64,000 nt of DNA from assembly GCA_964373045.1 (NCBI GenBank), contig CAYJSI010000006.1, positions 878-64,877 of the forward strand, given 5' to 3'. The DNA comes from an uncultured bacterium. GTDB lineage: Bacteria; Omnitrophota; Omnitrophia; Omnitrophales; Aquincolibacteriaceae. Positions within the stretch are counted from its first letter, which is position 1. Each line of letters starts with the position of its first letter. Under the pieces are notes generated by a model. The model made no database searches. It was not told the DNA's origin and saw only the letters and a program-made list of their open reading frames with translations. The position numbers were made by a program, and so were the translations under genes. Shown here piece after piece: positions 1 to 64,000 of this stretch.

Positions 1-9
1 AAACCTAAA

Positions 10-792
10 ATGATTATGACGGTCGATGATGATCCGAATCTTGTGATGTTTTTTAAAGAATTTTTCAAACAGGAAGGTTACAATTCCTTGTGTCTGGAGG
101 ATGCGGAAAGAGCCGTTCGGATAGCGAATCTTGTCCATCCCGATCTCCTGATCATTGATGTGCGCATGCCCAAGATCGACGGTTTCGGGGTGCTTGCCAA
201 GGTCCGTGAACATACCCCTGAAATCAAAACGATTATCATCAGCGCCTATGTGGACTCGTTTCAGGATAAGATTAAAGAAGCCAAGGTCCAAGCGGTGCTT
301 AAAAAACCGGTACAATTTGAAGAGCTTGAAAAGTGGATTTTAAAATTACTCGCAGCGACCAAAGAGGAGATTCAGGAAAAAATTCTGCCGGGGGAAAGAC
401 CAACGATTCGCGTTTTATTCGTCGAGGATGAAGCGGAGATCGCCCACCCGGTCGCCGAGGCGTTTAATGAATACGGCTTCTTAACCGACACGGCGCTTTC
501 CGGCGAGGAAGGTTTAGAAAAGGCTAGAAATAAAAATTATGACATCCTCATTACCGATAATTCCATGCGAAGCATGTCCGGACTCGAGATGGTCGGGAAA
601 ATTTTGTCTGAAGCGCGCGTTAAACCGCATGTGATTGCCATATTCTCGGCCAATTTGACGAACCCACTCAAGGAAAAATACGCCGCCTTGGGGGTCTCCC
701 ATTTTCTTCCAAAACCGGCCACCTTGCAGCAGCTGATTGATTGGCTGGAATCGCAAATTCCCGTGATCGTCAAAAAAAAGAGGGCAGGCTAA
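10..792 (+). CDS. Response regulator with two tandem receiver (REC) domains and no recognizable output domain; may be 5'-truncated by the window edge
   Basis: Two CheY-like units, MTVDDDPNL...DLLIIDVRMPKIDG and RVLFVEDEAE...DILITDNSMRSMSG...LPKP, carry the Asp pocket and the conserved Lys motif. Only 9 nt lie upstream of the ATG. Confidence 0.7.
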   Translation: MIMTVDDDPNLVMFFKEFFKQEGYNSLCLEDAERAVRIANLVHPDLLIIDVRMPKIDGFGVLAKVREHTPEIKTIIISAYVDSFQDKIKEAKVQAVLKKPVQFEELEKWILKLLAATKEEIQEKILPGERPTIRVLFVEDEAEIAHPVAEAFNEYGFLTDTALSGEEGLEKARNKNYDILITDNSMRSMSGLEMVGKILSEARVKPHVIAIFSANLTNPLKEKYAALGVSHFLPKPATLQQLIDWLESQIPVIVKKKRAG

Positions 793-2045
793 AAGAGCGG
801 CGGCTGGGTAAATAAAAACAGTTTTGATTCTTGATGCTCCAGATTATGCATAACCAGTTCCAAATTTCCGTCGAGGTAAACAGAGTCGCCGGTCGAAAGC
901 TTTTCCTTTTTTCTCTGGCCGTATTCCAGTAAAATTCTTCCGTCTTGCACGAAGGCGCACATCATGGCATTGGTTTTGTATCGCCAGCGCCTTCTCATGC
1001 TCGGCACGGCCGCCCGTTTATTGAGAAAGACTTGTCCGATGAAAAATCGCCTTCTGGCGGTGCCGGGCCTCGCGGCAGAATAAATCTTCAACCCGAACTG
1101 ATCCCCATAATCGAGATAGCCCCGGTAGAGGGCGTTACAAATCTCAAATCTTCCGGCTGTTTTTCCCAAAGCCACGTCCATGATCTCCTCAAGTGGAATG
1201 CCCGTTCCCTGTGCCAGCGCCTCAAGTTTATTCCAGTAAACGATTTCAGTTTTGCCGCTGTTTAAGTGCATGAGCGCCCTCATCGGTATCCCGGTCATCT
1301 CAGACAGCATATTCCAGGGTAAAGGGATCGAGGGCGCGGGGCTTGCCTTTCGTCTGACATAATCGAGCGCGGAAGCAAGATCCAATCCCTCCTTTCTCAC
1401 AAGCGCACCGTCGTCGGGTTTCTCAGGAGCCGGCGGCGGATTGAGACAAAGAAAAAACTCGATGGTTTTATCTTTACTCTCATTAAAAAATCCGTGCTCG
1501 ACCGCGCCGTCAAAGAAAAAGCTTTGGTTGGCTTTGAGTTCATGGCCTTGACTTCCAAACTTAAATTTTAGAGGCCCTTCCAGGACGTAGCAGGCAATTT
1601 CGCTGCTCTGAAAATGAATACACGGACTCAACCGCTTATGCGGGCTGAGGGCAATTTTTAAAATGAGAAAATCGCTTCGGGTCGCTATGGGAGGAGAAAG
1701 GGGATAAACGCTCAGGCCGTCATAATCCAAGCGCAAGTAGCCGTCTTTTCTCTGAACGAAGCAATTATTCGGGAATTCCTCGCGGCTTCTTTGCAGGAGT
1801 GTTTCGACGGGAACCTGAAGGGCTTTTGCGAGACCGATGACGTTTTCCCATGTGGAGTAGGCCTCCCGTTTGGTTTCGATGGCCTTCAAAAGCGAGAGCC
1901 CAACCCCGGATTCATGGGCAACCGCCTGCCTGCCTTTGCGGATTTCTTCACGGAGAAATCGGATGGCTTGTCCAAGATAAAGGGTGCGTTCTGTCGGCGT
2001 GCCCTTTAGTTTTGATAGGTAATCTCTCCAAATCCGTTGATACAT
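789..2045 (-). CDS. XRE-family HTH transcriptional regulator with duplicated (HTH + cupin-like) architecture
   Basis: Two HTH_XRE-like segments (LGQAIRFLREEIRKGRQAVAHESGVGLSLLKAIE and LSEMTGIPMRALMHLNSGKTE) are each followed by a beta-rich cupin-like segment. The gene is convergent with the response regulator and the stops overlap. Confidence 0.5.
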   Translation of the reverse strand: MYQRIWRDYLSKLKGTPTERTLYLGQAIRFLREEIRKGRQAVAHESGVGLSLLKAIETKREAYSTWENVIGLAKALQVPVETLLQRSREEFPNNCFVQRKDGYLRLDYDGLSVYPLSPPIATRSDFLILKIALSPHKRLSPCIHFQSSEIACYVLEGPLKFKFGSQGHELKANQSFFFDGAVEHGFFNESKDKTIEFFLCLNPPPAPEKPDDGALVRKEGLDLASALDYVRRKASPAPSIPLPWNMLSEMTGIPMRALMHLNSGKTEIVYWNKLEALAQGTGIPLEEIMDVALGKTAGRFEICNALYRGYLDYGDQFGLKIYSAARPGTARRRFFIGQVFLNKRAAVPSMRRRWRYKTNAMMCAFVQDGRILLEYGQRKKEKLSTGDSVYLDGNLELVMHNLEHQESKLFLFTQPPLF

Positions 2046-2139
2046 GAGGGCCCTCCTTGCAGACTAAAGGGTACCCCACCGCCAGTAGGTAGTCAAGTGG
2101 TGTATTAAATTCATAATAATGACTATTATGGGAGAGCCA

Positions 2140-2168
2140 TTGACAGCGTGAAATCCGTCAGGCATATT
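2140..2168 (+). promoter_or_regulatory. Putative sigma70-type promoter (TTGACA-17-CATATT) upstream of the 2190 gene and histidine kinase operon
   Basis: TTGACA at 2140-2145, a 17-nt spacer, CATATT at 2163-2168, then an AAGGAG RBS and the ATG at 2190. Confidence 0.35.
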
Positions 2169-2189
2169 CCTTTTTAGAAGGAGAAATAC

Positions 2190-2684
2190 ATGAAATCAGC
2201 CCTCGAGATGTTGAAAGGAACTCAGGAAGGACAAGGCGGGGTAGTCTCATTTATATGTAATAATATATACAAATTGTTATCGTATCCCTTTGACCCCCTT
2301 AGTGAACAGTCAACTCCTTCGGAGGCAAGCGAGGCGCCCGCCCTTGAAGTGAGTCGAGAAGGGCAATTTCAGGCTTATGTCAATAACCGGATGAACATCC
2401 TCGTCATGTGGGTGCAGCATATGAAACTTCGGGAAATCAACACGGCAAAACAGCATTTAGAATTCTTTCTTTACGATATGGAACATCATTTTGTGGATCC
2501 TTACGCCGGAAGGGAAATAAGAAACGCCTTCCGGTGGCTCAAGGTTTACGTGAGAATTTATCCTGAAGTTTTCCGGAAAAACCGCGCTCAAAGGGCCTAT
2601 GAAATGATTGCCAGCATTTATGATGCTTTGGGCTTTAAGTTTCCCTTGGCGGAAAGGGAGGACCATGATCGACTTGCACCATAA
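2190..2684 (+). CDS. Hypothetical protein, translationally coupled to the downstream histidine kinase
   Basis: A 164-aa ORF with a good RBS (AAGGAG) whose 3' end overlaps the HK start by 20 nt. I recognise no family. Confidence 0.4.
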   Translation: MKSALEMLKGTQEGQGGVVSFICNNIYKLLSYPFDPLSEQSTPSEASEAPALEVSREGQFQAYVNNRMNILVMWVQHMKLREINTAKQHLEFFLYDMEHHFVDPYAGREIRNAFRWLKVYVRIYPEVFRKNRAQRAYEMIASIYDALGFKFPLAEREDHDRLAP

Positions 2685-3444
2685 CATTGTGAACATTCTT
2701 TACCTCATTAAAGAGATGAGCGGTTCGCATCTTGCCCAGGCTCGGGAGGAGGGGAGATTTGTAAGCGAGGGTGAGCGCCTCTGCCATGCCGAGTGCGTGC
2801 TTGAGAAAATCGCGGCGCAGGCCGAGCGTGCCCTTGCGGTCACAAGGCGCCTCGGTGAGATCATGAAAGGGGAGGGGGCTGAAAGAAAAGGAAAGGCCAG
2901 GCATAAGGCCTCGCTTCCTTTTGTCTGGCGCCGGGTGAAGCGTCTTTTAGCGGAGGAATGCTCGCTTTCAGGTTTTGAGATCTTGGAAAGAATCCCGGAG
3001 CGCTTTCCTGTCATTGACTGCGACCGGGACGCGCTCGCGGAAATTCTCTTTCACCTCGCCAAAAATGCCCTGCAGGCGATGCGGCCAAGTGACCAGAAAC
3101 CAGTTGCCAGCCCCCTGAATGATTCGGTCCACTCACGCCTCATCCTACGCGCCGCTTTGAGTTTTTCCACCCAAGAAGAGCCGGTCGCTTTAATTACGCT
3201 TTCAGATACCGGCCCCGGTATCCCGGAGGAGTGCTTGGCGAAATTATTCTCCCCCTTTTACACCACCAAACCCGAAGGAGTGGGTAACGGCTTAGGGCTT
3301 TATCTTACCCGCGAGCTTGTCTTAAAAAACAAGGGCCAGATTAAAGTCTCAAGCTTTCCCGGCCAGGGGACGAGTTTTACCTTGGAGTTTGGGATCCAGA
3401 AGGCGGAGGGAAAAAAGAGTGAAAGACGGACTGCGATTCGTTAG
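2665..3444 (+). CDS. Cytoplasmic sensor histidine kinase (HATPase_c with a degenerate H-box; no TM segments)
   Basis: N box HLAKNALQAM, G1 DTGPGIP, G2 GVGNGLGLYL and a GTSFTLEF lid are present. A GGGAGG RBS precedes the ATG at 2665. The 3' 194 bp is duplicated downstream. Confidence 0.65.
   Translation: MIDLHHNIVNILYLIKEMSGSHLAQAREEGRFVSEGERLCHAECVLEKIAAQAERALAVTRRLGEIMKGEGAERKGKARHKASLPFVWRRVKRLLAEECSLSGFEILERIPERFPVIDCDRDALAEILFHLAKNALQAMRPSDQKPVASPLNDSVHSRLILRAALSFSTQEEPVALITLSDTGPGIPEECLAKLFSPFYTTKPEGVGNGLGLYLTRELVLKNKGQIKVSSFPGQGTSFTLEFGIQKAEGKKSERRTAIR
3200..3393. repeat. Direct repeat copy 1 (~194 bp, ~97% identical to 4297-4490); covers the 3' coding end of the histidine kinase
   Basis: The nucleotide sequence tttcagataccggccccggtatcccggagga...ggagtttggg recurs with a constant offset of 1097 bp. 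The only differences are a 6-nt patch (cccggccagggg vs cctttgatgggg). Confidence 0.85.
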
Positions 3445-3507
3445 AATGACCCTCAAATTTGAAGAAGGTGTTTTGATGAAAAAACTTGTCATCGGGAGAG
3501 CCGAAAA

Positions 3508-3816
3508 TTGATCGTTGTTTATTCGAAAAATTCAGTCCCCATCCGATTAACGCAAGAGCGTTGGGCGCATATCACAGGGCGGCATCCAGAGCTGGAAAAT
3601 CAAAAGGAAAAAGTGGGTGAGACGGTCTCAAACCCCGATCTCATCCAGAAAGGCGACTTTGGTGAGTTTTTAGCGATTCGATTTTATACGACCACCCCCC
3701 TTGCACAAAAGTATCTCGTGGTTGCTTACAAAGAAGCAGGGCAAGACGGATTTATTTTAACCGCTTATTTTACACATGCATTTTTAAAAAGGAGACCCAT
3801 GATATGGAAGCGTTAA
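3508..3816 (+). CDS. Putative type II toxin (DUF4258-like small protein) of a two-gene TA-like cassette
   Basis: A 102-aa ORF with a TTG start and a GGGAGAG RBS, overlapping the downstream DUF2283-like gene by 13 nt. The size and pairing fit DUF4258/DUF2283 modules, though the family assignment is from memory. Confidence 0.4.
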   Translation: MIVVYSKNSVPIRLTQERWAHITGRHPELENQKEKVGETVSNPDLIQKGDFGEFLAIRFYTTTPLAQKYLVVAYKEAGQDGFILTAYFTHAFLKRRPMIWKR

Positions 3817-4028
3817 AAATTCTTGAAGGCAAGCCTTCTCTTAACTGGGAATATGACGGGGAGGCCGACGTGCTTTATATTTCTGTTGGCAAGCCCCGGC
3901 CGGCGGTAGGGATTGATATCGGGGAAGGAGTCGTCGTCCGTTACGATGACAAAAAGAAAGAAGTGGTCGGGTTGACTATCCTTGGATTCCGCGTGCGGAC
4001 ACTCGAAGGATTAAAAACCGCGGCTTAG
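3804..4028 (+). CDS. DUF2283-family small protein (putative antitoxin partner)
   Basis: The WEYDGEADVLYISVG...VVVRYDDKKKEVVGLTILGF stretch matches the DUF2283 signature (YD.EAD.LYI ... G.EIL). An AAGGAG RBS is present and the start overlaps the upstream gene. Confidence 0.55.
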   Translation: MEALKILEGKPSLNWEYDGEADVLYISVGKPRPAVGIDIGEGVVVRYDDKKKEVVGLTILGFRVRTLEGLKTAA

Positions 4029-4064
4029 CCCTTTAAAATAGGACAGGGCTGCCTTCCATTTAAC

Positions 4065-4550
4065 ATGAGGACTAAAACTGTCCTTCGCCCCCTCTCGCTT
4101 CTCCTTCTTCTTACTTTTTCCCTCCAATCGATTTTGCTTGCCTCCCCCGGCTTCCCCGCCCTGGCCAATATCGAAGAGAGGCATTTTATCGTTATCACTC
4201 AAATAGAAGGCGCGGGCTGCGCTGTCATTGCCGCGCCGGCGGGAATCCAGGACTGCCGGGTGCATTTTAAAGAAGAACCCTCCGCTGTCATCACGGTTTC
4301 AGATACCGGCCCCGGTATCCCGGAGGAGTGCTTGGCGAAATTATTCTCCCCCTTTTACACCACCAAACCCGAAGGAGTGGGTAACGGCTTAGGGCTTTAT
4401 CTTACCCGCGAGCTTGTCTTAAAAAACAAGGGCCAGATTAAAGTCTCAAGCTTTCCTTTGATGGGGACGAGTTTTACCTTGGAGTTTGGGGTCATTCGCT
4501 CGAAGGTGCCGAAGGCGGGAAGTTTACAGGAGGGAAGCGCTGCCGCTTAG
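4065..4550 (+). pseudogene. Displaced 3' fragment of the histidine kinase gene (last ~65 codons) fused to an unrelated hydrophobic N-terminus; likely non-functional remnant
   Basis: The C-terminal half is the direct-repeat copy of HK residues ITLSDTGPGIP...TSFTLEFG. The N-terminal 78 aa have no kinase features. Confidence 0.4.
4297..4490. repeat. Direct repeat copy 2 (displaced HK 3' end)
   Basis: See copy 1 at 3200-3393. Confidence 0.85.
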
Positions 4551-4646
4551 GCTGCTTGAAATAAACCCGCAGAGCATTTCCACGAAGCCCTCGCGTCTCT
4601 TTTACCACCGCATTTTTCCACGCACGAATCATTTTATGACCAAGCC

Positions 4647-4675
4647 TTGACCCGCACCGAGGGGGCCTTTAAGAT
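4647..4675 (+). promoter_or_regulatory. Putative promoter TTGACC-17-TAAGAT whose -10 lies 7 nt from the ATG at 4682 (possible leaderless transcript)
   Basis: TTGACC at 4647-4652 and TAAGAT at 4670-4675. No RBS fits between the -10 and the start codon. Confidence 0.3.
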
Positions 4676-4681
4676 AGCAGC

Positions 4682-6097
4682 ATGCTCCTCCTCCTGCGCA
4701 AAATTACCTTTTACCTTCTTCTCGCCCTTTACCTCCTTTTAACCCCCTATGCCATTTTGTATGCCTTAGGCTACCTTTATAATCCGCTGGAAGGCGAGCT
4801 CGTTAAAACCGGCCTTATCTCAATTGTCTCTTTCCCGAGAGGGGCCACGGTTTTCATTCAGGGAAAAAAATTTTCGCACAAAACTCCGGCCATCCTTCGG
4901 GACCTCTTGCCGGGTTCCTACTCGGTGCGGGTGTTTCACAAGGGATTTGATCCCTGGGAAAAGGAGATTCATGTTCAACCCGAAAAGGCGACTCGTCTCG
5001 AGCCCATCCTCCTTCTTCCCAGGAAGCCCGAGATCGAAACCGTTCTTTTTCAATCGTTTCAAGGGCTCGTTCCTTGCACGGCAGACGCTAAAATCCTGGC
5101 CTGGCAGGGAAAGACCTTGGACGGGTTGTGGAAGATCGACTCCTTTTTTAAGAAGGGAGTCCCTCTTGGAAAAAAAATAGTCAAGGGGTCTCAAGCGGAG
5201 ATCCTAAATGTGGATTGCAAGGCGCTCTCCCCTCTCCTCCTTTTTCGGGTCCAAGCGGACGGGAAAAAAAGTTTTCGATCGATCCTGTTGAATCGAGAGC
5301 CAAAAAAAACCGGGGAAATTTGGAAAAGCGTTCCCGAAGACGTGGAAAAAATGGATTGGGATTCAAAGGATCCCACGCAGCTTTATTATTTAAGAGGAGG
5401 CCAGCTTACGCGCCTTGATCTTTCTGAAGACAAAGTGCACGCCAGCCTGGCCTCGCAGGTGCTGGGTTTTGGCGTCAAGCATCACCGCCTTTATCTTCTT
5501 AACAGTGATTTTTCCCTTATCGAAACCAATCAGCAGGGGACGAATCCCCGCCCTCTTTTGGAAGACCCGTCGCTTGGACGTAAAATTTTTAGCCCGCTTC
5601 AAGCTCAAAACTATGAAATCAACGTTTTTCGCGGAGACCTTCTTGAGCGCGATCTCATGCTTTTTCGAAGCGATGGTGGGGCGCTTCTAAGCAACCGCCT
5701 TCCCTATCTTTTAGTCGATGAAGGGGTGCGCGGTCTGGAGTATGCCTCACGCTCGGACGAAGAAAAAATTCTCTATTGGACGAAAGATCAAATCGGCGTC
5801 GTTTATTTCACCAGAGATTCGGAGGGTCTTTTTGAGGAAGCGCCCGTCAAAAGAATTCTTTATCAAACCGGAAGGGATATCCGGCAAGTTTTCTGGGCCT
5901 ACGAGGATTCGCACATTCTCTTTTTGGATGAAGATACGATTTATCTTTTGGAGGCGAGCGGCCCCGAAACCCATCCGGCAAAGCCCTTAGAGCGCGTGCG
6001 TGAGAAGACCTCCATCCTTTATCAGGAGAAAAATCATTTGATTTATTTTCTCGATCCCATGAACGGGTTTCTTCTTAAGCGCAGGGTGGTGGATTGA
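4682..6097 (+). CDS. Membrane-anchored PEGA-domain protein
   Basis: An N-terminal TM helix is followed by a PEGA-like module (ISIVSFPRGATVFIQGKKFSHKTPAIL.DLLPGSYSVRVFHKGFDPWEKEIHV). The 3' end overlaps the GT2 gene by 4 nt (ATGA). Confidence 0.45.
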   Translation: MLLLLRKITFYLLLALYLLLTPYAILYALGYLYNPLEGELVKTGLISIVSFPRGATVFIQGKKFSHKTPAILRDLLPGSYSVRVFHKGFDPWEKEIHVQPEKATRLEPILLLPRKPEIETVLFQSFQGLVPCTADAKILAWQGKTLDGLWKIDSFFKKGVPLGKKIVKGSQAEILNVDCKALSPLLLFRVQADGKKSFRSILLNREPKKTGEIWKSVPEDVEKMDWDSKDPTQLYYLRGGQLTRLDLSEDKVHASLASQVLGFGVKHHRLYLLNSDFSLIETNQQGTNPRPLLEDPSLGRKIFSPLQAQNYEINVFRGDLLERDLMLFRSDGGALLSNRLPYLLVDEGVRGLEYASRSDEEKILYWTKDQIGVVYFTRDSEGLFEEAPVKRILYQTGRDIRQVFWAYEDSHILFLDEDTIYLLEASGPETHPAKPLERVREKTSILYQEKNHLIYFLDPMNGFLLKRRVVD

Positions 6098-7761
6098 TGG
6101 CGACGTTTTATTTTTCGCACAAGACCCAGTCTGACGCTGAGGAAAATCTCGAACGGCTTTTTTGCGCCCTTCCGGCACTGATGAGCTGGACCCTCTTGCT
6201 CAGTCTCACCGTCCTTTCCTTTGTGAAACCGATTGTTGCGGCCGGTATCATCATTGTGATCGATATGTATTGGCTCTTCCGGCTTTTTTACATGACCCTC
6301 TTTATGTCGCTCGCTTACGGTGTCCTCGCCATCGAAAAGGAAACCGATTGGATTGAGCGCTGCCGTATGCTCGAAAAGGGAGTTGCGTCTTTGCCCATGC
6401 TTCATGAACGCCTTCGGAAGGCGCGTCGTAAAAAAAAGATTCAGGCGTGGTTTTCGCTCAAAAACCAGGAGCGCGAATTAAAACGCGTCCTTCGGCATGA
6501 GACCTCAGTTCCTCCCTTCGATTCCATCTTTCACCTTGTGATCATTGCGGCGGCCCAAGAGGGAAGGGAGGTTTTGGAGCCGGCCTTGGAGGCCCTTCGA
6601 GTGAGCCAGTTTCCAACCGAGAGGATCATCCCCCTTCTGGCGGTTGAAGAAAGGTCGGGAAGCAAGCACCAGGAGATGGCCGAGACGCTCAAAAAAAAGT
6701 TTGCGCGCCATTTTTATGATTTCCTGGTAACGGTACACCCAGAAGGGACGCCGGGGGAGGCCAAGGTGAAAGGGGCCAACGTTACCTTTGCCGCCAAGCA
6801 GGGTGCCGCGTATCTGAAGGAGAAGAAAATCAATTTTGAAAATGTGATTGCCTCTTGTTTCGATGCAGATACCGTCGCCAGCCGAGAGTATTTCACCTGT
6901 CTCACGTATCACTTTATGCGCCACCCGAAGCGCGCACGCGCCAGCTTTCAGCCCATTCCGGTTTATCACAACAATGTATGGGAGGCCCCGGGATTTGCGC
7001 GCGTGCTCGAAATGGGTTCCTCCTTTTTTCAATTGGTGGAGGCCACGAATCCGGAAAAGCTCGTGACCTTTTCAAGTCACAGCATGAGTTTTAAGGCTCT
7101 TGTAGAAATCGGCTATTGGCCGGTCGATATGATTTCAGACGACTCGGCCATTTTTTGGAAGGCCCTGCTTCATTATGAAGGAGATTACCGGGTGGTCCCG
7201 ATGTATGTCACCCTTTCCATGGATGTGGTGATGGCGGGTTCCCTTTGGCAGTCGCTTGTGAATGTCTACCTTCAAAAGAGGCGCTGGGCGTGGGGAGTCG
7301 AGAATTTTCCGATTGTCATGAGGGGATTTCTCAAGACCAAGAAAATCTCACTCCTCCATAAATTCCGGTATACCCTAAAACTTGTCGAGATGCACGTTTC
7401 CTGGGCAACCGTGGGATTTGTCCTTACCTTGATCGGATGGCTGCCGGCCATTTTTGCGGGGCAGGAGTTTTCCAGCTCGGTGGTGTACTACAACTCGCCT
7501 CGTATCACGGCTCTTATTTTTAACCTTGCGGCAGCAAGCCTTGTGGTGACTATTGTCCTTTCGCTCCTCCTCCTTCCGAAACACAAGACCCGGGATTCCT
7601 TCTGGCATCGGGCCCTGCTTGCCCTGGAGTGGCTTTTTGTCCCGTTTGTTTTTACTTTCTTAAGCACGCTTCCGGCCCTGGATGCCCAGACCCGGCTTGC
7701 CCGGGCCCGGCATATGGAATTTTGGGTGACTGAAAAAAAACGCAGATCTGATCCGCGTTAG
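6094..7761 (+). CDS. Integral-membrane processive family-2 glycosyltransferase (cellulose/chitin/hyaluronan-synthase-like beta-glycan synthase)
   Basis: D,D,D catalytic signatures (CFDADTV, ISDDSAIF) and the hallmark QxxRW motif (LQKRRWAWG) are present. TM helices sit at both ends. Confidence 0.5.
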   Translation: MMATFYFSHKTQSDAEENLERLFCALPALMSWTLLLSLTVLSFVKPIVAAGIIIVIDMYWLFRLFYMTLFMSLAYGVLAIEKETDWIERCRMLEKGVASLPMLHERLRKARRKKKIQAWFSLKNQERELKRVLRHETSVPPFDSIFHLVIIAAAQEGREVLEPALEALRVSQFPTERIIPLLAVEERSGSKHQEMAETLKKKFARHFYDFLVTVHPEGTPGEAKVKGANVTFAAKQGAAYLKEKKINFENVIASCFDADTVASREYFTCLTYHFMRHPKRARASFQPIPVYHNNVWEAPGFARVLEMGSSFFQLVEATNPEKLVTFSSHSMSFKALVEIGYWPVDMISDDSAIFWKALLHYEGDYRVVPMYVTLSMDVVMAGSLWQSLVNVYLQKRRWAWGVENFPIVMRGFLKTKKISLLHKFRYTLKLVEMHVSWATVGFVLTLIGWLPAIFAGQEFSSSVVYYNSPRITALIFNLAAASLVVTIVLSLLLLPKHKTRDSFWHRALLALEWLFVPFVFTFLSTLPALDAQTRLARARHMEFWVTEKKRRSDPR

Positions 7762-7846
7762 ATCGGCGTTTTGCGGTATTTTTGCTTTACTCTTTTCGCG
7801 ATTACTGGGATAATTCCTTCATCAACCCCTAGAGGAGATCTCCCCC

Positions 7847-8380
7847 ATGGCCAAGAAACGTGATGATCTTGAAGAGAAAATACTGGATGTCGACGCCAGT
7901 ATGCAGGGCACCATTGCCTTTAAAGACCCCGTGAACCTTCGTATTAATGGAAGCTTTGAAGGAAAGCTCGATACCCGAGGCACTCTCACCATCGGTGAAA
8001 ATGCCAAGGTGAAGGCTAATATTACCGGTGATCGGATCATCGTTGCGGGGAAGGTCACAGGGGATGTTCAAGCCACTCAGAGCATCTCGGTCGTCACACC
8101 CGCCATCATTCAGGGCAATATCACCTCTCCCAAGCTGAGCGTGACGGAGGGGGCCGTGATTGAAGGCCGGGTTTCTATGATCAATGTCCCTCAGGCCGGG
8201 GATGCGCAAGATGTTCTCCTTACCCTGAAAGATGTGGCTCAGTATCTCGAAGTCGAGGCCAAGATTGTCGAGGATTGGGCCCAGAAAAAGAAAATTCCGG
8301 GCCGTTTTGAGAATGGAAACTGGGTTTTCTCAAAATCAGAGATTGACCGCTGGATTCAGCAGGAGAATGTCAAAGTTTGA
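7847..8380 (+). CDS. Bactofilin-domain protein fused to a C-terminal excisionase/MerR-type HTH (HTH_17) DNA-binding domain
   Basis: The beta-helical bactofilin repeats (GTLTIGENAKVKANITGDRIIVAGKVTGDV..IQGNITSPKLSVTEGAVIEGRV) are followed by LTLKDVAQYLEVEAKIVEDWAQKKKIPG, which is HTH_17-like. Confidence 0.55.
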   Translation: MAKKRDDLEEKILDVDASMQGTIAFKDPVNLRINGSFEGKLDTRGTLTIGENAKVKANITGDRIIVAGKVTGDVQATQSISVVTPAIIQGNITSPKLSVTEGAVIEGRVSMINVPQAGDAQDVLLTLKDVAQYLEVEAKIVEDWAQKKKIPGRFENGNWVFSKSEIDRWIQQENVKV

Positions 8381-8383
8381 TCC

Positions 8384-8677
8384 ATGAACAGTCTGTTGAC
8401 CGTCGAAGAGGTCAAAGGTTATCTCGATATTGATCAGCATCAAATCGAAAAGTATTTGAAAGACGGTTCTTTACAAGCCTACAAGATTGGCGGCACCTAC
8501 TTAAGATTTCGCAAAGAAGAGGTGCTCCTCATCCGCGAGCGGCTGCTGAAGAAGATAAAGCACAGCTCCCCAGTTTCAGTTATTTCCCGCATCTGGGATT
8601 TTTGGCGTTTCAATAATTTTTATATCGTTTCCCTCCTCATTGTGATTGCCCTTGCCATCCTCGTCGTCAAAACTTAG
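8384..8677 (+). CDS. Small HTH_17 (excisionase-family) DNA-binding protein with a C-terminal transmembrane anchor
   Basis: The N-terminus LLTVEEVKGYLDIDQHQIEKYLKDGSLQAYKIGG matches HTH_17. The C-terminus FYIVSLLIVIALAILVV is a hydrophobic helix. Confidence 0.4.
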   Translation: MNSLLTVEEVKGYLDIDQHQIEKYLKDGSLQAYKIGGTYLRFRKEEVLLIRERLLKKIKHSSPVSVISRIWDFWRFNNFYIVSLLIVIALAILVVKT

Positions 8678-8688
8678 TTTAATCTTTT

Positions 8689-9069
8689 ATGGAAATCCGC
8701 CAGGGGGTTGATATTACGAGCGTTCGGCGGATGAAAGAGGCGATCGAACGCCGCGGCCGGCTTTTCATCCGCCGCATCTTCACCCCCGCTGAAGAGGTTT
8801 ACTGCGAATCCAAGCGGATGAAGTATGAACACTATGCCGCCCGCTTTGCCGCTAAAGAAGCGGCCATGAAGGCCTTTGAGGTGCGGCGCGAACACCGTTA
8901 TCGCTTCCGGGAGATTGAAATTCGGCGTCGTCCCACTGGCAAGCCCACCCTTTATTTGTCGAAAACCTCTGCGAAGCGCTTCCGGCTGCCAAAAAAATGC
9001 CAGCTTGAACTTTCCTTTGCTCACGAGCGTGAGTATGCCATTGCGACCGTGCTGCTTTTGATCCCGTAG
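8689..9069 (+). CDS. acpS: Holo-[acyl-carrier-protein] synthase (4'-phosphopantetheinyl transferase)
   Basis: A ~125-aa protein with GVDI..V at the N-terminus, RFAAKEAAMKA in the middle, and GKP and SFAHEREYAIATV at the C-terminus. Confidence 0.7.
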   Translation: MEIRQGVDITSVRRMKEAIERRGRLFIRRIFTPAEEVYCESKRMKYEHYAARFAAKEAAMKAFEVRREHRYRFREIEIRRRPTGKPTLYLSKTSAKRFRLPKKCQLELSFAHEREYAIATVLLLIP

Positions 9070-9080
9070 GAGATAGAATC

Positions 9081-9866
9081 TTGAAACGTGTCCTGATTGT
9101 CAATGCGGATGACTGCAATCTCACCCACGGCGTGACCCAAGCTATCCTCGACTGCCACGATCGCGGCATCGTGACGAGCACCACATTCCTTGTGAATCTT
9201 CCGGTGGATTCCTCGACCCTCCATGCCGTCAAAAAAAGAAAATCCCTTGGGGTAGGAATCCACCTGAATATTACTCTTGATGAGCCCGTATCAGCGTCTT
9301 CTCGTGTGCGCTCCCTTTTAGGGGAGGACGGAAGATTCAAAAAAATTAAGACGCTCTTGCTGAAACCGCCGAAACCCAAAGAACTTTGGCTTGAGTACGA
9401 AAATCAAATCAAGCGCTTTAAAAAAATTTTCAATTGTATGCCGACACACCTCGACACCCACCACCATCACCACGATCATCCTTTTTTCTTTGAGGTATTT
9501 GCGGAGATTGCCAGGTGCCACCGGCTCGCGGTCCGCCGCTCGCATCCTTTTTTTCAAAAAAAGAAGCGGGAGATTCGGACCACGGATTATTTCTTTGGCA
9601 ATTTAAGCCCGGAGGGTTATTGGAGGCCGGAGACGCTTCGGACGATTTTAACGTACCTTCCCGGAGAGGTCAGCGAAATCATGTGTCACCCCGGCCGCTG
9701 CGATCGGGACTTAGAATCGATCAGCTCTTTTACCCACGGCCGCGAAGCCGAGTGGAAATTATTCGCATCCTCGGAACTAAAACGGTTCGTCCTAAAAAAC
9801 GGCATCACTTTAAGCCATTTTGGCCTGTGCTATACTTGTACATATGAAAATTTTACTCACCAATGA
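9081..9866 (+). CDS. YdjC/ChbG/HpnK-family carbohydrate deacetylase
   Basis: The N-terminal motif is VNADDCNLTHGVTQAI and the central motif is THLDTHHH. A TTG start follows an AGGAG RBS. Confidence 0.6.
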   Translation: MKRVLIVNADDCNLTHGVTQAILDCHDRGIVTSTTFLVNLPVDSSTLHAVKKRKSLGVGIHLNITLDEPVSASSRVRSLLGEDGRFKKIKTLLLKPPKPKELWLEYENQIKRFKKIFNCMPTHLDTHHHHHDHPFFFEVFAEIARCHRLAVRRSHPFFQKKKREIRTTDYFFGNLSPEGYWRPETLRTILTYLPGEVSEIMCHPGRCDRDLESISSFTHGREAEWKLFASSELKRFVLKNGITLSHFGLCYTCTYENFTHQ

Positions 9867-10614
9867 TGACGGAATTCACGCGCCGGGTTTGAAGGCCCTT
9901 GCCAAGGCCGTGCCGGAGGGGCTTGAGTTTAGAGTCGTGGCCCCAGCCAATGAAAGATCAGCCTCGAGCCACTCCATTTCTCTTGGCCAGAAACTTCGCG
10001 TGGAAGAATCTGAAGTGGAGGGTATCCGGCACTATGCCGTTTACGGGACCCCAGTTGACTGCGTGAAATTTGCTTTAAACGAAATCCTCGATTTTTCTCC
10101 GGATCTGATTGTCTCGGGGATTAACCAGGGTTCCAACACGGGGGTCAGCGTTTACTATTCCGGGACGATCTCGGCCGCGCGCGAGGGTTTTATCAATCGT
10201 GTGCCCGCGGTCGCCGTGTCGCTTGCGAGCAAAACCTTTTCTGATTTTGGAGTCAGTATCGATATCACGCGAAACCTCATTGAGGCCTACAAGGCTGGTT
10301 TGTTACCACTTCACGTCATGCTGAATGTCAATGTGCCGGCTCTTTATCCCGAAGAAATCAAGGGGATAAAAATCACCAAGCAGGCCGCCTCCCGATTTGT
10401 TGAGGAGTTTGTCTCCGAAAAGCTCGATTCGGGGAAAAAGGTCTACACCCTGGTCGGAGAGATCGAAGTCTTTGATGCCGATGGAACAAGCGATGAAGAA
10501 GCCGTGGCGGACGGCTTTATTTCGATCACCCCTCTTAAGATCGATCTTACCGATTACGGGGCCATTCCAACCTTCGAGCGGTGGCTGAATCATCAAAGAA
10601 GGGAAGACGCGTAG
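9844..10614 (+). CDS. surE: 5'/3'-nucleotidase SurE
   Basis: MKILLTNDDGIHAPGL...SGINQGSN...YSGT are canonical SurE motifs. Confidence 0.85.
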   Translation: MKILLTNDDGIHAPGLKALAKAVPEGLEFRVVAPANERSASSHSISLGQKLRVEESEVEGIRHYAVYGTPVDCVKFALNEILDFSPDLIVSGINQGSNTGVSVYYSGTISAAREGFINRVPAVAVSLASKTFSDFGVSIDITRNLIEAYKAGLLPLHVMLNVNVPALYPEEIKGIKITKQAASRFVEEFVSEKLDSGKKVYTLVGEIEVFDADGTSDEEAVADGFISITPLKIDLTDYGAIPTFERWLNHQRREDA

Positions 10615-10616
10615 CT

Positions 10617-12101
10617 ATGGCCAAGACCCATCTCAATTTTATACAAGGTCAATGGGTAAAACCCTCGGGCGGTCAATACTTTAAGGACCGTAACCCGGCG
10701 GACACGCGTGACCTCATCGGCCTTTTTCCCGAGTCTGGCCGCGAGGATGTTGAGAAGGCAGTATCGGCTGCTCAGGCCGCCTACGATGCCTGGCGTCTTA
10801 CACCTGCGCCGCGCCGAGGTGAAATTATTTTGCAGGCGGGGCTTCTCATGAAGAAACGCAAGGAGGAATTGGCACGCCTGATGACGCGCGAAATGGGAAA
10901 AGTATTAAAGGAAGCGCTGGGAGACGTTCAAGAAGCGATCGATATGGCCTATTATGTGGCCGGCGAAGGGAGGAGGCTTTTCGGCCAGACCACGACAAGC
11001 GAACTTAAAAATAAATTTGCCATGTCGGTCCGCATGCCGATCGGCGTCTGCGGGCTCATTACGCCCTGGAATTTTCCCGTCGCCATCCCCTCCTGGAAAA
11101 TTTTTCCGGCCCTCATCTGCGGGAATGCGCTTGTTTTTAAACCGGCGGAAGACACACCTTTATGCGCTGCAAAATTTGTTGAGATCTTAACCGAGGCCGG
11201 CGTTCCGGCCGGCGTGTTAAATTTAATTCACGGAGGCGCCTCGGCGGGCGAGGCCTTGGTGCGTCACCCCCGCGTCCGGCTCATTTCTTTTACGGGCTCC
11301 TGCGAAGTCGGGCGTCTTGTGGCCGAGCATTGCGGTCGCACGCTCAAGCGCTGCTCGCTTGAAATGGGCGGAAAAAATGCTCAAATCGTCATGGCAGATG
11401 CCGATTTGGACCTTGCCCTGAATGGGGCACTTTGGGGAGCCTTTGGGACGACGGGGCAGCGCTGCACCGCCACCAGCCGCATTTATCTTGAAAAGAAAAT
11501 TTTTAATGATTTTCGCCGCGTGATGATTGCCAAGGCCAAAAAAATTCGTATCGGCAATGGCCTCAAAACAGGAATCGAGATGGGGCCTCTCATTAATCAA
11601 GCTCAGCTGGAGCGGGTTCATGGTTACGTTCAAAGCGGGGTCAAGGAAGGTGCGCGCCTTGAATGCGGCGGCAAAATCAAAAAGGGTTCCGGCCTTCAAC
11701 GCGGCTTTTTCTTTGAGCCCACGATCTTTACGGAAGTCGACCCCAGTATGAAAATCATCCGTGAAGAAATTTTTGGTCCGGTGACTTGCCTGATCCCCGT
11801 GAAAAATTTAGAAGAGGCCATTCGGCAGGTGAATGACACCGCCTACGGCCTTTCCTCCTCGCTTTACTCGCGGGATATCAACCGAGCCATGAAGGCCATC
11901 CGTGATATCGAGGCCGGGATTACCTATATTAATGGTCCCACGATCGGGGCCGAGGTCCATCTTCCCTTTGGGGGAGTGAAAAACACCGGCAATGGCCATC
12001 GCGAGGCGGGGGAGACCGCTTTGGATATCTTCAGCGAATGGAAAAGTGTTTTTGTGGATTTCAGCGGGCGACTTCAAAAAGCCCAGATCGATGTCGATTA
12101 G
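10617..12101 (+). CDS. NAD(P)-dependent aldehyde dehydrogenase (succinate-semialdehyde/aldehyde DH family)
   Basis: It carries the ALDH motifs [12 protein letters not shown] and FTGS.EVG plus the catalytic residues in ELGGKNA and the GQRC Cys. An RBS precedes the ATG at 10617. Confidence 0.85.
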
Positions 12102-12107
12102 GTTAGC

Positions 12108-13433
12108 GTGAAACGTCCGCGAATCAGACGCCCGCTCCCGGGTCCCAAGGCCAGAAAAATCATCCGCCAGGACCGTGCCCTTCTCTCGCCTTCGTTCACT
12201 CGTTCTTATCCTCTGGTGGCTCATCGCGGCCGAGGGGTTTGGATTGAAGATCCGGACGGGAATGTCTTTCTCGATTTTACGGCGGGGATTGCCGTAACCT
12301 CCACCGGCCATTGTCACCCCGACGTCATCCGTGCGATCAAAAAACAGGCCGACAAGCTGCTCCACATGTCAGGCACGGATTTTTATTATGATGCCCAGGT
12401 GAAACTCGCCAAAAAATTAACCGAAATCACACCCGGAAAGTTTAAAAAAAGAGTTTTTCTTACGAATTCCGGCACCGAGGCCGTGGAGGCCGCCTTTAAG
12501 CTGGCGCGTTACAAGACAAAACGCGAACGCATGATCTCCTTTTTCGGGGCCTTTCACGGCAGGACCCTCGGATCACTTTCCCTTGCGGGAAGCAAGGTCC
12601 GCCAGAAGGAAAACTTTGGCTCCCTTGTCCCCGGCGTCACCCACGTCGGCTATGGCTACTGTTACCGTTGTCCCTACCACCTGGCCTATCCGGATTGCGG
12701 CATTGATTGCGTGAACTACATCGAACACACCCTCTTTAAAAGAACCGTCCCTCCCGAAGAGGTGGCCGCCATTATTGTCGAACCCATTCAAGGCGAGGGC
12801 GGATACGTGGTGCCGCCCCCGGGTTATCATCAAAGGCTGAGGGAGCTTACGCAAAAATACGGCATTCTCCTGATTGCGGATGAAGTGCAAAGCGGCATGG
12901 GCCGCACGGGAAAGATGTTTGCGATCGAACACTGGGGAGTCGAGCCCGACATTATCACGGTGGCCAAGGGGATTGCCTCAGGGCTTCCTTTGGGGGCCAT
13001 GATTGCCCGTGCCGATCTCATGGACTGGGAACCGGGGTCGCATGCCAATACCTTCGGCGGAAATCCGTTGGCATGTGCCGCGGCGCTTGAGACGATTCGT
13101 TTGCTTGAAGAGGGGCTCGTTCAAAATGCCGCGGTTGTTGGGAGTCACCTTAAAGGAAGACTTCAGGAGTTAGCGAGACAATATCCCTTGGTGGGGGATG
13201 TACGCGGCGAAGGGCTCATGATCGGAGTCGAGTTTGTGCGGAGCCGAGAAACGAAGGAGCCTGCCATTTATGAGCGCGATCAAGTCATCAAGCAAGCCTT
13301 CAAGCGCGGGCTTCTTCTTTTAGGGTGCGGTGAAAGTTCGATTCGGTTTTCTCCAGCGCTCACCGTCACAAAAAAAGAAGTGGATGTTGCCGTAGGAATT
13401 TTCGAAAAAAGTTTACGGGAAGTGAGCGCCTGA
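12108..13433 (+). CDS. Class-III PLP-dependent aminotransferase (GabT/4-aminobutyrate aminotransferase-like)
   Basis: The N-terminus aligns with GabT, and the motifs include LIADEVQSGMGRTGK and a TVAKGIASGLP Lys. The start is GTG. It follows the ALDH, a gabD-gabT-like pairing. Confidence 0.8.
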   Translation: MKRPRIRRPLPGPKARKIIRQDRALLSPSFTRSYPLVAHRGRGVWIEDPDGNVFLDFTAGIAVTSTGHCHPDVIRAIKKQADKLLHMSGTDFYYDAQVKLAKKLTEITPGKFKKRVFLTNSGTEAVEAAFKLARYKTKRERMISFFGAFHGRTLGSLSLAGSKVRQKENFGSLVPGVTHVGYGYCYRCPYHLAYPDCGIDCVNYIEHTLFKRTVPPEEVAAIIVEPIQGEGGYVVPPPGYHQRLRELTQKYGILLIADEVQSGMGRTGKMFAIEHWGVEPDIITVAKGIASGLPLGAMIARADLMDWEPGSHANTFGGNPLACAAALETIRLLEEGLVQNAAVVGSHLKGRLQELARQYPLVGDVRGEGLMIGVEFVRSRETKEPAIYERDQVIKQAFKRGLLLLGCGESSIRFSPALTVTKKEVDVAVGIFEKSLREVSA

Positions 13434-13434
13434 T

Positions 13435-13626
13435 TTATTTCGGGACGGCGCCGTCTAAGGTTTCAAAAATAATGGTCACGAGGTTGTGACACTTGGGGCA
13501 CTTGATTTGTTTGAAGGCCTGGATGTTTTCGTGCTTCGGGCGGTACATGATGGAGAGGATCTTGGTGATGAAATGGGTTTCATCCCCAGACCAATGACAA
13601 CTTGAACATGCGTAGAGCGGTTTCAC
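13435..13626 (-). CDS. Small zinc-ribbon protein (CxxC...CxxC)
   Basis: A 63-aa protein with the Cys pairs CSSCHW and CPKCHN. It is convergent with the aminotransferase. Confidence 0.3.
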   Translation of the reverse strand: MKPLYACSSCHWSGDETHFITKILSIMYRPKHENIQAFKQIKCPKCHNLVTIIFETLDGAVPK

Positions 13627-13644
13627 GGGTTTTCCTCACCTTCA

Positions 13645-14076
13645 ATGAGTTTGATCACGTATAAGACACCATCGGCTGCGGCCCCCAAAACTTTACCTCG
13701 TCTGCTCCTTCATACAGAGCCGTCGGCGGGGTTTACCCGTAGCTTTCTCGTGAATAAAAGACTCCTTGCAGGATGTTTGATGGCCTGGTTTGCCTTCTCA
13801 GGAGGGACCGTCTGGGCGGATGAATACGGCAAACTTCTTCGAAGAGACCTGCGAAGAGGAACGGTGAACCTTTTGACGTTTCCCCTCGAGATTCCGATTG
13901 CCGTTCAGGACTATCATGAACAGTCCGGCCTTCCCTTTATTCGTCACACCGTCGGGATGGCGGAGGGAATGGGGAGGAGTGTCATGCGCCTCGGAAGCGG
14001 GCTGTGTGATTTCGCCGCGGCATTTCTTCCCGGTTTACAAAAAGGAATTCCGGTCCAACCAGAAACGCTTTTCTAA
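13645..14076 (+). CDS. Hypothetical secreted/membrane protein (possible TIGR04073-like)
   Basis: A 143-aa protein with a hydrophobic N-terminal segment. I recognise no enzymatic motifs. The TIGR04073 resemblance is from memory only. Confidence 0.3.
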   Translation: MSLITYKTPSAAAPKTLPRLLLHTEPSAGFTRSFLVNKRLLAGCLMAWFAFSGGTVWADEYGKLLRRDLRRGTVNLLTFPLEIPIAVQDYHEQSGLPFIRHTVGMAEGMGRSVMRLGSGLCDFAAAFLPGLQKGIPVQPETLF

Positions 14077-14167
14077 AGTTACTTGCGGATGCGACCGAAA
14101 AAGGGCATAATAAAACAAATTCGCCTCTTTACTTTTCAACGCTGAACTTATCTGAAAGGAGTCATTC

Positions 14168-14578
14168 ATGGAACCCTATGTGAGCGGAGGAGCTGCTACA
14201 ACCCCAGCGCCAAAGGGGAAACGTTTTGCCGCAGGCGTGATTGATCTTATTATTATTCCAATTATCTTAGGCATTATCATTGGTCTCCTTCTCCTCGCCG
14301 TCCCTGAGGGGCTTCGCAGCATTATTCTGATTGTTGTCAATATCGGGTGGCTGCTTTTTCGCGATGCCGTCTATTCTCCCGGCCGCGCCATGGTCGGTTT
14401 GAAAGTCGTCAGTCTCACAGGGGACAAGGTGACCCTAGGGCAGTCCTTTATTCGGAATGTCCTTCTTATTATTCCGTTTGTCCTTGTGATTGGGTATATC
14501 GTCGAGATCGTTGCCCTATTGGCCAAAGGCCAGCGGGTGGCCGACGGCTGGGCCAAAACACAGGTTGTGCAAGCTTAA
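14168..14578 (+). CDS. RDD-family membrane protein
   Basis: RFAAGVIDLIIIPIILGII is followed by hydrophobic helices, the RDD-domain topology. Confidence 0.5.
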   Translation: MEPYVSGGAATTPAPKGKRFAAGVIDLIIIPIILGIIIGLLLLAVPEGLRSIILIVVNIGWLLFRDAVYSPGRAMVGLKVVSLTGDKVTLGQSFIRNVLLIIPFVLVIGYIVEIVALLAKGQRVADGWAKTQVVQA

Positions 14579-15670
14579 TTGACTGATTCCCCAAAACTTT
14601 CCGAGATCGTCCGTTTTTCCTTCACTAAGACTCGGGAGATTTTTTTTCCTTTCCAACTGAAACGCTGGATGCAGTGCCTTTTGGTGGTATGGCTCTGCGG
14701 GCACACCGCCTCCTTAGTTTGGAACGCCGTCATTTGGCCGCAGCCGAAGACCCCCGTTGTTTCCATGTTTGCTCCTCCTCCCATGCCCGCTTACGGCATT
14801 CCGGCCCCGGGCTTGGATGCTGCGCTGCCGGAATCTTTTATCCGAATGATGCAGGCCCCGGCGGGGGCTTCTCCGTCTCAGGAGGCGCTGCCCCTTGATT
14901 TGGCGCAAATTCAATCCACCATCCAATCGCTTACCTCTTATTTGATCCCGATTTTTTTGGCCCTGGGTTTTATTTTGGCCTGGCTCAGTTCACGTTTTGA
15001 CTTCCTCTTACTTGCATTTCTTCAGCAAAAAAAGGACTTCTCCATTCGCTCTTCCTTTTCTCAATTCAAATCCCTCGGCAACTCTTATCTTTTAAGCTCC
15101 CTCGTACTTTTTGCCGGGATTCTTGTGTTGAGCTGGCTGGTCTCGACCGGGATCGAAAAAATATCGAACGCTTTTTTTATCGTGAAGCCGATCGGGTATT
15201 TTTTTCTAACCTTACTCTCAGCCACTTCATTTCTTACGGCCTCTGTCGGAAGGGATTTTGTTCTCCCCATGATGTACCGCGATCAAATGAATTTTGTCTC
15301 GGCCTGCAGGAAATTCGTCTCGACAAAACCGCGCATTAGCAGTCTCATTCTCTATTTTATAAGTTTGTTAGGTTTGAGCTTCCTCGCTTTCTTGGTGATG
15401 GCGCTCCTTTTGGCGGTGGCGTTCCTAGTTTTGATTTTTGTTTCAATCATCACAGGTTTCACCGTGGGATTTACGGGAGTCCTCCTTCCTTTTTTGCGTG
15501 ATGCGATGCCTTTTCTCTCCGTCCTGATTTTGATTCCTTTTTTAGTGGTCGTTGTGCATGTATTATTCATGCTGCTTACGCCCATCCCCGTATTTTTTAG
15601 GATTTTCTCACTCACTTATCTGAACCGTCTCAGTCCTGAGTATGATTTATTAGGATTCCAAAAACGTTGA
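14579..15670 (+). CDS. Polytopic membrane protein of unknown function
   Basis: A 363-aa protein with several long hydrophobic helices and a Pro-rich periplasmic segment. It directly abuts the RDD gene. Confidence 0.35.
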   Translation: MTDSPKLSEIVRFSFTKTREIFFPFQLKRWMQCLLVVWLCGHTASLVWNAVIWPQPKTPVVSMFAPPPMPAYGIPAPGLDAALPESFIRMMQAPAGASPSQEALPLDLAQIQSTIQSLTSYLIPIFLALGFILAWLSSRFDFLLLAFLQQKKDFSIRSSFSQFKSLGNSYLLSSLVLFAGILVLSWLVSTGIEKISNAFFIVKPIGYFFLTLLSATSFLTASVGRDFVLPMMYRDQMNFVSACRKFVSTKPRISSLILYFISLLGLSFLAFLVMALLLAVAFLVLIFVSIITGFTVGFTGVLLPFLRDAMPFLSVLILIPFLVVVVHVLFMLLTPIPVFFRIFSLTYLNRLSPEYDLLGFQKR

Positions 15671-15775
15671 CCGTTATCTCAAGGAAAGGGTTACCCGCGT
15701 TAAGATCCATTCATGCCTGCGCATTCGGAATCCTTTCGGGCATGTGGTATCATTGAGCACAAAGGGGGAGAGCGC

Positions 15776-16171
15776 ATGCGAAAACACAGGCGGGTGACAA
15801 GGGCGCAGGCGAGAAGGGCGGCCGCGATTCCGGCGTCAGTCGATGAGTCTCTTGGTCTTTATTCCAAAATTGCCCACTTAAAATCCCGCATCGAGAAGCT
15901 TGCTGAATCCACAGTAAAGTCAGAGGAGAGGCTGCAGGATATTGAAATCCACCTCAACCTTCTAACCCGTTTAATTACAACCCTTTGTGTTGAAAAGTTT
16001 GGGATGAGAATTGGCGTCCTGAAGCGGTTGATTAAGCGCATCGAAAAAGAAGCCATTCGCGATTCGCAAATTCTCCACCTCGAGTCCCTTTACAAACTGC
16101 CCGTCCCTGAGAAGAAGAGCGGCGCACCACCCCCTCCCTCCAAAAACGACCCCTGGGAAGATATTTCCTAA
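15776..16171 (+). CDS. Hypothetical coiled-coil protein
   Basis: The ATG at 15776 follows an AAGGGGGAG RBS. The protein has a basic N-terminus and heptad-like repeats. The upstream part of the longer ORF lacks an RBS. Confidence 0.3.
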   Translation: MRKHRRVTRAQARRAAAIPASVDESLGLYSKIAHLKSRIEKLAESTVKSEERLQDIEIHLNLLTRLITTLCVEKFGMRIGVLKRLIKRIEKEAIRDSQILHLESLYKLPVPEKKSGAPPPPSKNDPWEDIS

Positions 16172-16226
16172 CTTGTTCTAAATAAATAGGTTAGGATTCC
16201 ATCTGTACGTCCGATAAACATAAGGA

Positions 16227-16254
16227 TTGCAAGCTCTTGTATTTTGATTAAAAT
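16227..16254 (+). promoter_or_regulatory. Putative promoter TTGCAA-16-TAAAAT for the topA run
   Basis: The hexamers lie in the AT-rich stretch ggattgcaagctcttgtattttgattaaaatacacacg, upstream of the structured 5' UTR. Confidence 0.3.
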
Positions 16255-16270
16255 ACACACGTTTTTTTAC

Positions 16271-16338
16271 TGTAGGGGCGGACCCAAGTGTCCGCCCCTA
16301 AACATGAGGGCCGACACACAGGTCCGCCCCTACATCAG
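16271..16338. repeat. Composite GC-rich palindromic element in the topA 5' UTR (TGTAGGGGCGGAC / GTCCGCCCCTA / GTCCGCCCCTACATCAG, mutually exclusive stems)
   Basis: A 10-bp stem, AGGGGCGGAC-ccaagt-GTCCGCCCCT, sits at 16274-16299. A second GTCCGCCCCTACA at 16322-16334 can pair with the same 5' arm. The element shares its GGCGGAC..GTCCGCC and CCCCTACAtCAG modules with the copies near 55.0 kb and 62.2 kb. Confidence 0.7.
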
Positions 16339-16353
16339 CCAGGAACATTCCTT

Positions 16354-18660
16354 ATGAAACTTGTTGTGAACGGTGAAAACAAAGCGATTCAGGGAGCTGC
16401 CACGCTTTCTGAGTTATTAACAGAATTTCGGATTAATCCAAAGACTGTCGTGGTGGAACATAATCGAGCTGTTGTTCCCCGCGAAAGGTTTCCATCCCAA
16501 AGGCTACAGGAGGGGGATACCGTTGAAATTGTGCGTTTTGTCGGCGGCGGGTCGGAGGGAGCCCGAAAAAAACCCAGCCATCTTGTCATCGTAGAGTCTC
16601 CCGCCAAGGCCAAGACCATCAATAAGTATCTCGGAGGCGATTATCAAGTCGAGGCCTCCATGGGCCACGTTCGCGACCTCCCCAAAAGCAAAATGGGGGT
16701 CGATATGAATGCTGAATTTGCCCCGCAGTATATCGTCATGAAAAAGGCTACGAAGACGGTCAGTCATCTCAAAAAACAGGCGAAGGGAAAAAAGGGAATT
16801 TACCTTGCCCCCGATCCTGACCGCGAGGGCGAGGCCATCAGCTGGCATCTCGCCCATATTTTTAAGGAGCAAGACGGCGATGTGACGATTCGCCGGGTGG
16901 TGTTTAACGAAATCACCAAAGAGGCTGTTCAGGAGGCCTTTCGTCATCCCCGTGAAATTGAAATGAATCTTGTCAATGCCCAGCAGGCACGCCGCGTGGT
17001 GGACCGGCTTGTGGGTTACGAATTAAGTCCTTTGCTCTGGCGCAAGGTGGGCCGCGGCCTGAGTGCGGGGCGCGTGCAATCGGTGGCGCTGCGATTGATT
17101 GTGGACCGCGAACGCGAAGTCAAAAATTTCGTGCCTCAGGAATATTGGTCAATTATCGCCAAGCTTTCCTCCGAGCAAACGGAAAATGCGGGAAAAATTT
17201 TCCAGGCTAAGCTCGATAAAATCGGCAAAGAAAAAGCCGATCTTAAGAATCAGGCCGATTCGGAAAATATCCGGGAAGAAATTCTCAAACTCCCTTTCAA
17301 GGTTGAAAATGTAGAAAAAAAAGAGCGGCAGCGGCGCCCCCAGCCTCCCTTTACGACCAGCAAACTTCAGCAGGAGGCCTACAATCGCCTCGGATTTCCC
17401 GCGGCCAAAACCATGAAGGTTGCCCAGAAGCTCTACGAGGGGGTCGAGCTCGGTTCGGAAGGCCCGGTCGGTTTAATCACCTACATGAGAACGGATTCGG
17501 TCCATGTGGCGGCTTCTGCCCGCGCGGAGGCAGCTCAATATGTCCGAAAGAAATTCGGCGACCCCTATCTCCCCAAAGAACCTCCCGTGTATAAATCCAA
17601 GAAGGGGGCCCAAGAGGCCCATGAGGCCATCCGTCCTTCCTCGGTTCATCGAGAACCCGAAACGCTGCGTTCTGTTTTGTCGGCGGATGAATTCAAACTT
17701 TATGATTTGATCTGGCGAAAATTTCTTGCTTCTCAAATGACGCCTGCGATCGACGAAAATATTTCCGTTTCGATCATGGCAGGGGAGCGGTACTTCTTTA
17801 AAACCACGGGCCGCCGCAATCTTTTCCCCGGTTTCGCCATTTTATTCGGGGAAGGGAAGCCGGCCAAAGAGGAGGAAGACGAAAAGGCGGAGAAAGATGA
17901 GGAGATCGAGCTTTCGGCGGAGGAGCTTCCATCGCTTATGGCAGGGGAAATCCTCAAGCTGCATGAACTTCTCGCCAACCAGCATTTTACAAAGCCCCCG
18001 GGCCGTTTTAACGATGCCAGCCTTGTGAAAACCCTGGAAGAAAAAGGAATCGGCCGGCCCAGCACTTATGCCCCGACCCTCTATACACTTCTTGCGCGTG
18101 AGTATGTCAATCGTAATGGGGGAGCGCTGATCCCCTCCGAGCTCGGTCAAACCGTGGCCGATCTTCTGGTGCAGCATTTTCCCAGAATTCTTGATTTTCA
18201 ATTTACCGCCACCATGGAAGAAGAGCTCGATAAGATTGAAGACGGAGAACTCGATTGGGTTCGGGTGGTGAAGGATTTCTACGGGCCCTTTAAGATCGAC
18301 ATGGATGCCGCCCACGAAGAGATGAAAAATATTCGAAGAGAAGTTATCCCCACCGACCATGTCTGCGATATCTGCGGCAAGGGGATGGTGATTAAGTGGG
18401 GACGTTTTGGAAAATTTCTGGCTTGTTCGGGTTTTCCCGATTGTAAATATACGCGATCGATTCCGACGGGATTTCGTTGTCCTGAGCCGGGCTGCGGCGG
18501 GGACCTTGTGAAAAGGATGTCTAAAAATAGGCGCACCTTTTATGGCTGTTCCAAGTATCCCAAGTGCACCCACATTTCGAATAAACTCCCCAAGCAGGAA
18601 TCCGGCATCGGTGAGGATGATACGATTTCTGAGAGCGATCGCGAGACCCTGGATGCTTAA
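16354..18660 (+). CDS. topA: DNA topoisomerase I with an in-frame N-terminal ThiS/MoaD-like ubiquitin-fold domain ending in GGG
   Basis: The first 66 aa (MKLVVNGE...VPRERF...LQEGDTVEIVRFVGGG) resemble ThiS. They run with no stop into the Toprim start LVIVESPAKAKTINKYLG. The Tyr domain and C-terminal Zn ribbons (CDICGKG, CSGFPDC, CPEPGCGG, CSKYPKC) follow. Confidence 0.85.
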   Translation: MKLVVNGENKAIQGAATLSELLTEFRINPKTVVVEHNRAVVPRERFPSQRLQEGDTVEIVRFVGGGSEGARKKPSHLVIVESPAKAKTINKYLGGDYQVEASMGHVRDLPKSKMGVDMNAEFAPQYIVMKKATKTVSHLKKQAKGKKGIYLAPDPDREGEAISWHLAHIFKEQDGDVTIRRVVFNEITKEAVQEAFRHPREIEMNLVNAQQARRVVDRLVGYELSPLLWRKVGRGLSAGRVQSVALRLIVDREREVKNFVPQEYWSIIAKLSSEQTENAGKIFQAKLDKIGKEKADLKNQADSENIREEILKLPFKVENVEKKERQRRPQPPFTTSKLQQEAYNRLGFPAAKTMKVAQKLYEGVELGSEGPVGLITYMRTDSVHVAASARAEAAQYVRKKFGDPYLPKEPPVYKSKKGAQEAHEAIRPSSVHREPETLRSVLSADEFKLYDLIWRKFLASQMTPAIDENISVSIMAGERYFFKTTGRRNLFPGFAILFGEGKPAKEEEDEKAEKDEEIELSAEELPSLMAGEILKLHELLANQHFTKPPGRFNDASLVKTLEEKGIGRPSTYAPTLYTLLAREYVNRNGGALIPSELGQTVADLLVQHFPRILDFQFTATMEEELDKIEDGELDWVRVVKDFYGPFKIDMDAAHEEMKNIRREVIPTDHVCDICGKGMVIKWGRFGKFLACSGFPDCKYTRSIPTGFRCPEPGCGGDLVKRMSKNRRTFYGCSKYPKCTHISNKLPKQESGIGEDDTISESDRETLDA

Positions 18661-19538
18661 TGGAAAAAGAAATCTCGAAATTTTTGGATTTCCTGGTCGC
18701 TGAGAAAAACGCTTCCCCCCACACGGTTAAAAATTACCATATTGATCTGAGGGAATTTGTCATATCTCAAGGGAAAAAAGGTGTCGTGGAGATTACCTAC
18801 CTTGATATCCGCTCCTTTCTTGCTTTCTTAAAGGATCGGGATTATTCCAAAAGCTCGATTGCAAGGAAAGTGGCCTGCCTGCGCTCTTTCTTCAAGTATC
18901 TTGCCCGCGAAAATATTTTAAAGACAAATCCTGCGGCCGGTGTATCCATTCCCAAGCGTGATAAGCGGCTGCCCAAATTTCTCGATGCCGAGGAAGTGAC
19001 ACAACTCCTCGAGGCCCCCTCCAAAAATAACTGGGAAGAGAAAAGGGACCGTGCCATCTTAGAAACGCTTTATAGCTCGGGCCTGCGGGTCAGTGAACTC
19101 GTGGGCTTAAATCACGATGACTTGGACGGCTTCGGGGGGCTTTTGCGCGTGCGGGGAAAAGGCAAGAAGGAGCGGATCGTGCCCGTGGGCCATGTCGCCC
19201 TGAAGGCGATTCAGGAATACGTGGAAAAAAAGCCTCCCAAAGACGGCGAGCCGGCCCTTAAGCGTGCCCTTTATATGAATCGCTCGGGCGGCCGGCTTAC
19301 GGATCGCAGTGTGCGGCGCGTCATTATAAAATATGTCCGCAGGTCAGGCCTCAAGAAAGAAGTCTCGCCCCATATGCTGCGCCACTCCTTTGCCACCCAC
19401 ATGCTGGATCGAGGGGCCGATCTTCGCAGTGTCCAAGAACTTCTGGGGCACGCCAATTTATCCACGACGCAGATCTACACCCACATTACGACGAAACGTC
19501 TTAAAGAAGCTTACGATGCCTCCCACCCCCGCGCTTAA
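18660..19538 (+). CDS. Tyrosine site-specific recombinase, XerC/XerD family
   Basis: An N-terminal SAM-like core-binding domain is followed by the catalytic R..H..R..Y set (RVSEL, HMLRHSFATH, LGHANLSTTQIYTH). The ATG overlaps the topA stop (TAATGG). Confidence 0.85.
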   Translation: MEKEISKFLDFLVAEKNASPHTVKNYHIDLREFVISQGKKGVVEITYLDIRSFLAFLKDRDYSKSSIARKVACLRSFFKYLARENILKTNPAAGVSIPKRDKRLPKFLDAEEVTQLLEAPSKNNWEEKRDRAILETLYSSGLRVSELVGLNHDDLDGFGGLLRVRGKGKKERIVPVGHVALKAIQEYVEKKPPKDGEPALKRALYMNRSGGRLTDRSVRRVIIKYVRRSGLKKEVSPHMLRHSFATHMLDRGADLRSVQELLGHANLSTTQIYTHITTKRLKEAYDASHPRA

Positions 19539-20901
19539 TTTATTTCTCGCCTTCCTTTATAACGCGGCCTTCCTCGTTTTCGGAATGGGTTACCTGCCGA
19601 TTTTTCTCACAAAAATCAGGCAGGCGGAAAGCCCGGCCCGGCTTCTGCGGGAGCGCCTCGGACTCCTTTCTGACTCTCTTTCTCAAAAATGCCGGGGAAA
19701 GGAAGTCATCTGGGTGCATGGCGTGAGCGTAGGCGAAGTCATGGCCGCCCGAAAATTGATTCAGGGTTTCTTGGATCGCGCCCCGGCTTACCGCGTGGTG
19801 CTTACCACCGTGACGCCGACCGGTCAAAGGATTGCAAAGGAAATGGAAGGCGAACGCCTTTCCGTATGTTATTTTCCTTTCGATTTGACCTTTGCGGTTG
19901 AGCGATTCTTCAAAGCCATTCGGCCCCGGTGCCTCCTCTTGGTTGAAACCGAGATTTGGCCGAATCTTTTGTCGGCCGCCAAGCGATTCTCCGTGCCGGT
20001 CGGTATTGTGAACGCCCGCCTTTCCCCCAGATCAAGCGCCCGTTACGGGCGTCTTCCGTTTATTTTTCGGCCTCTCTTCTCCGGCCTTGATTTTGTCCTG
20101 GCTCAAAGCGAGGAAGATGCGCTTCGATTTGTGTCCCTGGGGGTTGCAAGGGATCGGGTCCAGAGCCTTGGCAATATCAAATTTGACGGTGTTGATTTGG
20201 CAGACGCGTTTGCTGCCCCCTCTGAAGCATTAAAAAAACAATGGGGATTTCATCCCCAAGACCGGATCTGGATTTGCGGCAGCACCCATCCGGGTGAAGA
20301 AGAAATCCTGCTGCAAGTTTATGAACGTCTTCAACCCATTTTTCCATCTCTCAAACTCATTCTGGCCCCGCGCCACATTGAGCGATCGACGAAGCTTGCC
20401 CAGCGCATCCGCGCCTCCGGTTGGAAGGTGCGATGTGCAACGGACACCGAGTCCCAAGGTCCTTTGGATGTTCTCTTGTTGGATCGGCTCGGAATCTTGA
20501 AGCAGCTTTATGCCATCGCGGATGTGGTCTTTGTGGGCGGAAGTTTAATCCACCACGGCGGACAAAATCCCATCGAGGCGGCCTGCTTCAAGCGTGCCAT
20601 CCTTCACGGGCCCCACACCTTTCATTTTGAAAAGGTTTATCAGGCCCTTGATTCGGAGGCGGCGGCGCTTGCGGTGCGGGATGCCGAAGGGCTTCATTTG
20701 ACTCTGAAGCGTCTTCTCCATGACGAAGCAGCCTGTACGAGGCTGGGCGAGAGCGCTTTTCGCGTCATCTCGGCACTTCAAGGAGCGACTCAGCGGCACC
20801 TCGATTGGATTTTTGATTTTTTGACTCCGTCGGCACAAGAAAGGATCCACGATGTTGAATTCCATGAAAAGTTATTTCCGTCGGCTGGCGGAAGGATATG
20901 A
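19516..20901 (+). CDS. waaA: 3-deoxy-D-manno-octulosonic acid (Kdo) transferase
   Basis: An N-terminal TM anchor is followed by IWVHGVSVGEV and a C-terminal GT-B domain (GGSL..GGQNPIEA). The start overlaps the xer gene. Confidence 0.85.
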   Translation: MPPTPALNLFLAFLYNAAFLVFGMGYLPIFLTKIRQAESPARLLRERLGLLSDSLSQKCRGKEVIWVHGVSVGEVMAARKLIQGFLDRAPAYRVVLTTVTPTGQRIAKEMEGERLSVCYFPFDLTFAVERFFKAIRPRCLLLVETEIWPNLLSAAKRFSVPVGIVNARLSPRSSARYGRLPFIFRPLFSGLDFVLAQSEEDALRFVSLGVARDRVQSLGNIKFDGVDLADAFAAPSEALKKQWGFHPQDRIWICGSTHPGEEEILLQVYERLQPIFPSLKLILAPRHIERSTKLAQRIRASGWKVRCATDTESQGPLDVLLLDRLGILKQLYAIADVVFVGGSLIHHGGQNPIEAACFKRAILHGPHTFHFEKVYQALDSEAAALAVRDAEGLHLTLKRLLHDEAACTRLGESAFRVISALQGATQRHLDWIFDFLTPSAQERIHDVEFHEKLFPSAGGRI

Positions 20902-21904
20902 AAATGGTCTTGTCTCTTCCCTCCTTTTTCCCGTCCTGGGAGCGAGCGAAAAAGTCTACGGGGGCGCCGTAGGGGCGACCCGGTTTTTGTACGAAAAAAA
21001 GGTTTTACGCCGGACCCGACTGCCTTTTCCCGTCGTGAGTGTCGGGAACCTCACCTGGGGCGGGACGGGGAAGACTCCCTTTGTGGAGTATCTTGCCCGT
21101 AAGATAGGAGAACAAAACAAAACCCCTCTTATCCTCACGCGCGGATACAGCCACGATGAAATTGAGCAATTTCGCCGCCATCTTCCGAGGGCCATTGTGG
21201 GGGTGGGGAAGCATCGAGGCCGGGTGGCGAAAAATCTCGCGAAGCAGCATCCAATCGATCTCGCCATCTTGGACGACGGTTTCCAGCATTGGCCCCTTGA
21301 ACGCAATTTTGAAATCGTGATGGTGAATGCCTTGAACCCTTTTGGCAACGGGCGGGTTCTGCCGCGCGGGATCTTAAGGGAGCCTCGAACCGTGCTCCGG
21401 AAAGCCCACCTGGTTGCGATCTCGCACTCGAATCTCATCACGAGCCAGGACCTGACAGCCCTGAAAGAAGAAATTCGCAAAGCGGCCCCGGAGGCGATCG
21501 TAATCGAAACCTACCTCGAGCCGCTCTTTTTTTACCGCGCGCGCAAGGGGGCTCGCGTTTCTCTGGACCGGCTTCAAAAACAGCGTGTGACGACTTTCTC
21601 TGCGGTCGGTTCCCCGCGCTCCTTTCAATTGCTGCTTGCCAAGCACCAGATTAAAGCCGTGCGTAATTTTGAATTTACCGATCATCACGCCTATTCGCGC
21701 CCCGAGCTTGAAGAGATTAAGGAAGTAAGCCATGCGGCCGCGGTGGATGAGGTCGTTACGACCGAAAAAGATTTTTACCGCTCCTCCCAGATGATCAGCG
21801 ACCTCTTAAATCCGCTTGTCCTGGCCACGCGGCTTCGCATCGCCTCAGGTGAAGAGCTTCTCTGGAACCGGATCTTTCAATTGATGGGGGCAGTGCGGCC
21901 GTGA
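20852..21904 (+). CDS. lpxK: Tetraacyldisaccharide 4'-kinase
   Basis: The P-loop VSVGNLTWGGTGKTP and the TRGY motif are present. Confidence 0.85.
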   Translation: MLNSMKSYFRRLAEGYENGLVSSLLFPVLGASEKVYGGAVGATRFLYEKKVLRRTRLPFPVVSVGNLTWGGTGKTPFVEYLARKIGEQNKTPLILTRGYSHDEIEQFRRHLPRAIVGVGKHRGRVAKNLAKQHPIDLAILDDGFQHWPLERNFEIVMVNALNPFGNGRVLPRGILREPRTVLRKAHLVAISHSNLITSQDLTALKEEIRKAAPEAIVIETYLEPLFFYRARKGARVSLDRLQKQRVTTFSAVGSPRSFQLLLAKHQIKAVRNFEFTDHHAYSRPELEEIKEVSHAAAVDEVVTTEKDFYRSSQMISDLLNPLVLATRLRIASGEELLWNRIFQLMGAVRP

Positions 21905-23850
21905 CCCAATGGATCGACGAAGCGGCTCACCTCGCCCTTCGTCTTTTAGCTCAAATCTTAAGTAAGATGGCGCCCGAAAAGGCGCTTGCCATCGGAAAGA
22001 TTTTGGGCCGCATCGCGTTCTATCTTTCAAGCCGCCGCTCGGTTGCCTATGCGGACTTGAAGGCGGCCTTGGGGAATCAACTGACAGAAAAGGAAAGATG
22101 GAGGGTGATTCGTGAGCACTACGGGCATTTGGGTGAAATGCTGGTCGAGATCCTGCGTTTTCCTTTACTTGATCGAGCCGCAGTTGAAGGCATTTTTTCT
22201 GAAGATCACCCCGAAAGAGTGCGAGACGTTTTTGAAGGGAAGCGCGGGGCCATTCTTTTGTCAGCCCATTTGGGAAATTGGGAGTTTGCCCAAATGGCTC
22301 TCGGTATTCTTCACCAGACCATGCATGTTCTTGCCCGTGATCAAAAATGGGTGCGCGTGAATGAATTCTTAAATCAACTTCGAGAGAGTCATGGAAGTGT
22401 CGCGGTCGGCCGCGGCATGGGAGTGCGTCATCTGATGAAATGCCTTCGCCGCAACGAATGGATTGGGTTTTTGGGAGATCAGGATGCGGGAAAATCCGAG
22501 GGACTGATCCTGCCTTTTTTTGGACGTAAGACGACGATTCCAACCGGGGCTTTTGAACTGGCAGCTCGCACCGGTGTCCCCCTCTTTCCATCCCTCATTG
22601 TTCGAACCGGCGGGCTCAATCACAGATTCCATTACGAAGATAAAATTGAGTGCGAGGACGGGGAAAATCGCGCCGCCTCCATCGAAAGGGGAGTGCGGAA
22701 ATATGTCAGCCTACTTGAAGATTACATCCGCCGCTATCCAAGTCAGTGGCTTTGGGAGAGCAAGCGCTGGAAATACACCTGGACGAAGCGCCTGCTTATT
22801 TTATCCGACGGCAAGGCGGGACACATTAAACAATCCGAGGCCTTGGCCGATCAATTCCGAGCAATCCAAACACAGTATGGACGTCCTGGGATGGAGTATC
22901 CGACCAAAACTCTGCTAGTTCGGTATAAATCAAGCTGGCACAAAAAACTCTTTTCCTTATTTGCCCTGTGTTTTATTCCGTTTGCACAAGGACGGCTCCG
23001 GTGGCTTGGATTTTTCTTCAAGCCTGAGTCTCAAAAAGCCCTTGCAGAGGCGAGCGCAGATTTTGTGATTTCGGCGGGCTCGAGCCTTGCCCCTCTCAAT
23101 TTGATCCTGGCCCGCGATTCGAGGGCCAAAAGCATCGTCCTTATGAATCCCAGTTTTCCTTTTAACTTTTTCCGCTACGACCTTGCCGTCATTCCCTTTC
23201 ATGATCAGGGCCGCGTGCCGGAAAAGACTCTTCGCACCCTTTTGACTCCGAGCGCCTTTGAGGAAGAGGCATTAAGCCGCGCCGCCGAGAAGCTAAAGTC
23301 CCGATTAAGACAGCCGGAGCGGGTGAAGTTTGGGGTCTTCTTGGGAGGGCCGACGAGAAATTTCCGCATGGAACTATCCGATATCGAAAAATTGTTCACC
23401 TCTCTTGAAAAACTTTCAAAACGGTGCGGCGATTATTTGGTGACTACCTCGAGACGCACTCCTGAATTTATTTCGCGCTTTCTTAAAACAAAAGTGGCCC
23501 GCGACCCGTCTTGTCAATTGCTTGTGGTGGCGAACGAGCATAATCCGCCGGAGACAACCGGAGGAATGGTTTCGCTCGCGGACGTTCTGATGGTGACCGA
23601 AGATAGTATTTCTATGATCTCGGAAGCGGTCAGCGCGGGGAAAAAGGTCATCGTCATCACGTTGGGATCCAATGGGCTCCCCGCGAAACACGCACGTTTT
23701 AAAAAACTCCTCGAGGAGAAATCGGCCATCACCCTAGCAAAACCCCATGAACTCATTGCCAAGTATGACGCCGTTGAAAAACAGCAGGTTCAGGAGATTG
23801 CGAAGCGTGAACGGGAAGCGCTGCAAAGGAGGCTGCAAGAAATTTTATGA
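21901..23850 (+). CDS. Lipid A biosynthesis late acyltransferase (LpxL/HtrB family) fused to a C-terminal ELM1/DUF1022-like domain
   Basis: The N-terminal ~300 aa are lysophospholipid acyltransferase (LLSAHLGNWE HX4D-type, FLGDQD). The C-terminal ~340 aa carry ILSDGKAGHIKQSEALA and TTSRRTP, which I recall as ELM1-family signatures. Confidence 0.65.
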   Translation: MTQWIDEAAHLALRLLAQILSKMAPEKALAIGKILGRIAFYLSSRRSVAYADLKAALGNQLTEKERWRVIREHYGHLGEMLVEILRFPLLDRAAVEGIFSEDHPERVRDVFEGKRGAILLSAHLGNWEFAQMALGILHQTMHVLARDQKWVRVNEFLNQLRESHGSVAVGRGMGVRHLMKCLRRNEWIGFLGDQDAGKSEGLILPFFGRKTTIPTGAFELAARTGVPLFPSLIVRTGGLNHRFHYEDKIECEDGENRAASIERGVRKYVSLLEDYIRRYPSQWLWESKRWKYTWTKRLLILSDGKAGHIKQSEALADQFRAIQTQYGRPGMEYPTKTLLVRYKSSWHKKLFSLFALCFIPFAQGRLRWLGFFFKPESQKALAEASADFVISAGSSLAPLNLILARDSRAKSIVLMNPSFPFNFFRYDLAVIPFHDQGRVPEKTLRTLLTPSAFEEEALSRAAEKLKSRLRQPERVKFGVFLGGPTRNFRMELSDIEKLFTSLEKLSKRCGDYLVTTSRRTPEFISRFLKTKVARDPSCQLLVVANEHNPPETTGGMVSLADVLMVTEDSISMISEAVSAGKKVIVITLGSNGLPAKHARFKKLLEEKSAITLAKPHELIAKYDAVEKQQVQEIAKREREALQRRLQEIL

Positions 23851-25955
23851 AGGTTCTTCAGATTCTTCCCTCGCTGGAAGTGGGCGGTGTGGAACGAGGT
23901 GTCCTTGATCTTGTTCGTGCCATGAAAAAAAGAGGGGATGAGTCCGTCGTCATTTCCTCCGGGGGCGAGCTTGTGGCAGAACTTCAAAAGTTGGGAATCC
24001 CGCATTATTCTCTTCCCGTTCACAAAAAATCGATTTTTTCACTCTCCCTTATCCCGAAAATTGCGGAAGTGATTGAGCGTGAGCGGATTGATCTCGTTCA
24101 TGCCAGGAGCCGTGTCCCTGCGTGGCTTGCCTGGTTGGCTGCGCGCAAAACCGCCCGACCCTTTGTCACAACCTGTCACGGTTATTATTCTCATCATCTT
24201 TTAAGTCACGTGATGGGATGGGGTAAGCGTGTCATCGTGATTTCCCGCGTGATCGGCCGCCACATGATCGATGACTTTGGGGTGGCGCCGGATCGGATTT
24301 CTCTCATTCATCGCGGGGTCGATCTTTCTCAGTTTCCATTTCGTAGCACTCAATACGATCCTCATCGGGAAGCGAAACCGCGTCCTTTTCGTGTGATCAA
24401 TATCGGCCGCTTTTCTCCGATCAAGGGTCAGGTTGAATTTTTGAAGGCGGTGCATCAGGCCTGGCGGGAGGTGCCGAATTTAGAAGTCTGGCTTGTGGGC
24501 TCTGAGGCCAAGGGAAAGCGTAAATACACAGATTTGATTGAGCGCACCATCCGTCAGCTTGGGCTCGGCCATATGGTGAAGCTTCTTGGGACACGGCGTG
24601 ATATCCCGGAACTTTTGTGGCAGTCGGATCTCCTCGTCCTTTCAACCCTTGTCCCGGAGGCCTTTGGCCGTGTGGTGATCGAAGCAGGCGCAGTGGGCAC
24701 CCCCGTGGTTGCCACGAAGGTGGGAGGCGTCCTGGATATCATTGATTCCGAGGACAACGGCATGCTGGTTCCGCCCGGAGATATTCACGCCATGGCGGAG
24801 GCGATGGTGCATCTTTTAAAGGATCGCGAGAAGGCTCAGGCCTTTGCTGTGAAATTGCGCGCGAAGGTGGAGCAGCAATTTACGCTCGATGAGATGGTTG
24901 AGAAGACGCTTGCGGTTTACCGCGAGGCCAAGGATGAGAAAAAGATCTTGGTGATCAAACTGGGCGCTGTGGGGGATGTGATCCTTGCCGTGCCGAGCCT
25001 TCGCATGCTCCGGGAGCGTTTCCCTAAGGCCACGATTTCACTATTAGTCGATCGAAAATTTTCCTCTCTTGTTTCAGTCTCTCCTTATCTCGATGATGTG
25101 ATTCCTATTGATCGCGAGAGGCTGCATGAATGGCCCTATCTCTTTCGTCTTGCTAAGCGGCTTCGCCGGGAAGGATTTGATGTTTCGGTTGACCTGCAGA
25201 ATTCCAAATGGACTCATCTCCTGGCGATCCTTTCAGGGATTGGCGAACGCTCAGGTTTCCGGCGGGGGATGTTTGGTTTCCTCCTCAATCGTGCCGATTG
25301 GACTTATCATGTGACGGACGCCCCCGTCAAACATCAATTCCGGGTGCTCTCAAAGCTCGGTGTGCGAAAGTTAGACGAGACGCTTGAGCTTTGGCCGGAT
25401 AGCGAAGCAGAAAAACGTGCGGCCGAGATCCTCCCGAACGGTTCTGCGGCTTCCCAAGAAAAATTAGTGGGCCTCGTCTTAGGATCGAGCCCCAAGTGGC
25501 CAACCAAACGATGGCCCCTTGAAAATTTTCAGAAGTTGAGTGAGCGCCTGATTCAAGAATTAAAATGCCGCATCGTTTTGATTGGCTCAAGCGAAGAGGA
25601 AGGGTGGACCCAACCACTTGCAGCAGCGAATCCGGATTCGGTAATTAACCTTGTAGGAAAGACCTCGCTCCTTGATCTTGTTTCGGTGATCAAGCGCTTG
25701 AATGTCCTTGTGACGGGGGACACCGCACCCTTGCATGTGGCAGGTGCCATGAACACTAAAATCGTTGCTCTTTTTGGACCGACGGATTCAAAACGTCATA
25801 TGCCACCCAGCAATGGATCAATCGTGCTTCAGCGCTCACTCGCGTGCCAGCCCTGCTACCGCGGGGTTTGTCACAACCCGGAGAAACTGGCCTGTCTGAC
25901 TCATATTTCCGTGAAGGAAGTCTTTGAAGCCGTGGCGAGGCAACTCGCGTGTTGA
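23847..25955 (+). CDS. Bifunctional LPS-core glycosyltransferase: N-terminal GT4 (WaaG-like) + C-terminal GT9 heptosyltransferase
   Basis: The GT4 part carries EAFGRVVIEAGAVGTPVVATKVGG. The GT9 part carries KILVIKLGAVGDVILAVPSL and GDTAPLHVAGAMNTKIVALFGPTD plus a Cys-rich tail. Confidence 0.75.
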   Translation: MKVLQILPSLEVGGVERGVLDLVRAMKKRGDESVVISSGGELVAELQKLGIPHYSLPVHKKSIFSLSLIPKIAEVIERERIDLVHARSRVPAWLAWLAARKTARPFVTTCHGYYSHHLLSHVMGWGKRVIVISRVIGRHMIDDFGVAPDRISLIHRGVDLSQFPFRSTQYDPHREAKPRPFRVINIGRFSPIKGQVEFLKAVHQAWREVPNLEVWLVGSEAKGKRKYTDLIERTIRQLGLGHMVKLLGTRRDIPELLWQSDLLVLSTLVPEAFGRVVIEAGAVGTPVVATKVGGVLDIIDSEDNGMLVPPGDIHAMAEAMVHLLKDREKAQAFAVKLRAKVEQQFTLDEMVEKTLAVYREAKDEKKILVIKLGAVGDVILAVPSLRMLRERFPKATISLLVDRKFSSLVSVSPYLDDVIPIDRERLHEWPYLFRLAKRLRREGFDVSVDLQNSKWTHLLAILSGIGERSGFRRGMFGFLLNRADWTYHVTDAPVKHQFRVLSKLGVRKLDETLELWPDSEAEKRAAEILPNGSAASQEKLVGLVLGSSPKWPTKRWPLENFQKLSERLIQELKCRIVLIGSSEEEGWTQPLAAANPDSVINLVGKTSLLDLVSVIKRLNVLVTGDTAPLHVAGAMNTKIVALFGPTDSKRHMPPSNGSIVLQRSLACQPCYRGVCHNPEKLACLTHISVKEVFEAVARQLAC

Positions 25956-25959
25956 CACC

Positions 25960-28011
25960 ATGAAGATCCTGATCGTGACCAAGAATTGGCTGGGGGATGT
26001 GCTTTTCCAAATGCCTGCCATTGAGCTCATCCGGAAAAATAATCCGAACGCGATCATCGCCTGCGTGGCCCCGAAACGCTGCCATGAAATTTTAAAAGCA
26101 CATCCCGCGGTCGACGAAGTCCTTCTCTTTGACGAAAAGGGGGAGCATCGGTCCTGGTGGAAGCGACTTAGTTTTGTTTTTTCGCTTCGCAGGGGGGCGT
26201 GGGACCGGGCCTACTTTATGCATCGCTCCCGCACGCGGGCTTTTCTTTTCTGGCTGGGAGGCGTTCAGGAAAGAATCGGATTTGAGGGAAAAAGCGGGGC
26301 CTTTTTGACGAAAACCATTCCAAACCCAAAGACCCAGTTGCATCAGGTCGACTACTTTCTCGAACTTCTAAAGGGAGACGGAATGAAGCCGCCCATGGAG
26401 AGCCGGTATCGCTTTTATGATTCGGAGACAGACCGCCAATCTGTTGCAAGATTTCTCGTGGATCATCAATTGGATACCTTTGTCTGCTTTCATTTGGGAG
26501 CCAATTGGTCCCCCAAAAGGTGGCCCACGGCTCATTTTGCAAAATTAGCTGACCTTTTATTTGAAAAATGGGGACTTTCTGTCGTGCTCACAGGTGGGCC
26601 GGGAGATGAGGCGCTTGCCGAGGAAGTGATGCGTGAGGCAAAACGCGCCAAGATTATCTCCGTTGCAGGGCAGACAAAATTAGGAGAACTCGGCGCCCTT
26701 TATCGTCACGCGAAATTCGTGGTTTCCGGCGACTCTGGTCCCATGCACATCGCAAGCGGTGTCGGGACGCGCACGGTGGCGCTCTTTGGGCCCACCGACC
26801 CGAAACTGACAGGTCCCCGGGGAGTGGGCGAGGTGATTCTTTTAAGTTATGTGCCGAAGGGTTGTCACACGCCCTGTTATGACGAAGCTGAAAAACCGGG
26901 TGAATGGCTCTCACATATTCAGCCGCATGAGGTGATGGAAGCCATTCATGGCCGGTTTTGGATTCAGCCGAGCGCTTCGGATGAATCTCAGTCCAAGGAC
27001 ACGGCCAAAGCGGATCAAAAGAAAACATTCTCGAAAGCCTCTGTTCAAAAAATTCTGGTTATTACTTTGACTAATATCGGGGATGTTATTTTAAATACTG
27101 CTGTGATTATGGCCCTGGTTTGGGAATTCCCCAAGGCCCAGATCACGGTTGTGACGGGGCCTAAGGGCGAGCACCTCTTGCGAGAGAGTCGATTTATTCA
27201 CCGGCTCGTGATCTATGATAAACGGGCTTCATGGCGGCAGAAGTGGAAATTTCTTAAAGAGGTTCGTCAGGATCGCTATGATTGGGTGGTCGATTTAAAA
27301 AATACTGCCATTCCCTATCTCGTGCGGGCCAAAAAGAGGAGTTCGCTTTTTCGGCCTCATCGCGAGGTCTTGCTGCGCGCCCGCCACCTCGAAGTTCTGC
27401 AGATGATGGGGCTTGAAGTGAATCCCAGGACCCCCTTCTTTGATTTTTATAATGATCAGGATGAGGTGAGTATCCTTCGGAAAATCCAATCTAAGGGAAT
27501 TCAAGCCAAAGACGGATGGATCCTTCTTGCGCCGATTGCAGGCAATGAACTTAAGACCTGGAAATTGGAGGGATTTCGGCAGGTGATGGAAAAGCTGCTT
27601 CAAGAAAACGGTGAGGACATTTTTTTGATCGGCGGAGATCGCGAGCGATCCATGATCGAATCTCTTTGCGAGGTGAATCCCTCCCGCGTCCGTAATCTTG
27701 CGGGCATGACGACACTCAGAGAACTTGCTTTTCTTATAGATAAATCGTCTCTTTTATTGAGCAATGACAGCTCGGCCATGCACATGGGGTTTGAATTGCG
27801 GGCGCGTGTCGTGGCGATCTTTGGGCCGACCAACCCTGCCAAGGCGGCGCAAAAAGGGCCAACCTTCCGCGTGGTCACCAACCCTATTTTTTGCGTCCCG
27901 TGCGACAAGCCGCGGTGCCGCTTTGAACGCAGGGCTTGTCTCGACGATCTTACCTCTCAAAAAGTTCTGCAGGCCTGTCAGGAGCTTCTGCATGCCAGTC
28001 AAGTTGCCTGA
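25960..28011 (+). CDS. Tandem double GT9 ADP-heptose:LPS heptosyltransferase
   Basis: Two complete GT9 units, each with a GDVL/GDVIL start motif (MKILIVTKNWLGDVLF; KILVITLTNIGDVIL) and SGPMH/SSAMH with a FGPT end motif. Confidence 0.75.
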   Translation: MKILIVTKNWLGDVLFQMPAIELIRKNNPNAIIACVAPKRCHEILKAHPAVDEVLLFDEKGEHRSWWKRLSFVFSLRRGAWDRAYFMHRSRTRAFLFWLGGVQERIGFEGKSGAFLTKTIPNPKTQLHQVDYFLELLKGDGMKPPMESRYRFYDSETDRQSVARFLVDHQLDTFVCFHLGANWSPKRWPTAHFAKLADLLFEKWGLSVVLTGGPGDEALAEEVMREAKRAKIISVAGQTKLGELGALYRHAKFVVSGDSGPMHIASGVGTRTVALFGPTDPKLTGPRGVGEVILLSYVPKGCHTPCYDEAEKPGEWLSHIQPHEVMEAIHGRFWIQPSASDESQSKDTAKADQKKTFSKASVQKILVITLTNIGDVILNTAVIMALVWEFPKAQITVVTGPKGEHLLRESRFIHRLVIYDKRASWRQKWKFLKEVRQDRYDWVVDLKNTAIPYLVRAKKRSSLFRPHREVLLRARHLEVLQMMGLEVNPRTPFFDFYNDQDEVSILRKIQSKGIQAKDGWILLAPIAGNELKTWKLEGFRQVMEKLLQENGEDIFLIGGDRERSMIESLCEVNPSRVRNLAGMTTLRELAFLIDKSSLLLSNDSSAMHMGFELRARVVAIFGPTNPAKAAQKGPTFRVVTNPIFCVPCDKPRCRFERRACLDDLTSQKVLQACQELLHASQVA

Positions 28012-29074
28012 GTCCTGCCGCATTCTTGCCACCCGCTCAGACCGCATCGGGGATCTTGTCTTGAGCACGCCTGTTTTTTCTGCCCTGCGGGCACGATATC
28101 CCAAGGCTTGGATCGCGTGTCTGACGCTCATAGAGAACCGGGAAATTGTTGATGGGAATCCTTTTTTAAATGAAGTCATCCTTTACGACAAAAAGGGTTC
28201 TGAAAGAGGGGTATGGGGAAATCTTCTTTTCGCCGGGAAACTGGCCCAAAAAAAATTTGATATCGTGATCCATCTTCACGCCACCCATCGTATGCACCTT
28301 GTGACTTGGCTGGCGCGTATTCCCATTCGGATTGGATGGGAGCGTAAGTGCGCCTCGGCGCTTACAAAAAGCTACCCCGATTTCAAAAAAGAGGGAAAAA
28401 AGCACGAAGCAGAATATAATTTCGACCTTTTTGAATCTCTTGGGATGGCGTACCCCGAGAACCTGGAAACTTATTTTCCGGTACACCCCAATGCAGAACG
28501 TTCACTCGAGGAGCTTTTGCTTCATCACCGTATTGATCACGACCTTCCCTGGATTGTTTTAAACCCTTCGGCGAGCTGTCTTTCCAAGAAGTGGTCCGCG
28601 GTCCGGTTTGGAGAACTCGTGGGGCGTCTAACAGATCGCTTCAAAGCCCGTTTTCTGGCCATCGGCACCCTCAAAGATCGGCCGCTGATTCATCGCATGC
28701 AGCAGACGGCGGGAGCGCCAATGGATGATCTAAGCGGAAGACTCAGCCTTGGCATGTTAGGTGCGCTTTTAAAAAAATCAGCCGTGCTCATTTCAAATGA
28801 TTCGGGCCCGGTGCATATCGCGCAGGCCCTCGGGACCCCCGTGATTTCAATTTTTGGGCGTAAACTTCCGGGACTTTCGCCTGCTCGTTGGCGGCCGCTT
28901 GGATCAAAGTCAAGGATCCTGTGGGAGGATGTGGGTTGTGAAGAGTGTCTGGCGCACCGCTGTGAAATCAATTTTCTCTGTCTGGACGCCATTTCCGTTG
29001 ACGCCGTCTTAAAGGAAACCCTGGATTTGCTTGAGGCCTCTTGCTTGGGGCAGCTTGGTTCGTTAAATCGATGA
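27992..29074 (+). CDS. GT9 ADP-heptose:LPS heptosyltransferase
   Basis: ILATRSDRIGDLVLSTPVF, SGPVHIAQALGTPVISIFG and a C-terminal CEECLAHRC motif are present. The start overlaps the previous gene. Confidence 0.75.
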   Translation: MPVKLPESCRILATRSDRIGDLVLSTPVFSALRARYPKAWIACLTLIENREIVDGNPFLNEVILYDKKGSERGVWGNLLFAGKLAQKKFDIVIHLHATHRMHLVTWLARIPIRIGWERKCASALTKSYPDFKKEGKKHEAEYNFDLFESLGMAYPENLETYFPVHPNAERSLEELLLHHRIDHDLPWIVLNPSASCLSKKWSAVRFGELVGRLTDRFKARFLAIGTLKDRPLIHRMQQTAGAPMDDLSGRLSLGMLGALLKKSAVLISNDSGPVHIAQALGTPVISIFGRKLPGLSPARWRPLGSKSRILWEDVGCEECLAHRCEINFLCLDAISVDAVLKETLDLLEASCLGQLGSLNR

Positions 29075-30177
29075 GTTCCCTCAGGCGTGTCCTCATTGTC
29101 CAGCCTTACGGGATCGGCGACCTTCTTTTTATCACGCCCGTCCTGCGGGCCCTTCGCCTTATTCCGACTGTTGAGAGGGTTGATCTTCTTTTAGGGTCGC
29201 GCACGGATATTCTGATCCGTTCCAATCCTCACGTGGATGATCTGGAGGTAGTCAATAAAGATCTCTTTCATCGCCGCTCCCCCCTTGAAAATGCAAAAGA
29301 AATTTTAAAACTCGGCAAAAAGCTTAAAGGCAGGCGCTACGACCTTCTCTTGGATTATTCCTTGCGAGGTGAATACGCATTTTTTAGTCAATTTTTTCTC
29401 GGGATCCCAAAACGTGCAGGTTTCAATTATAAAAGGCGCGGGTTTTTCCACACCCATCGGCTTGCTCTCCCAAATGGTTTCGCGGGAGAACATGTAGTGG
29501 ATTATGTGTGCGACCTTGCCGAGCTTGCCGGGATTCCGGTAGAGGACCGTTTCCTTGAGTATTATCCTGAAGGAGATACGCGCCAGGAAGCTCAAGGGAT
29601 TCTTCGCTCAAAGCTGGGCGGTTCTCAGGAACGTTTCCTTGTTGTAAGCCCGGGTGGCGGAGAATCCTGGGGAAAGGACGCTCATTTTAAGCGCTGGCCG
29701 GCACGTTTTTTTGGAGAATTCATTGAACGGCTCAGCCGGCCGCTCGGCATTCGGCATGCCGTCATCCTCGGAAGTGCAGGCGAAAGGGGATTGGCCGAAG
29801 AGCTCAAGAAAAATTGTTCGATCTCTTGTGTAAATCTGGCGGCAGAGACATCGCTTGCTATTTCCGCCGCCATCCTTGAAAAGGCGTCTTATTTTGTGGG
29901 CAATGACGGCGGGCTTCTTCATATCGCGCACGCGCTTCGGATCCCCGTGATCGGTTTCTATGGCCCCGTGGACCCCGTTGTTTATGGTCCTTACCCGGCC
30001 TCCGACGATGCCGTGGCCATTGTCAAAGAGGACCTCGCCTGCCGTCCGTGCTATCAGAAATTTCGTTACCAAAGCGACTGTCCGCATCGGGATTGTCTTC
30101 AGGCCCTTACGCCGGAGGAGGCCTTTCAATTCTTGAGGAAAAAGGGATTTTTAAAAGGAGTCCTGCAGCCTTCATGA
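29071..30177 (+). CDS. GT9 ADP-heptose:LPS heptosyltransferase
   Basis: VLIVQPYGIGDLLFITPVL, GGLLHIAHALRIPVIGFYGP and a C-terminal CRPCY motif are present. Confidence 0.75.
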   Translation: MSSLRRVLIVQPYGIGDLLFITPVLRALRLIPTVERVDLLLGSRTDILIRSNPHVDDLEVVNKDLFHRRSPLENAKEILKLGKKLKGRRYDLLLDYSLRGEYAFFSQFFLGIPKRAGFNYKRRGFFHTHRLALPNGFAGEHVVDYVCDLAELAGIPVEDRFLEYYPEGDTRQEAQGILRSKLGGSQERFLVVSPGGGESWGKDAHFKRWPARFFGEFIERLSRPLGIRHAVILGSAGERGLAEELKKNCSISCVNLAAETSLAISAAILEKASYFVGNDGGLLHIAHALRIPVIGFYGPVDPVVYGPYPASDDAVAIVKEDLACRPCYQKFRYQSDCPHRDCLQALTPEEAFQFLRKKGFLKGVLQPS

Positions 30178-31043
30178 ACATGAAAAAATTTTTCCGAGGT
30201 TTTATTTTTGCGGCCGCTTTTCTCCTGGCCTTTTTTTATACGGCCCTTAACCTGCTCCCGCTTCCGGGGCACGTTCCGATTCTGATGTACCACTTTTTTG
30301 GAAGCGCAGAAGATGCCGAGCGGGAAAAGAATTTTGTGAGTCGCCAGAGTTTTCAAAGGCAGATGGAATTTCTGAAGCGCTTCGGTTATCGCGTGATCAG
30401 TCTCGATCAACTTTATGCCATCAAGACGGGTAAGAGAAAACCCCGCGGAAAAGAAATCGTCATCACCATCGATGATGGCAACTATACGTTTGCTACCGAA
30501 GCGCTTCCGATTTTAAAGTCTTACCGATATCCGGTAACCCTTTTTCTTGTCAGCGAAAATGTGAAGGGCGGTTTACACGGCAGCATGAGCGAAGGAACCG
30601 TTCGGAGCTTCATCCGACATCCCTGGGTGAAACTGGGGGCTCACTCCAAAACACACCCGGTCTTATCGGAACTCAGTGAAGATCAAATGCGAGAAGAAAT
30701 AGCGGGATCGAAAAGGGATCTGGAGGCAATGTTTGGGCAGACCTTGTATCACTTTGCCTATCCAAGCGGTATCCTCGATGAGCGCTCGGTCAAGATCGCC
30801 GAAGAGGTGGGATATCGAATGGCTTTTACCACGGCGTATAAAAAACTTGGGGAAATGCCCGAAGGCCTTCTGGCTACGACGCGGGTTAAGATCACAAGGA
30901 GTTCCGATCTAGCGCTCGTTTTTTGGTATTACGTCTCAGGCCTCCATCAGTGGATTAAAAAAGTGATTTGGCAAATCAAAACCCGTCTTCATCCTGCCCA
31001 TGAGTCAATCTCGGAGCCCCGAAAAACAACTCTAACCTATTGA
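30174..31043 (+). CDS. Polysaccharide deacetylase (CE4/NodB family) with an N-terminal signal/anchor
   Basis: An N-terminal hydrophobic helix is followed by the NodB motifs ITIDDG and HSKTHP and by FAYPSG. Confidence 0.7.
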   Translation: MNMKKFFRGFIFAAAFLLAFFYTALNLLPLPGHVPILMYHFFGSAEDAEREKNFVSRQSFQRQMEFLKRFGYRVISLDQLYAIKTGKRKPRGKEIVITIDDGNYTFATEALPILKSYRYPVTLFLVSENVKGGLHGSMSEGTVRSFIRHPWVKLGAHSKTHPVLSELSEDQMREEIAGSKRDLEAMFGQTLYHFAYPSGILDERSVKIAEEVGYRMAFTTAYKKLGEMPEGLLATTRVKITRSSDLALVFWYYVSGLHQWIKKVIWQIKTRLHPAHESISEPRKTTLTY

Positions 31044-31073
31044 AACAAAATAAGTTAAGTATTATTCCTTTCG

Positions 31074-31102
31074 TTGACACCGCCCCCCCTGGATGATAAA
31101 AT
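31074..31102 (+). promoter_or_regulatory. Putative promoter TTGACA-17-TAAAAT with a C7 homopolymer inside the spacer, upstream of hldA
   Basis: TTGACA at 31074-31079, then cgccccccctggatga, then TAAAAT at 31097-31102. The intergenic region is AT-rich. Confidence 0.4.
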
Positions 31103-31190
31103 ATCTAAGTTTTTTTGGGGTACTATTTTCCTAACACATTTAAAATCAATAAGTTATGAAAATGATAGAAAGAGCAAAAAGGCCTCTTGC

Positions 31191-32219
31191 GTGATTTCCT
31201 CCTCTGAGAAAAAAAATCTCGTTAAATGGCTCAGTTTTTTTAAAAAATCCCGCATTCTTGTGGTGGGGGATCTCATCCTCGATCACTTTATTTGGGGAAC
31301 GGTGAATCGCATTTCTCCCGAGGCGCCGGTTCCCGTTGTGGAAGTCAAACGGGAATCCTATATGCCGGGGGGATCGCTGAATGTGGCGAATAATATTCGC
31401 ACACTCGGCGGGACCGCCTACCCCTGCGGCGTTATTGGTCGGGATCGAGACGGCCAGATGTTGATGCAGGTGATCCGCAAAAAGGGTATCAACGCCGGTG
31501 GAATTATGGATGACGCAAGCCGTCCCACGACTCTTAAGACGCGAGTCATTGCCCATTCTCAGCAGGTGGTTCGCTTTGATCGTGAAAAGTCAGCGGAGAT
31601 TGATCGGGACAATTTGGGCAAAATCGTTCGCTTTATTAAAAAGACAATCTCAACTATTGATGGGATCGTCATTGAAGATTATGGAAAAGGTGTGATTCAG
31701 CCTGCCCTCTTGAAGGAAATTGTGCGGCTGGCGAAACGCCACAAAAAGTTTGTTCTGGTGGATCCGAAGGAAAAACATTTTCCCTATTATGTGGGTGTGA
31801 CGGCGATTACGCCGAATCGAAAAGAGGCCTACGGGGCGCTTGAAAATCATCAACCCTCTGAAAATTTATCGTACGCAGAAGTGAGCCGCAGCCTTCTTAA
31901 AAAGCTCAAGTGCGAAGCGGTTCTGATGACTCTTGGAGAGGACGGTATGATTCTTGTCGAAAAAAATGGTGCGACGACAAAAATTCCAACCGCCGCCCGC
32001 GAGGTGTATGACGTCTCGGGGGCAGGGGACACCGTCATTGCTGTTCTGAGTCTTGCCCTGGCGGCGGGGGCGAGCATGCGTGAGGCGGCAATTCTTTCAA
32101 ATTTTGCAGCGGGAGTGGTGGTGGCGAAACTTGGGACTGCCACCGTTGAGCTCAAGGAACTTCAAGATGCCATTCTTGAGACTCACGAGGCATCGTCTCA
32201 AAAAGGCGGTCGACATTGA
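31191..32219 (+). CDS. hldA: D-glycero-beta-D-manno-heptose-7-phosphate kinase (HldE domain I / HldA, pfkB-family); no adenylyltransferase domain
   Basis: ILVVGDLILDHFIWGTVNRISPEAPVPVV aligns with the HldE N-terminus. The C-terminus carries DVSGAGDT. The GTG start follows AAAAGG. Confidence 0.75.
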   Translation: MISSSEKKNLVKWLSFFKKSRILVVGDLILDHFIWGTVNRISPEAPVPVVEVKRESYMPGGSLNVANNIRTLGGTAYPCGVIGRDRDGQMLMQVIRKKGINAGGIMDDASRPTTLKTRVIAHSQQVVRFDREKSAEIDRDNLGKIVRFIKKTISTIDGIVIEDYGKGVIQPALLKEIVRLAKRHKKFVLVDPKEKHFPYYVGVTAITPNRKEAYGALENHQPSENLSYAEVSRSLLKKLKCEAVLMTLGEDGMILVEKNGATTKIPTAAREVYDVSGAGDTVIAVLSLALAAGASMREAAILSNFAAGVVVAKLGTATVELKELQDAILETHEASSQKGGRH

Positions 32220-32962
32220 AAATTATCGGTGTAATCCCGGCCAGGCTTGGTTCCACGCGGCTGCGTGAAAAGGTGTTGGCTCCGATCCAAGGCCGCCCGA
32301 TGATCCAGCACGTATGGGAGCGGGCCAAACGGGCAAAAAGATTGCACGACGTGATTGTGGCCTGCGATGATCTTCGCGTCCAAGATTGCGTTCATGCCTT
32401 TGGGGGGAAGGCCCTTCTCACACGCCAAGATCACCCCAACGGGAGCTCGCGAGTGGGTGAGGTAGCGGAGCGCGAAGAAGGAGATGTGTTTATCAATATT
32501 CAAGGCGATGAACCAGCGATTCACCCTGAGGCAATCGATCAGCTGGCAGCCGTTTTTGAACAAGATGAGGCGCTCCAGGTGGGAACGCTCGCCGTGCGGC
32601 GTAACGATCGGGAAGGCTATGAAAATCCGAACGTGGTCAAGGTGGTTTGTGACGGAAGCGGTAATGCCCTTTATTTTTCCCGTGCGCCCATTCCTCATTT
32701 TCGCGAAGGGGCCCCGGGCCCGTTTTCTTATTTAAAGCACCTTGGTATTTACGCTTATCGAAGGCATTTTGTGCTTCATTTCATTGAGTGGCCGTCTTCC
32801 TATCTCGAAGAGCGGGAAAAGCTGGAGCAGCTCAGGATTTTGGAAAAGGGTTTTGACCTCCGGATAGTTGAGACCATCCACGATTCTTTGAGCGTGGATA
32901 CGGCTGAGGATCTTGCGGCCGTCGAGTCAAAGCTAAAAACCTTGCAGGCTTCTCGAGGCTGA
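32216..32962 (+). CDS. kdsB: 3-deoxy-manno-octulosonate cytidylyltransferase (CMP-Kdo synthetase)
   Basis: IIGVIPARLGSTRLREKVLAPIQGRPMIQHV and NIQGDEP are present. The TTG start overlaps the hldA stop. Confidence 0.85.
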   Translation: MKIIGVIPARLGSTRLREKVLAPIQGRPMIQHVWERAKRAKRLHDVIVACDDLRVQDCVHAFGGKALLTRQDHPNGSSRVGEVAEREEGDVFINIQGDEPAIHPEAIDQLAAVFEQDEALQVGTLAVRRNDREGYENPNVVKVVCDGSGNALYFSRAPIPHFREGAPGPFSYLKHLGIYAYRRHFVLHFIEWPSSYLEEREKLEQLRILEKGFDLRIVETIHDSLSVDTAEDLAAVESKLKTLQASRG

Positions 32963-32989
32963 ATTTTTGAGCCGATTCGCTTATAATAG

Positions 32990-34702
<1,713 letters not shown>

Positions 34703-34706
34703 TTCC

Positions 34707-35549
34707 ATGCCGTTTCATCCCGTGCAGCTTGATTCCATCATTTTTGGTGATCCCAAATCGTTTGTGCTCATCGGCGGGCCTTGCGTCATCGAAAGCGAAG
34801 AAGGCGCGCTCAGGCATGCCGAGAAGATTTCGACAGTTGTCCGGGATATGAAAATTCCCTACGTTTTTAAGGCGAGCTATGACAAGGCCAATCGATCCTC
34901 TTCGCGCTCCTTCCGCGGCCCGGGTCTTGAGAAAGGCCTTAAAATCCTGGCCAAGGTTAAAAAGGAATTCGGTCTTCCTCTTTTAAGTGATATCCATAGC
35001 GAGCAAGAGGCCAAGTCGGCGAGTGAAGTCCTCGATATCCTGCAAATCCCTGCCTTTCTTTGTCGGCAAACCGATCTTCTTTTTGCCGCCGCCAAAACAG
35101 GCCGGGTCATCAACGTTAAAAAAGGGCAATTTCTTTCTCCTTGGGATGTCAAAAACATTGTGGAAAAGCTCGAAGAGGCCGGCTGCCGGAAAATCTTGCT
35201 CACCGAACGCGGGGTCTCTTTCGGTTACAACAATCTTGTCAGCGATTTTCGCGCCATTCCCATTATGCGCAATTTCGGGTACCCGGTCGTTTTTGATGCC
35301 ACGCATTCGGTCCAGCTCCCCGGCGGAAAAGGGACGGCCTCGGGCGGGATGTCGGAGTTTATTCCCACTCTTGCCAGTTGCGGAATTGTAGCCGGCGCGG
35401 ATGCGATCTTTATGGAAATTCACGAGAATCCCTCCGAGGCCCTCTCGGATGGTCCCAATGCCCTTCACCTTGAGAAGTTGCGGCCTCTCCTGGACACGCT
35501 CCTTCAACTTAAAAGTGTCGTGGCTGAGAAAAAGGAAGTTTTGGTATGA
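34707..35549 (+). CDS. kdsA: 2-dehydro-3-deoxyphosphooctonate aldolase (Kdo-8-phosphate synthase)
   Basis: LIGGPCVIES, KASYDKANRSS and DATHSVQLPGG are present. An RBS precedes the ATG. Confidence 0.9.
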   Translation: MPFHPVQLDSIIFGDPKSFVLIGGPCVIESEEGALRHAEKISTVVRDMKIPYVFKASYDKANRSSSRSFRGPGLEKGLKILAKVKKEFGLPLLSDIHSEQEAKSASEVLDILQIPAFLCRQTDLLFAAAKTGRVINVKKGQFLSPWDVKNIVEKLEEAGCRKILLTERGVSFGYNNLVSDFRAIPIMRNFGYPVVFDATHSVQLPGGKGTASGGMSEFIPTLASCGIVAGADAIFMEIHENPSEALSDGPNALHLEKLRPLLDTLLQLKSVVAEKKEVLV

Positions 35550-36514
35550 CGAAAAAGATCCTTAAGACGGCACGCGAAGTTCTTGCCATGGAAGCCCGTG
35601 CGATTCAAAACTTGAGCCGGCGGGTGGGGAAGGATTTTGAAAAAGCGGTCGATCGAATGGCGCGCTGCAAGGGCCGAGTGATTGTTACCGGCATGGGGAA
35701 GCCGGGTTTCATTGCCCGCAAGATTGCCGCCACCCTGGCTTCAACAGGTACCCCCAGCCTTTATCTTCATCCGGCCGAAGCCGTTCACGGCGATCTCGGG
35801 ATGGTAACTGAAGAAGATGTGATGATTGCCATTTCTCAGAGCGGGGAAACGGAAGAAATTGTTCAGCTTGTTTCCACCGTCAAAAAATTAGGCGTCCCGC
35901 TGATTGCCTTGACGAGCAGCCCCGCTTCCACCCTGGCTCGATACGCCAATGTTGTCCTCAACCTTGGGGTAACGCGCGAGGCCTGTCCTTTAAACCTGGC
36001 CCCTTCGGCTTCTACGACGGCGGCGCTTGCCTTAGGAGACGCCCTGGCCCTCTCCCTTCTTAAGCAAAAAGGATTTCGATCCGAGGATTTTGCTCTTCTT
36101 CATCCGGGGGGAAGCCTGGGAAAAAAACTTTTGAAGGTCAAAGATCTCATGCGTACCGGCAGAGATCATCCTGTGGTCAAAATCAAAACCCCCGTTCGTC
36201 AGGTTCTCTTTGCTATCACCAAGGCCCGGGCAGGCAGTTGTACGGTGGTGGACCCAAAAGGGAAACTGGTCGGAATTTTTACGGACGGTGACCTCAGGCG
36301 TCATCTTCGGGAAAACGGAGAAATGATTCTCAATGAACGCATTGAGAATCTTGCGACGCTCCGGCCGATTTCTATCCGCAAGGATCGGCTCGCGGCCGAG
36401 GCCCTGCATATTCTTAAGTCGAAGAAGATTGACGAACTTCCCGTGGTCGATGAAAAGGGAAGGGCCGTCGGGCTTTTGGACGTTCAAGATTTGCTTAAGG
36501 CAGGTTTCGTGTAG
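35546..36514 (+). CDS. kdsD: Arabinose-5-phosphate isomerase (SIS domain + tandem CBS)
   Basis: The SIS domain carries GRVIVTGMGKPG and ISQSGETEE. Two CBS repeats follow. Confidence 0.85.
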   Translation: MTKKILKTAREVLAMEARAIQNLSRRVGKDFEKAVDRMARCKGRVIVTGMGKPGFIARKIAATLASTGTPSLYLHPAEAVHGDLGMVTEEDVMIAISQSGETEEIVQLVSTVKKLGVPLIALTSSPASTLARYANVVLNLGVTREACPLNLAPSASTTAALALGDALALSLLKQKGFRSEDFALLHPGGSLGKKLLKVKDLMRTGRDHPVVKIKTPVRQVLFAITKARAGSCTVVDPKGKLVGIFTDGDLRRHLRENGEMILNERIENLATLRPISIRKDRLAAEALHILKSKKIDELPVVDEKGRAVGLLDVQDLLKAGFV

Positions 36515-37452
36515 TGGCGAAAAAAAAGCCCTACCGTTTTGTTCTTTATCTGGCGGCGCGTGTCGTGGCTGCCGCCCTCAATGGGTTGCCTCGTCAAGCT
36601 GCGCTCAGTCTGGCGCGCTGGGGAGGGTGGATGGCCTATCGGCTGGTCCCGCGTCAGCGAGAGGCCATTTTGAAGAATCTGCGATTTGCCTTCGGCTCTT
36701 CGAAATCAGAGCAGGAAATTCAAGTCCTCGGCAGAAAAGTGCTGGAGCACTTCGCCGAAACCGGAATTGAAATTCTTCGCTTTCCGACGCTGACACCGGC
36801 CGCGATTCCAAAGTTCGTGGACATGGGAAATGTGATTGAAGTTTACCGCTCACTCCTTGCCGCGGGCAGGGGCCTCATTTCCATCACGGCTCATCTTGGA
36901 AATTGGGAACTTCTGGCGGGTGCTGTGGTGAGCCACGGCGTGGAGACGGCGGTCGTGGCCCGGCGCATTTACTATAAACCCTATGACCGCTGGGTTGTCG
37001 ATTTAAGGCAAGCGCTGGGAGTACGCACCATTTATCGTGATAATTCGGCGCGGCAACTGTTAACTTTTTTGAAAAATAACGGAGTGGTCGGTATGCTGCC
37101 TGATCAAGATGTTGAGGGATTGTCCGGGGTCTTCGTTGATTTTTTAGGTCATCCGGCCTACACGCCCGTTGCGCCGGTGAAGCTCTCGCTTGCGAGCGGT
37201 GCACCCATTTTGACGAATTTTCTCGTTCGTGAGACAGGAGACCGTTACCGGGTTATTTTGGGTGAGATTATACGTCCGCAAATTGAAACGACTCGGGAAG
37301 AGGCCGTCCAAAAATACACCGAGGCCTGGATGAAGGAATTTGAAAAGGTGGTCTGTCAGTATCCTGAACAATGGGCATGGATGCATGACCGTTGGAAGAC
37401 GACGCCTGAGCAACGTCAAAGCGTTCGGGGAGCCGTCCTCAAAGCCTCATGA
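36514..37452 (+). CDS. Second LpxL/HtrB-family lipid A late acyltransferase
   Basis: ITAHLGNWE (HX4D), MLPDQD and a C-terminal QWAWMHDRWK, typical of this family. Confidence 0.7.
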   Translation: MAKKKPYRFVLYLAARVVAAALNGLPRQAALSLARWGGWMAYRLVPRQREAILKNLRFAFGSSKSEQEIQVLGRKVLEHFAETGIEILRFPTLTPAAIPKFVDMGNVIEVYRSLLAAGRGLISITAHLGNWELLAGAVVSHGVETAVVARRIYYKPYDRWVVDLRQALGVRTIYRDNSARQLLTFLKNNGVVGMLPDQDVEGLSGVFVDFLGHPAYTPVAPVKLSLASGAPILTNFLVRETGDRYRVILGEIIRPQIETTREEAVQKYTEAWMKEFEKVVCQYPEQWAWMHDRWKTTPEQRQSVRGAVLKAS

Positions 37453-38333
37453 CAAAAAAAATTGTACTGGGTAGTTTTGCTTTTGTGCTGATCTATGCCG
37501 GGTTTGTGAACTTTCAGGTTTTCTGGATGCGCCGTGACCTACAAAACAGGGGCCCCGAGAATATTTCTTCTGAGAATCCAGTTCATCACAAAGTTTATTC
37601 GTTTTCCTTTGCCAAGTATGCTTCTGACGGAGAAAAAGAGATCGAAATTGAAGGGGACTCAGCCAATATCCTGACCCAAACAGTTTTTCTTTCCAATGTC
37701 GTGGCCAAGGCCTACGCGGAAGAAACCCCGGTGACCATTACAGCAGATCAAGGGGATTACAATAAGGCCACCGGCAAGGTGCATCTCCAAAAAAATGTGG
37801 TGGCAACCACCGAAGACGGGACGCGTCTCCTAACCGAGGCGCTCGATATTCATCCGACCAATCGCGTGATGGAAACCGAGGTGCAGGCCGAGGTTAAAAA
37901 GGAAAATATCAATGTCGAGGGAGTGGGTGCGCGCGGAGACTCCAATTTAAAAAAAGTGGAATTTAAAAAAGAGGTTACGGTTGTCATTCAAGATCCCGAA
38001 AATCAGACGGGAGGGCAGACGGTGATCACCTGCGACGGACCGCTAACGATTGATTATGAGAAAAATATCGCGCATTTTAAGGATCACGTTATCGCAAAAG
38101 ATGCCCGCGGAAAACTGACGGGAGACACGATGGATGTCTACTACAACCGCGTGACACACCGTGTTTCTAAAATCGTGGCCCTTGGCAACGTGGTGATCGA
38201 AAACCCGGATGGGAATAAAACCTATAGTGACAACGTGATCTATCTGGCCGAAGAGGGAAGAGTCATTTTGGGGGGAGATGCCGAGGCCATTTATTTTGAA
38301 GGGGGAGGGCTTGATGAGGAGGTATGGATCTAA
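37449..38333 (+). CDS. LptC/LptA-like (OstA-N fold) LPS transport protein with an N-terminal membrane anchor
   Basis: A TM helix is followed by a beta-jellyroll-like region (ITADQGDYNKATGKVHLQKNVV...TGDTMDVYYN). Its position directly upstream of lptB fits this call. Confidence 0.5.
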   Translation: MTKKIVLGSFAFVLIYAGFVNFQVFWMRRDLQNRGPENISSENPVHHKVYSFSFAKYASDGEKEIEIEGDSANILTQTVFLSNVVAKAYAEETPVTITADQGDYNKATGKVHLQKNVVATTEDGTRLLTEALDIHPTNRVMETEVQAEVKKENINVEGVGARGDSNLKKVEFKKEVTVVIQDPENQTGGQTVITCDGPLTIDYEKNIAHFKDHVIAKDARGKLTGDTMDVYYNRVTHRVSKIVALGNVVIENPDGNKTYSDNVIYLAEEGRVILGGDAEAIYFEGGGLDEEVWI

Positions 38334-39058
38334 TGTACTTACTTGAAACGCGACAACTCACAAAAGCCTATAAAGGTCGTACGGTGGTCAATCAGGTGAG
38401 CATCAACATTGCACGCGGGGAAATCGTCGGCCTTCTTGGGCCCAACGGTGCGGGCAAGACAACGACCTTCTATATGGTGGTCGGTGTTATCCGGCCGGAG
38501 GAAGGAGAAATTTTCTTTCGCGGGGAAAATATTACGGGCCTTCCGATGTATCAGCGTTCCCGCCTTGGGATCGGCTATTTGTCCCAGGAGCCTTCCATTT
38601 TCCGCAAGCTTACCGTCGAGGAAAATGTGATGGCCATCCTGGAGACGCTCGACATTCCCCAAACGGAACGCGACAAACGGCTTACACGGCTCTTGGATGA
38701 ACTGGATATCGGTTACCTTGCGAAAAACAAGGCCTACACCCTTTCAGGCGGAGAACGCCGCCGGCTTGAGATTACGCGGGCGCTTGTGACCAATCCCTCC
38801 CTCATTCTTCTCGACGAACCTTTTAGCGGCGTGGATCCTATTGCTGTTTTTGAAGTGCAAAAGATTCTGCAAAAATTGAAGGCCCAGGGGCTCAGTATTC
38901 TTTTAACCGATCACAGCGTCCGTGAAACTTTGTCGATCACAGATCGTTCCTATCTTCTGTGTGAAGGCCGGGTGGAAGTCTCGGGCACCTCGAAGTTTCT
39001 GGCCTCAGACCCCAAGGCCCGAGAGCTTTATCTCGGAGAAAAATTCACACTCGCTTAA
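38324..39058 (+). CDS. lptB: LPS export ABC transporter ATP-binding protein
   Basis: Walker A GLLGPNGAGKTT, signature LSGGERRRLEI and Walker B LILLDEPFSGVD are present, in a ~240-aa protein. Confidence 0.85.
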   Translation: MDLMYLLETRQLTKAYKGRTVVNQVSINIARGEIVGLLGPNGAGKTTTFYMVVGVIRPEEGEIFFRGENITGLPMYQRSRLGIGYLSQEPSIFRKLTVEENVMAILETLDIPQTERDKRLTRLLDELDIGYLAKNKAYTLSGGERRRLEITRALVTNPSLILLDEPFSGVDPIAVFEVQKILQKLKAQGLSILLTDHSVRETLSITDRSYLLCEGRVEVSGTSKFLASDPKARELYLGEKFTLA

Positions 39059-39102
39059 GGTTAAAAGTCTGAGAGTCCAAGACTTAGCAGGAGGTTTAAG
39101 AA

Positions 39103-39456
39103 ATGGATATTCGTTATTCTGGGAAAAATTTGACCGTAACCGAGGGGATGAAAGAGCATCTTCAAGAAAAGCTTTTCAAGCTTGAAAAATATGCCCCCCG
39201 TCTTGTGGAGTCTCACGCTATCCTTAAGAAAGAGAAGTATTACTTCGAAGCCGAGGTGACCCTTTTGGCAAAAAATTTCAAGGCCTTTGGCGATGGCCAG
39301 AGCAAGGAGAATATTTTTACGGCGATTGATCAGGCGTACGCCCGTATCGAGAAGCAGCTGAAAAAATACGCAGAAAAAATTAAAGATCACCACAAAAAAA
39401 GTGTCACAAAAATAGAATTACCTGAACATGAACCCAAGGATCGGGAGGTTGAGTGA
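39103..39456 (+). CDS. hpf: Ribosome hibernation promoting factor (HPF/RaiA, sigma-54 modulation protein family)
   Basis: A ~117-aa protein with the S30AE fold and a lysine-rich tail. It occupies the conserved position after lptB. Confidence 0.75.
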   Translation: MDIRYSGKNLTVTEGMKEHLQEKLFKLEKYAPRLVESHAILKKEKYYFEAEVTLLAKNFKAFGDGQSKENIFTAIDQAYARIEKQLKKYAEKIKDHHKKSVTKIELPEHEPKDREVE

Positions 39457-39457
39457 A

Positions 39458-39922
39458 ATGAAAATAACGGAATTTTTGGATAAACGCAGCATCAAAATCG
39501 GTCTTCAGGCCACTGAAAAAGAGGATATTCTAAAAGAGTTGGTGGTAGTCCTTGGGTCCGTGAAGGATATCGGCGATCAGAAAAGCATCGTGAAGTCCCT
39601 CATTGAACGTGAAAATTTGGGATCCACGGGTATCGGCCAGGGGATCGCGATTCCTCATGGGAAAACGGATCGCGTGGGCGAGCTTGTGGCCGTCCTCGGG
39701 ATCAGTCAAAGGGGAGTCAATTTTGAATCCCTCGACGGGGAGCTAGTTTATATCTTTTTCCTTTTGGTGGCGCCGAAGGAAACAGCCGGTCCTCACCTAA
39801 AGGCCCTGGCGCAGATCTCAAGGCTTCTGCGGGATTCCTATTTTTGCGAACTTCTGCGAAAGTCCAAGACGCCGGAAGAGGCTTACGAGCTTATCCGCCG
39901 CGAAGAAGACAAGAAACATTAA
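39458..39922 (+). CDS. ptsN: PTS EIIA(Ntr)-type nitrogen regulatory protein
   Basis: A PTS_EIIA_2 domain with the GIAIPHGK active-site His. A GGGAGG RBS precedes the ATG. Confidence 0.75.
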   Translation: MKITEFLDKRSIKIGLQATEKEDILKELVVVLGSVKDIGDQKSIVKSLIERENLGSTGIGQGIAIPHGKTDRVGELVAVLGISQRGVNFESLDGELVYIFFLLVAPKETAGPHLKALAQISRLLRDSYFCELLRKSKTPEEAYELIRREEDKKH

Positions 39923-39952
39923 ATGAAATGAAATTTTTCGAAGGGATGCGAC

Positions 39953-41212
39953 ATGCAATTTTTTAAATGGCTTTACCCGGGGATTGGAATTAAGCGGTGG
40001 ATCACCCTTTGCATTTTAGGTTTGGGGCTGATCTCGACCGTTGCCCTCTCGGCCGTGAAGACTATTTCTCAGTCGAGCGTGCTTCTCGCTTCTCTCGCGC
40101 TCGCCATTCTCATCTTTGGAATTTTTTTGGTCTACATGGCGATCAAAAACGTGGTCCGCATTTTCGTGCGGGCCGTCATGCCGCCCCACCAAGCGGATCC
40201 CTTAGTGGATCTTGTCTACCAGCGCCGTCAAACCGAGTCTTTGTCCCGCGGGCCCAGGGTGGTGGCCGTGGGAGGAGGGACGGGTTTGAGCGCCCTTCTC
40301 AGCGGAATCAAAATTTTTACGAGCAATATTACCGCCATTGTTACCGTGACCGACACAGGAGGAAGCTCCGGCCGGTTACGTGATGAGCAGGATATGCTTC
40401 CGCCTGGCGATATCCGGAACTGTTTGGTGGCCTTAGCCGATGCCGGTCCCTTGATTCGGGATCTATTCCAGTATCGATTTGAAGTGGGGGAGGGATTGAA
40501 AGGACACAGCTTCGGCAATTTGTTTATCACGGCCCTTTCAAAAGTCACGGGAGATTTTGAAAAAGCGGTGGCGGAATCGAGCAAGGTACTTGCGATCCGC
40601 GGGCGTGTCATTCCTTCCACGCTTGAGAAAGTGACTTTGGTTGGAGAATTTATGGATGGAACCGTACTCGAAGGGGAAACGAATATCACCGATGCCCAAA
40701 AACCACTTCGAAATATTCAACTGAAGCCTGATGACTGCCACGCCTGTCCCGAGGCCCTGGATGCCATCGAAGCAGCCGACCTCATTATCCTCGGCCCCGG
40801 AAGTCTCTACACCAGCATTCTTCCCAACCTTTTGATTCAGGAAATTCAAGAAGCCATTTTAAAATCCGATGCGCGCAAAGTGCTGATTATGAATGTCATG
40901 ACGCAGCCGGGAGAGACGGACGACTTTTCGGCTTGGGATCATCTACGCGTTTTGATTGAACACACCGACCCCCGCATTGTGGTTGCCTGTTTCGTGAATG
41001 TTGAGTCCATTCCCGCGACGATGCTCGAAAAATACCAGCAAAAGGGAGCCAAACCCGTTCCGCTCGATTTAGACGTGATCCGGCAGCGCGGCTATGAAGT
41101 GATCGAAGGAGAAATTTTGAAAATCGACGGTCAGGTGCGTCATGACCCCGAACGTCTTGCGCGGCTTGTTTTTGACTACTACTTTGAATTTGTCAAGATG
41201 GCAAGGGTCTAA
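39953..41212 (+). CDS. YvcK/CofD-like (UPF0052, gluconeogenesis factor family) protein with an N-terminal membrane extension
   Basis: VVAVGGGTGLSALLSGIK...TVTDTGGSSGRLR...GDIRNCLVALA matches YvcK/CofD signatures. The first ~70 aa form two TM helices. Confidence 0.7.
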   Translation: MQFFKWLYPGIGIKRWITLCILGLGLISTVALSAVKTISQSSVLLASLALAILIFGIFLVYMAIKNVVRIFVRAVMPPHQADPLVDLVYQRRQTESLSRGPRVVAVGGGTGLSALLSGIKIFTSNITAIVTVTDTGGSSGRLRDEQDMLPPGDIRNCLVALADAGPLIRDLFQYRFEVGEGLKGHSFGNLFITALSKVTGDFEKAVAESSKVLAIRGRVIPSTLEKVTLVGEFMDGTVLEGETNITDAQKPLRNIQLKPDDCHACPEALDAIEAADLIILGPGSLYTSILPNLLIQEIQEAILKSDARKVLIMNVMTQPGETDDFSAWDHLRVLIEHTDPRIVVACFVNVESIPATMLEKYQQKGAKPVPLDLDVIRQRGYEVIEGEILKIDGQVRHDPERLARLVFDYYFEFVKMARV

Positions 41213-41219
41213 AAAGGTC

Positions 41220-41507
41220 ATGGCAGAACCCCCCCCCGTTAAATCATTAGAAAAAAAGTTTATCATCAAAAATAAACTTGGGCTTCATGCCCGCCCGGCC
41301 GCTCTTTTTGTGCAGACCGCAAACCGTTTCAAGGCGGACGTGGAGGTTTTAAAGGGGCGTCAAAAGGTAAACGGTAAATCGATCATGGGGATCATGACTC
41401 TCGCCGCAGGGATCGGTACCGCCATTACGGTTCGGATAACGGGTGAGGATGCATCGCATGCCATGGCTGAAATTTCGAGATTGATCAAGAGCAATTTCGG
41501 TGAATAG
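41220..41507 (+). CDS. ptsH: Phosphocarrier protein HPr/NPr
   Basis: The active-site His lies in KLGLHARPAA, and KSIMGIMTL is present. The gene begins with a C9 tract encoding Pro-Pro-Pro. Confidence 0.75.
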   Translation: MAEPPPVKSLEKKFIIKNKLGLHARPAALFVQTANRFKADVEVLKGRQKVNGKSIMGIMTLAAGIGTAITVRITGEDASHAMAEISRLIKSNFGE

Positions 41508-41512
41508 AAAAA

Positions 41513-43258
41513 ATGGAAACGCTTAAGGGAATCCCTGTCTCGCCTGGTGTCGTGATTGGTGAGGTTTATGTCCTGCACAGCGAGGAGTCTTTCAATGTTG
41601 TCGCCCGTTCGGTGGCTGTGGAAGATGTATCCAAAGAAATCGCCCGTTTTGAAGATGCGCTCACCCGCACCCGTGCCGAAATTTTAGGCATTCGGAAAAA
41701 AATTTCCCACAATATCGGACGCGAAAGCTCCGACATCTTTAATGCCCACCTCATGATCCTTGAGGACCGCACCCTGATCGAGGATGTGATTGCCATCATC
41801 AAGGAAAAGAAGGAGAACTGTGAGCATGCCTTTGCCACTGTTATCCAGCGCTACTTTTCCGCCTTTTCTCAAATTGACGACGAATACTTAAGGGAACGGA
41901 TTTCCGATATTAAAGATATCGGGAAAAGGCTCCTTAAGAATTTATATGGAAAGGAAGTGGAGTCCGAAAAGCTCGATCGAAGCGCCATCATCATTGCTCA
42001 CGACCTCTCGCCCTCGGACACCGCGACCTTTGATAAGGAAAAGGTTCTCGCCTTTGTCACAGAAATCGGAGGACCGACCTCCCATACAGCCATTCTTGGC
42101 CGCTCCATGGAGATCCCGGCGGTGGTCGGAATGGACCACGTGACCTCGAAGGTTCAAACGGGGGACTTGGTCATTGTGGACGGGACTCACGGTTTACTCA
42201 TCGTCCATCCGGATTCGGCAACGGTTGAGGAATACCGCCAAAAGGGAATACGTTTCACCCAATTTGCCACCGAACTCGATAAGTTGCGCCACCTTCCGGC
42301 CCAAACCACCGATGGAAAGCGGATTACGCTTGCCGCCAATATTGAATTTCACGATGAAATCCCCTCGGTCTTATCCCACGGGGCCGAAGGAATCGGTCTT
42401 TACCGCACGGAATACTTTTATATGAATCGGATAGACCTTCCGACGGAAGAGGAACAGTACCGCGCTTATAAACAAGTGGCCGAAAAAATGGTGACTCATC
42501 CCGTCATCATTCGAACCCTTGATTTAGGCGGCGATAAGTTTGTTTCCTCACTTGAGGTTCCGCATGAAATGAATCCCTTTTTGGGCTGGCGCGCCATCCG
42601 TTTTTGCCTTACGCGCGTTGACATTTTCAAGGTTCAGCTTCGTGCCATCCTGAGGGCGAGTGCGCACGGGCACCTCAAGGTGATGTACCCCATGATCTCA
42701 AGCGTGAACGAACTCATCCAAGCCAATCAAATTCTCGAGGAGTGCCGTAACGAGCTCAAAAAAGAAGGTTACCCTTTTGATACCAAAATGGAAGTTGGAG
42801 CCATGATCGAAATTCCCTCTGCAGCGATCACGAGCGACATCCTTGCCCAAGAAGTGGATTTCTTTTCTATCGGAACCAATGACCTGATTCAATACGCACT
42901 GGCCATTGACCGCGTGAATGAAAAAATCGCTTATCTTTATGAACCCACTCATCCCGCCATTTTGAAGCTGATCCGGCAAGTGGTTGAAAATGGACATAAA
43001 CACAAACGCTGGGTCGGGAGCTGCGGCGAGATGTCGGGAGATCCCGCGATCGCCATTCTGCTCGTCGGTCTTGAGATTGACGAAATCAGCACAAGCCCGA
43101 TCGTCCTCCCTAAAGTCAAAAAAGCAATTCGTTCGGTGAGTTTTAAAAAGGCCCGTGAAATCGCCCACAGGGCCCTTGAGTTTCGGACCGGGATCGAGGT
43201 GCGCCAATACATTGATAAAGAACTGGGCCGTGTCGCGAAAGAACTCATCGAAGATTAA
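41513..43258 (+). CDS. ptsI: Phosphoenolpyruvate-protein phosphotransferase (PTS enzyme I; no GAF domain)
   Basis: The phospho-His domain carries GGPTSHTAILGRSM. The PEP-utilizing TIM barrel carries GSCGEM. Confidence 0.85.
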   Translation: METLKGIPVSPGVVIGEVYVLHSEESFNVVARSVAVEDVSKEIARFEDALTRTRAEILGIRKKISHNIGRESSDIFNAHLMILEDRTLIEDVIAIIKEKKENCEHAFATVIQRYFSAFSQIDDEYLRERISDIKDIGKRLLKNLYGKEVESEKLDRSAIIIAHDLSPSDTATFDKEKVLAFVTEIGGPTSHTAILGRSMEIPAVVGMDHVTSKVQTGDLVIVDGTHGLLIVHPDSATVEEYRQKGIRFTQFATELDKLRHLPAQTTDGKRITLAANIEFHDEIPSVLSHGAEGIGLYRTEYFYMNRIDLPTEEEQYRAYKQVAEKMVTHPVIIRTLDLGGDKFVSSLEVPHEMNPFLGWRAIRFCLTRVDIFKVQLRAILRASAHGHLKVMYPMISSVNELIQANQILEECRNELKKEGYPFDTKMEVGAMIEIPSAAITSDILAQEVDFFSIGTNDLIQYALAIDRVNEKIAYLYEPTHPAILKLIRQVVENGHKHKRWVGSCGEMSGDPAIAILLVGLEIDEISTSPIVLPKVKKAIRSVSFKKAREIAHRALEFRTGIEVRQYIDKELGRVAKELIED

Positions 43259-43265
43259 TACCTTC

Positions 43266-44246
43266 ATGAAAGACTACTTGCTTAGCTTGGACCGTCAGAT
43301 CGAAGCCGGCCTTATGCTCGGTCGCGCCTTCAACCCTCCTTCCTCTTGGGAACCTGTTTCCAAGGTGATCTTCTTTGGCATGGGAGGTTCCGCCGCAAGC
43401 GGAGAAATCCTACGGGCCCTTTTTTCCTCCCATGCCGCTCCTCCTTTTTTAGTAGAGCGCTCCGAACGCGTACCTTCCTGGGTGGACGCAAAGACCTTGG
43501 CCATTTTTTCAAGTTACTCGGGCAATACCCAAGAGGTCCTTTGTGCCCTTCAAAAATCGCTGACGAAACATCCATATGTTCTTGTCGTGAGCTCTGGGGG
43601 GAAACTTATTGAGGAAGCCCGCCGAAGAAAGTTAAATTTTATCCAGATCCCCGCCGGATTGCCCCCAAGGTGCGCCATCGGTTATCTCACCTTTGCGCTT
43701 TTACCCGCTTTTCAAAAAAAGAAATGGCTTCAATTTTCAGGCTCCGATATTCGTGAAACGCTGAAAGTCGTCCGGGAGGCCGCAAAAGGCGTAACCCCCG
43801 CCCTGATCTCAACCCTTCAGGGCCGCGCCATCCATCTTTATGCCTTTCCCGGCTTAGGAGAAGCTGCCGCGCTGAGGTGGCGCACACAGCTTTCGGAAAA
43901 TTCAAAGACCTTAGCTTCGATAGGCCTCCTGCCGGAGATGTTTCATAATGACGTTGAGGGGTGGCGTTTTCCTAAACCGTTGATTCAGGCCTCAACCGCT
44001 CTGTTTCTGACAGACGCGAGCGATCCCGCCTCAGAGCAAAAAAAATTGGCAAGGGCCATGCGACTGATACGAAAATCGGGGGCGAAGGTGGTGGAAGTCA
44101 AATCTCGGGGGAAATCTCCTCTGGCGAGAATTTTCTCACTCGTTGCGCTGGGAGATTGGGCGAGCTACGAACTGGCCCTGCGTTATGGGGTGAATCCTGC
44201 CGCCATCCCTGCCATTGACGCCTTGAAGAAAGTGCCTTTGAAATGA
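43266..44246 (+). CDS. Bifunctional phosphoglucose/phosphomannose isomerase-family SIS protein
   Basis: A ~330-aa protein with double SIS domains and GMGGSAASGEI. The family call is from memory. Confidence 0.6.
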   Translation: MKDYLLSLDRQIEAGLMLGRAFNPPSSWEPVSKVIFFGMGGSAASGEILRALFSSHAAPPFLVERSERVPSWVDAKTLAIFSSYSGNTQEVLCALQKSLTKHPYVLVVSSGGKLIEEARRRKLNFIQIPAGLPPRCAIGYLTFALLPAFQKKKWLQFSGSDIRETLKVVREAAKGVTPALISTLQGRAIHLYAFPGLGEAAALRWRTQLSENSKTLASIGLLPEMFHNDVEGWRFPKPLIQASTALFLTDASDPASEQKKLARAMRLIRKSGAKVVEVKSRGKSPLARIFSLVALGDWASYELALRYGVNPAAIPAIDALKKVPLK

Positions 44247-45001
44247 AGGTAATTTTGCTCTGCGCCGGGTACGCCACCCGGCTTTACCCCCTCACCAAGG
44301 ATCACCCCAAGCCGCTTCTTCCGGTCGGGGGGCGCCCCATTCTTGCCTGGACCCTTGATCGACTGAAAGAGATCCAAGAAATCGAAGGCGTATATCTTGT
44401 GACGAACGAGCGCTTTACTCCCCACTTTGAAAAATGGGCGGCCGCTGTCCGATATCCTTGGGAAATCAAGGTGATCAATGATCAAACGACCTCGAATGAA
44501 AACCGTCTTGGCGCTATCGGGGATCTCCGCTATGTTTTAGCGAAAGAAAAAATGAGTGCCGAAGACCTGCTCGTCATTGCCGGCGACAATTTCTTTGATT
44601 CGAATCTCAAGGAGCTCCTTTCCTACGCAGTATCGAAACGGCCCTATCCTGTGGTGGCCGTTTATGATGTCAAAGAGCGCAGTCTTGCCCGTCACTACGG
44701 GATTGTTCAGTTCACGGAGAAGGAAGGAAGGGTCAAAAGGTTTTACGAGAAGCCTTCCGAGCCTCCTGCCACCACGGCGTCCTGCGGACTTTACTGGTTT
44801 CCTAAAGAAGCCAGCGTTTTTCTTGACAAGTATCTGGCAGATGGCCATAATCCTGACCAACCCGGCCATTATATGGGCTGGCTTGTGGACCATAACCGCT
44901 TGTACGCTGCCCCCCTCAAAGGCCGTTGGTTCGATATCGGTGACCCACAGTCGTATGAAAAAGCGAATTCGCTTTTTCCGGGAATTTCAAAGACATCCTG
45001 A
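44243..45001 (+). CDS. Sugar-1-phosphate nucleotidyltransferase (NTP_transferase family; heptose/mannose/glucose-1-P type)
   Basis: [31 protein letters not shown] is a canonical G.G.R nucleotidyltransferase motif. Confidence 0.65.
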
Positions 45002-45018
45002 AAGGAAATACAAAGACC

Positions 45019-47455
<2,437 letters not shown>

Positions 47456-47472
47456 ATCAGTAACTAGTTGAT

Positions 47473-47520
47473 AAAAGGGGACAGGCTGCTTTTCCAAAAA
47501 AGCAGCCTGTCCCCTTTTAT
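47473..47520. terminator. Bidirectional rho-independent terminator between ahcY (+) and the GNAT/nuo operon (-)
   Basis: AAAAGGGGACAGGCTGC-ttttccaaaaaa-GCAGCCTGTCCCCTTTTAT has a 13-bp GC-rich perfect stem, flanked by an A-run 5' and a T-run 3'. Confidence 0.65.
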
Positions 47521-47523
47521 CTT

Positions 47524-48102
47524 TTAGTCGGCGGCGTAGTGTTCTTGGGCGCGCAAGTCGTAGACGTAAATAAGCAGATCGTGGATTTCCCCGTTCACAT
47601 CCTTCACGTGCTGGGGAAGCGTAGCCAGTTTCACAAAACCCAACTTCTCAAAGATGGCAATCGGGTTTTTCTGCTCCGTCGTAAATTCTCCCTCGAGTTT
47701 CTGAAGTCCCGAATCGATCGCGACCTGAATAATTTCACCTACCAAAAGGGTCGCAAGGCCTTTTCCCCGATATTCGGGGTGGATTACAATGCGTACCGTT
47801 CCGATGTGGCTTTTCCAACCGCCCCTCATTTGATGGAGCGTGCAATCCCCGACAATCTTCCCGTTAATTTCTGCGATCAAAGGAAGGATCATCTCATAGT
47901 TTAAATTGGCAATCCAGTGGTGAATGACCCTCGGGTCTTTGACATTGTCTCGAAGATAAAGAAGGTCGTCGGTAGGAGTGGCCTTGAAAAATTCAACCAG
48001 GGCCTGCTCGTCGTTAGAAATGAGAGGGCGGACGATCACGCGCGTCCCGTCGTTTAACTTGGCTTGTTTGGGGTAACGTTCTTCTAAGACGAGCTCAAGC
48101 AT
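47524..48102 (-). CDS. GNAT-family N-acetyltransferase
   Basis: The acetyl-CoA site is HPEYRGKGLATLL (R/Q-x-x-G-x-G/A). Confidence 0.65.
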   Translation of the reverse strand: MLELVLEERYPKQAKLNDGTRVIVRPLISNDEQALVEFFKATPTDDLLYLRDNVKDPRVIHHWIANLNYEMILPLIAEINGKIVGDCTLHQMRGGWKSHIGTVRIVIHPEYRGKGLATLLVGEIIQVAIDSGLQKLEGEFTTEQKNPIAIFEKLGFVKLATLPQHVKDVNGEIHDLLIYVYDLRAQEHYAAD

Positions 48103-48110
48103 GAGTTATC

Positions 48111-49535
48111 TTAAAACAAAATGGCTTCTTTGACAAATGCTATCAAAGGAGAGGGAAAGAGGCCGAAGAGGACAACGCCGGCCAGCGTAAGCCCGAGTGC
48201 GATCGAAAGGGATGGAGAAGAAGGGACAGGTTCCTCAGTTGCGGCGGGGACAAGGTACATGAGGCGCACGACTTTGAAATAATAAAAGGCCGCAACCGCA
48301 CTGTTGAGGGCAGCGGCAATGGCGAGGACGTTAAAACCCCCTTCGATGGCGCTTGCGAATACGAAAAATTTTCCGAGAAATCCCGCTAAGGGCGGGATCC
48401 CCGCGAGAGAAAGAAGAAAAAGAGTCAGGCTTGCGGCTAACAGAGGAGATCGCCTGGAAAGACCGGCGTAGGAATTGATTTCGTCGTTTCCAAGGGCATT
48501 TGACACCGCAATGACGGTGATGAAGGCGCCCAAGTTGGTCAAGGCATAAGCGGTTAAATAAACTAAGATGCCGGTAAGGCCGGTGTCATTGTGCACCGCA
48601 AGCCCCATTAAAATGTACCCGGCCTGAGCAATGCTGGAATAGCCGAGAAGCCGCTTGATATTTGTTTGAGCGACGGCCACCACATTTCCCAGAGTCATGG
48701 TGAGAATGGAGAGGACGGTTAAAAGAAGCTGCCACTTCCAGTAAAGGGGAAGAAACATGCTGTCAAACACCCGGAGAAGCAGAGCAAATCCCAAGGCCTT
48801 TGGGCCGACCGTGAGAAAGGCCGTGACCGGAGTCGGGGCCGCCTCGTAAACATCGGGGGCCCACATATGGAAGGGGGCCATCGAGATTTTGAAACCAAGA
48901 CCTACCAAAACGAGCAGCATGGCCGTTACAAAAATAGGCCAGGAGGTTGACGCATTAACCGCCTTTTGGATTTCACTCAGTTCGATTGAACCGGCCATCC
49001 CGTAAAGAATCGACATGCCGTAAAGCATCACGCCCGAGGCCACGCTTCCAAAGAGAAGGTATTTGACCGCCGCCTCTTTGGCGCGCACGTCCTTCTTGAG
49101 AAATCCAACCAGCAGATAAGACAGGATAGAAACAAATTCGATGGAGATAAAAATCATAAGAAGATTAGTCGAGGAAGCCATGAGGATAAGGCCGAAGGCC
49201 ATCAAAAGAAAAAGGGCATAGTATTCTCCTTCATCCTGCCGAGGGAGCGGTTTGTAGGAAAAGGAAATAAGAATGGTGATGGCAATGACTCCCAGGGCAA
49301 AGAGACGAAAAAAATGGGTGAAGGGACTTAAGAGAAAAAAACCGAAAAAAAGAGGCTGAGAGGCCGTGGGTGAGCTCGTGATGGCGAGGGTCGCCGTTGC
49401 GGCAAGCGTTAAGAGACTGAGTACGCCCAGCGCCTTTTTGTGGAGGGTGAAAAAATTAGCAAGCAGCACCACCAAAGCGCCTATGAGGAGGAAGGATTCG
49501 GGAAGGAAAAACTTGAGGCTTTCGAGGGCATTCAC
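48111..49535 (-). CDS. nuoN: NADH-quinone oxidoreductase subunit N
   Basis: A polytopic antiporter-like subunit, last in the nuo order. Confidence 0.85.
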   Translation of the reverse strand: MNALESLKFFLPESFLLIGALVVLLANFFTLHKKALGVLSLLTLAATATLAITSSPTASQPLFFGFFLLSPFTHFFRLFALGVIAITILISFSYKPLPRQDEGEYYALFLLMAFGLILMASSTNLLMIFISIEFVSILSYLLVGFLKKDVRAKEAAVKYLLFGSVASGVMLYGMSILYGMAGSIELSEIQKAVNASTSWPIFVTAMLLVLVGLGFKISMAPFHMWAPDVYEAAPTPVTAFLTVGPKALGFALLLRVFDSMFLPLYWKWQLLLTVLSILTMTLGNVVAVAQTNIKRLLGYSSIAQAGYILMGLAVHNDTGLTGILVYLTAYALTNLGAFITVIAVSNALGNDEINSYAGLSRRSPLLAASLTLFLLSLAGIPPLAGFLGKFFVFASAIEGGFNVLAIAAALNSAVAAFYYFKVVRLMYLVPAATEEPVPSSPSLSIALGLTLAGVVLFGLFPSPLIAFVKEAILF

Positions 49536-51019
49536 GAGAGCTTTCCTCCGATCTGAATGAGGAGCGCCTGAACGCTCGGGATCATATAGTGAAGGATGAG
49601 CCTTGGGTAAATGCCGATTCCGAGGATCAGCACCATCAAGGGAACGAGTGTGATGACTTCGCGAGTGTTAATTTCCGGAAGCTCCTTCCATTTCGGATTG
49701 AGCGCTCCCAAGAGGACCTTACGGATCATCGTAAGGAGATAAGCGGCGGCCAGGATAATCCCAATACAAGCAAGCGCCGTCATGAGTTTGTTATATCGAT
49801 ACCCACCCAAGAGAACTAAGAACTCCGAAATAAATCCGCTTAAACCGGGAAGCCCGAGGGAAGCCAGCGAAAAAAAGATCAAGATTCCCGAGTAGGCGGG
49901 CATCTGGGCTCCGACGCCGCCGAAGGCCGCCATGTCGCGCGTATGGGCGCGGTCATAAAGCACGCCCACCAGCAAGAAGAGCCCGCTTGTGATGGTGCCG
50001 TGATTGAACATTTGAAGGAGAGCGCCATTGAAGCCATCCGCATTTAAGGCAGCAAGCCCAAGAAGCACAAATCCCATGTGGCTGACGCTTGAATACGCGA
50101 CCATTTTTTTAAAATCAGTTTGCGCAAGAGCGACAAAACCTCCATAAATAATTCCGATGATGGCGAGGAGGGCCATGTAGGGAGCGAACCAGCGGGTAGC
50201 CTCGGGAAAAAGGGGATAGCTGAAACGAAAAAATCCGTAGGCCCCCATTTTGAGGAGGATGCCTGCTAGAATCACGCTGATCGGGGTGGGGGCCTCGACG
50301 TGAGCATCCGGGAGCCAGGTATGAAAAGGCCAGATCGGGACCTTGATGGCGAATCCGAAGAACATGGCGAGGAAAACAATCTGCTGAAACCGCATCCCAA
50401 ATTTTGCCTGAGTCAGTTCCGGCCAGCTGAAGGTGTGGGGCGTGGAATTGAAATAAAGCGCCAGAATACCGAGAAGCATGAAGAGGCTTCCCGCCAGCGT
50501 ATAAAGGAAGAATTTAATCGCCGCATACTCGCGCCGGGGGCCTCCCCAGATTCCAATGAGAAAATACATGGGAACCAGCACGATTTCCCAGAAAATATAA
50601 AAGAGGAAAAGGTCAAGTGCGAGGAAGGACCCTAACATCCCGGTCTCAAGCAGGAGGTAAAGGAAGTAGTATTCCTTTTCGCGCTCCTTAATCCCAAAGG
50701 AGCTAAGGCAGCCTAAAAAGGAAATCAAGGTCGTGAGTGCGACCATGGGAAAGCTGATCCCGTCCGTTCCGACTAGGTAATACACATTAAGCTGCGGGAT
50801 CCAGAGCGCCTTTTCAACGAACTGAAGACCGCTTAGCGCCGGATCAAACTTGAGGAAGGCAGCAAAAGAGAGGAGGCCCGCTAGAAGCGTGGTTGCGGTG
50901 GCCATCCACTTGACAGCGTGTGTCAGCGATTTTGGCACCAAGAGAATGACAAAAGCCCCGATCAAGGGTGTAAAGATGATCCAAGATAAAAGGTGTGACA
51001 TCATAAGAAAACTCCTCAC
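49532..51019 (-). CDS. nuoM: NADH-quinone oxidoreductase subunit M
   Basis: An antiporter-like subunit carrying WLPDAH. Confidence 0.85.
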   Translation of the reverse strand: MRSFLMMSHLLSWIIFTPLIGAFVILLVPKSLTHAVKWMATATTLLAGLLSFAAFLKFDPALSGLQFVEKALWIPQLNVYYLVGTDGISFPMVALTTLISFLGCLSSFGIKEREKEYYFLYLLLETGMLGSFLALDLFLFYIFWEIVLVPMYFLIGIWGGPRREYAAIKFFLYTLAGSLFMLLGILALYFNSTPHTFSWPELTQAKFGMRFQQIVFLAMFFGFAIKVPIWPFHTWLPDAHVEAPTPISVILAGILLKMGAYGFFRFSYPLFPEATRWFAPYMALLAIIGIIYGGFVALAQTDFKKMVAYSSVSHMGFVLLGLAALNADGFNGALLQMFNHGTITSGLFLLVGVLYDRAHTRDMAAFGGVGAQMPAYSGILIFFSLASLGLPGLSGFISEFLVLLGGYRYNKLMTALACIGIILAAAYLLTMIRKVLLGALNPKWKELPEINTREVITLVPLMVLILGIGIYPRLILHYMIPSVQALLIQIGGKLS

Positions 51020-51028
51020 TTTGCTAGA

Positions 51029-52993
51029 TTAAGGTCGAAGCTCAAAAAACATGAGCGCTAAGATCCCAAAGAAGACGATCAAAAGATAATGCTGCACGAG
51101 CCCGGTTTGAAAACGTCTCAGAAGGGCGCTCGTCCACTGCGTGAAATAGCCCACGAAATTAACGAGGCCATCCACGATATGTTGATCAATCCAGTGCTGG
51201 AGGTCGCTTACCTTCACCGTTCCAATGCCCGTGGCGTTTACGAGCCCGTCAATGACCACCTGATCAAAGCGGAAAAGAAATTCCCCCAATCGCTGAAAGG
51301 GACGAATGATCAGGGCCGAATAAATTTCATCAAACCAGAACTTGTTTCGAGAAAGTTGGTAAAGAGGTTGAAAGGTGCGAGCGGCGGCCTCGGCCCAGCT
51401 TAGGTTTTTAAGGTAGATCAAGGCCGCAAGCAGGATTCCGCCGACACTCGCCGCAATGGAAGAGCCCATGACGAACCAGTTGATCGTGTGTTCGGCGGCC
51501 TCATGATGGCTGCCATGAATAAAACCCTGAAACCAGTGATGCATCCAGGGCGATCCTGGAATTCCAATGAAAAGTGAGCCAGTGGCAAGGATCCAGAGCG
51601 GCCATGTCATGAGGGCGGGTGACTCGTGGGCATGAATCTTGTGATTGCGGGTTTCGCCAAAAAAGGTAAGAAAGACAAGACGGAACATATAAAAGGCCGT
51701 CATAAAAGCAGTGAGCAGCAGCAAGCCCAAAATAAACCTATTTCCGGAGTCGTAGGCTGCGAGCAGGATCTCGTCCTTACTCCAGAATCCCGAAAGGGGA
51801 GGAACGCCTGCGATGGCCAGCGAGGCGATGACAAACGTTGTCGCCGTGTGTTTCATTTTTCCGAAAAGGCCGCCCATCTCGCGAATATCCTGAGTGTGTG
51901 TGCCGTGGATTACGCTTCCGGCCCCAAGGAAGAGGAGGGCCTTAAAAAAGGCATGCGTCATCAAATGAAACGTGCCGGCGCCCATGCCGTTCAGGCCCAT
52001 AGCGGTAACCATATATCCCAGTTGTGAAATCGTGGAGTAGGCCAGAATTTTTTTGATATCCGTAGCAGTAAGCGCGATGAAGGCTGCCATAAAAGCTGTG
52101 ATAAGTCCGATGACCGTTACGACAGAGAGAACAGCGGGGAAGGCGGCAAAAAGAACAAACGAGCGCGCCACAAGATAAACGCCTGCGGCAACCATGGTCG
52201 CGGCGTGAATAAGTGCGCTTACTGGGGTGGGACCTTCCATCGCATCCGGAAGCCAGACGTGAAGAGGAAATTGCGCCGATTTTCCAATCGTTCCGCAGAA
52301 AATAAGGAGAGCGGCAAGGGGAAGGAGGGGCAGGCCTTGTGCCTGCCCATGTTCCGAAAGGGCGCCCCCAAGGGACGCCCCTACAACATGTTCAAGATCC
52401 GCAAAATTCAGCGTGCCAGCCGCCACATACAAAGTCAGGATGCCAAGGAAAAATCCCACATCACCCACGCGGGTTGTAAGAAACGCCTTCCGTCCAGCAT
52501 TGGCCGCCGAATCCTTCTCGAACCAAAAACCGATCAGAAGATACGAGCAAAGGCCCATGATTTCCCAGGCAATGAAGAAAAGGAGATAGTTATTGGCGAT
52601 CACAAGGGCCAGCATCGCCGCCATAAATAACGAAACATAAGCGAAGAACCGCGAAAAACGCGGGTCTTCACGCATATAACCTGCCGAGTAAATCTGAATC
52701 AGGGTTCCGACGATTGTGACCACGAAAAGAAGGGTGGCTGAAAGAGGGTCGAGAAGATAGCCGAATTTTAAACCTGCATTTCCAAGCCAGAGCCAAACAA
52801 TTTCTTTGGAGAAAGTTCCACCCTGTGCCACCTGCCAGGCGGCAGGCAAAGCGACGGCACAGGAAAGGAGACTTGAAAAAATTGAAATGCCGGCCGCGCC
52901 ACGGCGCACCTGGCGGCCAAAAAGGATATTGATCACAAAAGCAATCAAGGGAAAAACAGGAATGAGATACGCGTATTCAGTCATGGTTACCAT
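51029..52993 (-). CDS. nuoL: NADH-quinone oxidoreductase subunit L
   Basis: A 654-aa antiporter-like subunit with a long C-terminal lateral helix, carrying WLPDAMEGPTPVSALIHAATMV. Confidence 0.85.
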   Translation of the reverse strand: MVTMTEYAYLIPVFPLIAFVINILFGRQVRRGAAGISIFSSLLSCAVALPAAWQVAQGGTFSKEIVWLWLGNAGLKFGYLLDPLSATLLFVVTIVGTLIQIYSAGYMREDPRFSRFFAYVSLFMAAMLALVIANNYLLFFIAWEIMGLCSYLLIGFWFEKDSAANAGRKAFLTTRVGDVGFFLGILTLYVAAGTLNFADLEHVVGASLGGALSEHGQAQGLPLLPLAALLIFCGTIGKSAQFPLHVWLPDAMEGPTPVSALIHAATMVAAGVYLVARSFVLFAAFPAVLSVVTVIGLITAFMAAFIALTATDIKKILAYSTISQLGYMVTAMGLNGMGAGTFHLMTHAFFKALLFLGAGSVIHGTHTQDIREMGGLFGKMKHTATTFVIASLAIAGVPPLSGFWSKDEILLAAYDSGNRFILGLLLLTAFMTAFYMFRLVFLTFFGETRNHKIHAHESPALMTWPLWILATGSLFIGIPGSPWMHHWFQGFIHGSHHEAAEHTINWFVMGSSIAASVGGILLAALIYLKNLSWAEAAARTFQPLYQLSRNKFWFDEIYSALIIRPFQRLGEFLFRFDQVVIDGLVNATGIGTVKVSDLQHWIDQHIVDGLVNFVGYFTQWTSALLRRFQTGLVQHYLLIVFFGILALMFFELRP

Positions 52994-53298
52994 TTCAAGA
53001 GGTTGATTTCATCGGCCATCACGGTTTTTCTCACGCGATAAAGGGCGAGCACAATGGCGAGGCCCACGGCCGCGGCCGCGGCGGCAAGTGAGATCACAAA
53101 AATAGCAAAAATTTGCCCTGTCTCGGGGCTAAGCGACGTGGTGCGTGAAAAGGCCACCAGGTTGACGTTAACCGCGTTCAACATAATTTCAATGGAAAGA
53201 AGAATTCCGATAATGTTGCGCCGCACAAGGGCCCCATAGATGCCGATGGCAAACAAAATGGCTGCAAAGGTCAAGAGGTGGGAAAGCGGGACGATCAT
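52987..53298 (-). CDS. nuoK: NADH-quinone oxidoreductase subunit K
   Basis: A ~100-aa protein with three TM helices. Confidence 0.85.
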   Translation of the reverse strand: MIVPLSHLLTFAAILFAIGIYGALVRRNIIGILLSIEIMLNAVNVNLVAFSRTTSLSPETGQIFAIFVISLAAAAAAVGLAIVLALYRVRKTVMADEINLLKW

Positions 53299-53810
53299 AA
53301 GGCTTTGTCTCTTTTGGCCATGAGGATGGCTCCGATCAAGGCGGCAATAAGAACCACCGAGATGACTTCAAAAGGAAAAACGTATTTTCCCATCAGGGCA
53401 TTGCCAAGGTCACGGACAGAAAGCTTGGCAATAAGGGTTTCAGGGTTCATGGGCCAGGACGTCCTCTGAATGAGGCCGGTGAGGGCAACGGCCAGGGCGA
53501 TCGTTCCTCCAAAGGCAGGCAATTCGAGCTGGTTGTGATGGCGAACCCCTTTGTCTCCAAAACGCTCGGTCAGCATGACGGCAAAAATGACGAGCGTCAT
53601 GACGGCTCCTACATAAAGTAAAATTTGAACAACCGCCAGGAACTCTGCCCGAAGTGCAAGATAGATGCCCGCGATTCCAAGCAAAACAGCGGCCAGTGAC
53701 AGGGCCGCATGAAAGAGGTTGCGAAAGGTCACAACCCCGATGGCTGCGATCACAGAGACACCCATCACCGCGTAAAGTCCTATTTTGACAAGGAGGTTGA
53801 GTGTGTCCAT
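53295..53810 (-). CDS. nuoJ: NADH-quinone oxidoreductase subunit J
   Basis: A ~170-aa TM protein in the conserved position. Confidence 0.8.
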   Translation of the reverse strand: MDTLNLLVKIGLYAVMGVSVIAAIGVVTFRNLFHAALSLAAVLLGIAGIYLALRAEFLAVVQILLYVGAVMTLVIFAVMLTERFGDKGVRHHNQLELPAFGGTIALAVALTGLIQRTSWPMNPETLIAKLSVRDLGNALMGKYVFPFEVISVVLIAALIGAILMAKRDKAL

Positions 53811-54976
53811 TATTCTGCGAACTGATACACGCGTTTTTCCGGCATGTAAACTTTATTGAGTTTCATCAGGATCCAAAACGTGACACTTAATATCGCGATC
53901 GAACCCACGATTCTTAAAGGCCGATTGGCAAAGTACCAAAATCCGGCCACAAAAATATTCATGAGAGTCAAAGGAAGCAGGAATTTCCAGGCAAGACCCA
54001 TGAGCTGATCCACGCGAAAGCGCGGCAGCGTGCCCCGGAACCAGATCATGACGAAAATGAGGGCGTACGTTTTAAGGAAAAACCAGAGCCAGGAAGGAAG
54101 CAGGGGGCCCTGCCAGCCGCCAAGAAAAAGCGTTGCCGTCAGTCCTGAAATGGTAAAAGCATTCATAAACTCTGCCATATAAAAAAGGGCAAATTTCATA
54201 CCGCTATACTCGGTGTGAAAGCCGGCCACGATTTCAGATTCGGCTTCAGGTAAATCAAAAGGAGAGCGGTTGCATTCCGCGACGCCGCAGAGAAAGAAAA
54301 TAATAAACGCCAAAAATCCCCAGGGAGTGAAGACGAACCATTTCAAACCATGCCAGCCTTCTTGCGCCTCCACGATATCGACGGTGGAAAGGCTTCCCGT
54401 CATCAAGATGACGGGGACCACAGAAAGCACCATCGGGACTTCGTAGGAAATTATCTGGGCGACCGAGCGCATCCCTCCCAAGAGAGAGAATTTATTGCGG
54501 GACCCCCAGCTTGCCATGAAGATGGCGATCGTGGTGGTCGAAGATACCGCAATAAAGAAAAGCAGGCCGACATTCAAATCAACGGCTGTCATCCCGCGCC
54601 CGAAAGGGATCACGGCAAAGACGAGGAGCGCCGGAATGACAATCAGGACCGGGGCCAGGAAGTGAACCACAGGGTCCGCCTGCAGGGGAACGATATCCTC
54701 TTTGGTGAGCATCTTGATCCCGTCGGCAAACGGCTGAAGAAGCCCCCACTTTCCTACGCGGTTCGGGCCAATCCGGTTTTGCATACGGCCCACGACTTTG
54801 CGTTCAAGGAGTGTTAAGTACATCATGGTGACGGGGCCCAAGATGGCGATGGCCACAATGCTGACTTTGATGGAAAGCAGCACAAGCACCCAGTCGGGAA
54901 GAAGAGGCGAGGCGAGGTTGATGATGGATTGTTTTATTTGTACAAAAATTTGATCCATTATTTCGTTCTCTGTCAT
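53810..54976 (-). CDS. nuoH: NADH-quinone oxidoreductase subunit H
   Basis: LERKVVGRMQNRIGPNRVG is the NuoH/ND1 signature. Confidence 0.85.
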   Translation of the reverse strand: MTENEIMDQIFVQIKQSIINLASPLLPDWVLVLLSIKVSIVAIAILGPVTMMYLTLLERKVVGRMQNRIGPNRVGKWGLLQPFADGIKMLTKEDIVPLQADPVVHFLAPVLIVIPALLVFAVIPFGRGMTAVDLNVGLLFFIAVSSTTTIAIFMASWGSRNKFSLLGGMRSVAQIISYEVPMVLSVVPVILMTGSLSTVDIVEAQEGWHGLKWFVFTPWGFLAFIIFFLCGVAECNRSPFDLPEAESEIVAGFHTEYSGMKFALFYMAEFMNAFTISGLTATLFLGGWQGPLLPSWLWFFLKTYALIFVMIWFRGTLPRFRVDQLMGLAWKFLLPLTLMNIFVAGFWYFANRPLRIVGSIAILSVTFWILMKLNKVYMPEKRVYQFAE

Positions 54977-55004
54977 CCCCTCATGCCTGCCCGCCGAAAT
55001 CGTC

Positions 55005-55032
55005 GTAGGGGCACGGCGCGCCGTGCCCCTAC
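55005..55032. repeat. Perfect 28-bp palindrome GTAGGGGCACGGCGCGCCGTGCCCCTAC in the nuoI-nuoH intergenic spacer
   Basis: A self-complementary 28-mer. The same core recurs at 62272-62299 (GTAATGG variant) and 62895-62922 (one mismatch). It is followed by ATCAG as at 16334. Confidence 0.8.
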
Positions 55033-55063
55033 ATCAGGTTTGCAGGCGCCCGGCACCCTGGGA

Positions 55064-55660
55064 TTATGTTGTTGGTGTTGTGGGTGGCGCTTGCGCCGCC
55101 TTTGCTTTGGCAGCCGCTTCAGCCGCCTTCTTTTTTTCTTCCGCCTCACGCCGTCTTTGGTCAATCGCCTGGGCATCGGTTGGGCGGATCTTATTAAAAT
55201 GCTCGTTTGATTTTAAAAGATCCTCTTTGTGGTACAGCAGACGACTCTGGCGATCGGCGCCCGCGATCTCAAATTCATGGTCCATGAAGATGGCATCAAA
55301 GGGGCACGTCTCCTCACAGATGCCGCAGTTCATGCAAACCGTAAAATCAATATCAAAGGTCGCGGGCCGCTTCAGAGGTTTTCCGTCCTTATCGAATTCG
55401 CGGACGATATAAATACACTTGGGCGGGCATTCCTTGGCGCAGATGTCGCAGGCGACGCAGCGCAGATTGTCCGGCGTGTTGTCGTACAGAAGGAAAGGGA
55501 AATTGCGGAAATTTTCTTTCACAGGAAGGCATTTTTCCGGGTACTCGGTGGTAAAAAGGCCTCCCTCCTCGGGGCCCCTGAAATAAGAGGCCACAAAGCT
55601 TTTTAAAGTCACGAACATTCCCTTCAGAATCCCAGTTCCGAATATCATTTCAACTCCCAA
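55064..55660 (-). CDS. nuoI: NADH-quinone oxidoreductase subunit I (2x[4Fe-4S]) with an Ala/Lys/Glu-rich C-terminal tail
   Basis: CVACDICAKECP and CMNCGICEETCP are the two Fe-S cluster motifs. The tail reads EAEEKKKAAEAAAKAKAAQAPPTTPTT. Confidence 0.8.
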   Translation of the reverse strand: MGVEMIFGTGILKGMFVTLKSFVASYFRGPEEGGLFTTEYPEKCLPVKENFRNFPFLLYDNTPDNLRCVACDICAKECPPKCIYIVREFDKDGKPLKRPATFDIDFTVCMNCGICEETCPFDAIFMDHEFEIAGADRQSRLLYHKEDLLKSNEHFNKIRPTDAQAIDQRRREAEEKKKAAEAAAKAKAAQAPPTTPTT

Positions 55661-55663
55661 TGT

Positions 55664-56854
55664 TTAATGATCCACTTCACCTAGAACGATGTCCACGGAA
55701 CCCAAGATAATGATGGCGTCCGCGACTTTGTGGCCTAGGCATAAATCTTCAAGGATCGTCAAATTAATAAAAGAAGGGGCGCGCACGTGATAGCGCCACG
55801 GCTGAGGAGTGCCATCCGAAACCACATAAAATCCCAGCTCGCCCTTGGGGGCCTCGACGCGTCCGTAGGCCTCCCCGACAGGGGGCTTGAAATTGCGCGG
55901 GGCCTTCAGGAAGAGGACCATTTTTTTGCTTACGACTTCGCCCGCCGGGATATCCTTTAAGGCCTGCTCCAGAATTTTGATGCTCTCACGCATCTCAAGG
56001 ATGCGGACGTAGTAGCGATCATAGACATCGCCTTTTTCTCCCAGCGGAATGCGGAATTTAAAACGTTCATAAATCGAATACTTGTCCACCTTGCGGATAT
56101 CGTAATCCACGCCCGAGGCGCGAAGCATCGGGCCCGTAATGCTGGCGCTGATCGCAAGCTCGCGGGGAAGGACACCCACATTTTGACAGCGCATGCAGAG
56201 GATTTCATTTTGCGTAAGCAGCGTTTCAAATTCGTCGAGGAATTTGGGAAATTTCCGGACAATTTCCTTTATCTGGTCTATCACGACAGGGGTCAGGTCG
56301 CGCTTGACACCGCCAAAACGGAGGTAATTACACATCATCCTGGCGCCGGAGACTTCTTCAAAGATATCAAGGATTTTCTCGCGCTCCCGGAAGGCGTAAA
56401 GCACGGGGGTAAAGAAAGCGCCGAGGTCGTTCAAAAGAAAGCCGATGGCGGAGACGTGATTGACGAGGCGCGTGAGCTCGGCCATGATGACGCGGATATA
56501 TTCGGCCCGCTCCGGGATCGTGATCCCTGCGAGCTTTTCCACCGCAAGCGCGTACGCAAGGTTATTCGACATGGAGTTAAAATAGTCGAGGCGGTCGGTG
56601 TATGGCATGGAGGCCGTGTAAGAAATATTTTCCGCAATCTGCTCGTGGTTGCGGTGGAGGTACCCCATGACGGGCTTCAAAGAGACAATGGTTTCACCAT
56701 CCAGCACCACGTTCATCCGGAAAACCCCGTGAGTCGAGGGATGCTGAGGCCCGATATTGACCTCAAGCGTCTGGGTATCCATCGTATTGGTATCGGTGAG
56801 GGTAAATGTCTTTTCCATTTTACTCTTCTTGGCCGGATTTCTGAGCGATGGCAC
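55664..56854 (-). CDS. nuoD: NADH-quinone oxidoreductase subunit D (49-kDa)
   Basis: [12 protein letters not shown] is the NuoD signature. The true start is probably the internal MEKTF, which overlaps the nuoC stop. Confidence 0.85.
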
Positions 56855-57395
56855 GCTTACCTTGTTTCTTTAGCTCTTCCGCTATTTTCCGCATGTCTTC
56901 CGGGATGCTTACACCGTGCTTTTCAAGCCACTCGACATCGTCTGTCTCAAGGGTCTCGGAATCTTCCTGCTGGTAGTCTTTGCGCAGGGGGAATCCTTCA
57001 AATCCTTCCCACATAAAAATGCGCCTTAAATCAGGATGTCCTTCGAAGAGGATGCCGTACATATCATAAGTTTCGCGCTCCTGAAACTCGGCGCCGCGAT
57101 AAAGGGGGACAAGCGAGGGGATTTTAGGATTTTCGCGGCTTACGCGAACACGCAGGACGAACGGCCCCGTTTTTTTTGCCATCGAATAAAAATGATAAAC
57201 CACTTCCAGGTATTGCAGGTAATCGGCGCCTGTCAGAGAGGAGAGGTAATCGAATTTTACATCGGATCCTTTCAGGAATTGGGCGATTTTCAGTAAATCA
57301 GAAGGTTTTTCAACGAGAATGGAATCGCGCACAAGTTTGAGGGCGGTGCCCGGGAGGGCCGATTCAATTTTTGATTTTATTTCGTCTGTTTTCAT
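56820..57395 (-). CDS. nuoC: NADH-quinone oxidoreductase subunit C (30-kDa)
   Basis: [21 protein letters not shown] is the NuoC signature. A C-terminal extension is present. Confidence 0.8.
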
Positions 57396-57405
57396 TTTAT
57401 CTGGG

Positions 57406-57491
57406 ATTGCTTCGCGCCGTCTATCGCGGGGCTCGCAATGATGTTAAGTAGGCGCTGTCATTGCGAGGAGGCATAGCCCGACGAAGCAATC
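57406..57491. promoter_or_regulatory. Nested inverted-repeat structure in the nuoC-nuoB intergenic spacer (GATTGCTTCG...CGAAGCAATC outer; CTCGCAATGA...TCATTGCGAG inner)
   Basis: Two perfect 10-bp inverted repeat pairs are nested within a ~100-nt spacer inside the operon. This would form a long bulged hairpin in the polycistronic RNA. Confidence 0.5.
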
Positions 57492-57495
57492 TCGG

Positions 57496-58218
57496 TTATA
57501 TCGGTTTCGGTACGGGCGCTGCTACTACAACATCTAAATTCGGGGCCTTGTCTTTTTTTCCGAGCAAGATGGGTTCGCCGTAGCGCTCTTTGCGGTGATC
57601 CACTTCCCGCGGGCGCCAGACCTCAGGGTTAAATTTGGGAATGAGGCCGTGAGGACCCAGCTCCGGAACCGGGTATTCGCGTTTGAGCCCCTTCTGGTAC
57701 CACTCGTTTTTTTCAATTTCTTGGCCGTCAATTTTTCGCTGAAGTTCCATGAGCCCGTAGAGCAGGGCCTCGGGGCGCGGTGGGCAGCCTGGAAGATGAA
57801 CATCAATCGGAAGATAACGATCAAGACCCCGAAGCACATTGTACCCATCAATGAAAGGTCCGCCCGAAATCGAGCAGGCGCCCATGGTGATGATGTATTT
57901 GGGTTCGGCCATCTGGTTATAAAGCCGCACCACTTGAGGAGCCATCTTTTTTGTCACGGTGCCGGCCACAATCATGAGATCGGCCTGGCGGGGAGAGGGG
58001 CGGAAAAGCTCGGCGCCGAAGCGCGCAATATCGTAACGCGCACAGGCGGCGGCGATCATTTCAATGGCGCAGCAGGCGAGTCCAAACTGCATCGGCCAGA
58101 TGGAGGAGCGCCGGCCCCAATTGTAGAGGTCGTTCATGGTGGTAACGACCACGCCCTTTTTGGCAAGCTCGCTTTTCAATCCTTCATCGACAGCCGAAAC
58201 GTTCTTGCTTAAACCCAT
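57496..58218 (-). CDS. nuoB: NADH-quinone oxidoreductase subunit B (20-kDa, N2 cluster) with a ~75-aa C-terminal extension
   Basis: [18 protein letters not shown] and LPGCPPRPE are the NuoB signatures. Confidence 0.85.
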
Positions 58219-58228
58219 GATGAAATCC

Positions 58229-58600
58229 TCAGTCCCATTCCAAGACTTTTTTTTGCCAGGCGTAGAGGAGCCCCACGGCCAGGATGGCGATGAAAAGGAT
58301 CATCTCCACAAAGGCAAAAAGTCCAAGCTGCTTAAAGGAAACCGCCCAGGGGTAGATAAAGATAGTTTCCACATCAAAAATGACAAAAATGAGGGCATAA
58401 ATGTAATATTGCGCCCGAAATTGGATCCAAGAGTCGCCCTCGGCCTCCAGGCCGCATTCATAGCTTGCGTTTTTAATGCTCGAAGGCTTTTTGGGGGCAA
58501 CAAACTTAGCCAGGATAATCGGCAAGAGAGGAAAAACGAGCCCAAAGAGGACAAAGATCCCGATAAAAAGGTAGTGATAAAAATAAGAATCCGTGGTCAT
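58229..58600 (-). CDS. nuoA: NADH-quinone oxidoreductase subunit A
   Basis: A ~120-aa protein with three TM helices, first in the nuo order. Confidence 0.8.
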
Positions 58601-58609
58601 GAGGGGGTC

Positions 58610-58637
58610 ATTATAAAGGGATTGATCGAAAAGTCAA
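58610..58637 (-). promoter_or_regulatory. Putative nuo operon promoter (minus strand TTGACT-16-TATAAT) ending ~9 nt before the nuoA ATG
   Basis: The reverse complement reads ttgacttttcgatcaatccctttataatgaccccctcATG. This is a near-consensus promoter with no room for a conventional 5' UTR. Confidence 0.4.
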
Positions 58638-58663
58638 CGCGTGCAAATAAGCTTAGAGTTGTA

Positions 58664-58691
58664 TTGATTGGATCCTGAGTCATCGCTACAA
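58664..58691 (+). promoter_or_regulatory. Putative divergent promoter TTGATT-16-TACAAT for the NUDIX gene
   Basis: The hexamers lie in the AT-rich divergent region shared with nuoA. Confidence 0.3.
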
Positions 58692-58787
58692 TGGGGCGCG
58701 AGAAAAACCAAAAACAAAAGGACAAAAGGCGCCAGGCACCGACGGTGTCTGGCAGCATGACTATTCGCATCACGAAAAGGAATCATC

Positions 58788-59192
58788 ATGATCATCGAGG
58801 TGGGTTGCGCCATTATCGGAAAAGAAGGCAAGCTCTTGATTGCGCAGCGAAAGCCGGCCGACCATCTAGGCGGCTATTGGGAATTTCCGGGAGGAAAACG
58901 TGAAGCCAATGAAACGATGGAGCAATGTCTTAAGCGCGAGGTCCTGGAAGAACTCGGAGTTTTGATCCGGCCGCGGCAGTTCATCCGCCGGAGAGATTGC
59001 GAATACCCGGCGCGCAAAATCTCCCTTCATTTCTATTTCTGCGACTGGGTCAAAGGAGAACCAGAGCGCCTTGATTGCCTCGATTTTAGGTGGGTGACGC
59101 CGGAAGAGTTGCGAAATTTTAGGTTCCCGCCGGCCGATGATGAGATGATTGATGAGTTGATTCGAAAAAAGGAAGCGTATTTTGGTTTTTAA
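58788..59192 (+). CDS. NUDIX hydrolase (MutT-like)
   Basis: The Nudix box is GGKREANETMEQCLKREVLEELGV. Confidence 0.7.
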   Translation: MIIEVGCAIIGKEGKLLIAQRKPADHLGGYWEFPGGKREANETMEQCLKREVLEELGVLIRPRQFIRRRDCEYPARKISLHFYFCDWVKGEPERLDCLDFRWVTPEELRNFRFPPADDEMIDELIRKKEAYFGF

Positions 59193-59905
59193 TCGTACTT
59201 CTCGAAGAAAATCTGTTCCTTCGTAAATCCCATCTCAAAGGCCATCTTCTGTACATCATTGATCATGTTCGTGAGGCCGCAAATGTAGAGGTACTTGTCT
59301 TTCGACTCCTGGATGTATTTTTTCAGCATAAACTGCACGTACTCTTTTTCGCCCTTCCACGTCTTGGGGCGTGAAACCGTAAAGACGTTGTGAAAATTTT
59401 TATGCCCCAGCGCCAAATTTTCGAATTCTTCCTGATAGAGGATGTCTTCCTCGTAGCGGTTTCCGAAAATATTCCAAATCTCACACGGGGCCTTTTGATC
59501 CAAAAGGGTGTGGATCATGGAGCGAAAGGGGGCAATGCCGGTGCCGGTGGAGACAAAGACGATGGTTTTGGGAAGAGGCTGGCGGAGCGTGAATCGTCCG
59601 AGGGGGCCCTGGATCTCGAGCGTATCGCCTTCCTTATAATTCCAGAGGTGGTTTGTGACAAATCCTCCCTCGATCCGCTTCCAGCAAAGATCCACAGTGC
59701 CCTTCCACAAGGGGGGTGAGGCAATGGAATAGGGTCTTTTGACCAGCTTCTGACCGTCTTCGCCTTTCATGAGGATGTTCAGAAATTGGCCGGCCTCGAA
59801 GTCAAAATTGACAGAGGGATCAAAGACAAGCTTGAAATGGCGCGTATCCTGGATGCCCAGGTCCTTGACTTTCTGAATCGTGGCGGTAAAGATTCCGGCC
59901 TTCAT
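59189..59905 (-). CDS. FNR-family FAD/NAD(P)-binding oxidoreductase (ferredoxin-NADP reductase-like)
   Basis: RPYSIAS (the R.YS FAD motif) and GTGIAPF (NAD(P) binding) are present, with a C-terminal CG motif. Confidence 0.65.
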   Translation of the reverse strand: MKAGIFTATIQKVKDLGIQDTRHFKLVFDPSVNFDFEAGQFLNILMKGEDGQKLVKRPYSIASPPLWKGTVDLCWKRIEGGFVTNHLWNYKEGDTLEIQGPLGRFTLRQPLPKTIVFVSTGTGIAPFRSMIHTLLDQKAPCEIWNIFGNRYEEDILYQEEFENLALGHKNFHNVFTVSRPKTWKGEKEYVQFMLKKYIQESKDKYLYICGLTNMINDVQKMAFEMGFTKEQIFFEKYD

Positions 59906-59954
59906 ATACGTTATACTCTATAGTGATTTGAGTTACGAATTATAGGGAGGGCCG

Positions 59955-61823
59955 ATGGGCCCTGTAAAGCGAAAAGAATTCATCTTGATGACAGACAAGC
60001 TCCAGGAAAATAAAAGTCCGACGGAAAAACGAAGAATTCGCCGCCCTTTTAGGCTTTCCCTGCGTTACAAGCTTGCTTTTCCCACGCTCATAGTTTCCTG
60101 CCTCATGCTCTTTTTTTTGTTTCGCATGACCTTTCAGACGGTCCGCGCCTTGGTGCTCGAGCAGACCGAAAACCGCCTGAAGGCCATGGCCGAGGTCTTT
60201 GCGGAAACCGTAAAGGTGCCGCTCATCCTTAAAAATCAGCAAGTCCTCCTTGCCAACATTGAATGGATGTCAAAACGAAGCGATGTGCTCGAGGTTCGCG
60301 TCGAAGATGCGGAGGGTGTCATTGTGGGAGGCTCCCAGACGACCTACGCCTCGCTTCCTCCTTCTGTGGGGGGAGCCGATTTTCTCGGTGTGAAGAGGCT
60401 TGCGGCGGACCAATTCGCCGTGGCCGTTCCCATCCAGGCCCACGACCGCAAGCTCGGCCGGGTCCTCATTATGTTTTCTCAACAGGGCCTGGAGGAGGAA
60501 CTTAGAAGAATTTTTGAAGAGAGGCTGCTGCTTGCCTTTGGAATGGCGCTCATTCTTGCCGTTCTTACCTCGGGCCTGACCTGGCTCGCCATTCGTCCGG
60601 TTTTCAATCTTAAGAAAGCGGCTCAGGAGATTGTGGCGGGGGATTTGAGCGCACGGGCGCGCGTCAATTCCTTCGATGAAATTCAGGACCTCGAGGAGGC
60701 CTTTAACGAAATGGTGGCGCGGCTCGCCAAGAGTCTCGATAATCTCCGCTCCCGCACCGAGGCGCTTGAGGAGTCGGAAGAAAAATACCGGCTTGTGGTG
60801 GACAATGCGAGTGACATTATTTTTATGCTGGCGCCCCAGGGCAATCTTGTCTTGTTGAATCGCGGGTTTTCGGGGCACAGCCGCGATGAGATGCTCTCCA
60901 AAGGTCTCCCTTTGTTTCTCTCGCTTCACAAGGCGGAGTCCCAGCTGAAGTTTGAAGAAGCGCTTCGCACGGTCCGGGAATCGAAAGAGCCGATCTTAAA
61001 TCTTTCCACCGTGCACCAGCATCCGCAAACCAAAACCGAAATCTACTATCTCACGAACCTGACGCCGGTGCTCGATCACGAAGGGCGTGTGAAATTAGTT
61101 CAGGGTGTGATGCGCGATGTGACGGAGCTCCGGCGCATCGAAACGATGAAAGAGTCTCTCATCCGCGACGTGGCCCACGAGCTTAAGACGCCCACCGCGA
61201 AATTTGAAATGGCTGTCAATTGGTTTGAAAAAGAAATGGAAAAACAGAAGGAGGCTCAAAAATACCGCCAGGTGGTGGCGATTCTCAAAAGCAACACGGA
61301 CCGGCTCTCACGCACCATCTCGAGCATTATGGACCTCTCCAAACTCGAGTCCGGGATGTATCGCATCGAGAAAGCGGATCTCGATCTCAACGAGGTCCTG
61401 GAGCAGGTGCGCCAGGATATGGAGCCTTTGTGCCGGCAAAAACATTTGTCACTGGAATGTTCCTTTTCGCCCGAGCCCCTTCCCATGCAAGGGGACCGCG
61501 ACATGCTTTACCGGCTCTTCGTGAATCTGATCGGGAATGCGGCGAAATTTACCGAGATTGGGAAAATTGTCCTTCAAAGTAAGTGGATGAATTCACGGGT
61601 CCTGGTGGAGGTGGCGGATTCGGGGCCGGGGATTGAAAAACAGGACCTCGATAAAATTTTCGAACGGTTTTTTCAAAAGACGGCCTCGAGCGTTGGGATC
61701 GGGGTGGGACTTACCATTTGCCGGGATATTGCAGGGCTTCACCAGGGGAAGATTTGGGTGGAAAGCGAAGGGCTTGGCAAAGGGAGCACTTTTAAAGTAG
61801 AATTCCCCCTTACGGTCAAATAG
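59955..61823 (+). CDS. Membrane sensor histidine kinase (TM-HAMP-PAS-HisKA-HATPase_c)
   Basis: The H-box is DVAHELKTPT, the N box NLIGNAAKF, G1 DSGPGI and G2 GVGLTICR. HAMP and PAS segments are recognisable. Confidence 0.8.
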   Translation: MGPVKRKEFILMTDKLQENKSPTEKRRIRRPFRLSLRYKLAFPTLIVSCLMLFFLFRMTFQTVRALVLEQTENRLKAMAEVFAETVKVPLILKNQQVLLANIEWMSKRSDVLEVRVEDAEGVIVGGSQTTYASLPPSVGGADFLGVKRLAADQFAVAVPIQAHDRKLGRVLIMFSQQGLEEELRRIFEERLLLAFGMALILAVLTSGLTWLAIRPVFNLKKAAQEIVAGDLSARARVNSFDEIQDLEEAFNEMVARLAKSLDNLRSRTEALEESEEKYRLVVDNASDIIFMLAPQGNLVLLNRGFSGHSRDEMLSKGLPLFLSLHKAESQLKFEEALRTVRESKEPILNLSTVHQHPQTKTEIYYLTNLTPVLDHEGRVKLVQGVMRDVTELRRIETMKESLIRDVAHELKTPTAKFEMAVNWFEKEMEKQKEAQKYRQVVAILKSNTDRLSRTISSIMDLSKLESGMYRIEKADLDLNEVLEQVRQDMEPLCRQKHLSLECSFSPEPLPMQGDRDMLYRLFVNLIGNAAKFTEIGKIVLQSKWMNSRVLVEVADSGPGIEKQDLDKIFERFFQKTASSVGIGVGLTICRDIAGLHQGKIWVESEGLGKGSTFKVEFPLTVK

Positions 61824-61847
61824 CACTCATCAAAAAAGGAATCACTC

Positions 61848-62219
61848 ATGGCTGAATATACGATTATGATTGTCGATGATGACGAAGATCTTCATACCCT
61901 TTATGGGCTTTATCTCCAGGGGGAGTCCTTTAATGTTCTAAAGGCCTACAACGGCAAAGAGGCGCTTGAACTGCTCGACCGCGAACGCCCTGACCTGATT
62001 GTGCTTGATATGATCATGCCGGTGATGGACGGGGAAGAATTTTTCACGAAGCTTCGCAAGGAGCGGAACATTCAGGATATCCCGGTCATCATTGCCAGCG
62101 TGAATGAGAAAATCCCGCCGAAACTTTTTGAGCTCGGCAATGTCTACACCACCCTCAAGAAGCCTTTTACCATCGAGACGCTTGTCGGCAAGATTCGGGA
62201 AGCCCTCTCTAAAAAGTAA
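61848..62219 (+). CDS. Single-domain response regulator (REC only)
   Basis: IMIVDDDEDL...DLIVLDMIMPVMDG...LKKP is a CheY-like receiver. Confidence 0.8.
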   Translation: MAEYTIMIVDDDEDLHTLYGLYLQGESFNVLKAYNGKEALELLDRERPDLIVLDMIMPVMDGEEFFTKLRKERNIQDIPVIIASVNEKIPPKLFELGNVYTTLKKPFTIETLVGKIREALSKK

Positions 62220-62231
62220 AGAAAAAGTAGA

Positions 62232-62353
62232 GGCGGACCCGCGTGTCCGCCCAACGTTCATGGTTACCAATGTAATGGCACGGCGCGCCGTGCCATTACG
62301 ATAAGGGCCGACAACCGCCACGAAACCTTCGGCAGGCAGGCGCGGGTCGGCCC
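62232..62353. repeat. Composite palindromic element cluster: GGCGGAC-ccgcgt-GTCCGCC hairpin + 28-bp GTAATGGCACGGCGCGCCGTGCCATTAC palindrome + GGGCCGAC...GTCGGCCCCTACAGCATC
   Basis: It has the same modular organisation as the 16271-16338 element, with the GCACGGCGCGCCGTGC core of 55005-55032. It lies between the response regulator and archease. Confidence 0.75.
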
Positions 62354-62370
62354 CTACAGCATCATTCTCT

Positions 62371-62790
62371 ATGGCTCCCTACTCAATTCTGGACCACGTT
62401 GCCGATATCGGCCTTCGCATCGAGGGAGGAGATCTTCCGACCCTCTTCCGATCGGCCGCGCAGGGTCTCTTTGATTTGATCACGGATGCCCAAAAAATTG
62501 TCCCCCTTTCGGTCGAGCAAGTTTTTGAGATTCGGGCAAAAGACCTGAGTGATTTATTTTTAAAATGGCTGCGCGAGCTGTTATTTACCTTTTCGACGAA
62601 GAAACTCATTTTCGCGGATTTTGAATTTACGAGACTGAGCAGGACTCATCTTCAAGCGAAGGCCCACGGCGGCATCTTTGATCCCAAGCGCCATCCCCAG
62701 AGATACGAAATCAAGGCCGTGACGTATCATGGGTTTAAAATCGAGAAGAAAAAGGAAGGGTGGATCGCCGAAGTTATCTTTGATATATGA
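62371..62790 (+). CDS. Archease (RtcB activator)
   Basis: MAPYSILDHVADIGLRIEGGDL is the archease N-terminal signature. The TGA stop overlaps the rtcB ATG (ATGA). Confidence 0.8.
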   Translation: MAPYSILDHVADIGLRIEGGDLPTLFRSAAQGLFDLITDAQKIVPLSVEQVFEIRAKDLSDLFLKWLRELLFTFSTKKLIFADFEFTRLSRTHLQAKAHGGIFDPKRHPQRYEIKAVTYHGFKIEKKKEGWIAEVIFDI

Positions 62791-64000
62791 CCATTCCCTT
62801 GAACAAAATCGACGAGTGCCGCTGGGAGATCCCGAAAAGTTATAAGAGCGGGATGCGGGTGCCGGGGCTTATTTTTGCGAGCGAGGACATGGTGGTAGGG
62901 GCACGGCGCGCCATGCCCCTACAAAATGACCAGGCCCTGGAACAAGTTGCCAACGTTGCCCACCTTCCGGGGATTGTGAAATATTCCCTTGCCATGCCGG
63001 ACATTCACTGGGGCTATGGATTTCCGATTGGAGGCGTGGCGGCTACGGATCCCGACGAAGGCGGTGTGATTTCTCCGGGCGGAGTCGGTTACGATATTAA
63101 CTGCGGCGTAAGACTCATCCGCACGAATTTAAAAGAGGCCGAGGTCAAACCAAGACTTCGCGAACTCATCGGTGCACTTTTTAATACCATTCCCTGCGGT
63201 GTCGGTCAGTCGGGAGATATCCGCGTGAACAAGCAAGAGCTTAAAAAATTGGTGACTCAAGGGGCGCGGTGGGCTGTGGGGCGCGGTTTGGGAGGTGAGG
63301 ACGATCTTGATCACACTGAAGCGAACGGCGTTCTTGAGGATGCTGATCCTTGCGCAGTCTCCGAAAGGGCTTATGAACGGGGGGCCGATCAGCTCGGAAC
63401 CCTTGGCTCGGGCAACCATTTTTTAGAAGTCCAGGTAGTGGATAAAATTTTTGATTCGGATTCGGCGCGCCAGTTTGATTTAGAAGAAAACCAAGTGACG
63501 GTCATGATCCACTCCGGTTCGCGCGGATTCGGTTATCAAGTGTGTGAAGATTCACTCGAAGCCGCGCGCCGGGCGCTTACGAAGTACAAAATTTCAGTGC
63601 CCGATATCCAACTCGCCTGCGCTCCCGTCAATTCTCCGGAGGGTCGCCAGTACCTCGCCGCCATGCGTGCGGCCGCCAATTATGCCTGGAATAATCGGCA
63701 GTGTCTTCTTGCCCTGACACGCAGCCTTTTCGAGAAATTTTTTAGGATGAGTCCACGCGATCTTGGGATGGATCTCATTTATGATGTGGCCCACAACATT
63801 GCGAAATTCGAGCGTTTCAAAATCGAGGGCAAGGAAAAACTCCTTTGCGTCCACCGCAAAGGTGCCACACGCGCTTTTACGGGCGAGCCGGTGATCATCC
63901 CGGGGGATATGGGCCGCAATTCCTACCTATTAACAGGGACTCGGCAGGCGATGGAGGAAACCTTCGGCACGTCCTGCCACGGCGCGGGCCGGGCCATGTC
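62787..64000 (+). CDS. rtcB: RNA-splicing ligase RtcB (3' end beyond the window)
   Basis: MPDIHWGYGFPIGGVAATD, NCGVRL, GSGNHF and CHGAGR are RtcB metal- and GMP-site motifs. The ORF runs off the window, which is why the ORF track does not list it. Confidence 0.85.
   Translation, partial: MTIPLNKIDECRWEIPKSYKSGMRVPGLIFASEDMVVGARRAMPLQNDQALEQVANVAHLPGIVKYSLAMPDIHWGYGFPIGGVAATDPDEGGVISPGGVGYDINCGVRLIRTNLKEAEVKPRLRELIGALFNTIPCGVGQSGDIRVNKQELKKLVTQGARWAVGRGLGGEDDLDHTEANGVLEDADPCAVSERAYERGADQLGTLGSGNHFLEVQVVDKIFDSDSARQFDLEENQVTVMIHSGSRGFGYQVCEDSLEAARRALTKYKISVPDIQLACAPVNSPEGRQYLAAMRAAANYAWNNRQCLLALTRSLFEKFFRMSPRDLGMDLIYDVAHNIAKFERFKIEGKEKLLCVHRKGATRAFTGEPVIIPGDMGRNSYLLTGTRQAMEETFGTSCHGAGRAM
62895..62922 (+). 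repeat. 28-bp palindromic repeat copy (one mismatch to the 55005 core) read through in frame inside rtcB, encoding VGARRAMPL
   Basis: GTAGGGGCACGGCGCGCCATGCCCCTAC begins at an rtcB codon boundary. The surrounding segment between ASE and NDQALEQ is about 5 aa longer than in RtcB proteins I recall. Confidence 0.7.

Follow-up and report, generated by a model that had tools for sequence, protein, structure and literature searches.

The GC-rich palindromic DNA just upstream of topA in an uncultured Candidatus Omnitrophota bacterium raises the question of whether it is a regulatory device of that gene or one copy of a repeat scattered over the genome. A preliminary description of the surrounding 64-kb stretch (the whole of the DNA analysed, here called the window) had proposed both, namely a modular family of dispersed palindromes with copies at four or more loci and a co-option of the topA copy as a terminator/antiterminator-like element. 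REPs and REPINs are short repeats that fold into hairpins and whose spread is ascribed to a transposase called RayT or TnpA-REP. The results below make it highly probable that the palindromes of the window are GTAG-tagged REPs, some of them joined as inverted dimers (REPINs), and are mobile elements of the RayT type.

The window, which named relatives of its TopA and RtcB place in Candidatus Omnitrophota, has a G+C content of 51% and holds ten matches to GCCCCTAC against 0.86 +/- 0.96 expected, a count that none of 100 shuffled sequences reached. Seven of the ten fall within the elements. Another, at 52377, belongs to what may be a remnant in nuoL; the matches at 20969 and 45772 are unrelated coding sequence. 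We recognized seven clear units at four loci, together with a possible fifth locus (Table 1). Type 1 is a “canonical long” REP, GTAGGGGCGGACC-N5-GTCCGCCC, laid out as head-to-head (HH) dimers at 16271-16334 and 62227-62357, and type 2 is a 28-nt “double-foot” REP, GTAGGGGCACGGCGCGCCGTGCCCCTAC, with sites at 55005, 62272 (a variant) and 62895. A tail CCCCTACA(T/G)CA recurs at 16327, 55026 and 62351. The GC stems are 8 to 14 bp long and carry GTAG/CTAC tags, the exceptions being one unit in which GTAG is followed by AGGC and the nested variant, which has GTAA. Every building block that had been named as common to the four loci is present, as GC-rich hairpins bounded by GTAG...CTAC. The copies between nuoI and nuoH and between the response regulator and archease were confirmed in their places, but the copy at 62895, which had been taken as intergenic, lies within the coding sequence of rtcB.

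Table 1. Repeat units of the window and the features around the topA copy (R1, covariance model described in the text).
Feature	Position	Strand	Basis or context
Promoter-like site TTGCAA-16-TAAAAT, upstream of the REPIN	16227-16254	+	Consensus scan; block conserved in three relatives
REPIN, head-to-head dimer of two type-1 units, GTAG/CTAC outermost	16271-16334	+	Inverted-repeat scan, RNA fold
Type-1 unit GTAGGGGCGGACCCAAGTGTCCGCCC: GTAG + GGGCGGAC / CCAAGT (6-nt loop) / GTCCGCCC	16272-16297	+	R1 44.1 bits, E 4.7e-13
Inverted type-1 unit, one G.G stem mismatch	16308-16333	-	R1 34.4 bits, E 1.2e-9
thiS-topA fusion ORF: ThiS PF02597 + Toprim + Topoisom_bac + Zn ribbon	16354-18660	+	20 nt 3' of the REPIN
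Possible degenerate in-frame REP dimer in nuoL, GTAGGGGCGTCCCTTGGGGGCGCCC ... GGGCAGGCACAAGGCCTGCCCCTCC, encoding VGASLGGALSEHGQAQGLPL	52324-52384	-	R1 18.7 + 11 bits
Type-2 double-foot REP GTAGGGGCACGGCGCGCCGTGCCCCTAC, perfect 28-nt palindrome	55005-55032	.	Between nuoI (55064-55660, -) and nuoH (53810-54976, -)
Composite REPIN, outer type-1 units with a double-foot variant nested in the spacer	62227-62357	+	Inverted repeats I12, I14, I8; -68.5 kcal/mol
Type-1 unit GTAGAGGCGGACCCGCGTGTCCGCCC, GTAGAGGC head	62227-62252	+	R1 41.2 bits, E 4.8e-12
Double-foot variant GTAATGGCACGGCGCGCCGTGCCATTAC, perfect palindrome, GTA/TAC ends	62272-62299	.	Inverted repeat I8; compared by eye with 55005-55032
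Type-1-like unit with 33-nt expanded loop, GTAGGGGCCGAC...GTCGGCCC	62302-62357	-	Read from sequence; inverted repeat I14
Double-foot REP in rtcB coding sequence, in frame V-G-A-R-R-A-M-P-L, one stem mismatch (GCCATGCC)	62895-62922	.	RtcB comparison

A covariance model, R1, was built from 62 units of other genomes, none of them from the window. It recovered the type-1 units of the window with 44.1, 41.2 and 34.4 bits (E from 5e-13 to 1e-9), responded weakly to the double-foot units (16-17 bits) and saw only the head of the unit with the expanded loop (11.2 bits). Searches of the window against Rfam gave no match at the gathering threshold, and at an E-value threshold only sub-threshold noise from miRNA-precursor hairpins; a literature search with the DNA strings themselves and with the peptides that they encode brought up nothing but unrelated primers and proteins. 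A GTAG-tagged REP is by definition a palindrome of 20-50 nt with a conserved GT[AG]G in front that is capable of forming a stem-loop; the inverted-repeat scan and the model matches describe such palindromes, three of the four loci are intergenic and two HH dimers are present, as is characteristic of REPs and of their extragenic inverted dimers. Between the end of the response regulator gene (62219) and the start of archease (62371) there are 151 nt, of which the composite REPIN takes up 131. In the double-foot variant nested within it, GG has become AT in one foot and CC has become AT in the other relative to the canonical 28-mer, so that the tag GTAG reads GTAA; these paired changes suggest that the arms were kept complementary. 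The candidate fifth locus, in nuoL, consists of two adjacent GC hairpins with a GTAG head and a CTCC tail (z -3.5), in a loop that varies in length among homologues and is longer here than in most of them. It may be an old insertion of a REP dimer, and because of the variable loop length its sequence is no more than suggestive. The longest inverted repeat of the window, at 47463-47528 (31-nt arms, 90% complementary, 4-nt loop, A/T-rich flanks), has no relation to the REPs and resembles a terminator that works in both directions. The end of the window also occurs as an identical 4.3-kb Logan contig.

The shapes of the two kinds of unit, GTAG+GGG.../...CCC for type 1 and GTAGGGGC...GCCCCTAC for type 2, are those of the REPs that go with TnpA-REP subclass 2.4, which corresponds to Bertels' Group 4 (Quentin et al. 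2018, PMC6006769; Bertels et al. 2017, PMC5581495). According to Quentin et al., a “canonical long” REP of this subclass has GT[AG]G and a stem foot of three G-C pairs, a “double-foot” REP reads 5' GTRG ... CYAC 3', the proteins carry the motifs NH[IFV]H, WQ and YIxNNP, REPs are inserted in frame in the tnpA-REP gene, and the subclass is scattered over many phyla (PMC6006769). [quoted passage not shown] Differences were noted as well: Candidatus Omnitrophota is not among the hosts named in the available text of either paper (PMC6006769, PMC5581495), and the copies described here also occupy a 5' leader and rtcB, with no cognate gene in the window. The elements are a known kind of REP/REPIN in a new host phylum.

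The topA copy, 64 nt long, reads TGTAGGGGCGGAC-CCAAGT-GTCCGCCCCTA-aacatga-GGGCCGAC-ACACAG-GTCCGCCCCTACA, with 27-nt arms that are 85% complementary, and lies between a promoter-like site and the start codon of thiS-topA. The promoter-like site makes it probable that the REPIN is part of the 5' UTR, on a presumed transcription start; the earlier placement in the “topA 5' UTR” thus stands as a probable one, with the correction that the downstream gene is a thiS-topA fusion beginning at 16354. The N terminus of this TopA is a ThiS/MoaD-like beta-grasp domain that ends in ...FVGGG ahead of Toprim. The same fusion is common to most of the best 120 Omnitrophota-like TopA matches, a subset of about 700 aa being without it, and the closest other TopA is 73% identical. 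Directly upstream of the -35-like hexamer there is an invariant TACGTCCGATAAA box at 16206-16218, which is also found in three relatives (L122, L123 and L125) and persists at a TopA identity of only about 70%; an operator or UP-like site is one possibility.

In an intrinsic terminator a U-run comes directly after a G+C-rich hairpin. The idea of a switch in this leader came from the 5' arm, and the pairing itself was borne out: 16271-16283 can pair with 16290-16301 or with 16322-16334, as one arm with two alternative partners does in transcription attenuators. If the promoter-like site is used the element is probably transcribed, and the first of the local hairpins (-22.7 kcal/mol) would be the earliest to fold as the RNA is made. 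However, the fold prediction that had been suggested as a check gave alternatives that are far from balanced. In the minimum-energy fold of the RNA the outer arms pair into the long hairpin (-51.5 kcal/mol, z -7.3), some 18 kcal/mol ahead of the two local hairpins taken together (-33.8 kcal/mol), with pair probabilities of 0.999-1.0 for the long hairpin and 0.0 for the local ones. Neither hairpin is followed by a U-run, the sequences at these places being CCCCUAAACAUG and CAUCAGCCAGG, and a terminator scan of 15600-16700 found nothing on the + strand. The hairpin does not include the Shine-Dalgarno-like AGGAA (16341-16345). The modules recur at unrelated loci and within rtcB, and the elements have no match to an Rfam family. 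The element is also missing from three orthologous leaders of syntenic relatives in which the promoter block is conserved, a kind of finding that the preliminary description had named in advance as speaking against its own proposal.

Thus none of the marks of an attenuator, that is a U-run, mutually exclusive structures of comparable stability, a sensing element or a conserved leader, was found at the topA copy. Its one arm with two partners arises because the element consists of two inverted copies of one hairpin, and is the generic geometry of such a dimer. The lack of a T-run, the single dominant fold, the position of AGGAA outside the hairpin and the lack of conservation together remove the case for a terminator/antiterminator, and we regard a riboregulator that works by switching the partner of the 5' arm as very unlikely. 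If the element affects topA expression at all, it would do so through a side effect of its very stable 5' hairpin and not as a switch; such a side effect on the stability or translation of the thiS-topA mRNA is possible.

Relatives of the Omnitrophota bacterium provided three clean comparisons of filled with empty sites. The three relatives named above keep the order RDD protein, small ORF, thiS-topA, xerC, kdtA and lpxK as well as the block TACGTCCGATAAA...TTTACAA...TAAAAT, and their leaders run from this block to the ATG without the element and are about 64 nt shorter. Two relatives keep the histidine kinase, regulator, archease and rtcB, with spacers of 54 and 6 nt between regulator and archease against 151 nt here. 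In rtcB the REP site amounts to a net gain of 6 aa (18 nt) plus about ten substituted bases, and the six residues are missing from RtcB of 18 Omnitrophota relatives and of P. horikoshii. A scan of 62.8 kb of DNA of the relatives with R1 gave no match below E 0.001. These are distant relatives, with identities of 69-73% in TopA and about 75% in RtcB, and the insertion points are accordingly not fixed to the base. On these alignments the topA copy is a lineage-specific insertion, loss in the relatives instead of insertion here being formally possible. A consensus insertion site was sought by eye over the four loci and none was found. Upstream of topA the window carries, between the RDD gene and that small ORF, an ORF for a 363-aa membrane protein (14579-15670) that is not there in the three syntenic relatives.

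Further copies were looked for in public DNA, as had been proposed, and a family alignment was made from them; each module was found in at least 120 stretches of public genomes and metagenomes, and the modular, dispersed character of the family was thereby upheld. For type 1 an exact-pattern scan with GTAGRGGCGGACCNNNNNGTCSGCCC, limited to one genome per species, gave at least 120 stretches where we estimate that less than one match would arise by chance. Among the matches listed the hosts belong to more than 20 phyla, including Acidobacteriota, Chloroflexota, Bacteroidota, Clostridia, Cyanobacteria, Desulfobacterota, Nitrospirota, Planctomycetota, candidate-phyla-radiation groups and one other Omnitrophota MAG. 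The 26-mer at 16272-16297 has an identical copy in an Acidobacteriaceae MAG (L089). A scan for type 2 with GTAGGGGCACGGCNNGCCGTGCCCCTAC returned at least 120 metagenome contigs carrying the 28-mer class of 55005-55032, in some of them within RayT genes. Of 147 listed type-1 matches with enough downstream sequence, 43 form HH dimers (partner within 120 nt, median spacer 22 nt), and the two middle stem pairs vary in a compensatory manner among units (GG/CC, GC/GC, AG/CT, CG/CG, GA/TC). All-against-all clustering of the ORFs at 120 listed type-1 loci showed no recurrent neighbour gene family, so the copies are dispersed and are not cargo of a larger element. One Syntrophobacterales contig (L082, 1675-2007) has at its end type-1 units in tandem, full ones (GTAGGGGCGGACCTATGTGTCCGCCC) alternating with headless ones (GGACCTATGTGTCCGCCC) and GTTTGC as the spacer.

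RayT genes that agree point by point with the description of subclass 2.4 were met with at several of these loci. In a Dehalococcoidia MAG (L104) a type-1 unit lies within an ORF with the Pfam domain Y1_Tnp (PF01797), and a second unit supplies the TAG stop codon of that ORF; the ORF family has at least 7986 matches, many of them named “REP element-mobilizing transposase RayT”. The RayT proteins that we fetched carry the motifs NH[IFV]H, WQ and Y..NP. When 20 members are aligned, a nearly invariant VGADLRVCP...GAHxGAPLP comes after the HUH motif (MPNHxHGII), and in five genes the DNA of this segment is an HH REP dimer, GTAGGGGC(NN)ACCTGCGTGT(NN)GCCC...GGGCGCACAC..AGGTGCGCCCCTAC, with copies also flanking one of them. 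Type-1 units occur with RayT genes at L104, L126-L129 and L037 (the genes of L104 and L037 were found by phmmer and HMM, the motif regex being too strict). A RayT gene of the same family is present at 12 of the 120 listed type-2 loci, with the 28-mer mostly inside the gene, where it encodes GRGTARRAPT or VGARHAVPL, and in several cases on both sides of it as well. REPs that flank and lie in frame within tnpA-REP are thus found in other genomes; within the 64-kb window both the motif regex and the HMM gave no RayT gene. Stem changes of the in-gene units are compensatory (GCG GAC/GTC CGC, GCC GAC/GTC GGC and GCA GAC/GTC TGC in alignment A2, at L126-L129 and L104), being silent on one side and changing a residue (R/G/C) on the other. 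The RayT genes carry from 2 to more than 5 units each and their proteins are 177-277 aa long. In Chloracidobacterium thermophilum and an unrelated metagenome contig a type I restriction-modification operon has a RayT-family gene (L126, 10001-10666; L128, 10001-10660) placed between hsdS and hsdR, with an overlap of a few bases on each side.

Because the window has no RayT gene, we infer mobilization by RayT from the identity of the units with RayT-associated units elsewhere and from the comparison of filled with empty sites. By analogy with other RAYT groups, the hairpin would form once the DNA is single-stranded, its stem and GTAG tag would be recognized by a RayT whose gene lies elsewhere in the genome, and this enzyme would cleave and rejoin the strand so that copies land at new sites; in this lineage these would have been the thiS-topA 5' leader, the nuoI/nuoH and regulator/archease spacers and, in frame, rtcB. 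Published in vitro cleavage of single-stranded REPs covers only groups 2 and 3, where the tag and the stem are both required by the E. coli, S. maltophilia and Marinomonas enzymes (PMC8266576). The E. coli REPs or BIMEs and their TnpA-REP (group 2/subclass 2.2; Messing 2012, PMC3479197; Corneloup 2021, PMC8266576) resemble the present system in having a hairpin with a 5' GTAG and inverted pairs, and the HUH/Tyr single-strand cleavage of that enzyme is the reaction that we propose for the window units. They differ in that the E. coli enzyme requires a bulged stem, whereas the stems of the window are perfect or nearly so and belong to a different enzyme subclass (PMC3479197, PMC8266576).

A broader comparison is offered by the GTAG super-family of Di Nocera et al. 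(2013, PMC3733652), which comprises 24 published families. Its REPs form HH, TT and HT dimers, favour sites between ORFs that run in one direction or converge, and include copies inserted in frame inside genes. With these and with the REPINs (Bertels and Rainey 2011, PMC3116915) the window elements share the GTAG tag on a GC stem of 6-13 bp, HH dimers with outward tags and short spacers, a position mainly between unidirectional ORFs, occasional in-frame copies and several types per genome. Intragenic REPs and the palindromic elements of Rickettsia are alike in placing an in-frame palindrome in a housekeeping gene (here rtcB, possibly nuoL) that adds a short peptide. According to the same source, however, RPE-1 is longer and RPE-4 and RPE-6 are CGTC-tagged (PMC3733652), while the rtcB element is a 28-nt GTAG double-foot unit with a net addition of six residues.

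Two other origins for the palindromes have to be considered. They could be products of chance in GC-rich DNA or a restriction-site-like motif; indeed the core contains GGCGCGCC/GCGCGC-type sites, and two of the ten matches to GCCCCTAC are unrelated coding sequence. But ten matches where 0.86 are expected, none of 100 shuffles as rich, model E-values down to 5e-13 and identical units in other phyla refute this reading, whose probability we consider negligible. A MITE ends in inverted repeats and has a duplicated target site on either side. Elements of this kind, moved by a DDE transposase, or palindrome remnants of IS200/IS605 elements, would likewise be small, scattered and bounded by inverted repeats, and would need no RayT, a gene that the window does not have. 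On the other side, no target-site duplication was seen by eye at any copy (the bases on either side being TTTTTTTACT and TCAGCC, AATCGTC and ATCAGG, AGAAAAA and AGCATC), and the ends are GTAG/CTAC tags instead of longer terminal inverted repeats. Moreover, clustering of ORFs brought out no recurrent tnpB or IS200-type gene beside the 120 listed loci, and units of identical sequence lie inside or beside RayT-family genes of other genomes. We therefore hold miniature transposons other than RayT substrates to be improbable.

A different matter, compatible with the REP/REPIN reading, is whether repeats of mobile origin now act locally as RNA or DNA elements. They could be mRNA-stabilizing hairpins or partial terminators between nuoI and nuoH and between regulator and archease, and a 5' hairpin that alters the stability or translation of the thiS-topA mRNA. 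The genes on either side of each of the three intergenic copies are co-directional, with the copy 8-32 nt past the upstream stop codon; the folds are very stable, and a model REP of E. coli acts, depending on context, as a partly Rho-dependent terminator and as a stabilizer of upstream mRNA (bioRxiv 10.64898/2026.03.23.713779). REPs at large lie mostly between unidirectional or convergent ORFs according to Di Nocera et al. (PMC3733652). Such a bias of position may, however, equally be explained by tolerance to insertion, and relatives with these operons lack the elements, so that the operons require no such role. A local function of this kind seems to us a possibility on the unlikely side.

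From an evolutionary point of view, the findings lead us to speculate about a single REP lineage, near-constant across more than 20 phyla, in which an in-frame master copy within the RayT (subclass 2.4) gene would carry its own substrate and seed the REPINs of the genome, the topA-leader copy among them. In-frame insertion as such has already been published by Quentin et al. (PMC6006769); that a master copy constrains the family is our own suggestion from the sequences, and a rather doubtful one. If it were correct it would explain the identical 26-mer in the Omnitrophota window and the Acidobacteriaceae MAG, and also the compensatory stem changes of in-gene units despite a change of residue (VGADLRV-R/C/G-P).

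For annotation, the palindromes are to be labelled as REP/REPIN repeats and not as a topA riboregulator, and the extra residues in RtcB, perhaps also in NuoL, are to be read as repeat-derived; ORF callers will produce spurious peptides from REP units, such as VGADxxVRP and GTARRAPT. The REP type of RayT subclass 2.4 is now extended to Candidatus Omnitrophota, an uncultured phylum. Earlier work describes REPIN populations as lineage-specific (PMC3733652, PMC3116915), whereas the type-1 unit is near-identical in the more than 20 phyla listed. A near-identical REP unit that is spread over many phyla and also lies in frame in the transposase gene is a poor fit with lineage-specific REPIN populations that co-diverge with their RAYT.

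What the first reader, a model, noticed from the sequence alone, without database searches (positions are those of the whole stretch)
16354..16590. ThiS/MoaD-like ubiquitin-fold domain with a C-terminal GGG fused in frame to the N-terminus of topoisomerase I
The 66 residues MKLVVNGE...LQEGDTVEIVRFVGGG align position by position with ThiS sulfur-carrier proteins (VNG, VPRE, GD.VEI, terminal GG). A 10-residue linker (SEGARKKPSH) runs without a stop into the canonical TopA start LVIVESPAKAKTI. A sulfur-carrier ThiS needs a free GG C-terminus. So this is either a fusion that is proteolytically released, as JAMM-processed CysO/MoaD precursors are, or a beta-grasp domain repurposed as a TopA N-terminal module, or an assembly frameshift that hides a stop.
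Basis: partly seen in the sequence, partly recalled or inferred. Interest (0 to 1): 0.55.

Follow-up and report, generated by a model that had tools for sequence, protein, structure and literature searches.

The report
ThiS sulfur carrier fused to topoisomerase I
In a large group of uncultured Omnitrophota bacteria the small ubiquitin-like sulfur-carrier protein ThiS is made as one polypeptide with the essential enzyme DNA topoisomerase I, a real and conserved fusion that probably has to be cut after its Gly-Gly-Gly tail, much as ubiquitin is cut from ribosomal proteins.

Summary
ATG 16354 opens a 768-aa ORF. Residues 1-66 are a full-length ThiS (TIGR01683, 75 bits against a cutoff of 37) ending in VGGG. 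A 10-residue linker follows, then a complete TopA. It is not an assembly error: 93 diverged homologues (54-74% identical, mostly named Candidatus Omnitrophota/Omnitrophica) carry the same fusion. All keep GG (91 GGG, 2 AGG), while the linker varies from 5 to 76 residues.

The same syntenic locus (dprA-RDD-small protein-[X]-xerC-waaA-lpxK) occurs in four states:
- fused thiS::topA;
- separate thiS and topA, abutting or overlapping;
- topA alone;
- thiS alone.

So the two parts can each exist alone.

GG is invariant. Pro is absent from the position after it, where Ala or Ser dominate. The junction is predicted to be disordered. ThiS scores stay at equivalog level. No internal start or frameshift route exists. 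I therefore think ThiS is most likely released by endoproteolysis after GGG, as in MoaX/MoaD-MoaE. This is inferred: no protease was found, and the genome's thi genes could not be checked. The main rival is an uncleaved, tethered beta-grasp module.

I found no published description. It is a new variant of a known kind, of moderately high interest.

The parts
15713..16171 (+). Conserved small coiled-coil protein (152 aa, no Pfam family), the upstream neighbour in every related locus
   Evidence: ORF; no significant Pfam hit. Homologous genes ending ...DPW(E/D)xIS sit directly upstream of thiS/topA in L004, L006, L008, L010, L011, L012, L013, L095 and L096.
16227..16254 (+). Sigma-70-like promoter candidate (TTGCAA-16-TAAAAT)
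   Evidence: A consensus match only, 9 of 12; weak evidence.
16271..16334 (+). Very stable GC-rich nested hairpin in the 5' leader, built from two copies of a palindromic element
   Evidence: Fold gives -51.5 kcal/mol, z -9.0, 0 of 200 shuffles as stable. Palindrome copies lie at 16274, 16306 and 62229, against 0 expected. No Rfam family and no TPP riboswitch.
16354..16551 (+). ThiS domain, 66 aa, ending in VGGG (GGG = 16543-16551)
   Evidence: TIGR01683 75.2 bits against cutoff 37.45; PF02597 51.8 bits. Aligns to 1TYG_B. AF2 pLDDT 86-90 over residues 1-62, with a strand/helix order typical of a beta-grasp.
16552..16581 (+). Linker SEGARKKPSH; contains an A7 run at 16565-16571; proposed cleavage site lies between 16551 and 16552
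   Evidence: No stop or start codon. AF2 pLDDT is below 50 for residues 63-71. In homologues the linker is hypervariable, 5-76 aa.
16582..18660 (+). DNA topoisomerase I proper: Toprim (aa 77-187), Topoisom_bac (aa 202-640), two Zn ribbons (from aa 670); stop at 18658-18660
   Evidence: TIGR01051 790 bits against cutoff 456; PF01751, PF01131, PF01396. Catalytic-Tyr motif GLITYMRTDS is present in the translation.
18660..19538 (+). xerC-type tyrosine recombinase, the conserved downstream neighbour; its start overlaps the topA stop
   Evidence: ORF. Phage_integrase-family genes sit at the same position in all related loci.

Best explanation
This is a genuine, evolutionarily conserved translational fusion of the thiamin-type sulfur-carrier protein ThiS to the N-terminus of the essential type IA topoisomerase TopA. 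It is characteristic of a large clade of Candidatus Omnitrophota. It belongs to a conserved thiS-topA gene pair that exists in related genomes either as two abutting genes or as one ORF. In this window TopA can only be translated as the fusion. The most likely working model has three steps. (1) The 768-aa protein is made as a pro-protein. (2) An unidentified peptidase acting in trans cuts the disordered junction directly after Gly66 (VGGG|S). (3) This releases a ThiS with a free Gly-Gly carboxylate, which can be adenylated and thiocarboxylated for thiazole/thiamin synthesis, and a TopA carrying a short basic N-terminal tail. This is the same logic as ubiquitin-ribosomal-protein fusions and the MoaD-MoaE fusion MoaX. 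Shown: the fusion, its conservation, its separability, and the absence of other routes to separate products. Inferred: the cleavage, the protease, and the thiamin role. The confidence given (0.55) is for the whole statement including cleavage; the reality and conservation of the fusion alone I put at about 0.97.
For: Reality and conservation:
- 85 of the best 120 full-length TopA homologues (59-74% identical) carry ThiS+Toprim+Topoisom_bac+Zn_ribbon.
- 8 more came from the N-terminal searches and 2 from the metagenome scan.
- Where sources give a name, it is Candidatus Omnitrophica/Omnitrophota.

ThiS identity is retained:
- 87 of 87 domains hit the TIGR01683 thiS equivalog and no other carrier family.
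- They are about as similar to ordinary free ThiS (39-55%) as to each other (mean 49%).

Signature of a cleavage site:
- GGG in 91 of 93 and AGG in 2 of 93, although the linker that follows varies from 5 to 76 aa and is unalignable.
- The residue after GGG is Ala 31, Ser 30, Lys 17, Arg 5.
- Pro is never at that position, although it makes up 13% of linker residues and occupies the next position in 18 of 93.

Separability, at the same syntenic locus:
- thiS is a free gene next to topA in L095 (ends GGG*, then an RBS and ATG), L011 (GGGS*), L012 (GGGA*, TGATG overlap) and L096 (GGGSIHGR*).
- thiS is kept where topA has left the locus in L013/L014.
- topA stands alone in L008 and L010.

No other route to two products:
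- No start codon lies between GGG and the Toprim strand.
- The first in-frame ATG is Met103, beyond the conserved LVIVESP segment that opens the Toprim domain and, in E. coli TopA, carries the catalytic Glu (my recollection).
- There is no conserved slippery site or out-of-frame stop, and the Gly codons vary synonymously.

Accessibility: AF2 gives ThiS pLDDT 86-90 and the tail plus linker (63-71) below 50.

Precedents and context:
- MoaX must be cleaved at its GG to be active (PMC4326299).
- A Deinococcus JAMM cleaves MoaD-MoaE (PMC8832034).
- ThiS-ThiG fusions with GGG retained exist in metagenomes.
- Omnitrophota generally encode thiamin synthesis (PMC10066038; thiC/thiE/thiL in at least 167 of 176 complete genomes, bioRxiv 10.64898/2026.06.07.730766).
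- One Omnitrophica Thi4 clusters with thiS and thiF (PMC13325395).
Against: - No candidate protease (JAMM/MPN+ or other), no ThiF-type E1 and no thiG/thi4/thiH lies in the 64-kb window or in the flanks (2.5-10 kb each side) of the related loci examined.
- Genome-wide content of this organism could not be examined.
- thiG is reported in only 38 of 176 complete Omnitrophota genomes (bioRxiv 10.64898/2026.06.07.730766).
- No TPP riboswitch precedes the gene.
- GGG could be kept simply as a flexible hinge.
- The count at the position after GGG comes from phylogenetically related sequences and is not a probability.
- Several lineages have dropped thiS from the locus without visible harm to topA. 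This fits either model.
- There is no experimental evidence of processing.
Confidence: 0.55

Rival explanations
1. The fusion is real but is never cleaved. The ThiS-derived beta-grasp domain stays tethered to TopA as an integral ubiquitin-like module. It might recruit a partner protein, modulate DNA binding together with the basic tail, or act as a folding or solubility aid. It no longer carries sulfur.
For: No protease or thi partner genes were found near the gene in any locus. There is no TPP riboswitch. thiG is rare in complete Omnitrophota genomes (bioRxiv 10.64898/2026.06.07.730766). Some linkers are only 5 residues long, which would hold the domain close to Toprim. N-terminal extensions of TopA are tolerated in the phylum, where unfused enzymes have basic tails of 9-43 residues.
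Against: As far as I know, integral ubiquitin-like domains usually lose the terminal Gly-Gly. Here GG is kept in 93 of 93, next to a linker with no conserved length or sequence. All domains still score as the ThiS equivalog. Orthologous thiS is a free gene in sister lineages, and it persists where topA is absent from the locus. Linker lengths of 5-76 residues argue against a fixed geometric role.
Confidence: 0.28
2. ThiS at this locus is not a thiamin sulfur carrier. It is a ubiquitin-like protein modifier (as with TtuB, SAMPs or Urm1) functionally coupled to TopA, and the conserved thiS-topA pairing reflects that coupling.
For: The thiS-topA pairing is conserved without any other thi gene over deep divergence and in both fused and split forms. 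GG is strictly kept. There is no TPP riboswitch.
Against: All 87 domains match the ThiS equivalog model and none matches TtuB, SAMP, MoaD or CysO models. No E1-like gene was seen nearby. The idea is entirely speculative, and the pairing can equally be a neutral operon accident that became fixed.
Confidence: 0.1
3. The apparent fusion is an artefact. Either a sequencing or assembly frameshift (for example in the A7 run at 16565-16571) hides a stop, or the two proteins are made separately by an internal start or programmed frameshift.
For: An A7 homopolymer lies in the linker. It forms an A AAA AAA heptamer, and a -1 slip there would terminate 8 codons later. Split thiS/topA arrangements do exist in relatives.
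Against: The same in-frame fusion is present in 93+ independent, diverged sequences, with linkers that lack the A run. The window's linker aligns in frame with relatives. There is no in-frame ATG/GTG/TTG before Met103. There is no conserved slippery site or nearby out-of-frame stop. A slip at the A run would give ThiS a 17-residue tail, not a free GG.
Confidence: 0.02

Closest known systems
MoaX of Mycobacterium tuberculosis and MoaD-MoaE of Deinococcus radiodurans (fused molybdopterin synthases)
   Same: A ThiS/MoaD-family beta-grasp sulfur carrier with its Gly-Gly retained is fused N-terminally to a downstream protein. Cleavage at the GG is required for activity (PMC4326299). In Deinococcus a JAMM peptidase does the cutting (PMC8832034).
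   Different: There the partner is the carrier's own pathway enzyme (MoaE). Here it is an unrelated essential DNA enzyme, the carrier is ThiS rather than MoaD, and no protease is known.
Ubiquitin-ribosomal protein fusions (UBA52/RPL40, RPS27A) of eukaryotes
   Same: A beta-grasp protein ending in Gly-Gly is translated as the N-terminal part of an unrelated, essential housekeeping protein. It is released by cleavage straight after GG, and Pro at the next position is disfavoured (from my own knowledge of ubiquitin processing).
   Different: Those are eukaryotic, the modifier is ubiquitin and the deubiquitinases are known. For the Omnitrophota protein, cleavage is only inferred.
ThiS-ThiG fusion proteins
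   Same: ThiS with GGG retained runs in frame into a downstream enzyme. I found this in metagenome loci L080 and L088.
   Different: The partner is the thiazole synthase that uses ThiS. As far as I could find, their processing has not been characterised either.
Canonical free ThiS (B. subtilis YjbS/ThiS 1TYG, E. coli ThiS 1F0Z/1ZUD)
   Same: Same family, same length, same EIVxFVGGG C-terminal motif. Matches the equivalog model.
   Different: Canonical ThiS ends at the Gly-Gly, giving a free carboxylate, and is usually encoded with thiF/thiG/thiH or thiO (my own knowledge). Here the GG is internal and the neighbours are dprA, topA and xerC.
QbsE/QbsD and other sulfur carriers with C-terminal extensions
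   Same: Carriers are made with residues beyond GG that a JAMM peptidase trims before activation (from my own knowledge, not checked in a paper here). In my metagenome sample 34 of 80 ThiS ORFs run 1-25 codons past GGG, and the free Omnitrophota thiS genes end in GGGA, GGGS or GGGSIHGR.
   Different: Those extensions are a few residues long, not a 700-residue enzyme.

Membership tests
ThiS sulfur-carrier protein (TIGR01683 / PF02597) | Sequence match to the family model above the curated cutoff, over the full length | tested here: met
   75.2 bits against 37.45 (TIGR01683, positions 2-64 of 64). 51.8 bits against 22.5 (PF02597). 87 of 87 related domains also match.
ThiS sulfur-carrier protein (TIGR01683 / PF02597) | Beta-grasp fold | tested here: met
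   End-to-end alignment to the solved ThiS chains 1TYG_B and 2K5P_A. The AF2 model gives pLDDT 86-90 for residues 1-62, with strands 2-5, 8-11, 32-36, 39-41 and 56-61 and a helix at 18-24. No separate fold search was run on the domain.
ThiS sulfur-carrier protein (TIGR01683 / PF02597) | Gly-Gly motif at the end of the domain | tested here: met
   VGGG at residues 63-66. GGG in 91 of 93 and AGG in 2 of 93 fused homologues.
ThiS sulfur-carrier protein (TIGR01683 / PF02597) | The Gly-Gly is the actual C-terminus (free carboxylate for adenylation and thiocarboxylation) | tested here: not met
   In the primary translation product the chain continues for 702 more residues with no stop. It could be met only after proteolysis.
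ThiS sulfur-carrier protein (TIGR01683 / PF02597) | Partner enzymes in the genome (ThiF-type adenylyltransferase; ThiG or Thi4 thiazole synthase) | not testable with these tools
   None lies in the 64-kb window or in the flanks (2.5-10 kb each side) of related loci. The rest of the genome is not available. Phylum-level reports: thiC/thiE/thiL common, thiG in 38 of 176 (bioRxiv 10.64898/2026.06.07.730766); a thi4-thiS-thiF cluster in one Omnitrophica MAG (PMC13325395).
Bacterial type IA DNA topoisomerase I (TIGR01051 topA_bact) | Full-length match above cutoff with Toprim, the topoisomerase core and Zn ribbons | tested here: met
   790.3 bits against 456.4, model positions 1-631 of 632. PF01751, PF01131 and PF01396 all above cutoff.
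Bacterial type IA DNA topoisomerase I (TIGR01051 topA_bact) | Catalytic residues: the acidic Toprim motif (VESP, DPDREGE) and the active-site Tyr motif | tested here: met
   LVIVESP, DPDREGEAISWHL and GLITYMRTDS are all present in the translation, and most of their residues are invariant or nearly invariant across 120 homologues. That these are the catalytic motifs comes from my own knowledge of E. coli TopA.
Ubiquitin-like pro-proteins processed at Gly-Gly (Ub-ribosomal fusions, MoaX type) | Beta-grasp domain ending in GG, followed in frame by further polypeptide | tested here: met
Ubiquitin-like pro-proteins processed at Gly-Gly (Ub-ribosomal fusions, MoaX type) | A dedicated GG-specific peptidase (JAMM/MPN+ or a cysteine DUB) encoded by the organism | tested here: inconclusive
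   None lies in the window or in any neighbourhood examined.
Ubiquitin-like pro-proteins processed at Gly-Gly (Ub-ribosomal fusions, MoaX type) | Demonstrated cleavage into two products | not testable with these tools
   Needs protein chemistry or metaproteomics. Only indirect sequence signatures are available.

The most novel reading that the evidence does not exclude
An essential housekeeping enzyme of a whole bacterial clade is obligatorily synthesised as the C-terminal extension of a ubiquitin-like protein. It would depend on an undiscovered Gly-Gly-specific protease for maturation, making this a bacterial counterpart of the ubiquitin-ribosomal-protein fusions. In the stronger form, this ThiS acts as a ubiquitin-like modifier or regulator functionally coupled to TopA, reminiscent of SUMO and eukaryotic topoisomerases, and not merely as a thiamin sulfur carrier.
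Probability: 0.15. Interest if true: 0.85.

Novelty: new variant of a known kind. Interest (0 to 1): 0.6.

Why it matters
Sulfur carriers of the ThiS/MoaD family are regarded as the prokaryotic ancestors of ubiquitin. A ThiS translated in one piece with an unrelated essential enzyme, with its Gly-Gly kept across a wide clade, would extend the 'ubiquitin as pro-protein fused to a housekeeping protein' arrangement to bacteria. It predicts a processing protease in Omnitrophota that has not been identified.

The natural series of fused, split, thiS-only and topA-only loci gives a ready comparative test. One can ask which genes (thiF, thiazole synthase, JAMM) track with which state.

Practically, these proteins are annotated only as 'type I DNA topoisomerase'. 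Pathway reconstructions that look for a thiS gene could therefore miss the ThiS moiety in such genomes. I did not test whether any do.

Tried and rejected
- **Exact-match look-ups.** Look-ups of the window protein (768 and 790 aa) in the contig index found nothing, although the identical protein P0267 is in the protein collection.
- **Genome-contig scan.** The single scan was wasted. I therefore have no species-level taxonomy from that source.
- **Representative-library profile search.** The search showed only 3 fused clusters. Full-length fused and unfused TopAs probably fall into the same 50% clusters (my guess). That result therefore understates how widespread the fusion is.
- **Last protein search.** I ran it with a free 68-aa ThiS and it returned only 4 hits, because short queries share few indexed words.
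- **Literature.** Searches for a prior description are weak negatives, because 'ThiS' is indistinguishable from the word 'this'.
- **TPP riboswitch or other known RNA upstream.** None was found.
- **Internal translation start.** Rejected. There is no ATG/GTG/TTG before Met103.
- **Programmed frameshift or stop after GGG.** Rejected. There is no conserved slippery site or out-of-frame stop, and the Gly codons vary.
- **A7 run as an error or slip site.** Rejected. It is not conserved, and a slip there would not yield a free GG.
- **Autoproteolysis by a nucleophilic residue after GGG.** Unlikely. That residue is Ala or Lys as often as Ser.
- **'Free thiS at this locus always carries a one-residue cap.'** I held this idea briefly and dropped it after L095 was found to end exactly in GGG*.
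- **NJ tree.** The tree of TopA cores is too rough to decide between one ancient fusion with several fissions and repeated fusions.
Full report
**1. The observation**

The sequence at 16100-16800 and the ORF list show a single open frame from GTG 16288 / ATG 16354 to the stop at 18658-18660.
- ATG 16354 is preceded by AGGA nine bases upstream.
- It is the start of the identical public protein P0267 (768 aa) and it matches the N-termini of the homologues.
- Residues 1-66 match the NCBIfam equivalog model for ThiS (TIGR01683) at 75.2 bits against a cutoff of 37.45, over model positions 2-64 of 64. They match Pfam ThiS at 51.8 bits against 22.5.
- The best solved relative is B. subtilis ThiS (1TYG chain B). 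It aligns to the last residue, where both end in FVGGG.
- The ten residues SEGARKKPSH follow without a stop or a start codon. LVIVESPAKAKTI then opens a complete bacterial topoisomerase I: TIGR01051 at 790 bits against 456, with Toprim, the core domain and two zinc ribbons.

**2. It is not an artefact**

- A search with the first 200 residues found seven fragments with the same ThiS-GGG-linker-LVIVESP arrangement at 54-68% identity. The profile search added one more.
- A search with the full protein showed that 85 of the best 120 TopA homologues (59-74% identical) carry ThiS, Toprim, the core and the zinc ribbons in one protein.
- Where a source gives a name, it is 'type I DNA topoisomerase [Candidatus Omnitrophica/Omnitrophota bacterium]'.
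- Two more fused loci came from an independent metagenome scan.
- These sequences come from many assemblies and are strongly diverged, so a hidden frameshift in this window is excluded. The window's own linker also aligns in frame with its relatives.

**3. Anatomy of the junction across the family**

- In 93 fused sequences the ThiS domain ends in GGG 91 times and in AGG twice.
- The segment between that motif and LVIVESP is 5 to 76 residues long, of low complexity (K 20%, A 17%, P 13%, E 9%, S 9%) and unalignable. Its C-terminal half is strongly basic, and it usually ends in GPKN, GPRN or similar.
- That ending matches the basic N-terminal tail of unfused Omnitrophota TopAs (MAKAKK...GPKN).
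- The residue directly after GGG is Ala (31), Ser (30), Lys (17), Arg (5) or, rarely, another. It is never Pro, although Pro fills the next position in 18 of 93. Because the sequences are related, this count is suggestive, not a statistic.
- All 87 ThiS domains tested match the ThiS equivalog model and no other sulfur-carrier family.
- They are as similar to ordinary free ThiS from soil metagenomes (39-55% to the window) as to each other (mean column identity 49%). The domain has therefore not drifted away from canonical ThiS.
- An AlphaFold2 model of the whole protein (pTM 0.72) gives pLDDT 86-90 for residues 1-62. The strand and helix order is that of a beta-grasp. Residues 63-71 (VGGG plus linker) fall below 50, and TopA itself is confident.

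**4. The locus exists in four states**

The neighbourhood dprA - RDD protein - (DUF7544) - small coiled-coil protein - [X] - xerC - waaA - lpxK - lpxL/Elm1 - heptosyltransferases is conserved. [X] takes one of four forms:

| State | Arrangement | Loci |
|---|---|---|
| A | Fused thiS::topA | window, L001, L004/L005, L006/L007 (L015 and L049 also carry the fusion; their flanks were not examined) |
| B | Separate thiS and topA | L095, L011, L012, L096 |
| C | topA alone | L008/L009, L010 |
| D | thiS alone (67 aa, ends GGGA*), followed directly by xerC | L013, L014 |

Details of state B:
- L095: thiS ends exactly GGG*, then a 17-base spacer containing AGAGGAG, then the topA ATG.
- L011: thiS ends GGGS*, with one base before the ATG.
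- L012: thiS ends GGGA*, with a TGATG overlap.
- L096: thiS ends GGGSIHGR*, with an 11-base overlap.

In state C the intergenic gap is 170-200 bases and contains no thiS remnant.

A rough neighbour-joining tree of TopA cores nests the unfused proteins among the fused ones. The tree is not good enough to decide between one old fusion with several fissions and losses, and repeated fusions.

The free thiS genes resemble the fused domains slightly more than they resemble generic ThiS. Synteny is the stronger argument for orthology.

The series shows that the two moieties can each exist alone. It also shows that thiS is kept for its own sake.

**5. How the two products could arise**

- In the window there is no ATG, GTG or TTG in frame between GGG and the Toprim strand.
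- The first in-frame ATG is Met103. That lies beyond the conserved LVIVESP segment that opens the Toprim domain and, in E. coli TopA, carries the catalytic Glu (my recollection). A functional TopA must therefore be translated as the fusion.
- Across six fused loci the Gly codons vary synonymously. No slippery sequence or nearby out-of-frame stop is conserved, so programmed frameshifting is not a route to a free ThiS.
- The A7 run in the window's linker is not conserved. A slip there would give ThiS a 17-residue tail.
- Autoproteolysis through a nucleophile after GGG is unlikely, because Ala and Lys are as common there as Ser.

A ThiS can work as a sulfur carrier only with a free Gly-Gly carboxylate (established knowledge of ThiS-ThiF-ThiG chemistry). 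Five further points bear on this:
- the domain retains every ThiS hallmark;
- the motif is invariant beside a hypervariable linker;
- the junction is predicted to be disordered;
- sister lineages make the same protein free-standing;
- integral ubiquitin-like domains usually lose their Gly-Gly (my own knowledge).

The best-supported model is therefore release by a trans-acting peptidase that cuts after Gly66.

Precedents:
- The MoaD-MoaE fusion MoaX must be cleaved at its GG (PMC4326299).
- A Deinococcus JAMM peptidase cleaves MoaD-MoaE (PMC8832034).
- In my metagenome sample of 80 ThiS genes with the same C-terminal motif, 42 stop right after GGG. Two are fused to ThiG (confirmed by Pfam). About 34 run on for 1-25 codons. 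ThiS made with something beyond GG is therefore not rare.

**6. What remains unshown**

- No JAMM/MPN+, E1-like or thi gene lies in the window. I read all translations and scanned the ten I could not recognise. None lies in any of the neighbourhoods examined either.
- No TPP riboswitch or other Rfam family lies in the window or in six related loci.
- Published surveys say that most Omnitrophota encode thiamin synthesis (PMC10066038). A preprint on 176 complete genomes reports thiC, thiE, thiL and iscS in at least 167 but thiG in only 38 (bioRxiv 10.64898/2026.06.07.730766). One Omnitrophica Thi4 is clustered with thiS and thiF and works better in E. coli when the host's ThiF/ThiS are present (PMC13325395).
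- A thiamin role for this ThiS is therefore plausible but not demonstrated.

The main rival is an uncleaved, tethered beta-grasp module. A more speculative one is a ubiquitin-like modifier coupled to TopA.

**7. Comparison and novelty**

- The protein is a member of the TopA family on every test I could run.
- Its N-terminal domain is a ThiS by sequence, fold and motif. As translated, it fails one defining feature of a working ThiS: a free C-terminus.
- It works most like MoaX and the ubiquitin-ribosomal-protein fusions. It differs from MoaX in that the partner is an unrelated essential enzyme, and from the ubiquitin case in being bacterial with no known protease.
- I found no published description, but these searches are weak because 'ThiS' cannot be told from 'this'.
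- The proteins are in public databases, labelled only as topoisomerase I.

I rate it a new variant of a known kind, with interest 0.6. The fusion and its natural split/fused series are solid and would be surprising to specialists. The mechanism is inferred.

Noticed in passing
window 16271-16334; also 62229-62254: A GC-rich palindromic element (AGGGGCGGAC-N6-GTCCGCCCCT) occurs twice in tandem in the thiS::topA leader and once more in another intergenic region, against 0 expected by chance. In the leader the two copies fold into a very stable nested hairpin (-51.5 kcal/mol, z -9) just upstream of the ribosome-binding site. It matches no Rfam family, and it is not a canonical terminator because no T run follows. 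It may be a REP-like repeat or a translational control element.
   Followed up: partly
window 16565-16571: An A7 run in the linker forms an in-frame A AAA AAA heptamer. A -1 slip there would terminate 8 codons later (…KKNPAILSS*). It is not conserved in relatives, so it is probably incidental, but it is a likely site for homopolymer sequencing errors.
   Followed up: yes
L013 4001-4204 and L014 2367-2570: In these related contigs thiS (67 aa, ending GGGA*) sits between the small coiled-coil gene and xerC, with topA missing from its usual place. The essential topA must lie elsewhere in those genomes.
   Followed up: partly
L016-L094 (metagenome ThiS loci): Of 80 ThiS ORFs sharing the E[IV]V[HQR]FVGGG end, only 42 stop right after GGG. 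About 34 continue for 1-25 codons (for example GGGSRYQVGLATRLATC* in three contigs, GGGSVHAHS* in two). C-terminally extended ThiS precursors may therefore be common in soil bacteria.
   Followed up: partly
L088 3001-3969; L080 2160-3026: These are ThiS-ThiG fusion proteins with the GGG retained (Pfam ThiS plus ThiG at 358 and 312 bits). They are another case where the carrier's C-terminus is buried in a fusion.
   Followed up: yes
window 2608-3444 and 4065-4550: Two ORFs share a nearly identical stretch of about 55 residues at the end of a histidine-kinase ATPase domain (…SDTGPGIPEECLAKLFSPFYTTKPEGVGNGLGLYLTRELVLKNKGQIKVSSFP…). The second ORF looks like a truncated duplicate, with only a partial HATPase_c (61 bits).
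   Followed up: partly
window 15713-16171: A small coiled-coil protein with no Pfam family, ending in …DPWEDIS, is conserved directly upstream of thiS/topA in every related locus examined. Its function is unknown.
   Followed up: partly
window 7847-8380 and 8384-8677: A bactofilin domain is fused to a C-terminal HTH_17 DNA-binding domain. The next small gene carries HTH_17 plus a predicted membrane helix. This is an unusual pairing of cytoskeletal and DNA-binding domains.
   Followed up: no
window 62371-64000: An archease-like gene (by eye) is followed by rtcB (RNA ligase), with overlapping stop and start. rtcB runs off the end of the window.
   Followed up: no
window 19333-20901: The longest ORF for waaA (Kdo transferase) overlaps xerC by about 200 bases. 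The true start is probably the internal Met near MPPTPALNLF…, as in the shorter (434-456 aa) orthologues in related loci.
   Followed up: no

Follow-up and report, generated by a model that had tools for sequence, protein, structure and literature searches.

The window analysed here, a stretch of 64,000 nucleotides, ends within the gene for the RNA 3'-phosphate ligase RtcB, and the 5' part of this gene contains a 28-nt palindrome which is also found between genes of the same stretch. The question raised by this locus is whether a small repeat has entered a conserved protein-coding gene in frame, and what has become of the gene since. The answer we favour, with a probability of about 0.85, is that a copy of a double-foot GTAG REP has been inserted in the 5' part of rtcB, where it is read in frame and tolerated. 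A tiny mobile palindrome would in this way add residues to a conserved enzyme while leaving its ORF unbroken.

The palindrome and its copies in the window

The consensus 28-mer, GTAGGGGCACGGCGCGCCGTGCCCCTAC, is found as an exact and perfect palindrome at 55005-55032. This copy is intergenic, flanked by the co-directional minus-strand ORFs 53810-54976 and 55064-55660, and lies 29 nt upstream of the start of the first of them. A variant, GTAATGGCACGGCGCGCCGTGCCATTAC (GTAATGG...CCATTAC), is placed at 62272-62299 in the 151-nt intergenic spacer between the stop of a response-regulator gene (62219) and the start of the archease gene (62371); it carries two changes in each arm, which compensate each other and keep the palindrome perfect, and it includes the 18-nt core of the repeat at 62277-62294. 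The third copy, GTAGGGGCACGGCGCGCCATGCCCCTAC, is located on the plus strand at 62895-62922 within rtcB and agrees with the consensus at 27 of 28 positions, the sole mismatch being a G->A change at 62913 that converts GTG into ATG. In the frame of the gene it reads VGARRAMPL, which corresponds to residues 37-45 of RtcB. The three sites and this peptide had been pointed out in an earlier, sequence-only reading of the window, and positions, translation and shuffles are all in agreement with it. The full pattern gave no match in 100 dinucleotide-preserving shuffles of the window, and the 18-nt core at most one match per shuffle versus three in the real sequence. The 64 kb thus contain three copies of the repeat, two of them intergenic, and a second family besides.

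All three copies start with GTAG or GTAA and end with CTAC or TTAC. Folded as single-stranded DNA, the consensus forms a 12-bp stem, feet counted, closed by a 4-nt loop (-14.4 kcal/mol, z = -4.8), and the AT variant at 62272 also adopts a 12-bp stem with a 4-nt loop (-12.9 kcal/mol). In the relevant passages of Quentin et al. (2018, PMC6006769) double-foot REPs are described by a 5' GT[AG]G and a 3' C[TC]AC foot, a fully paired basal stem of 7-20 nt and a loop of 2-5 nt, and are associated with TnpA_REP subclass 2.4. Their copies are characteristically dispersed and mostly intergenic, and the host genome has a cognate tnpAREP (RAYT) gene, typically with the REP inside it or at its flanks. With a GTAG foot at its 5' end and the complementary CTAC foot at its 3' end, the 28-nt segment belongs to the double-foot GTAG REPs. 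In the rtcB copy a C-A mismatch inside the stem weakens the hairpin, to -9.3 versus -14.4 kcal/mol for the consensus as DNA and to -18.6 versus -24.4 kcal/mol as RNA. Folding of the mRNA, which had been proposed from the sequence alone, confirms the presence of this hairpin at -18.6 kcal/mol; the hairpin is stable, and the fold of the 88-nt context containing it is not unusual when compared with shuffles (z = -1.56). On either strand the palindrome contains a TAG stop in one of the three frames, the other two reading VGARRAVPL and RGTARRAPT.

The additional residues of RtcB

The window includes the 5' 1214 nt of rtcB (62787-64000, plus strand; PF01139), whose ORF leaves the window at its end. 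The gene is preceded by that of archease, the RtcB activator (62371-62790, plus strand; PF01951; NCBIfam PRK00407, E=1.5e-33). The ATG of rtcB at 62787 overlaps the archease stop as ATGA, and the rtcB start is translationally coupled to archease. The complete gene could be followed in a Logan assembly of run ERR3478686, which contains the same rtcB including the element. In that locus the histidine kinase, response regulator, archease and rtcB genes are found together with both nearby elements, and the full RtcB protein (P0001) has 475 aa, the reading frame being open through all 475 codons.

Between the conserved segments ...FA[DS]E and DQ[AS]LEQVANVA the protein has 14 residues, DMVVGARRAMPLQN. 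Its nearest RtcB homologues, 119 in number, come mostly from Omnitrophota MAGs and share 67-76% identity with it in BLASTP; in 119 of 119 the same interval has 8 residues. A segment of equal length in other RtcB proteins, which the sequence-only reading had considered as evidence against an insertion, is thus found in none of them. The alignment with RtcB from P. horikoshii (PDB 1uc2), obtained with HMMER, places a 6-residue gap exactly opposite VGARRA; the Pyrococcus protein had been put at about 5 residues shorter, and it is indeed shorter, but by 6. A further comparison is provided by L187 (GCA_016196545.1), a syntenic locus with the same order of histidine kinase, response regulator, archease and rtcB, whose RtcB is 78% identical in the MAFFT alignment and has no insert. 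At the place of the insert L187 has GAG AGT CTT CCC AAG CTT CAG GCG, encoding ESLPKLQA, and the protein accordingly runs ...FASE-ESLPKLQA-DQALEQ. Neither GTAGGGGC nor GCCCCTAC is present anywhere in the 4.4 kb of L187, and the spacer from response regulator to archease is 32 nt in this locus versus 151 nt in the window, where it houses a REP-like cluster.

Since the homologues, Pyrococcus and L187 all lack the segment, we conclude that it represents a lineage-specific in-frame insertion with a net gain of 18 nt. This, together with the multiple copies of the repeat, bears out the initial suggestion that a REP-like palindrome has been inserted in frame and is read through. The same suggestion had taken the 28-nt segment as the lineage indel, and in this respect only the lineage-specific insertion holds and the size does not. 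The net gain is 18 nt (6 aa) and not 28 nt, and therefore a plain insertion of 28 nt cannot explain all of the difference; the nine residues encoded by the element (VGARRAMPL) stand for about three ancestral ones, giving a net increase of six. In one alignment, with D-M-V and L-Q-N as ancestral residues, about 24 nt of the element would stand in place of two codons (P-K), with the CTAC foot at the 3' end coinciding with an ancestral CTA CAA. The exact steps of insertion and deletion would require an extra assumption, either the loss of about 10 nt or an insertion beside pre-existing CCC/CTAC-like bases (ancestral ...P-K-L-Q...). An empty site would be expected to join ...GACATGGTG to ...CAAAAT-type sequence without the palindrome; no close empty-site rtcB allele was present in the protein collection searched, the next best RtcB being about 76% identical.

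A net gain of 18 nt in the open frame leaves the gene intact, and RtcB becomes six residues longer. The protein is 70-80% identical to 48 RtcB homologues in a MAFFT alignment, and its residues 1-35 stay near the family consensus. The stretches DINCG, GSGNHF, HSGSRG, AHN and CHGAGR, which in P. horikoshii RtcB contain the metal and GMP ligands, are all intact in the translation. An AlphaFold2 model built with 49 sequences (mean pLDDT 88.6, pTM 0.90) shows the insert as a coil between the N-terminal helices 33-37 and 49-57, with block pLDDT values of 78 and 70, a moderate confidence for this part of the model. The gene looks functional, activity of its product is predicted, and the RtcB protein is presumably still active. 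The top NCBIfam match of the protein is to 'intein-containing RtcB'; it scores 693.6 bits against a cut-off of 1150 and covers RtcB parts only, and an intein is also excluded by size, the insert being 9 aa.

The 28-mer in other genomes and in RAYT-like genes

A scan of one genome per bacterial species, in which a few foot variants of the 28-mer were permitted, retrieved the same 28-mer from at least 120 genome stretches belonging to about 15 or more bacterial phyla. The sources include Binatia, Nitrospirota, Acidobacteriota, Poribacteria, Omnitrophota, Chloroflexota, Planctomycetota, Desulfobacterota, Methylomirabilota, Patescibacteria, Bacteroidota, Gemmatimonadota, Fibrobacterota and, within Pseudomonadota, Beta- and Gammaproteobacteria, and the isolates Aquaspirillum serpens DSM 68 and Pelovirga terrestris are among the listed matches. 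The repeat is therefore multi-copy here and present in many other genomes, which removes the concern, expressed in the sequence-only reading, that the palindrome might be unique to the rtcB site. The part shared across genomes is limited to the 28 nt, the flanks being unrelated, and by eye neither a target-site consensus nor a duplication of flanks is visible in the 123 copies listed. Many copies may occur in one genome, as in three MAGs (Poribacteria, Brocadiaceae and Chloroflexia) with at least seven loci each. We also observed that copies in the Poribacteria, Brocadiaceae and Chloroflexia LS3_sbin.9 MAGs are situated within longer repeated contexts. The scan of viral contigs found the 28-mer in only six of them, and there is therefore no clear phage vector.

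Reading of the 28-mer in frame is also found in other protein genes. A CCG/4Fe-4S oxidoreductase from Planctomycetes (L041) has four such inserts, the three related ones reading VGATRRVAPT, VGATGRSPL and VGATRRVAPA, and two glycosyltransferases of the PMT family (L057, L071) contain the 28-mer in frame as well. Seven other in-frame candidates from high-GC loci (L005, L034, L039, L056, L062, L068 and L117) were judged spurious because the spanning ORFs are of low complexity and rich in R, G and A, and the candidate ORFs of L088 and L011 gave no Pfam match.

The exact 28-mer is linked to RAYT-like genes in other genomes. In three loci (L078, L098 and L029) it is located in frame within an ORF of about 190 aa resembling a Y1 transposase, between the HuH and Tyr motifs, and is read as RGTARRAPT, the ORF having the form ...VVMPNHFHGI..-GRGTARRAPT-..FGKPVAGSIPTI...WQRNYYEHIIRNE. 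In a fourth locus (L055) the position is unchanged but the second open frame is used, giving VGARRAVPLQ; the ORF of this locus has no Pfam match, yet it matches a RAYT-like protein by tblastn. Only one of these RAYT-like proteins (protein 1) is recognised by Pfam Y1_Tnp, and two match NCBIfam REP_Tyr_transpos (E 1e-20, 71-74 bits, with a cut-off of 80). They retain the W-Q...E-H..R residues, which contact GTAG in the E. coli TnpA_REP according to the corresponding passage of PMC6006769. The RAYT-like genes would be of the subclass 2.4 type, an assignment made by description and not with the authors' profiles.

The association extends to the family of these proteins. In most of 120 RAYT-like homologues the HuH strand is directly followed by [GCR]RGTARRAPT or by RGTLQRAPT, at times as tandem copies. 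For RGTLQRAPT the predicted palindrome is GTAGGGGCACGCTGCAGCGTGCCCCTAC, and this exact 28-mer is present in 57 metagenome stretches, in 4 of which it lies inside RAYT-like genes, the rest being dispersed. In the RAYT-like gene of Meiothermus ruber the same peptide is encoded by GTAGGGGCACGTTGCAACGTGCCCCTAC, with changes that are both synonymous and compensatory, which indicates that the DNA palindrome itself is maintained within the gene. When the L078 protein and E. coli YafM were compared by tblastn with the 64-kb window, no RAYT-like gene was found in it.

A mechanism for the event in rtcB may be proposed on this basis. The mobiliser would be a tyrosine transposase of the HuH/Y1 class, REP-associated and similar to TnpA_REP subclass 2.4, to which the spread of such REPs is attributed. 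Acting on single-stranded DNA, this enzyme would recognise the hairpin with its GTAG foot, cut the DNA and rejoin it, and the 28-nt double-foot GTAG REP would in this way enter the 5' part of rtcB. Intragenic copies would survive only where the frame is kept and the loop is tolerant. We infer that a RAYT moved the REP in this genome; RAYTs are not known from experiment to insert REPs, and according to PMC6006769 formal evidence of mobility is lacking.

A more tentative idea, which we regard as possible but doubtful, is that the gene-internal REP of RAYT genes represents a protected 'master copy', which has to satisfy the protein code and preserve the hairpin at the same time. It may further be imagined, with the same reserve, that the transposase gene carries its own substrate when it moves between hosts. 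Cross-phylum occurrence of the 28-mer, dispersed copies matching each variant, and compensatory synonymous changes are all compatible with a master copy. If true, it would explain why an identical 28-mer is present as single copies in about 15 or more phyla, and the rtcB insert would record recent activity of a self-contained module in an Omnitrophota-like genome. The wider pattern, one 28-mer in many phyla tied to one RAYT subfamily that carries it internally, is worth a survey.

Relation to described elements and fate of the gene

The element shares with the double-foot REPs of PMC6006769 the feet, the fully paired short-loop hairpin, the patchy multi-phylum distribution and probably the dispersed copies, and differs in that rtcB and Omnitrophota, the likely host lineage to judge from the best homologues, are not among the cases in the passages covered here. 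The same passages describe in-frame REPs inside subclass 2.4 tnpAREP genes, mention earlier reports of REPs inserted into unrelated genes, and suggest the possibility that a double-foot REP is a collapsed REPIN. Furthermore, Di Nocera et al. (2013, PMC3733652) catalogue, in the passages concerned, GTAG and CGTC REPs lying wholly within ORFs of known proteins, often nucleic-acid enzymes, report the top numbers of GTAG REPs for the PVC-group bacterium Opitutus terrae, and class the Rickettsia elements RPE-4 and RPE-6 as CGTC REPs. The likeness to the present case consists in short GTAG-tagged palindromes within ORFs that are read through, and neither the 28-mer nor rtcB is mentioned in the main-text passages of that paper. 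The claim that in-frame insertion was undescribed for REP-like elements is wrong, as in-frame REPs had already been published in the cited passages of both papers, and the finding is therefore a new instance of a described phenomenon. What is new is rtcB as the host gene of an intragenic GTAG REP and, probably, Omnitrophota as the host lineage.

Other families of small repeats were considered and rejected. REPIN-RAYT systems (Bertels and Rainey 2011; Bertels et al. 2017, PMC5581495) resemble the present one in their GTAG-footed REP hairpins and in a single-copy Y1 transposase as the presumed mobiliser. A REPIN, however, consists of two inverted REPs and a spacer, and its inheritance is reported to be mainly vertical, whereas here one symmetrical 28-mer forms the whole unit and is found unchanged in many phyla. 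The copies are single 28-mers whose flanks are unrelated between genomes, and a single unit of this kind is not a REPIN. The Rickettsia element RPE-1 has a length of roughly 100-150 bp and is known only from Rickettsia. Rickettsia palindromic elements (RPE) are palindromic repeats in frame within functional protein genes (Ogata et al. 2000, as cited in PMC3733652, in the passage concerned). The likeness to them that was noted at the outset is valid as an analogy of behaviour, that is, in-frame insertion, but does not extend to family membership: there is no sequence relationship with the 28-mer, and the length of 28 nt, the GTAG tag and the occurrence in non-Rickettsia phyla all set the element apart from the RPEs. 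MITEs have 70-300 bp, terminal inverted repeats and a target-site duplication; they were discarded, the unit here being 28 nt and duplicated flanking bases not being visible in the 123 copies listed.

Insertion of a tolerated REP copy has to be weighed against the view that the insertion has inactivated, or is inactivating, rtcB, leaving either a young pseudogene or, by restart at Met43, an N-terminally truncated protein; we consider this unlikely. The restart is suggested by the in-frame ATG which the mismatch creates within the element. However, the G->A variant recurs in five copies from other genomes (L007, L037, L077, L091 and L100), where only short ORFs span it, and the change therefore needs no special explanation. 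For the same reason we rejected the idea that G->A had been selected to weaken the mRNA hairpin, as it recurs where no long ORF spans the element. That hairpin still has -18.6 kcal/mol and lies about 108 nt into the ORF, and the pLDDT falls locally to 70-78, both of which could point to a damaged gene, whereas the 475 open codons, the consensus-like residues 1-35, the intact catalytic motifs and the start coupled to the archease stop argue against damage. The next best RtcB, by which selection since the insertion would have to be measured, is only about 76% identical. In-frame REPs are common in clearly conserved enzymes, both in this analysis and in the relevant passages of PMC3733652.

It is very improbable that the element has been co-opted, either as an RNA or DNA hairpin regulating archease-rtcB (through pausing, mRNA stability, or gyrase/IHF binding) or as a new surface loop. 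The mRNA context does contain a stable hairpin, and effects of other REPs on supercoiling and on the stability of mRNA are reported in PMC3733652, where Di Nocera et al. also speculate that REP inserts in nucleic-acid enzymes are perhaps not fortuitous. Yet the context fold is ordinary against shuffles, the Rfam search of 54000-64000 gave no family match, only one lineage among 120 RtcB sequences has the insert, and the genes and spacers in which the 28-mer is found are unrelated and share no context. An artefact, whether chimeric assembly where a palindrome is repeated, spurious amplification or contaminating DNA, can be set aside as extremely improbable, for although assemblers can be confused by palindromes and repeats and both assemblies may come from the same reads, rtcB continues on either side of the element in one frame and in the right order, the identical locus was obtained with an independent assembler, and the 28-mer is present in isolate genomes and in megabase-scale contigs of many projects.

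As a tolerated REP copy, the insert is in all likelihood not an adaptation of RtcB but a passenger, either neutral or slightly deleterious. Inserts of this kind yield characteristic peptides such as VGARRAVPL and RGTARRAPT, as well as spurious small ORFs, in the annotations of uncultured bacteria, and their recognition guards against over-interpretation of such annotations.

Other REP-like pieces are found in the window. Next to the archease gene, a degenerate hairpin, GTAGAGGCGGACCCGCGTGTCCGCCCAAC, read from the sequence at 62227-62255, may belong to a second REP family or be an old terminator-like hairpin; its REP origin is uncertain because a loosely similar G+C-rich stretch is found at the same place in L187. 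The partial or decayed element GGGCCGAC ... GTCGGCCCCTAC at 62304-62357, with a long loop and the CTAC foot only, has no counterpart in L187. Between ORFs at 16272-16333 lies a doublet of a second double-foot family, consisting of GTAGGGGCGGACCCAAGTGTCCGCCCCTA followed by a half-copy ending in GTCCGCCCCTAC. Finally, the nuoL ORF (51029-52993, minus strand) contains at 52324-52384 a decayed composite REP-like insert, which is in frame and encodes VGASLGGALSEHGQAQGLPL. The distance from RVGD to GKSAQ in its product is 62 aa versus 47-57 aa in most homologues, which are 5-15 residues shorter, and at the same nuoL site a relative (P0250, from L186) has the better-preserved GTAGGGGCGCCCC...GCCTGCCCCTAC, also in frame.

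REP-like sequence within and beside genes of the window

The nuoL reading frame (51029-52993) holds a second in-frame REP-derived insert of the window, located at 52324-52384 on the minus strand and formed by two decayed hairpins. These hairpins are the coding DNA for approximately 11 extra residues in NuoL, VGASLGGALSEHGQAQGLPL. A 72%-identical relative (P0250/L186) carries GTAGGGGCGCCCCTTGTGGGCGCCCTGCAAGGGCAGGCACAAGGCCTGCCCCTAC in frame at the same position, whereas it is missing from most homologues.

The 151-nt spacer between the response regulator and archease genes (62220-62370) contains three hairpin elements: a degenerate copy (GTAGAGGCGGAC...), the GTAATGG variant of the palindrome, and a half-element with GGTCGGCCCCTAC at its end. 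The same spacer comprises only 32 nt in the syntenic relative L187.

Other inverted repeats of the window

A doublet at 16272-16333, between two plus-strand ORFs, consists of GTAGGGGCGGACCCAAGTGTCCGCCCCTA and a half-copy with GTCCGCCCCTAC at its end. This doublet belongs to a different double-foot family, so the source genome harbours two or more families of REP. The longest inverted repeat of the window (ACTAGTTGATAAAAGGGGACAGGCTGCTTTT / AAAAGCAGCCTGTCCCCTTTTATC...), with 31-nt arms of 90% complementarity and a 4-nt loop, is localised between convergent ORFs at 47463-47528; it is probably a bidirectional terminator with no relation to the REP.

The palindromes in other genomes and metagenomes

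A single CCG/4Fe-4S oxidoreductase ORF of Planctomycetes RIFCSPHIGHO2_12_FULL_52_36 (stretch L041) contains four distinct in-frame palindrome-encoded peptides, VGATRRVAPT, VGARRAVPL, VGATGRSPL and VGATRRVAPA, and represents an extreme instance of REP decoration. The RAYT-like gene of Meiothermus ruber (L128, 10001-10570), which has an internal tandem REP, is flanked by the S and R subunit genes of one type I restriction-modification system, one on each side.

The 28-mer lies within longer repeats, with flanks conserved over tens of nucleotides, in one MAG each of Poribacteria (L004, L009, L086, L107), Brocadiaceae (L032, L036, L047, L099, L119) and Chloroflexia (L040, L058, L084, L110, L114), where it appears to belong to a gene family or to a larger element present in multiple copies. 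The LQ-variant, the palindrome predicted from the RAYT peptide RGTLQRAPT, is repeatedly found preceded by ...gaggaatttaaaaggttaac and followed by cgctatttatggaggaataaacATGGGCCG, in stretches from several different JGI metagenomes (L139, L155, L160, L162, L173, L176); this looks like one conserved intergenic site.
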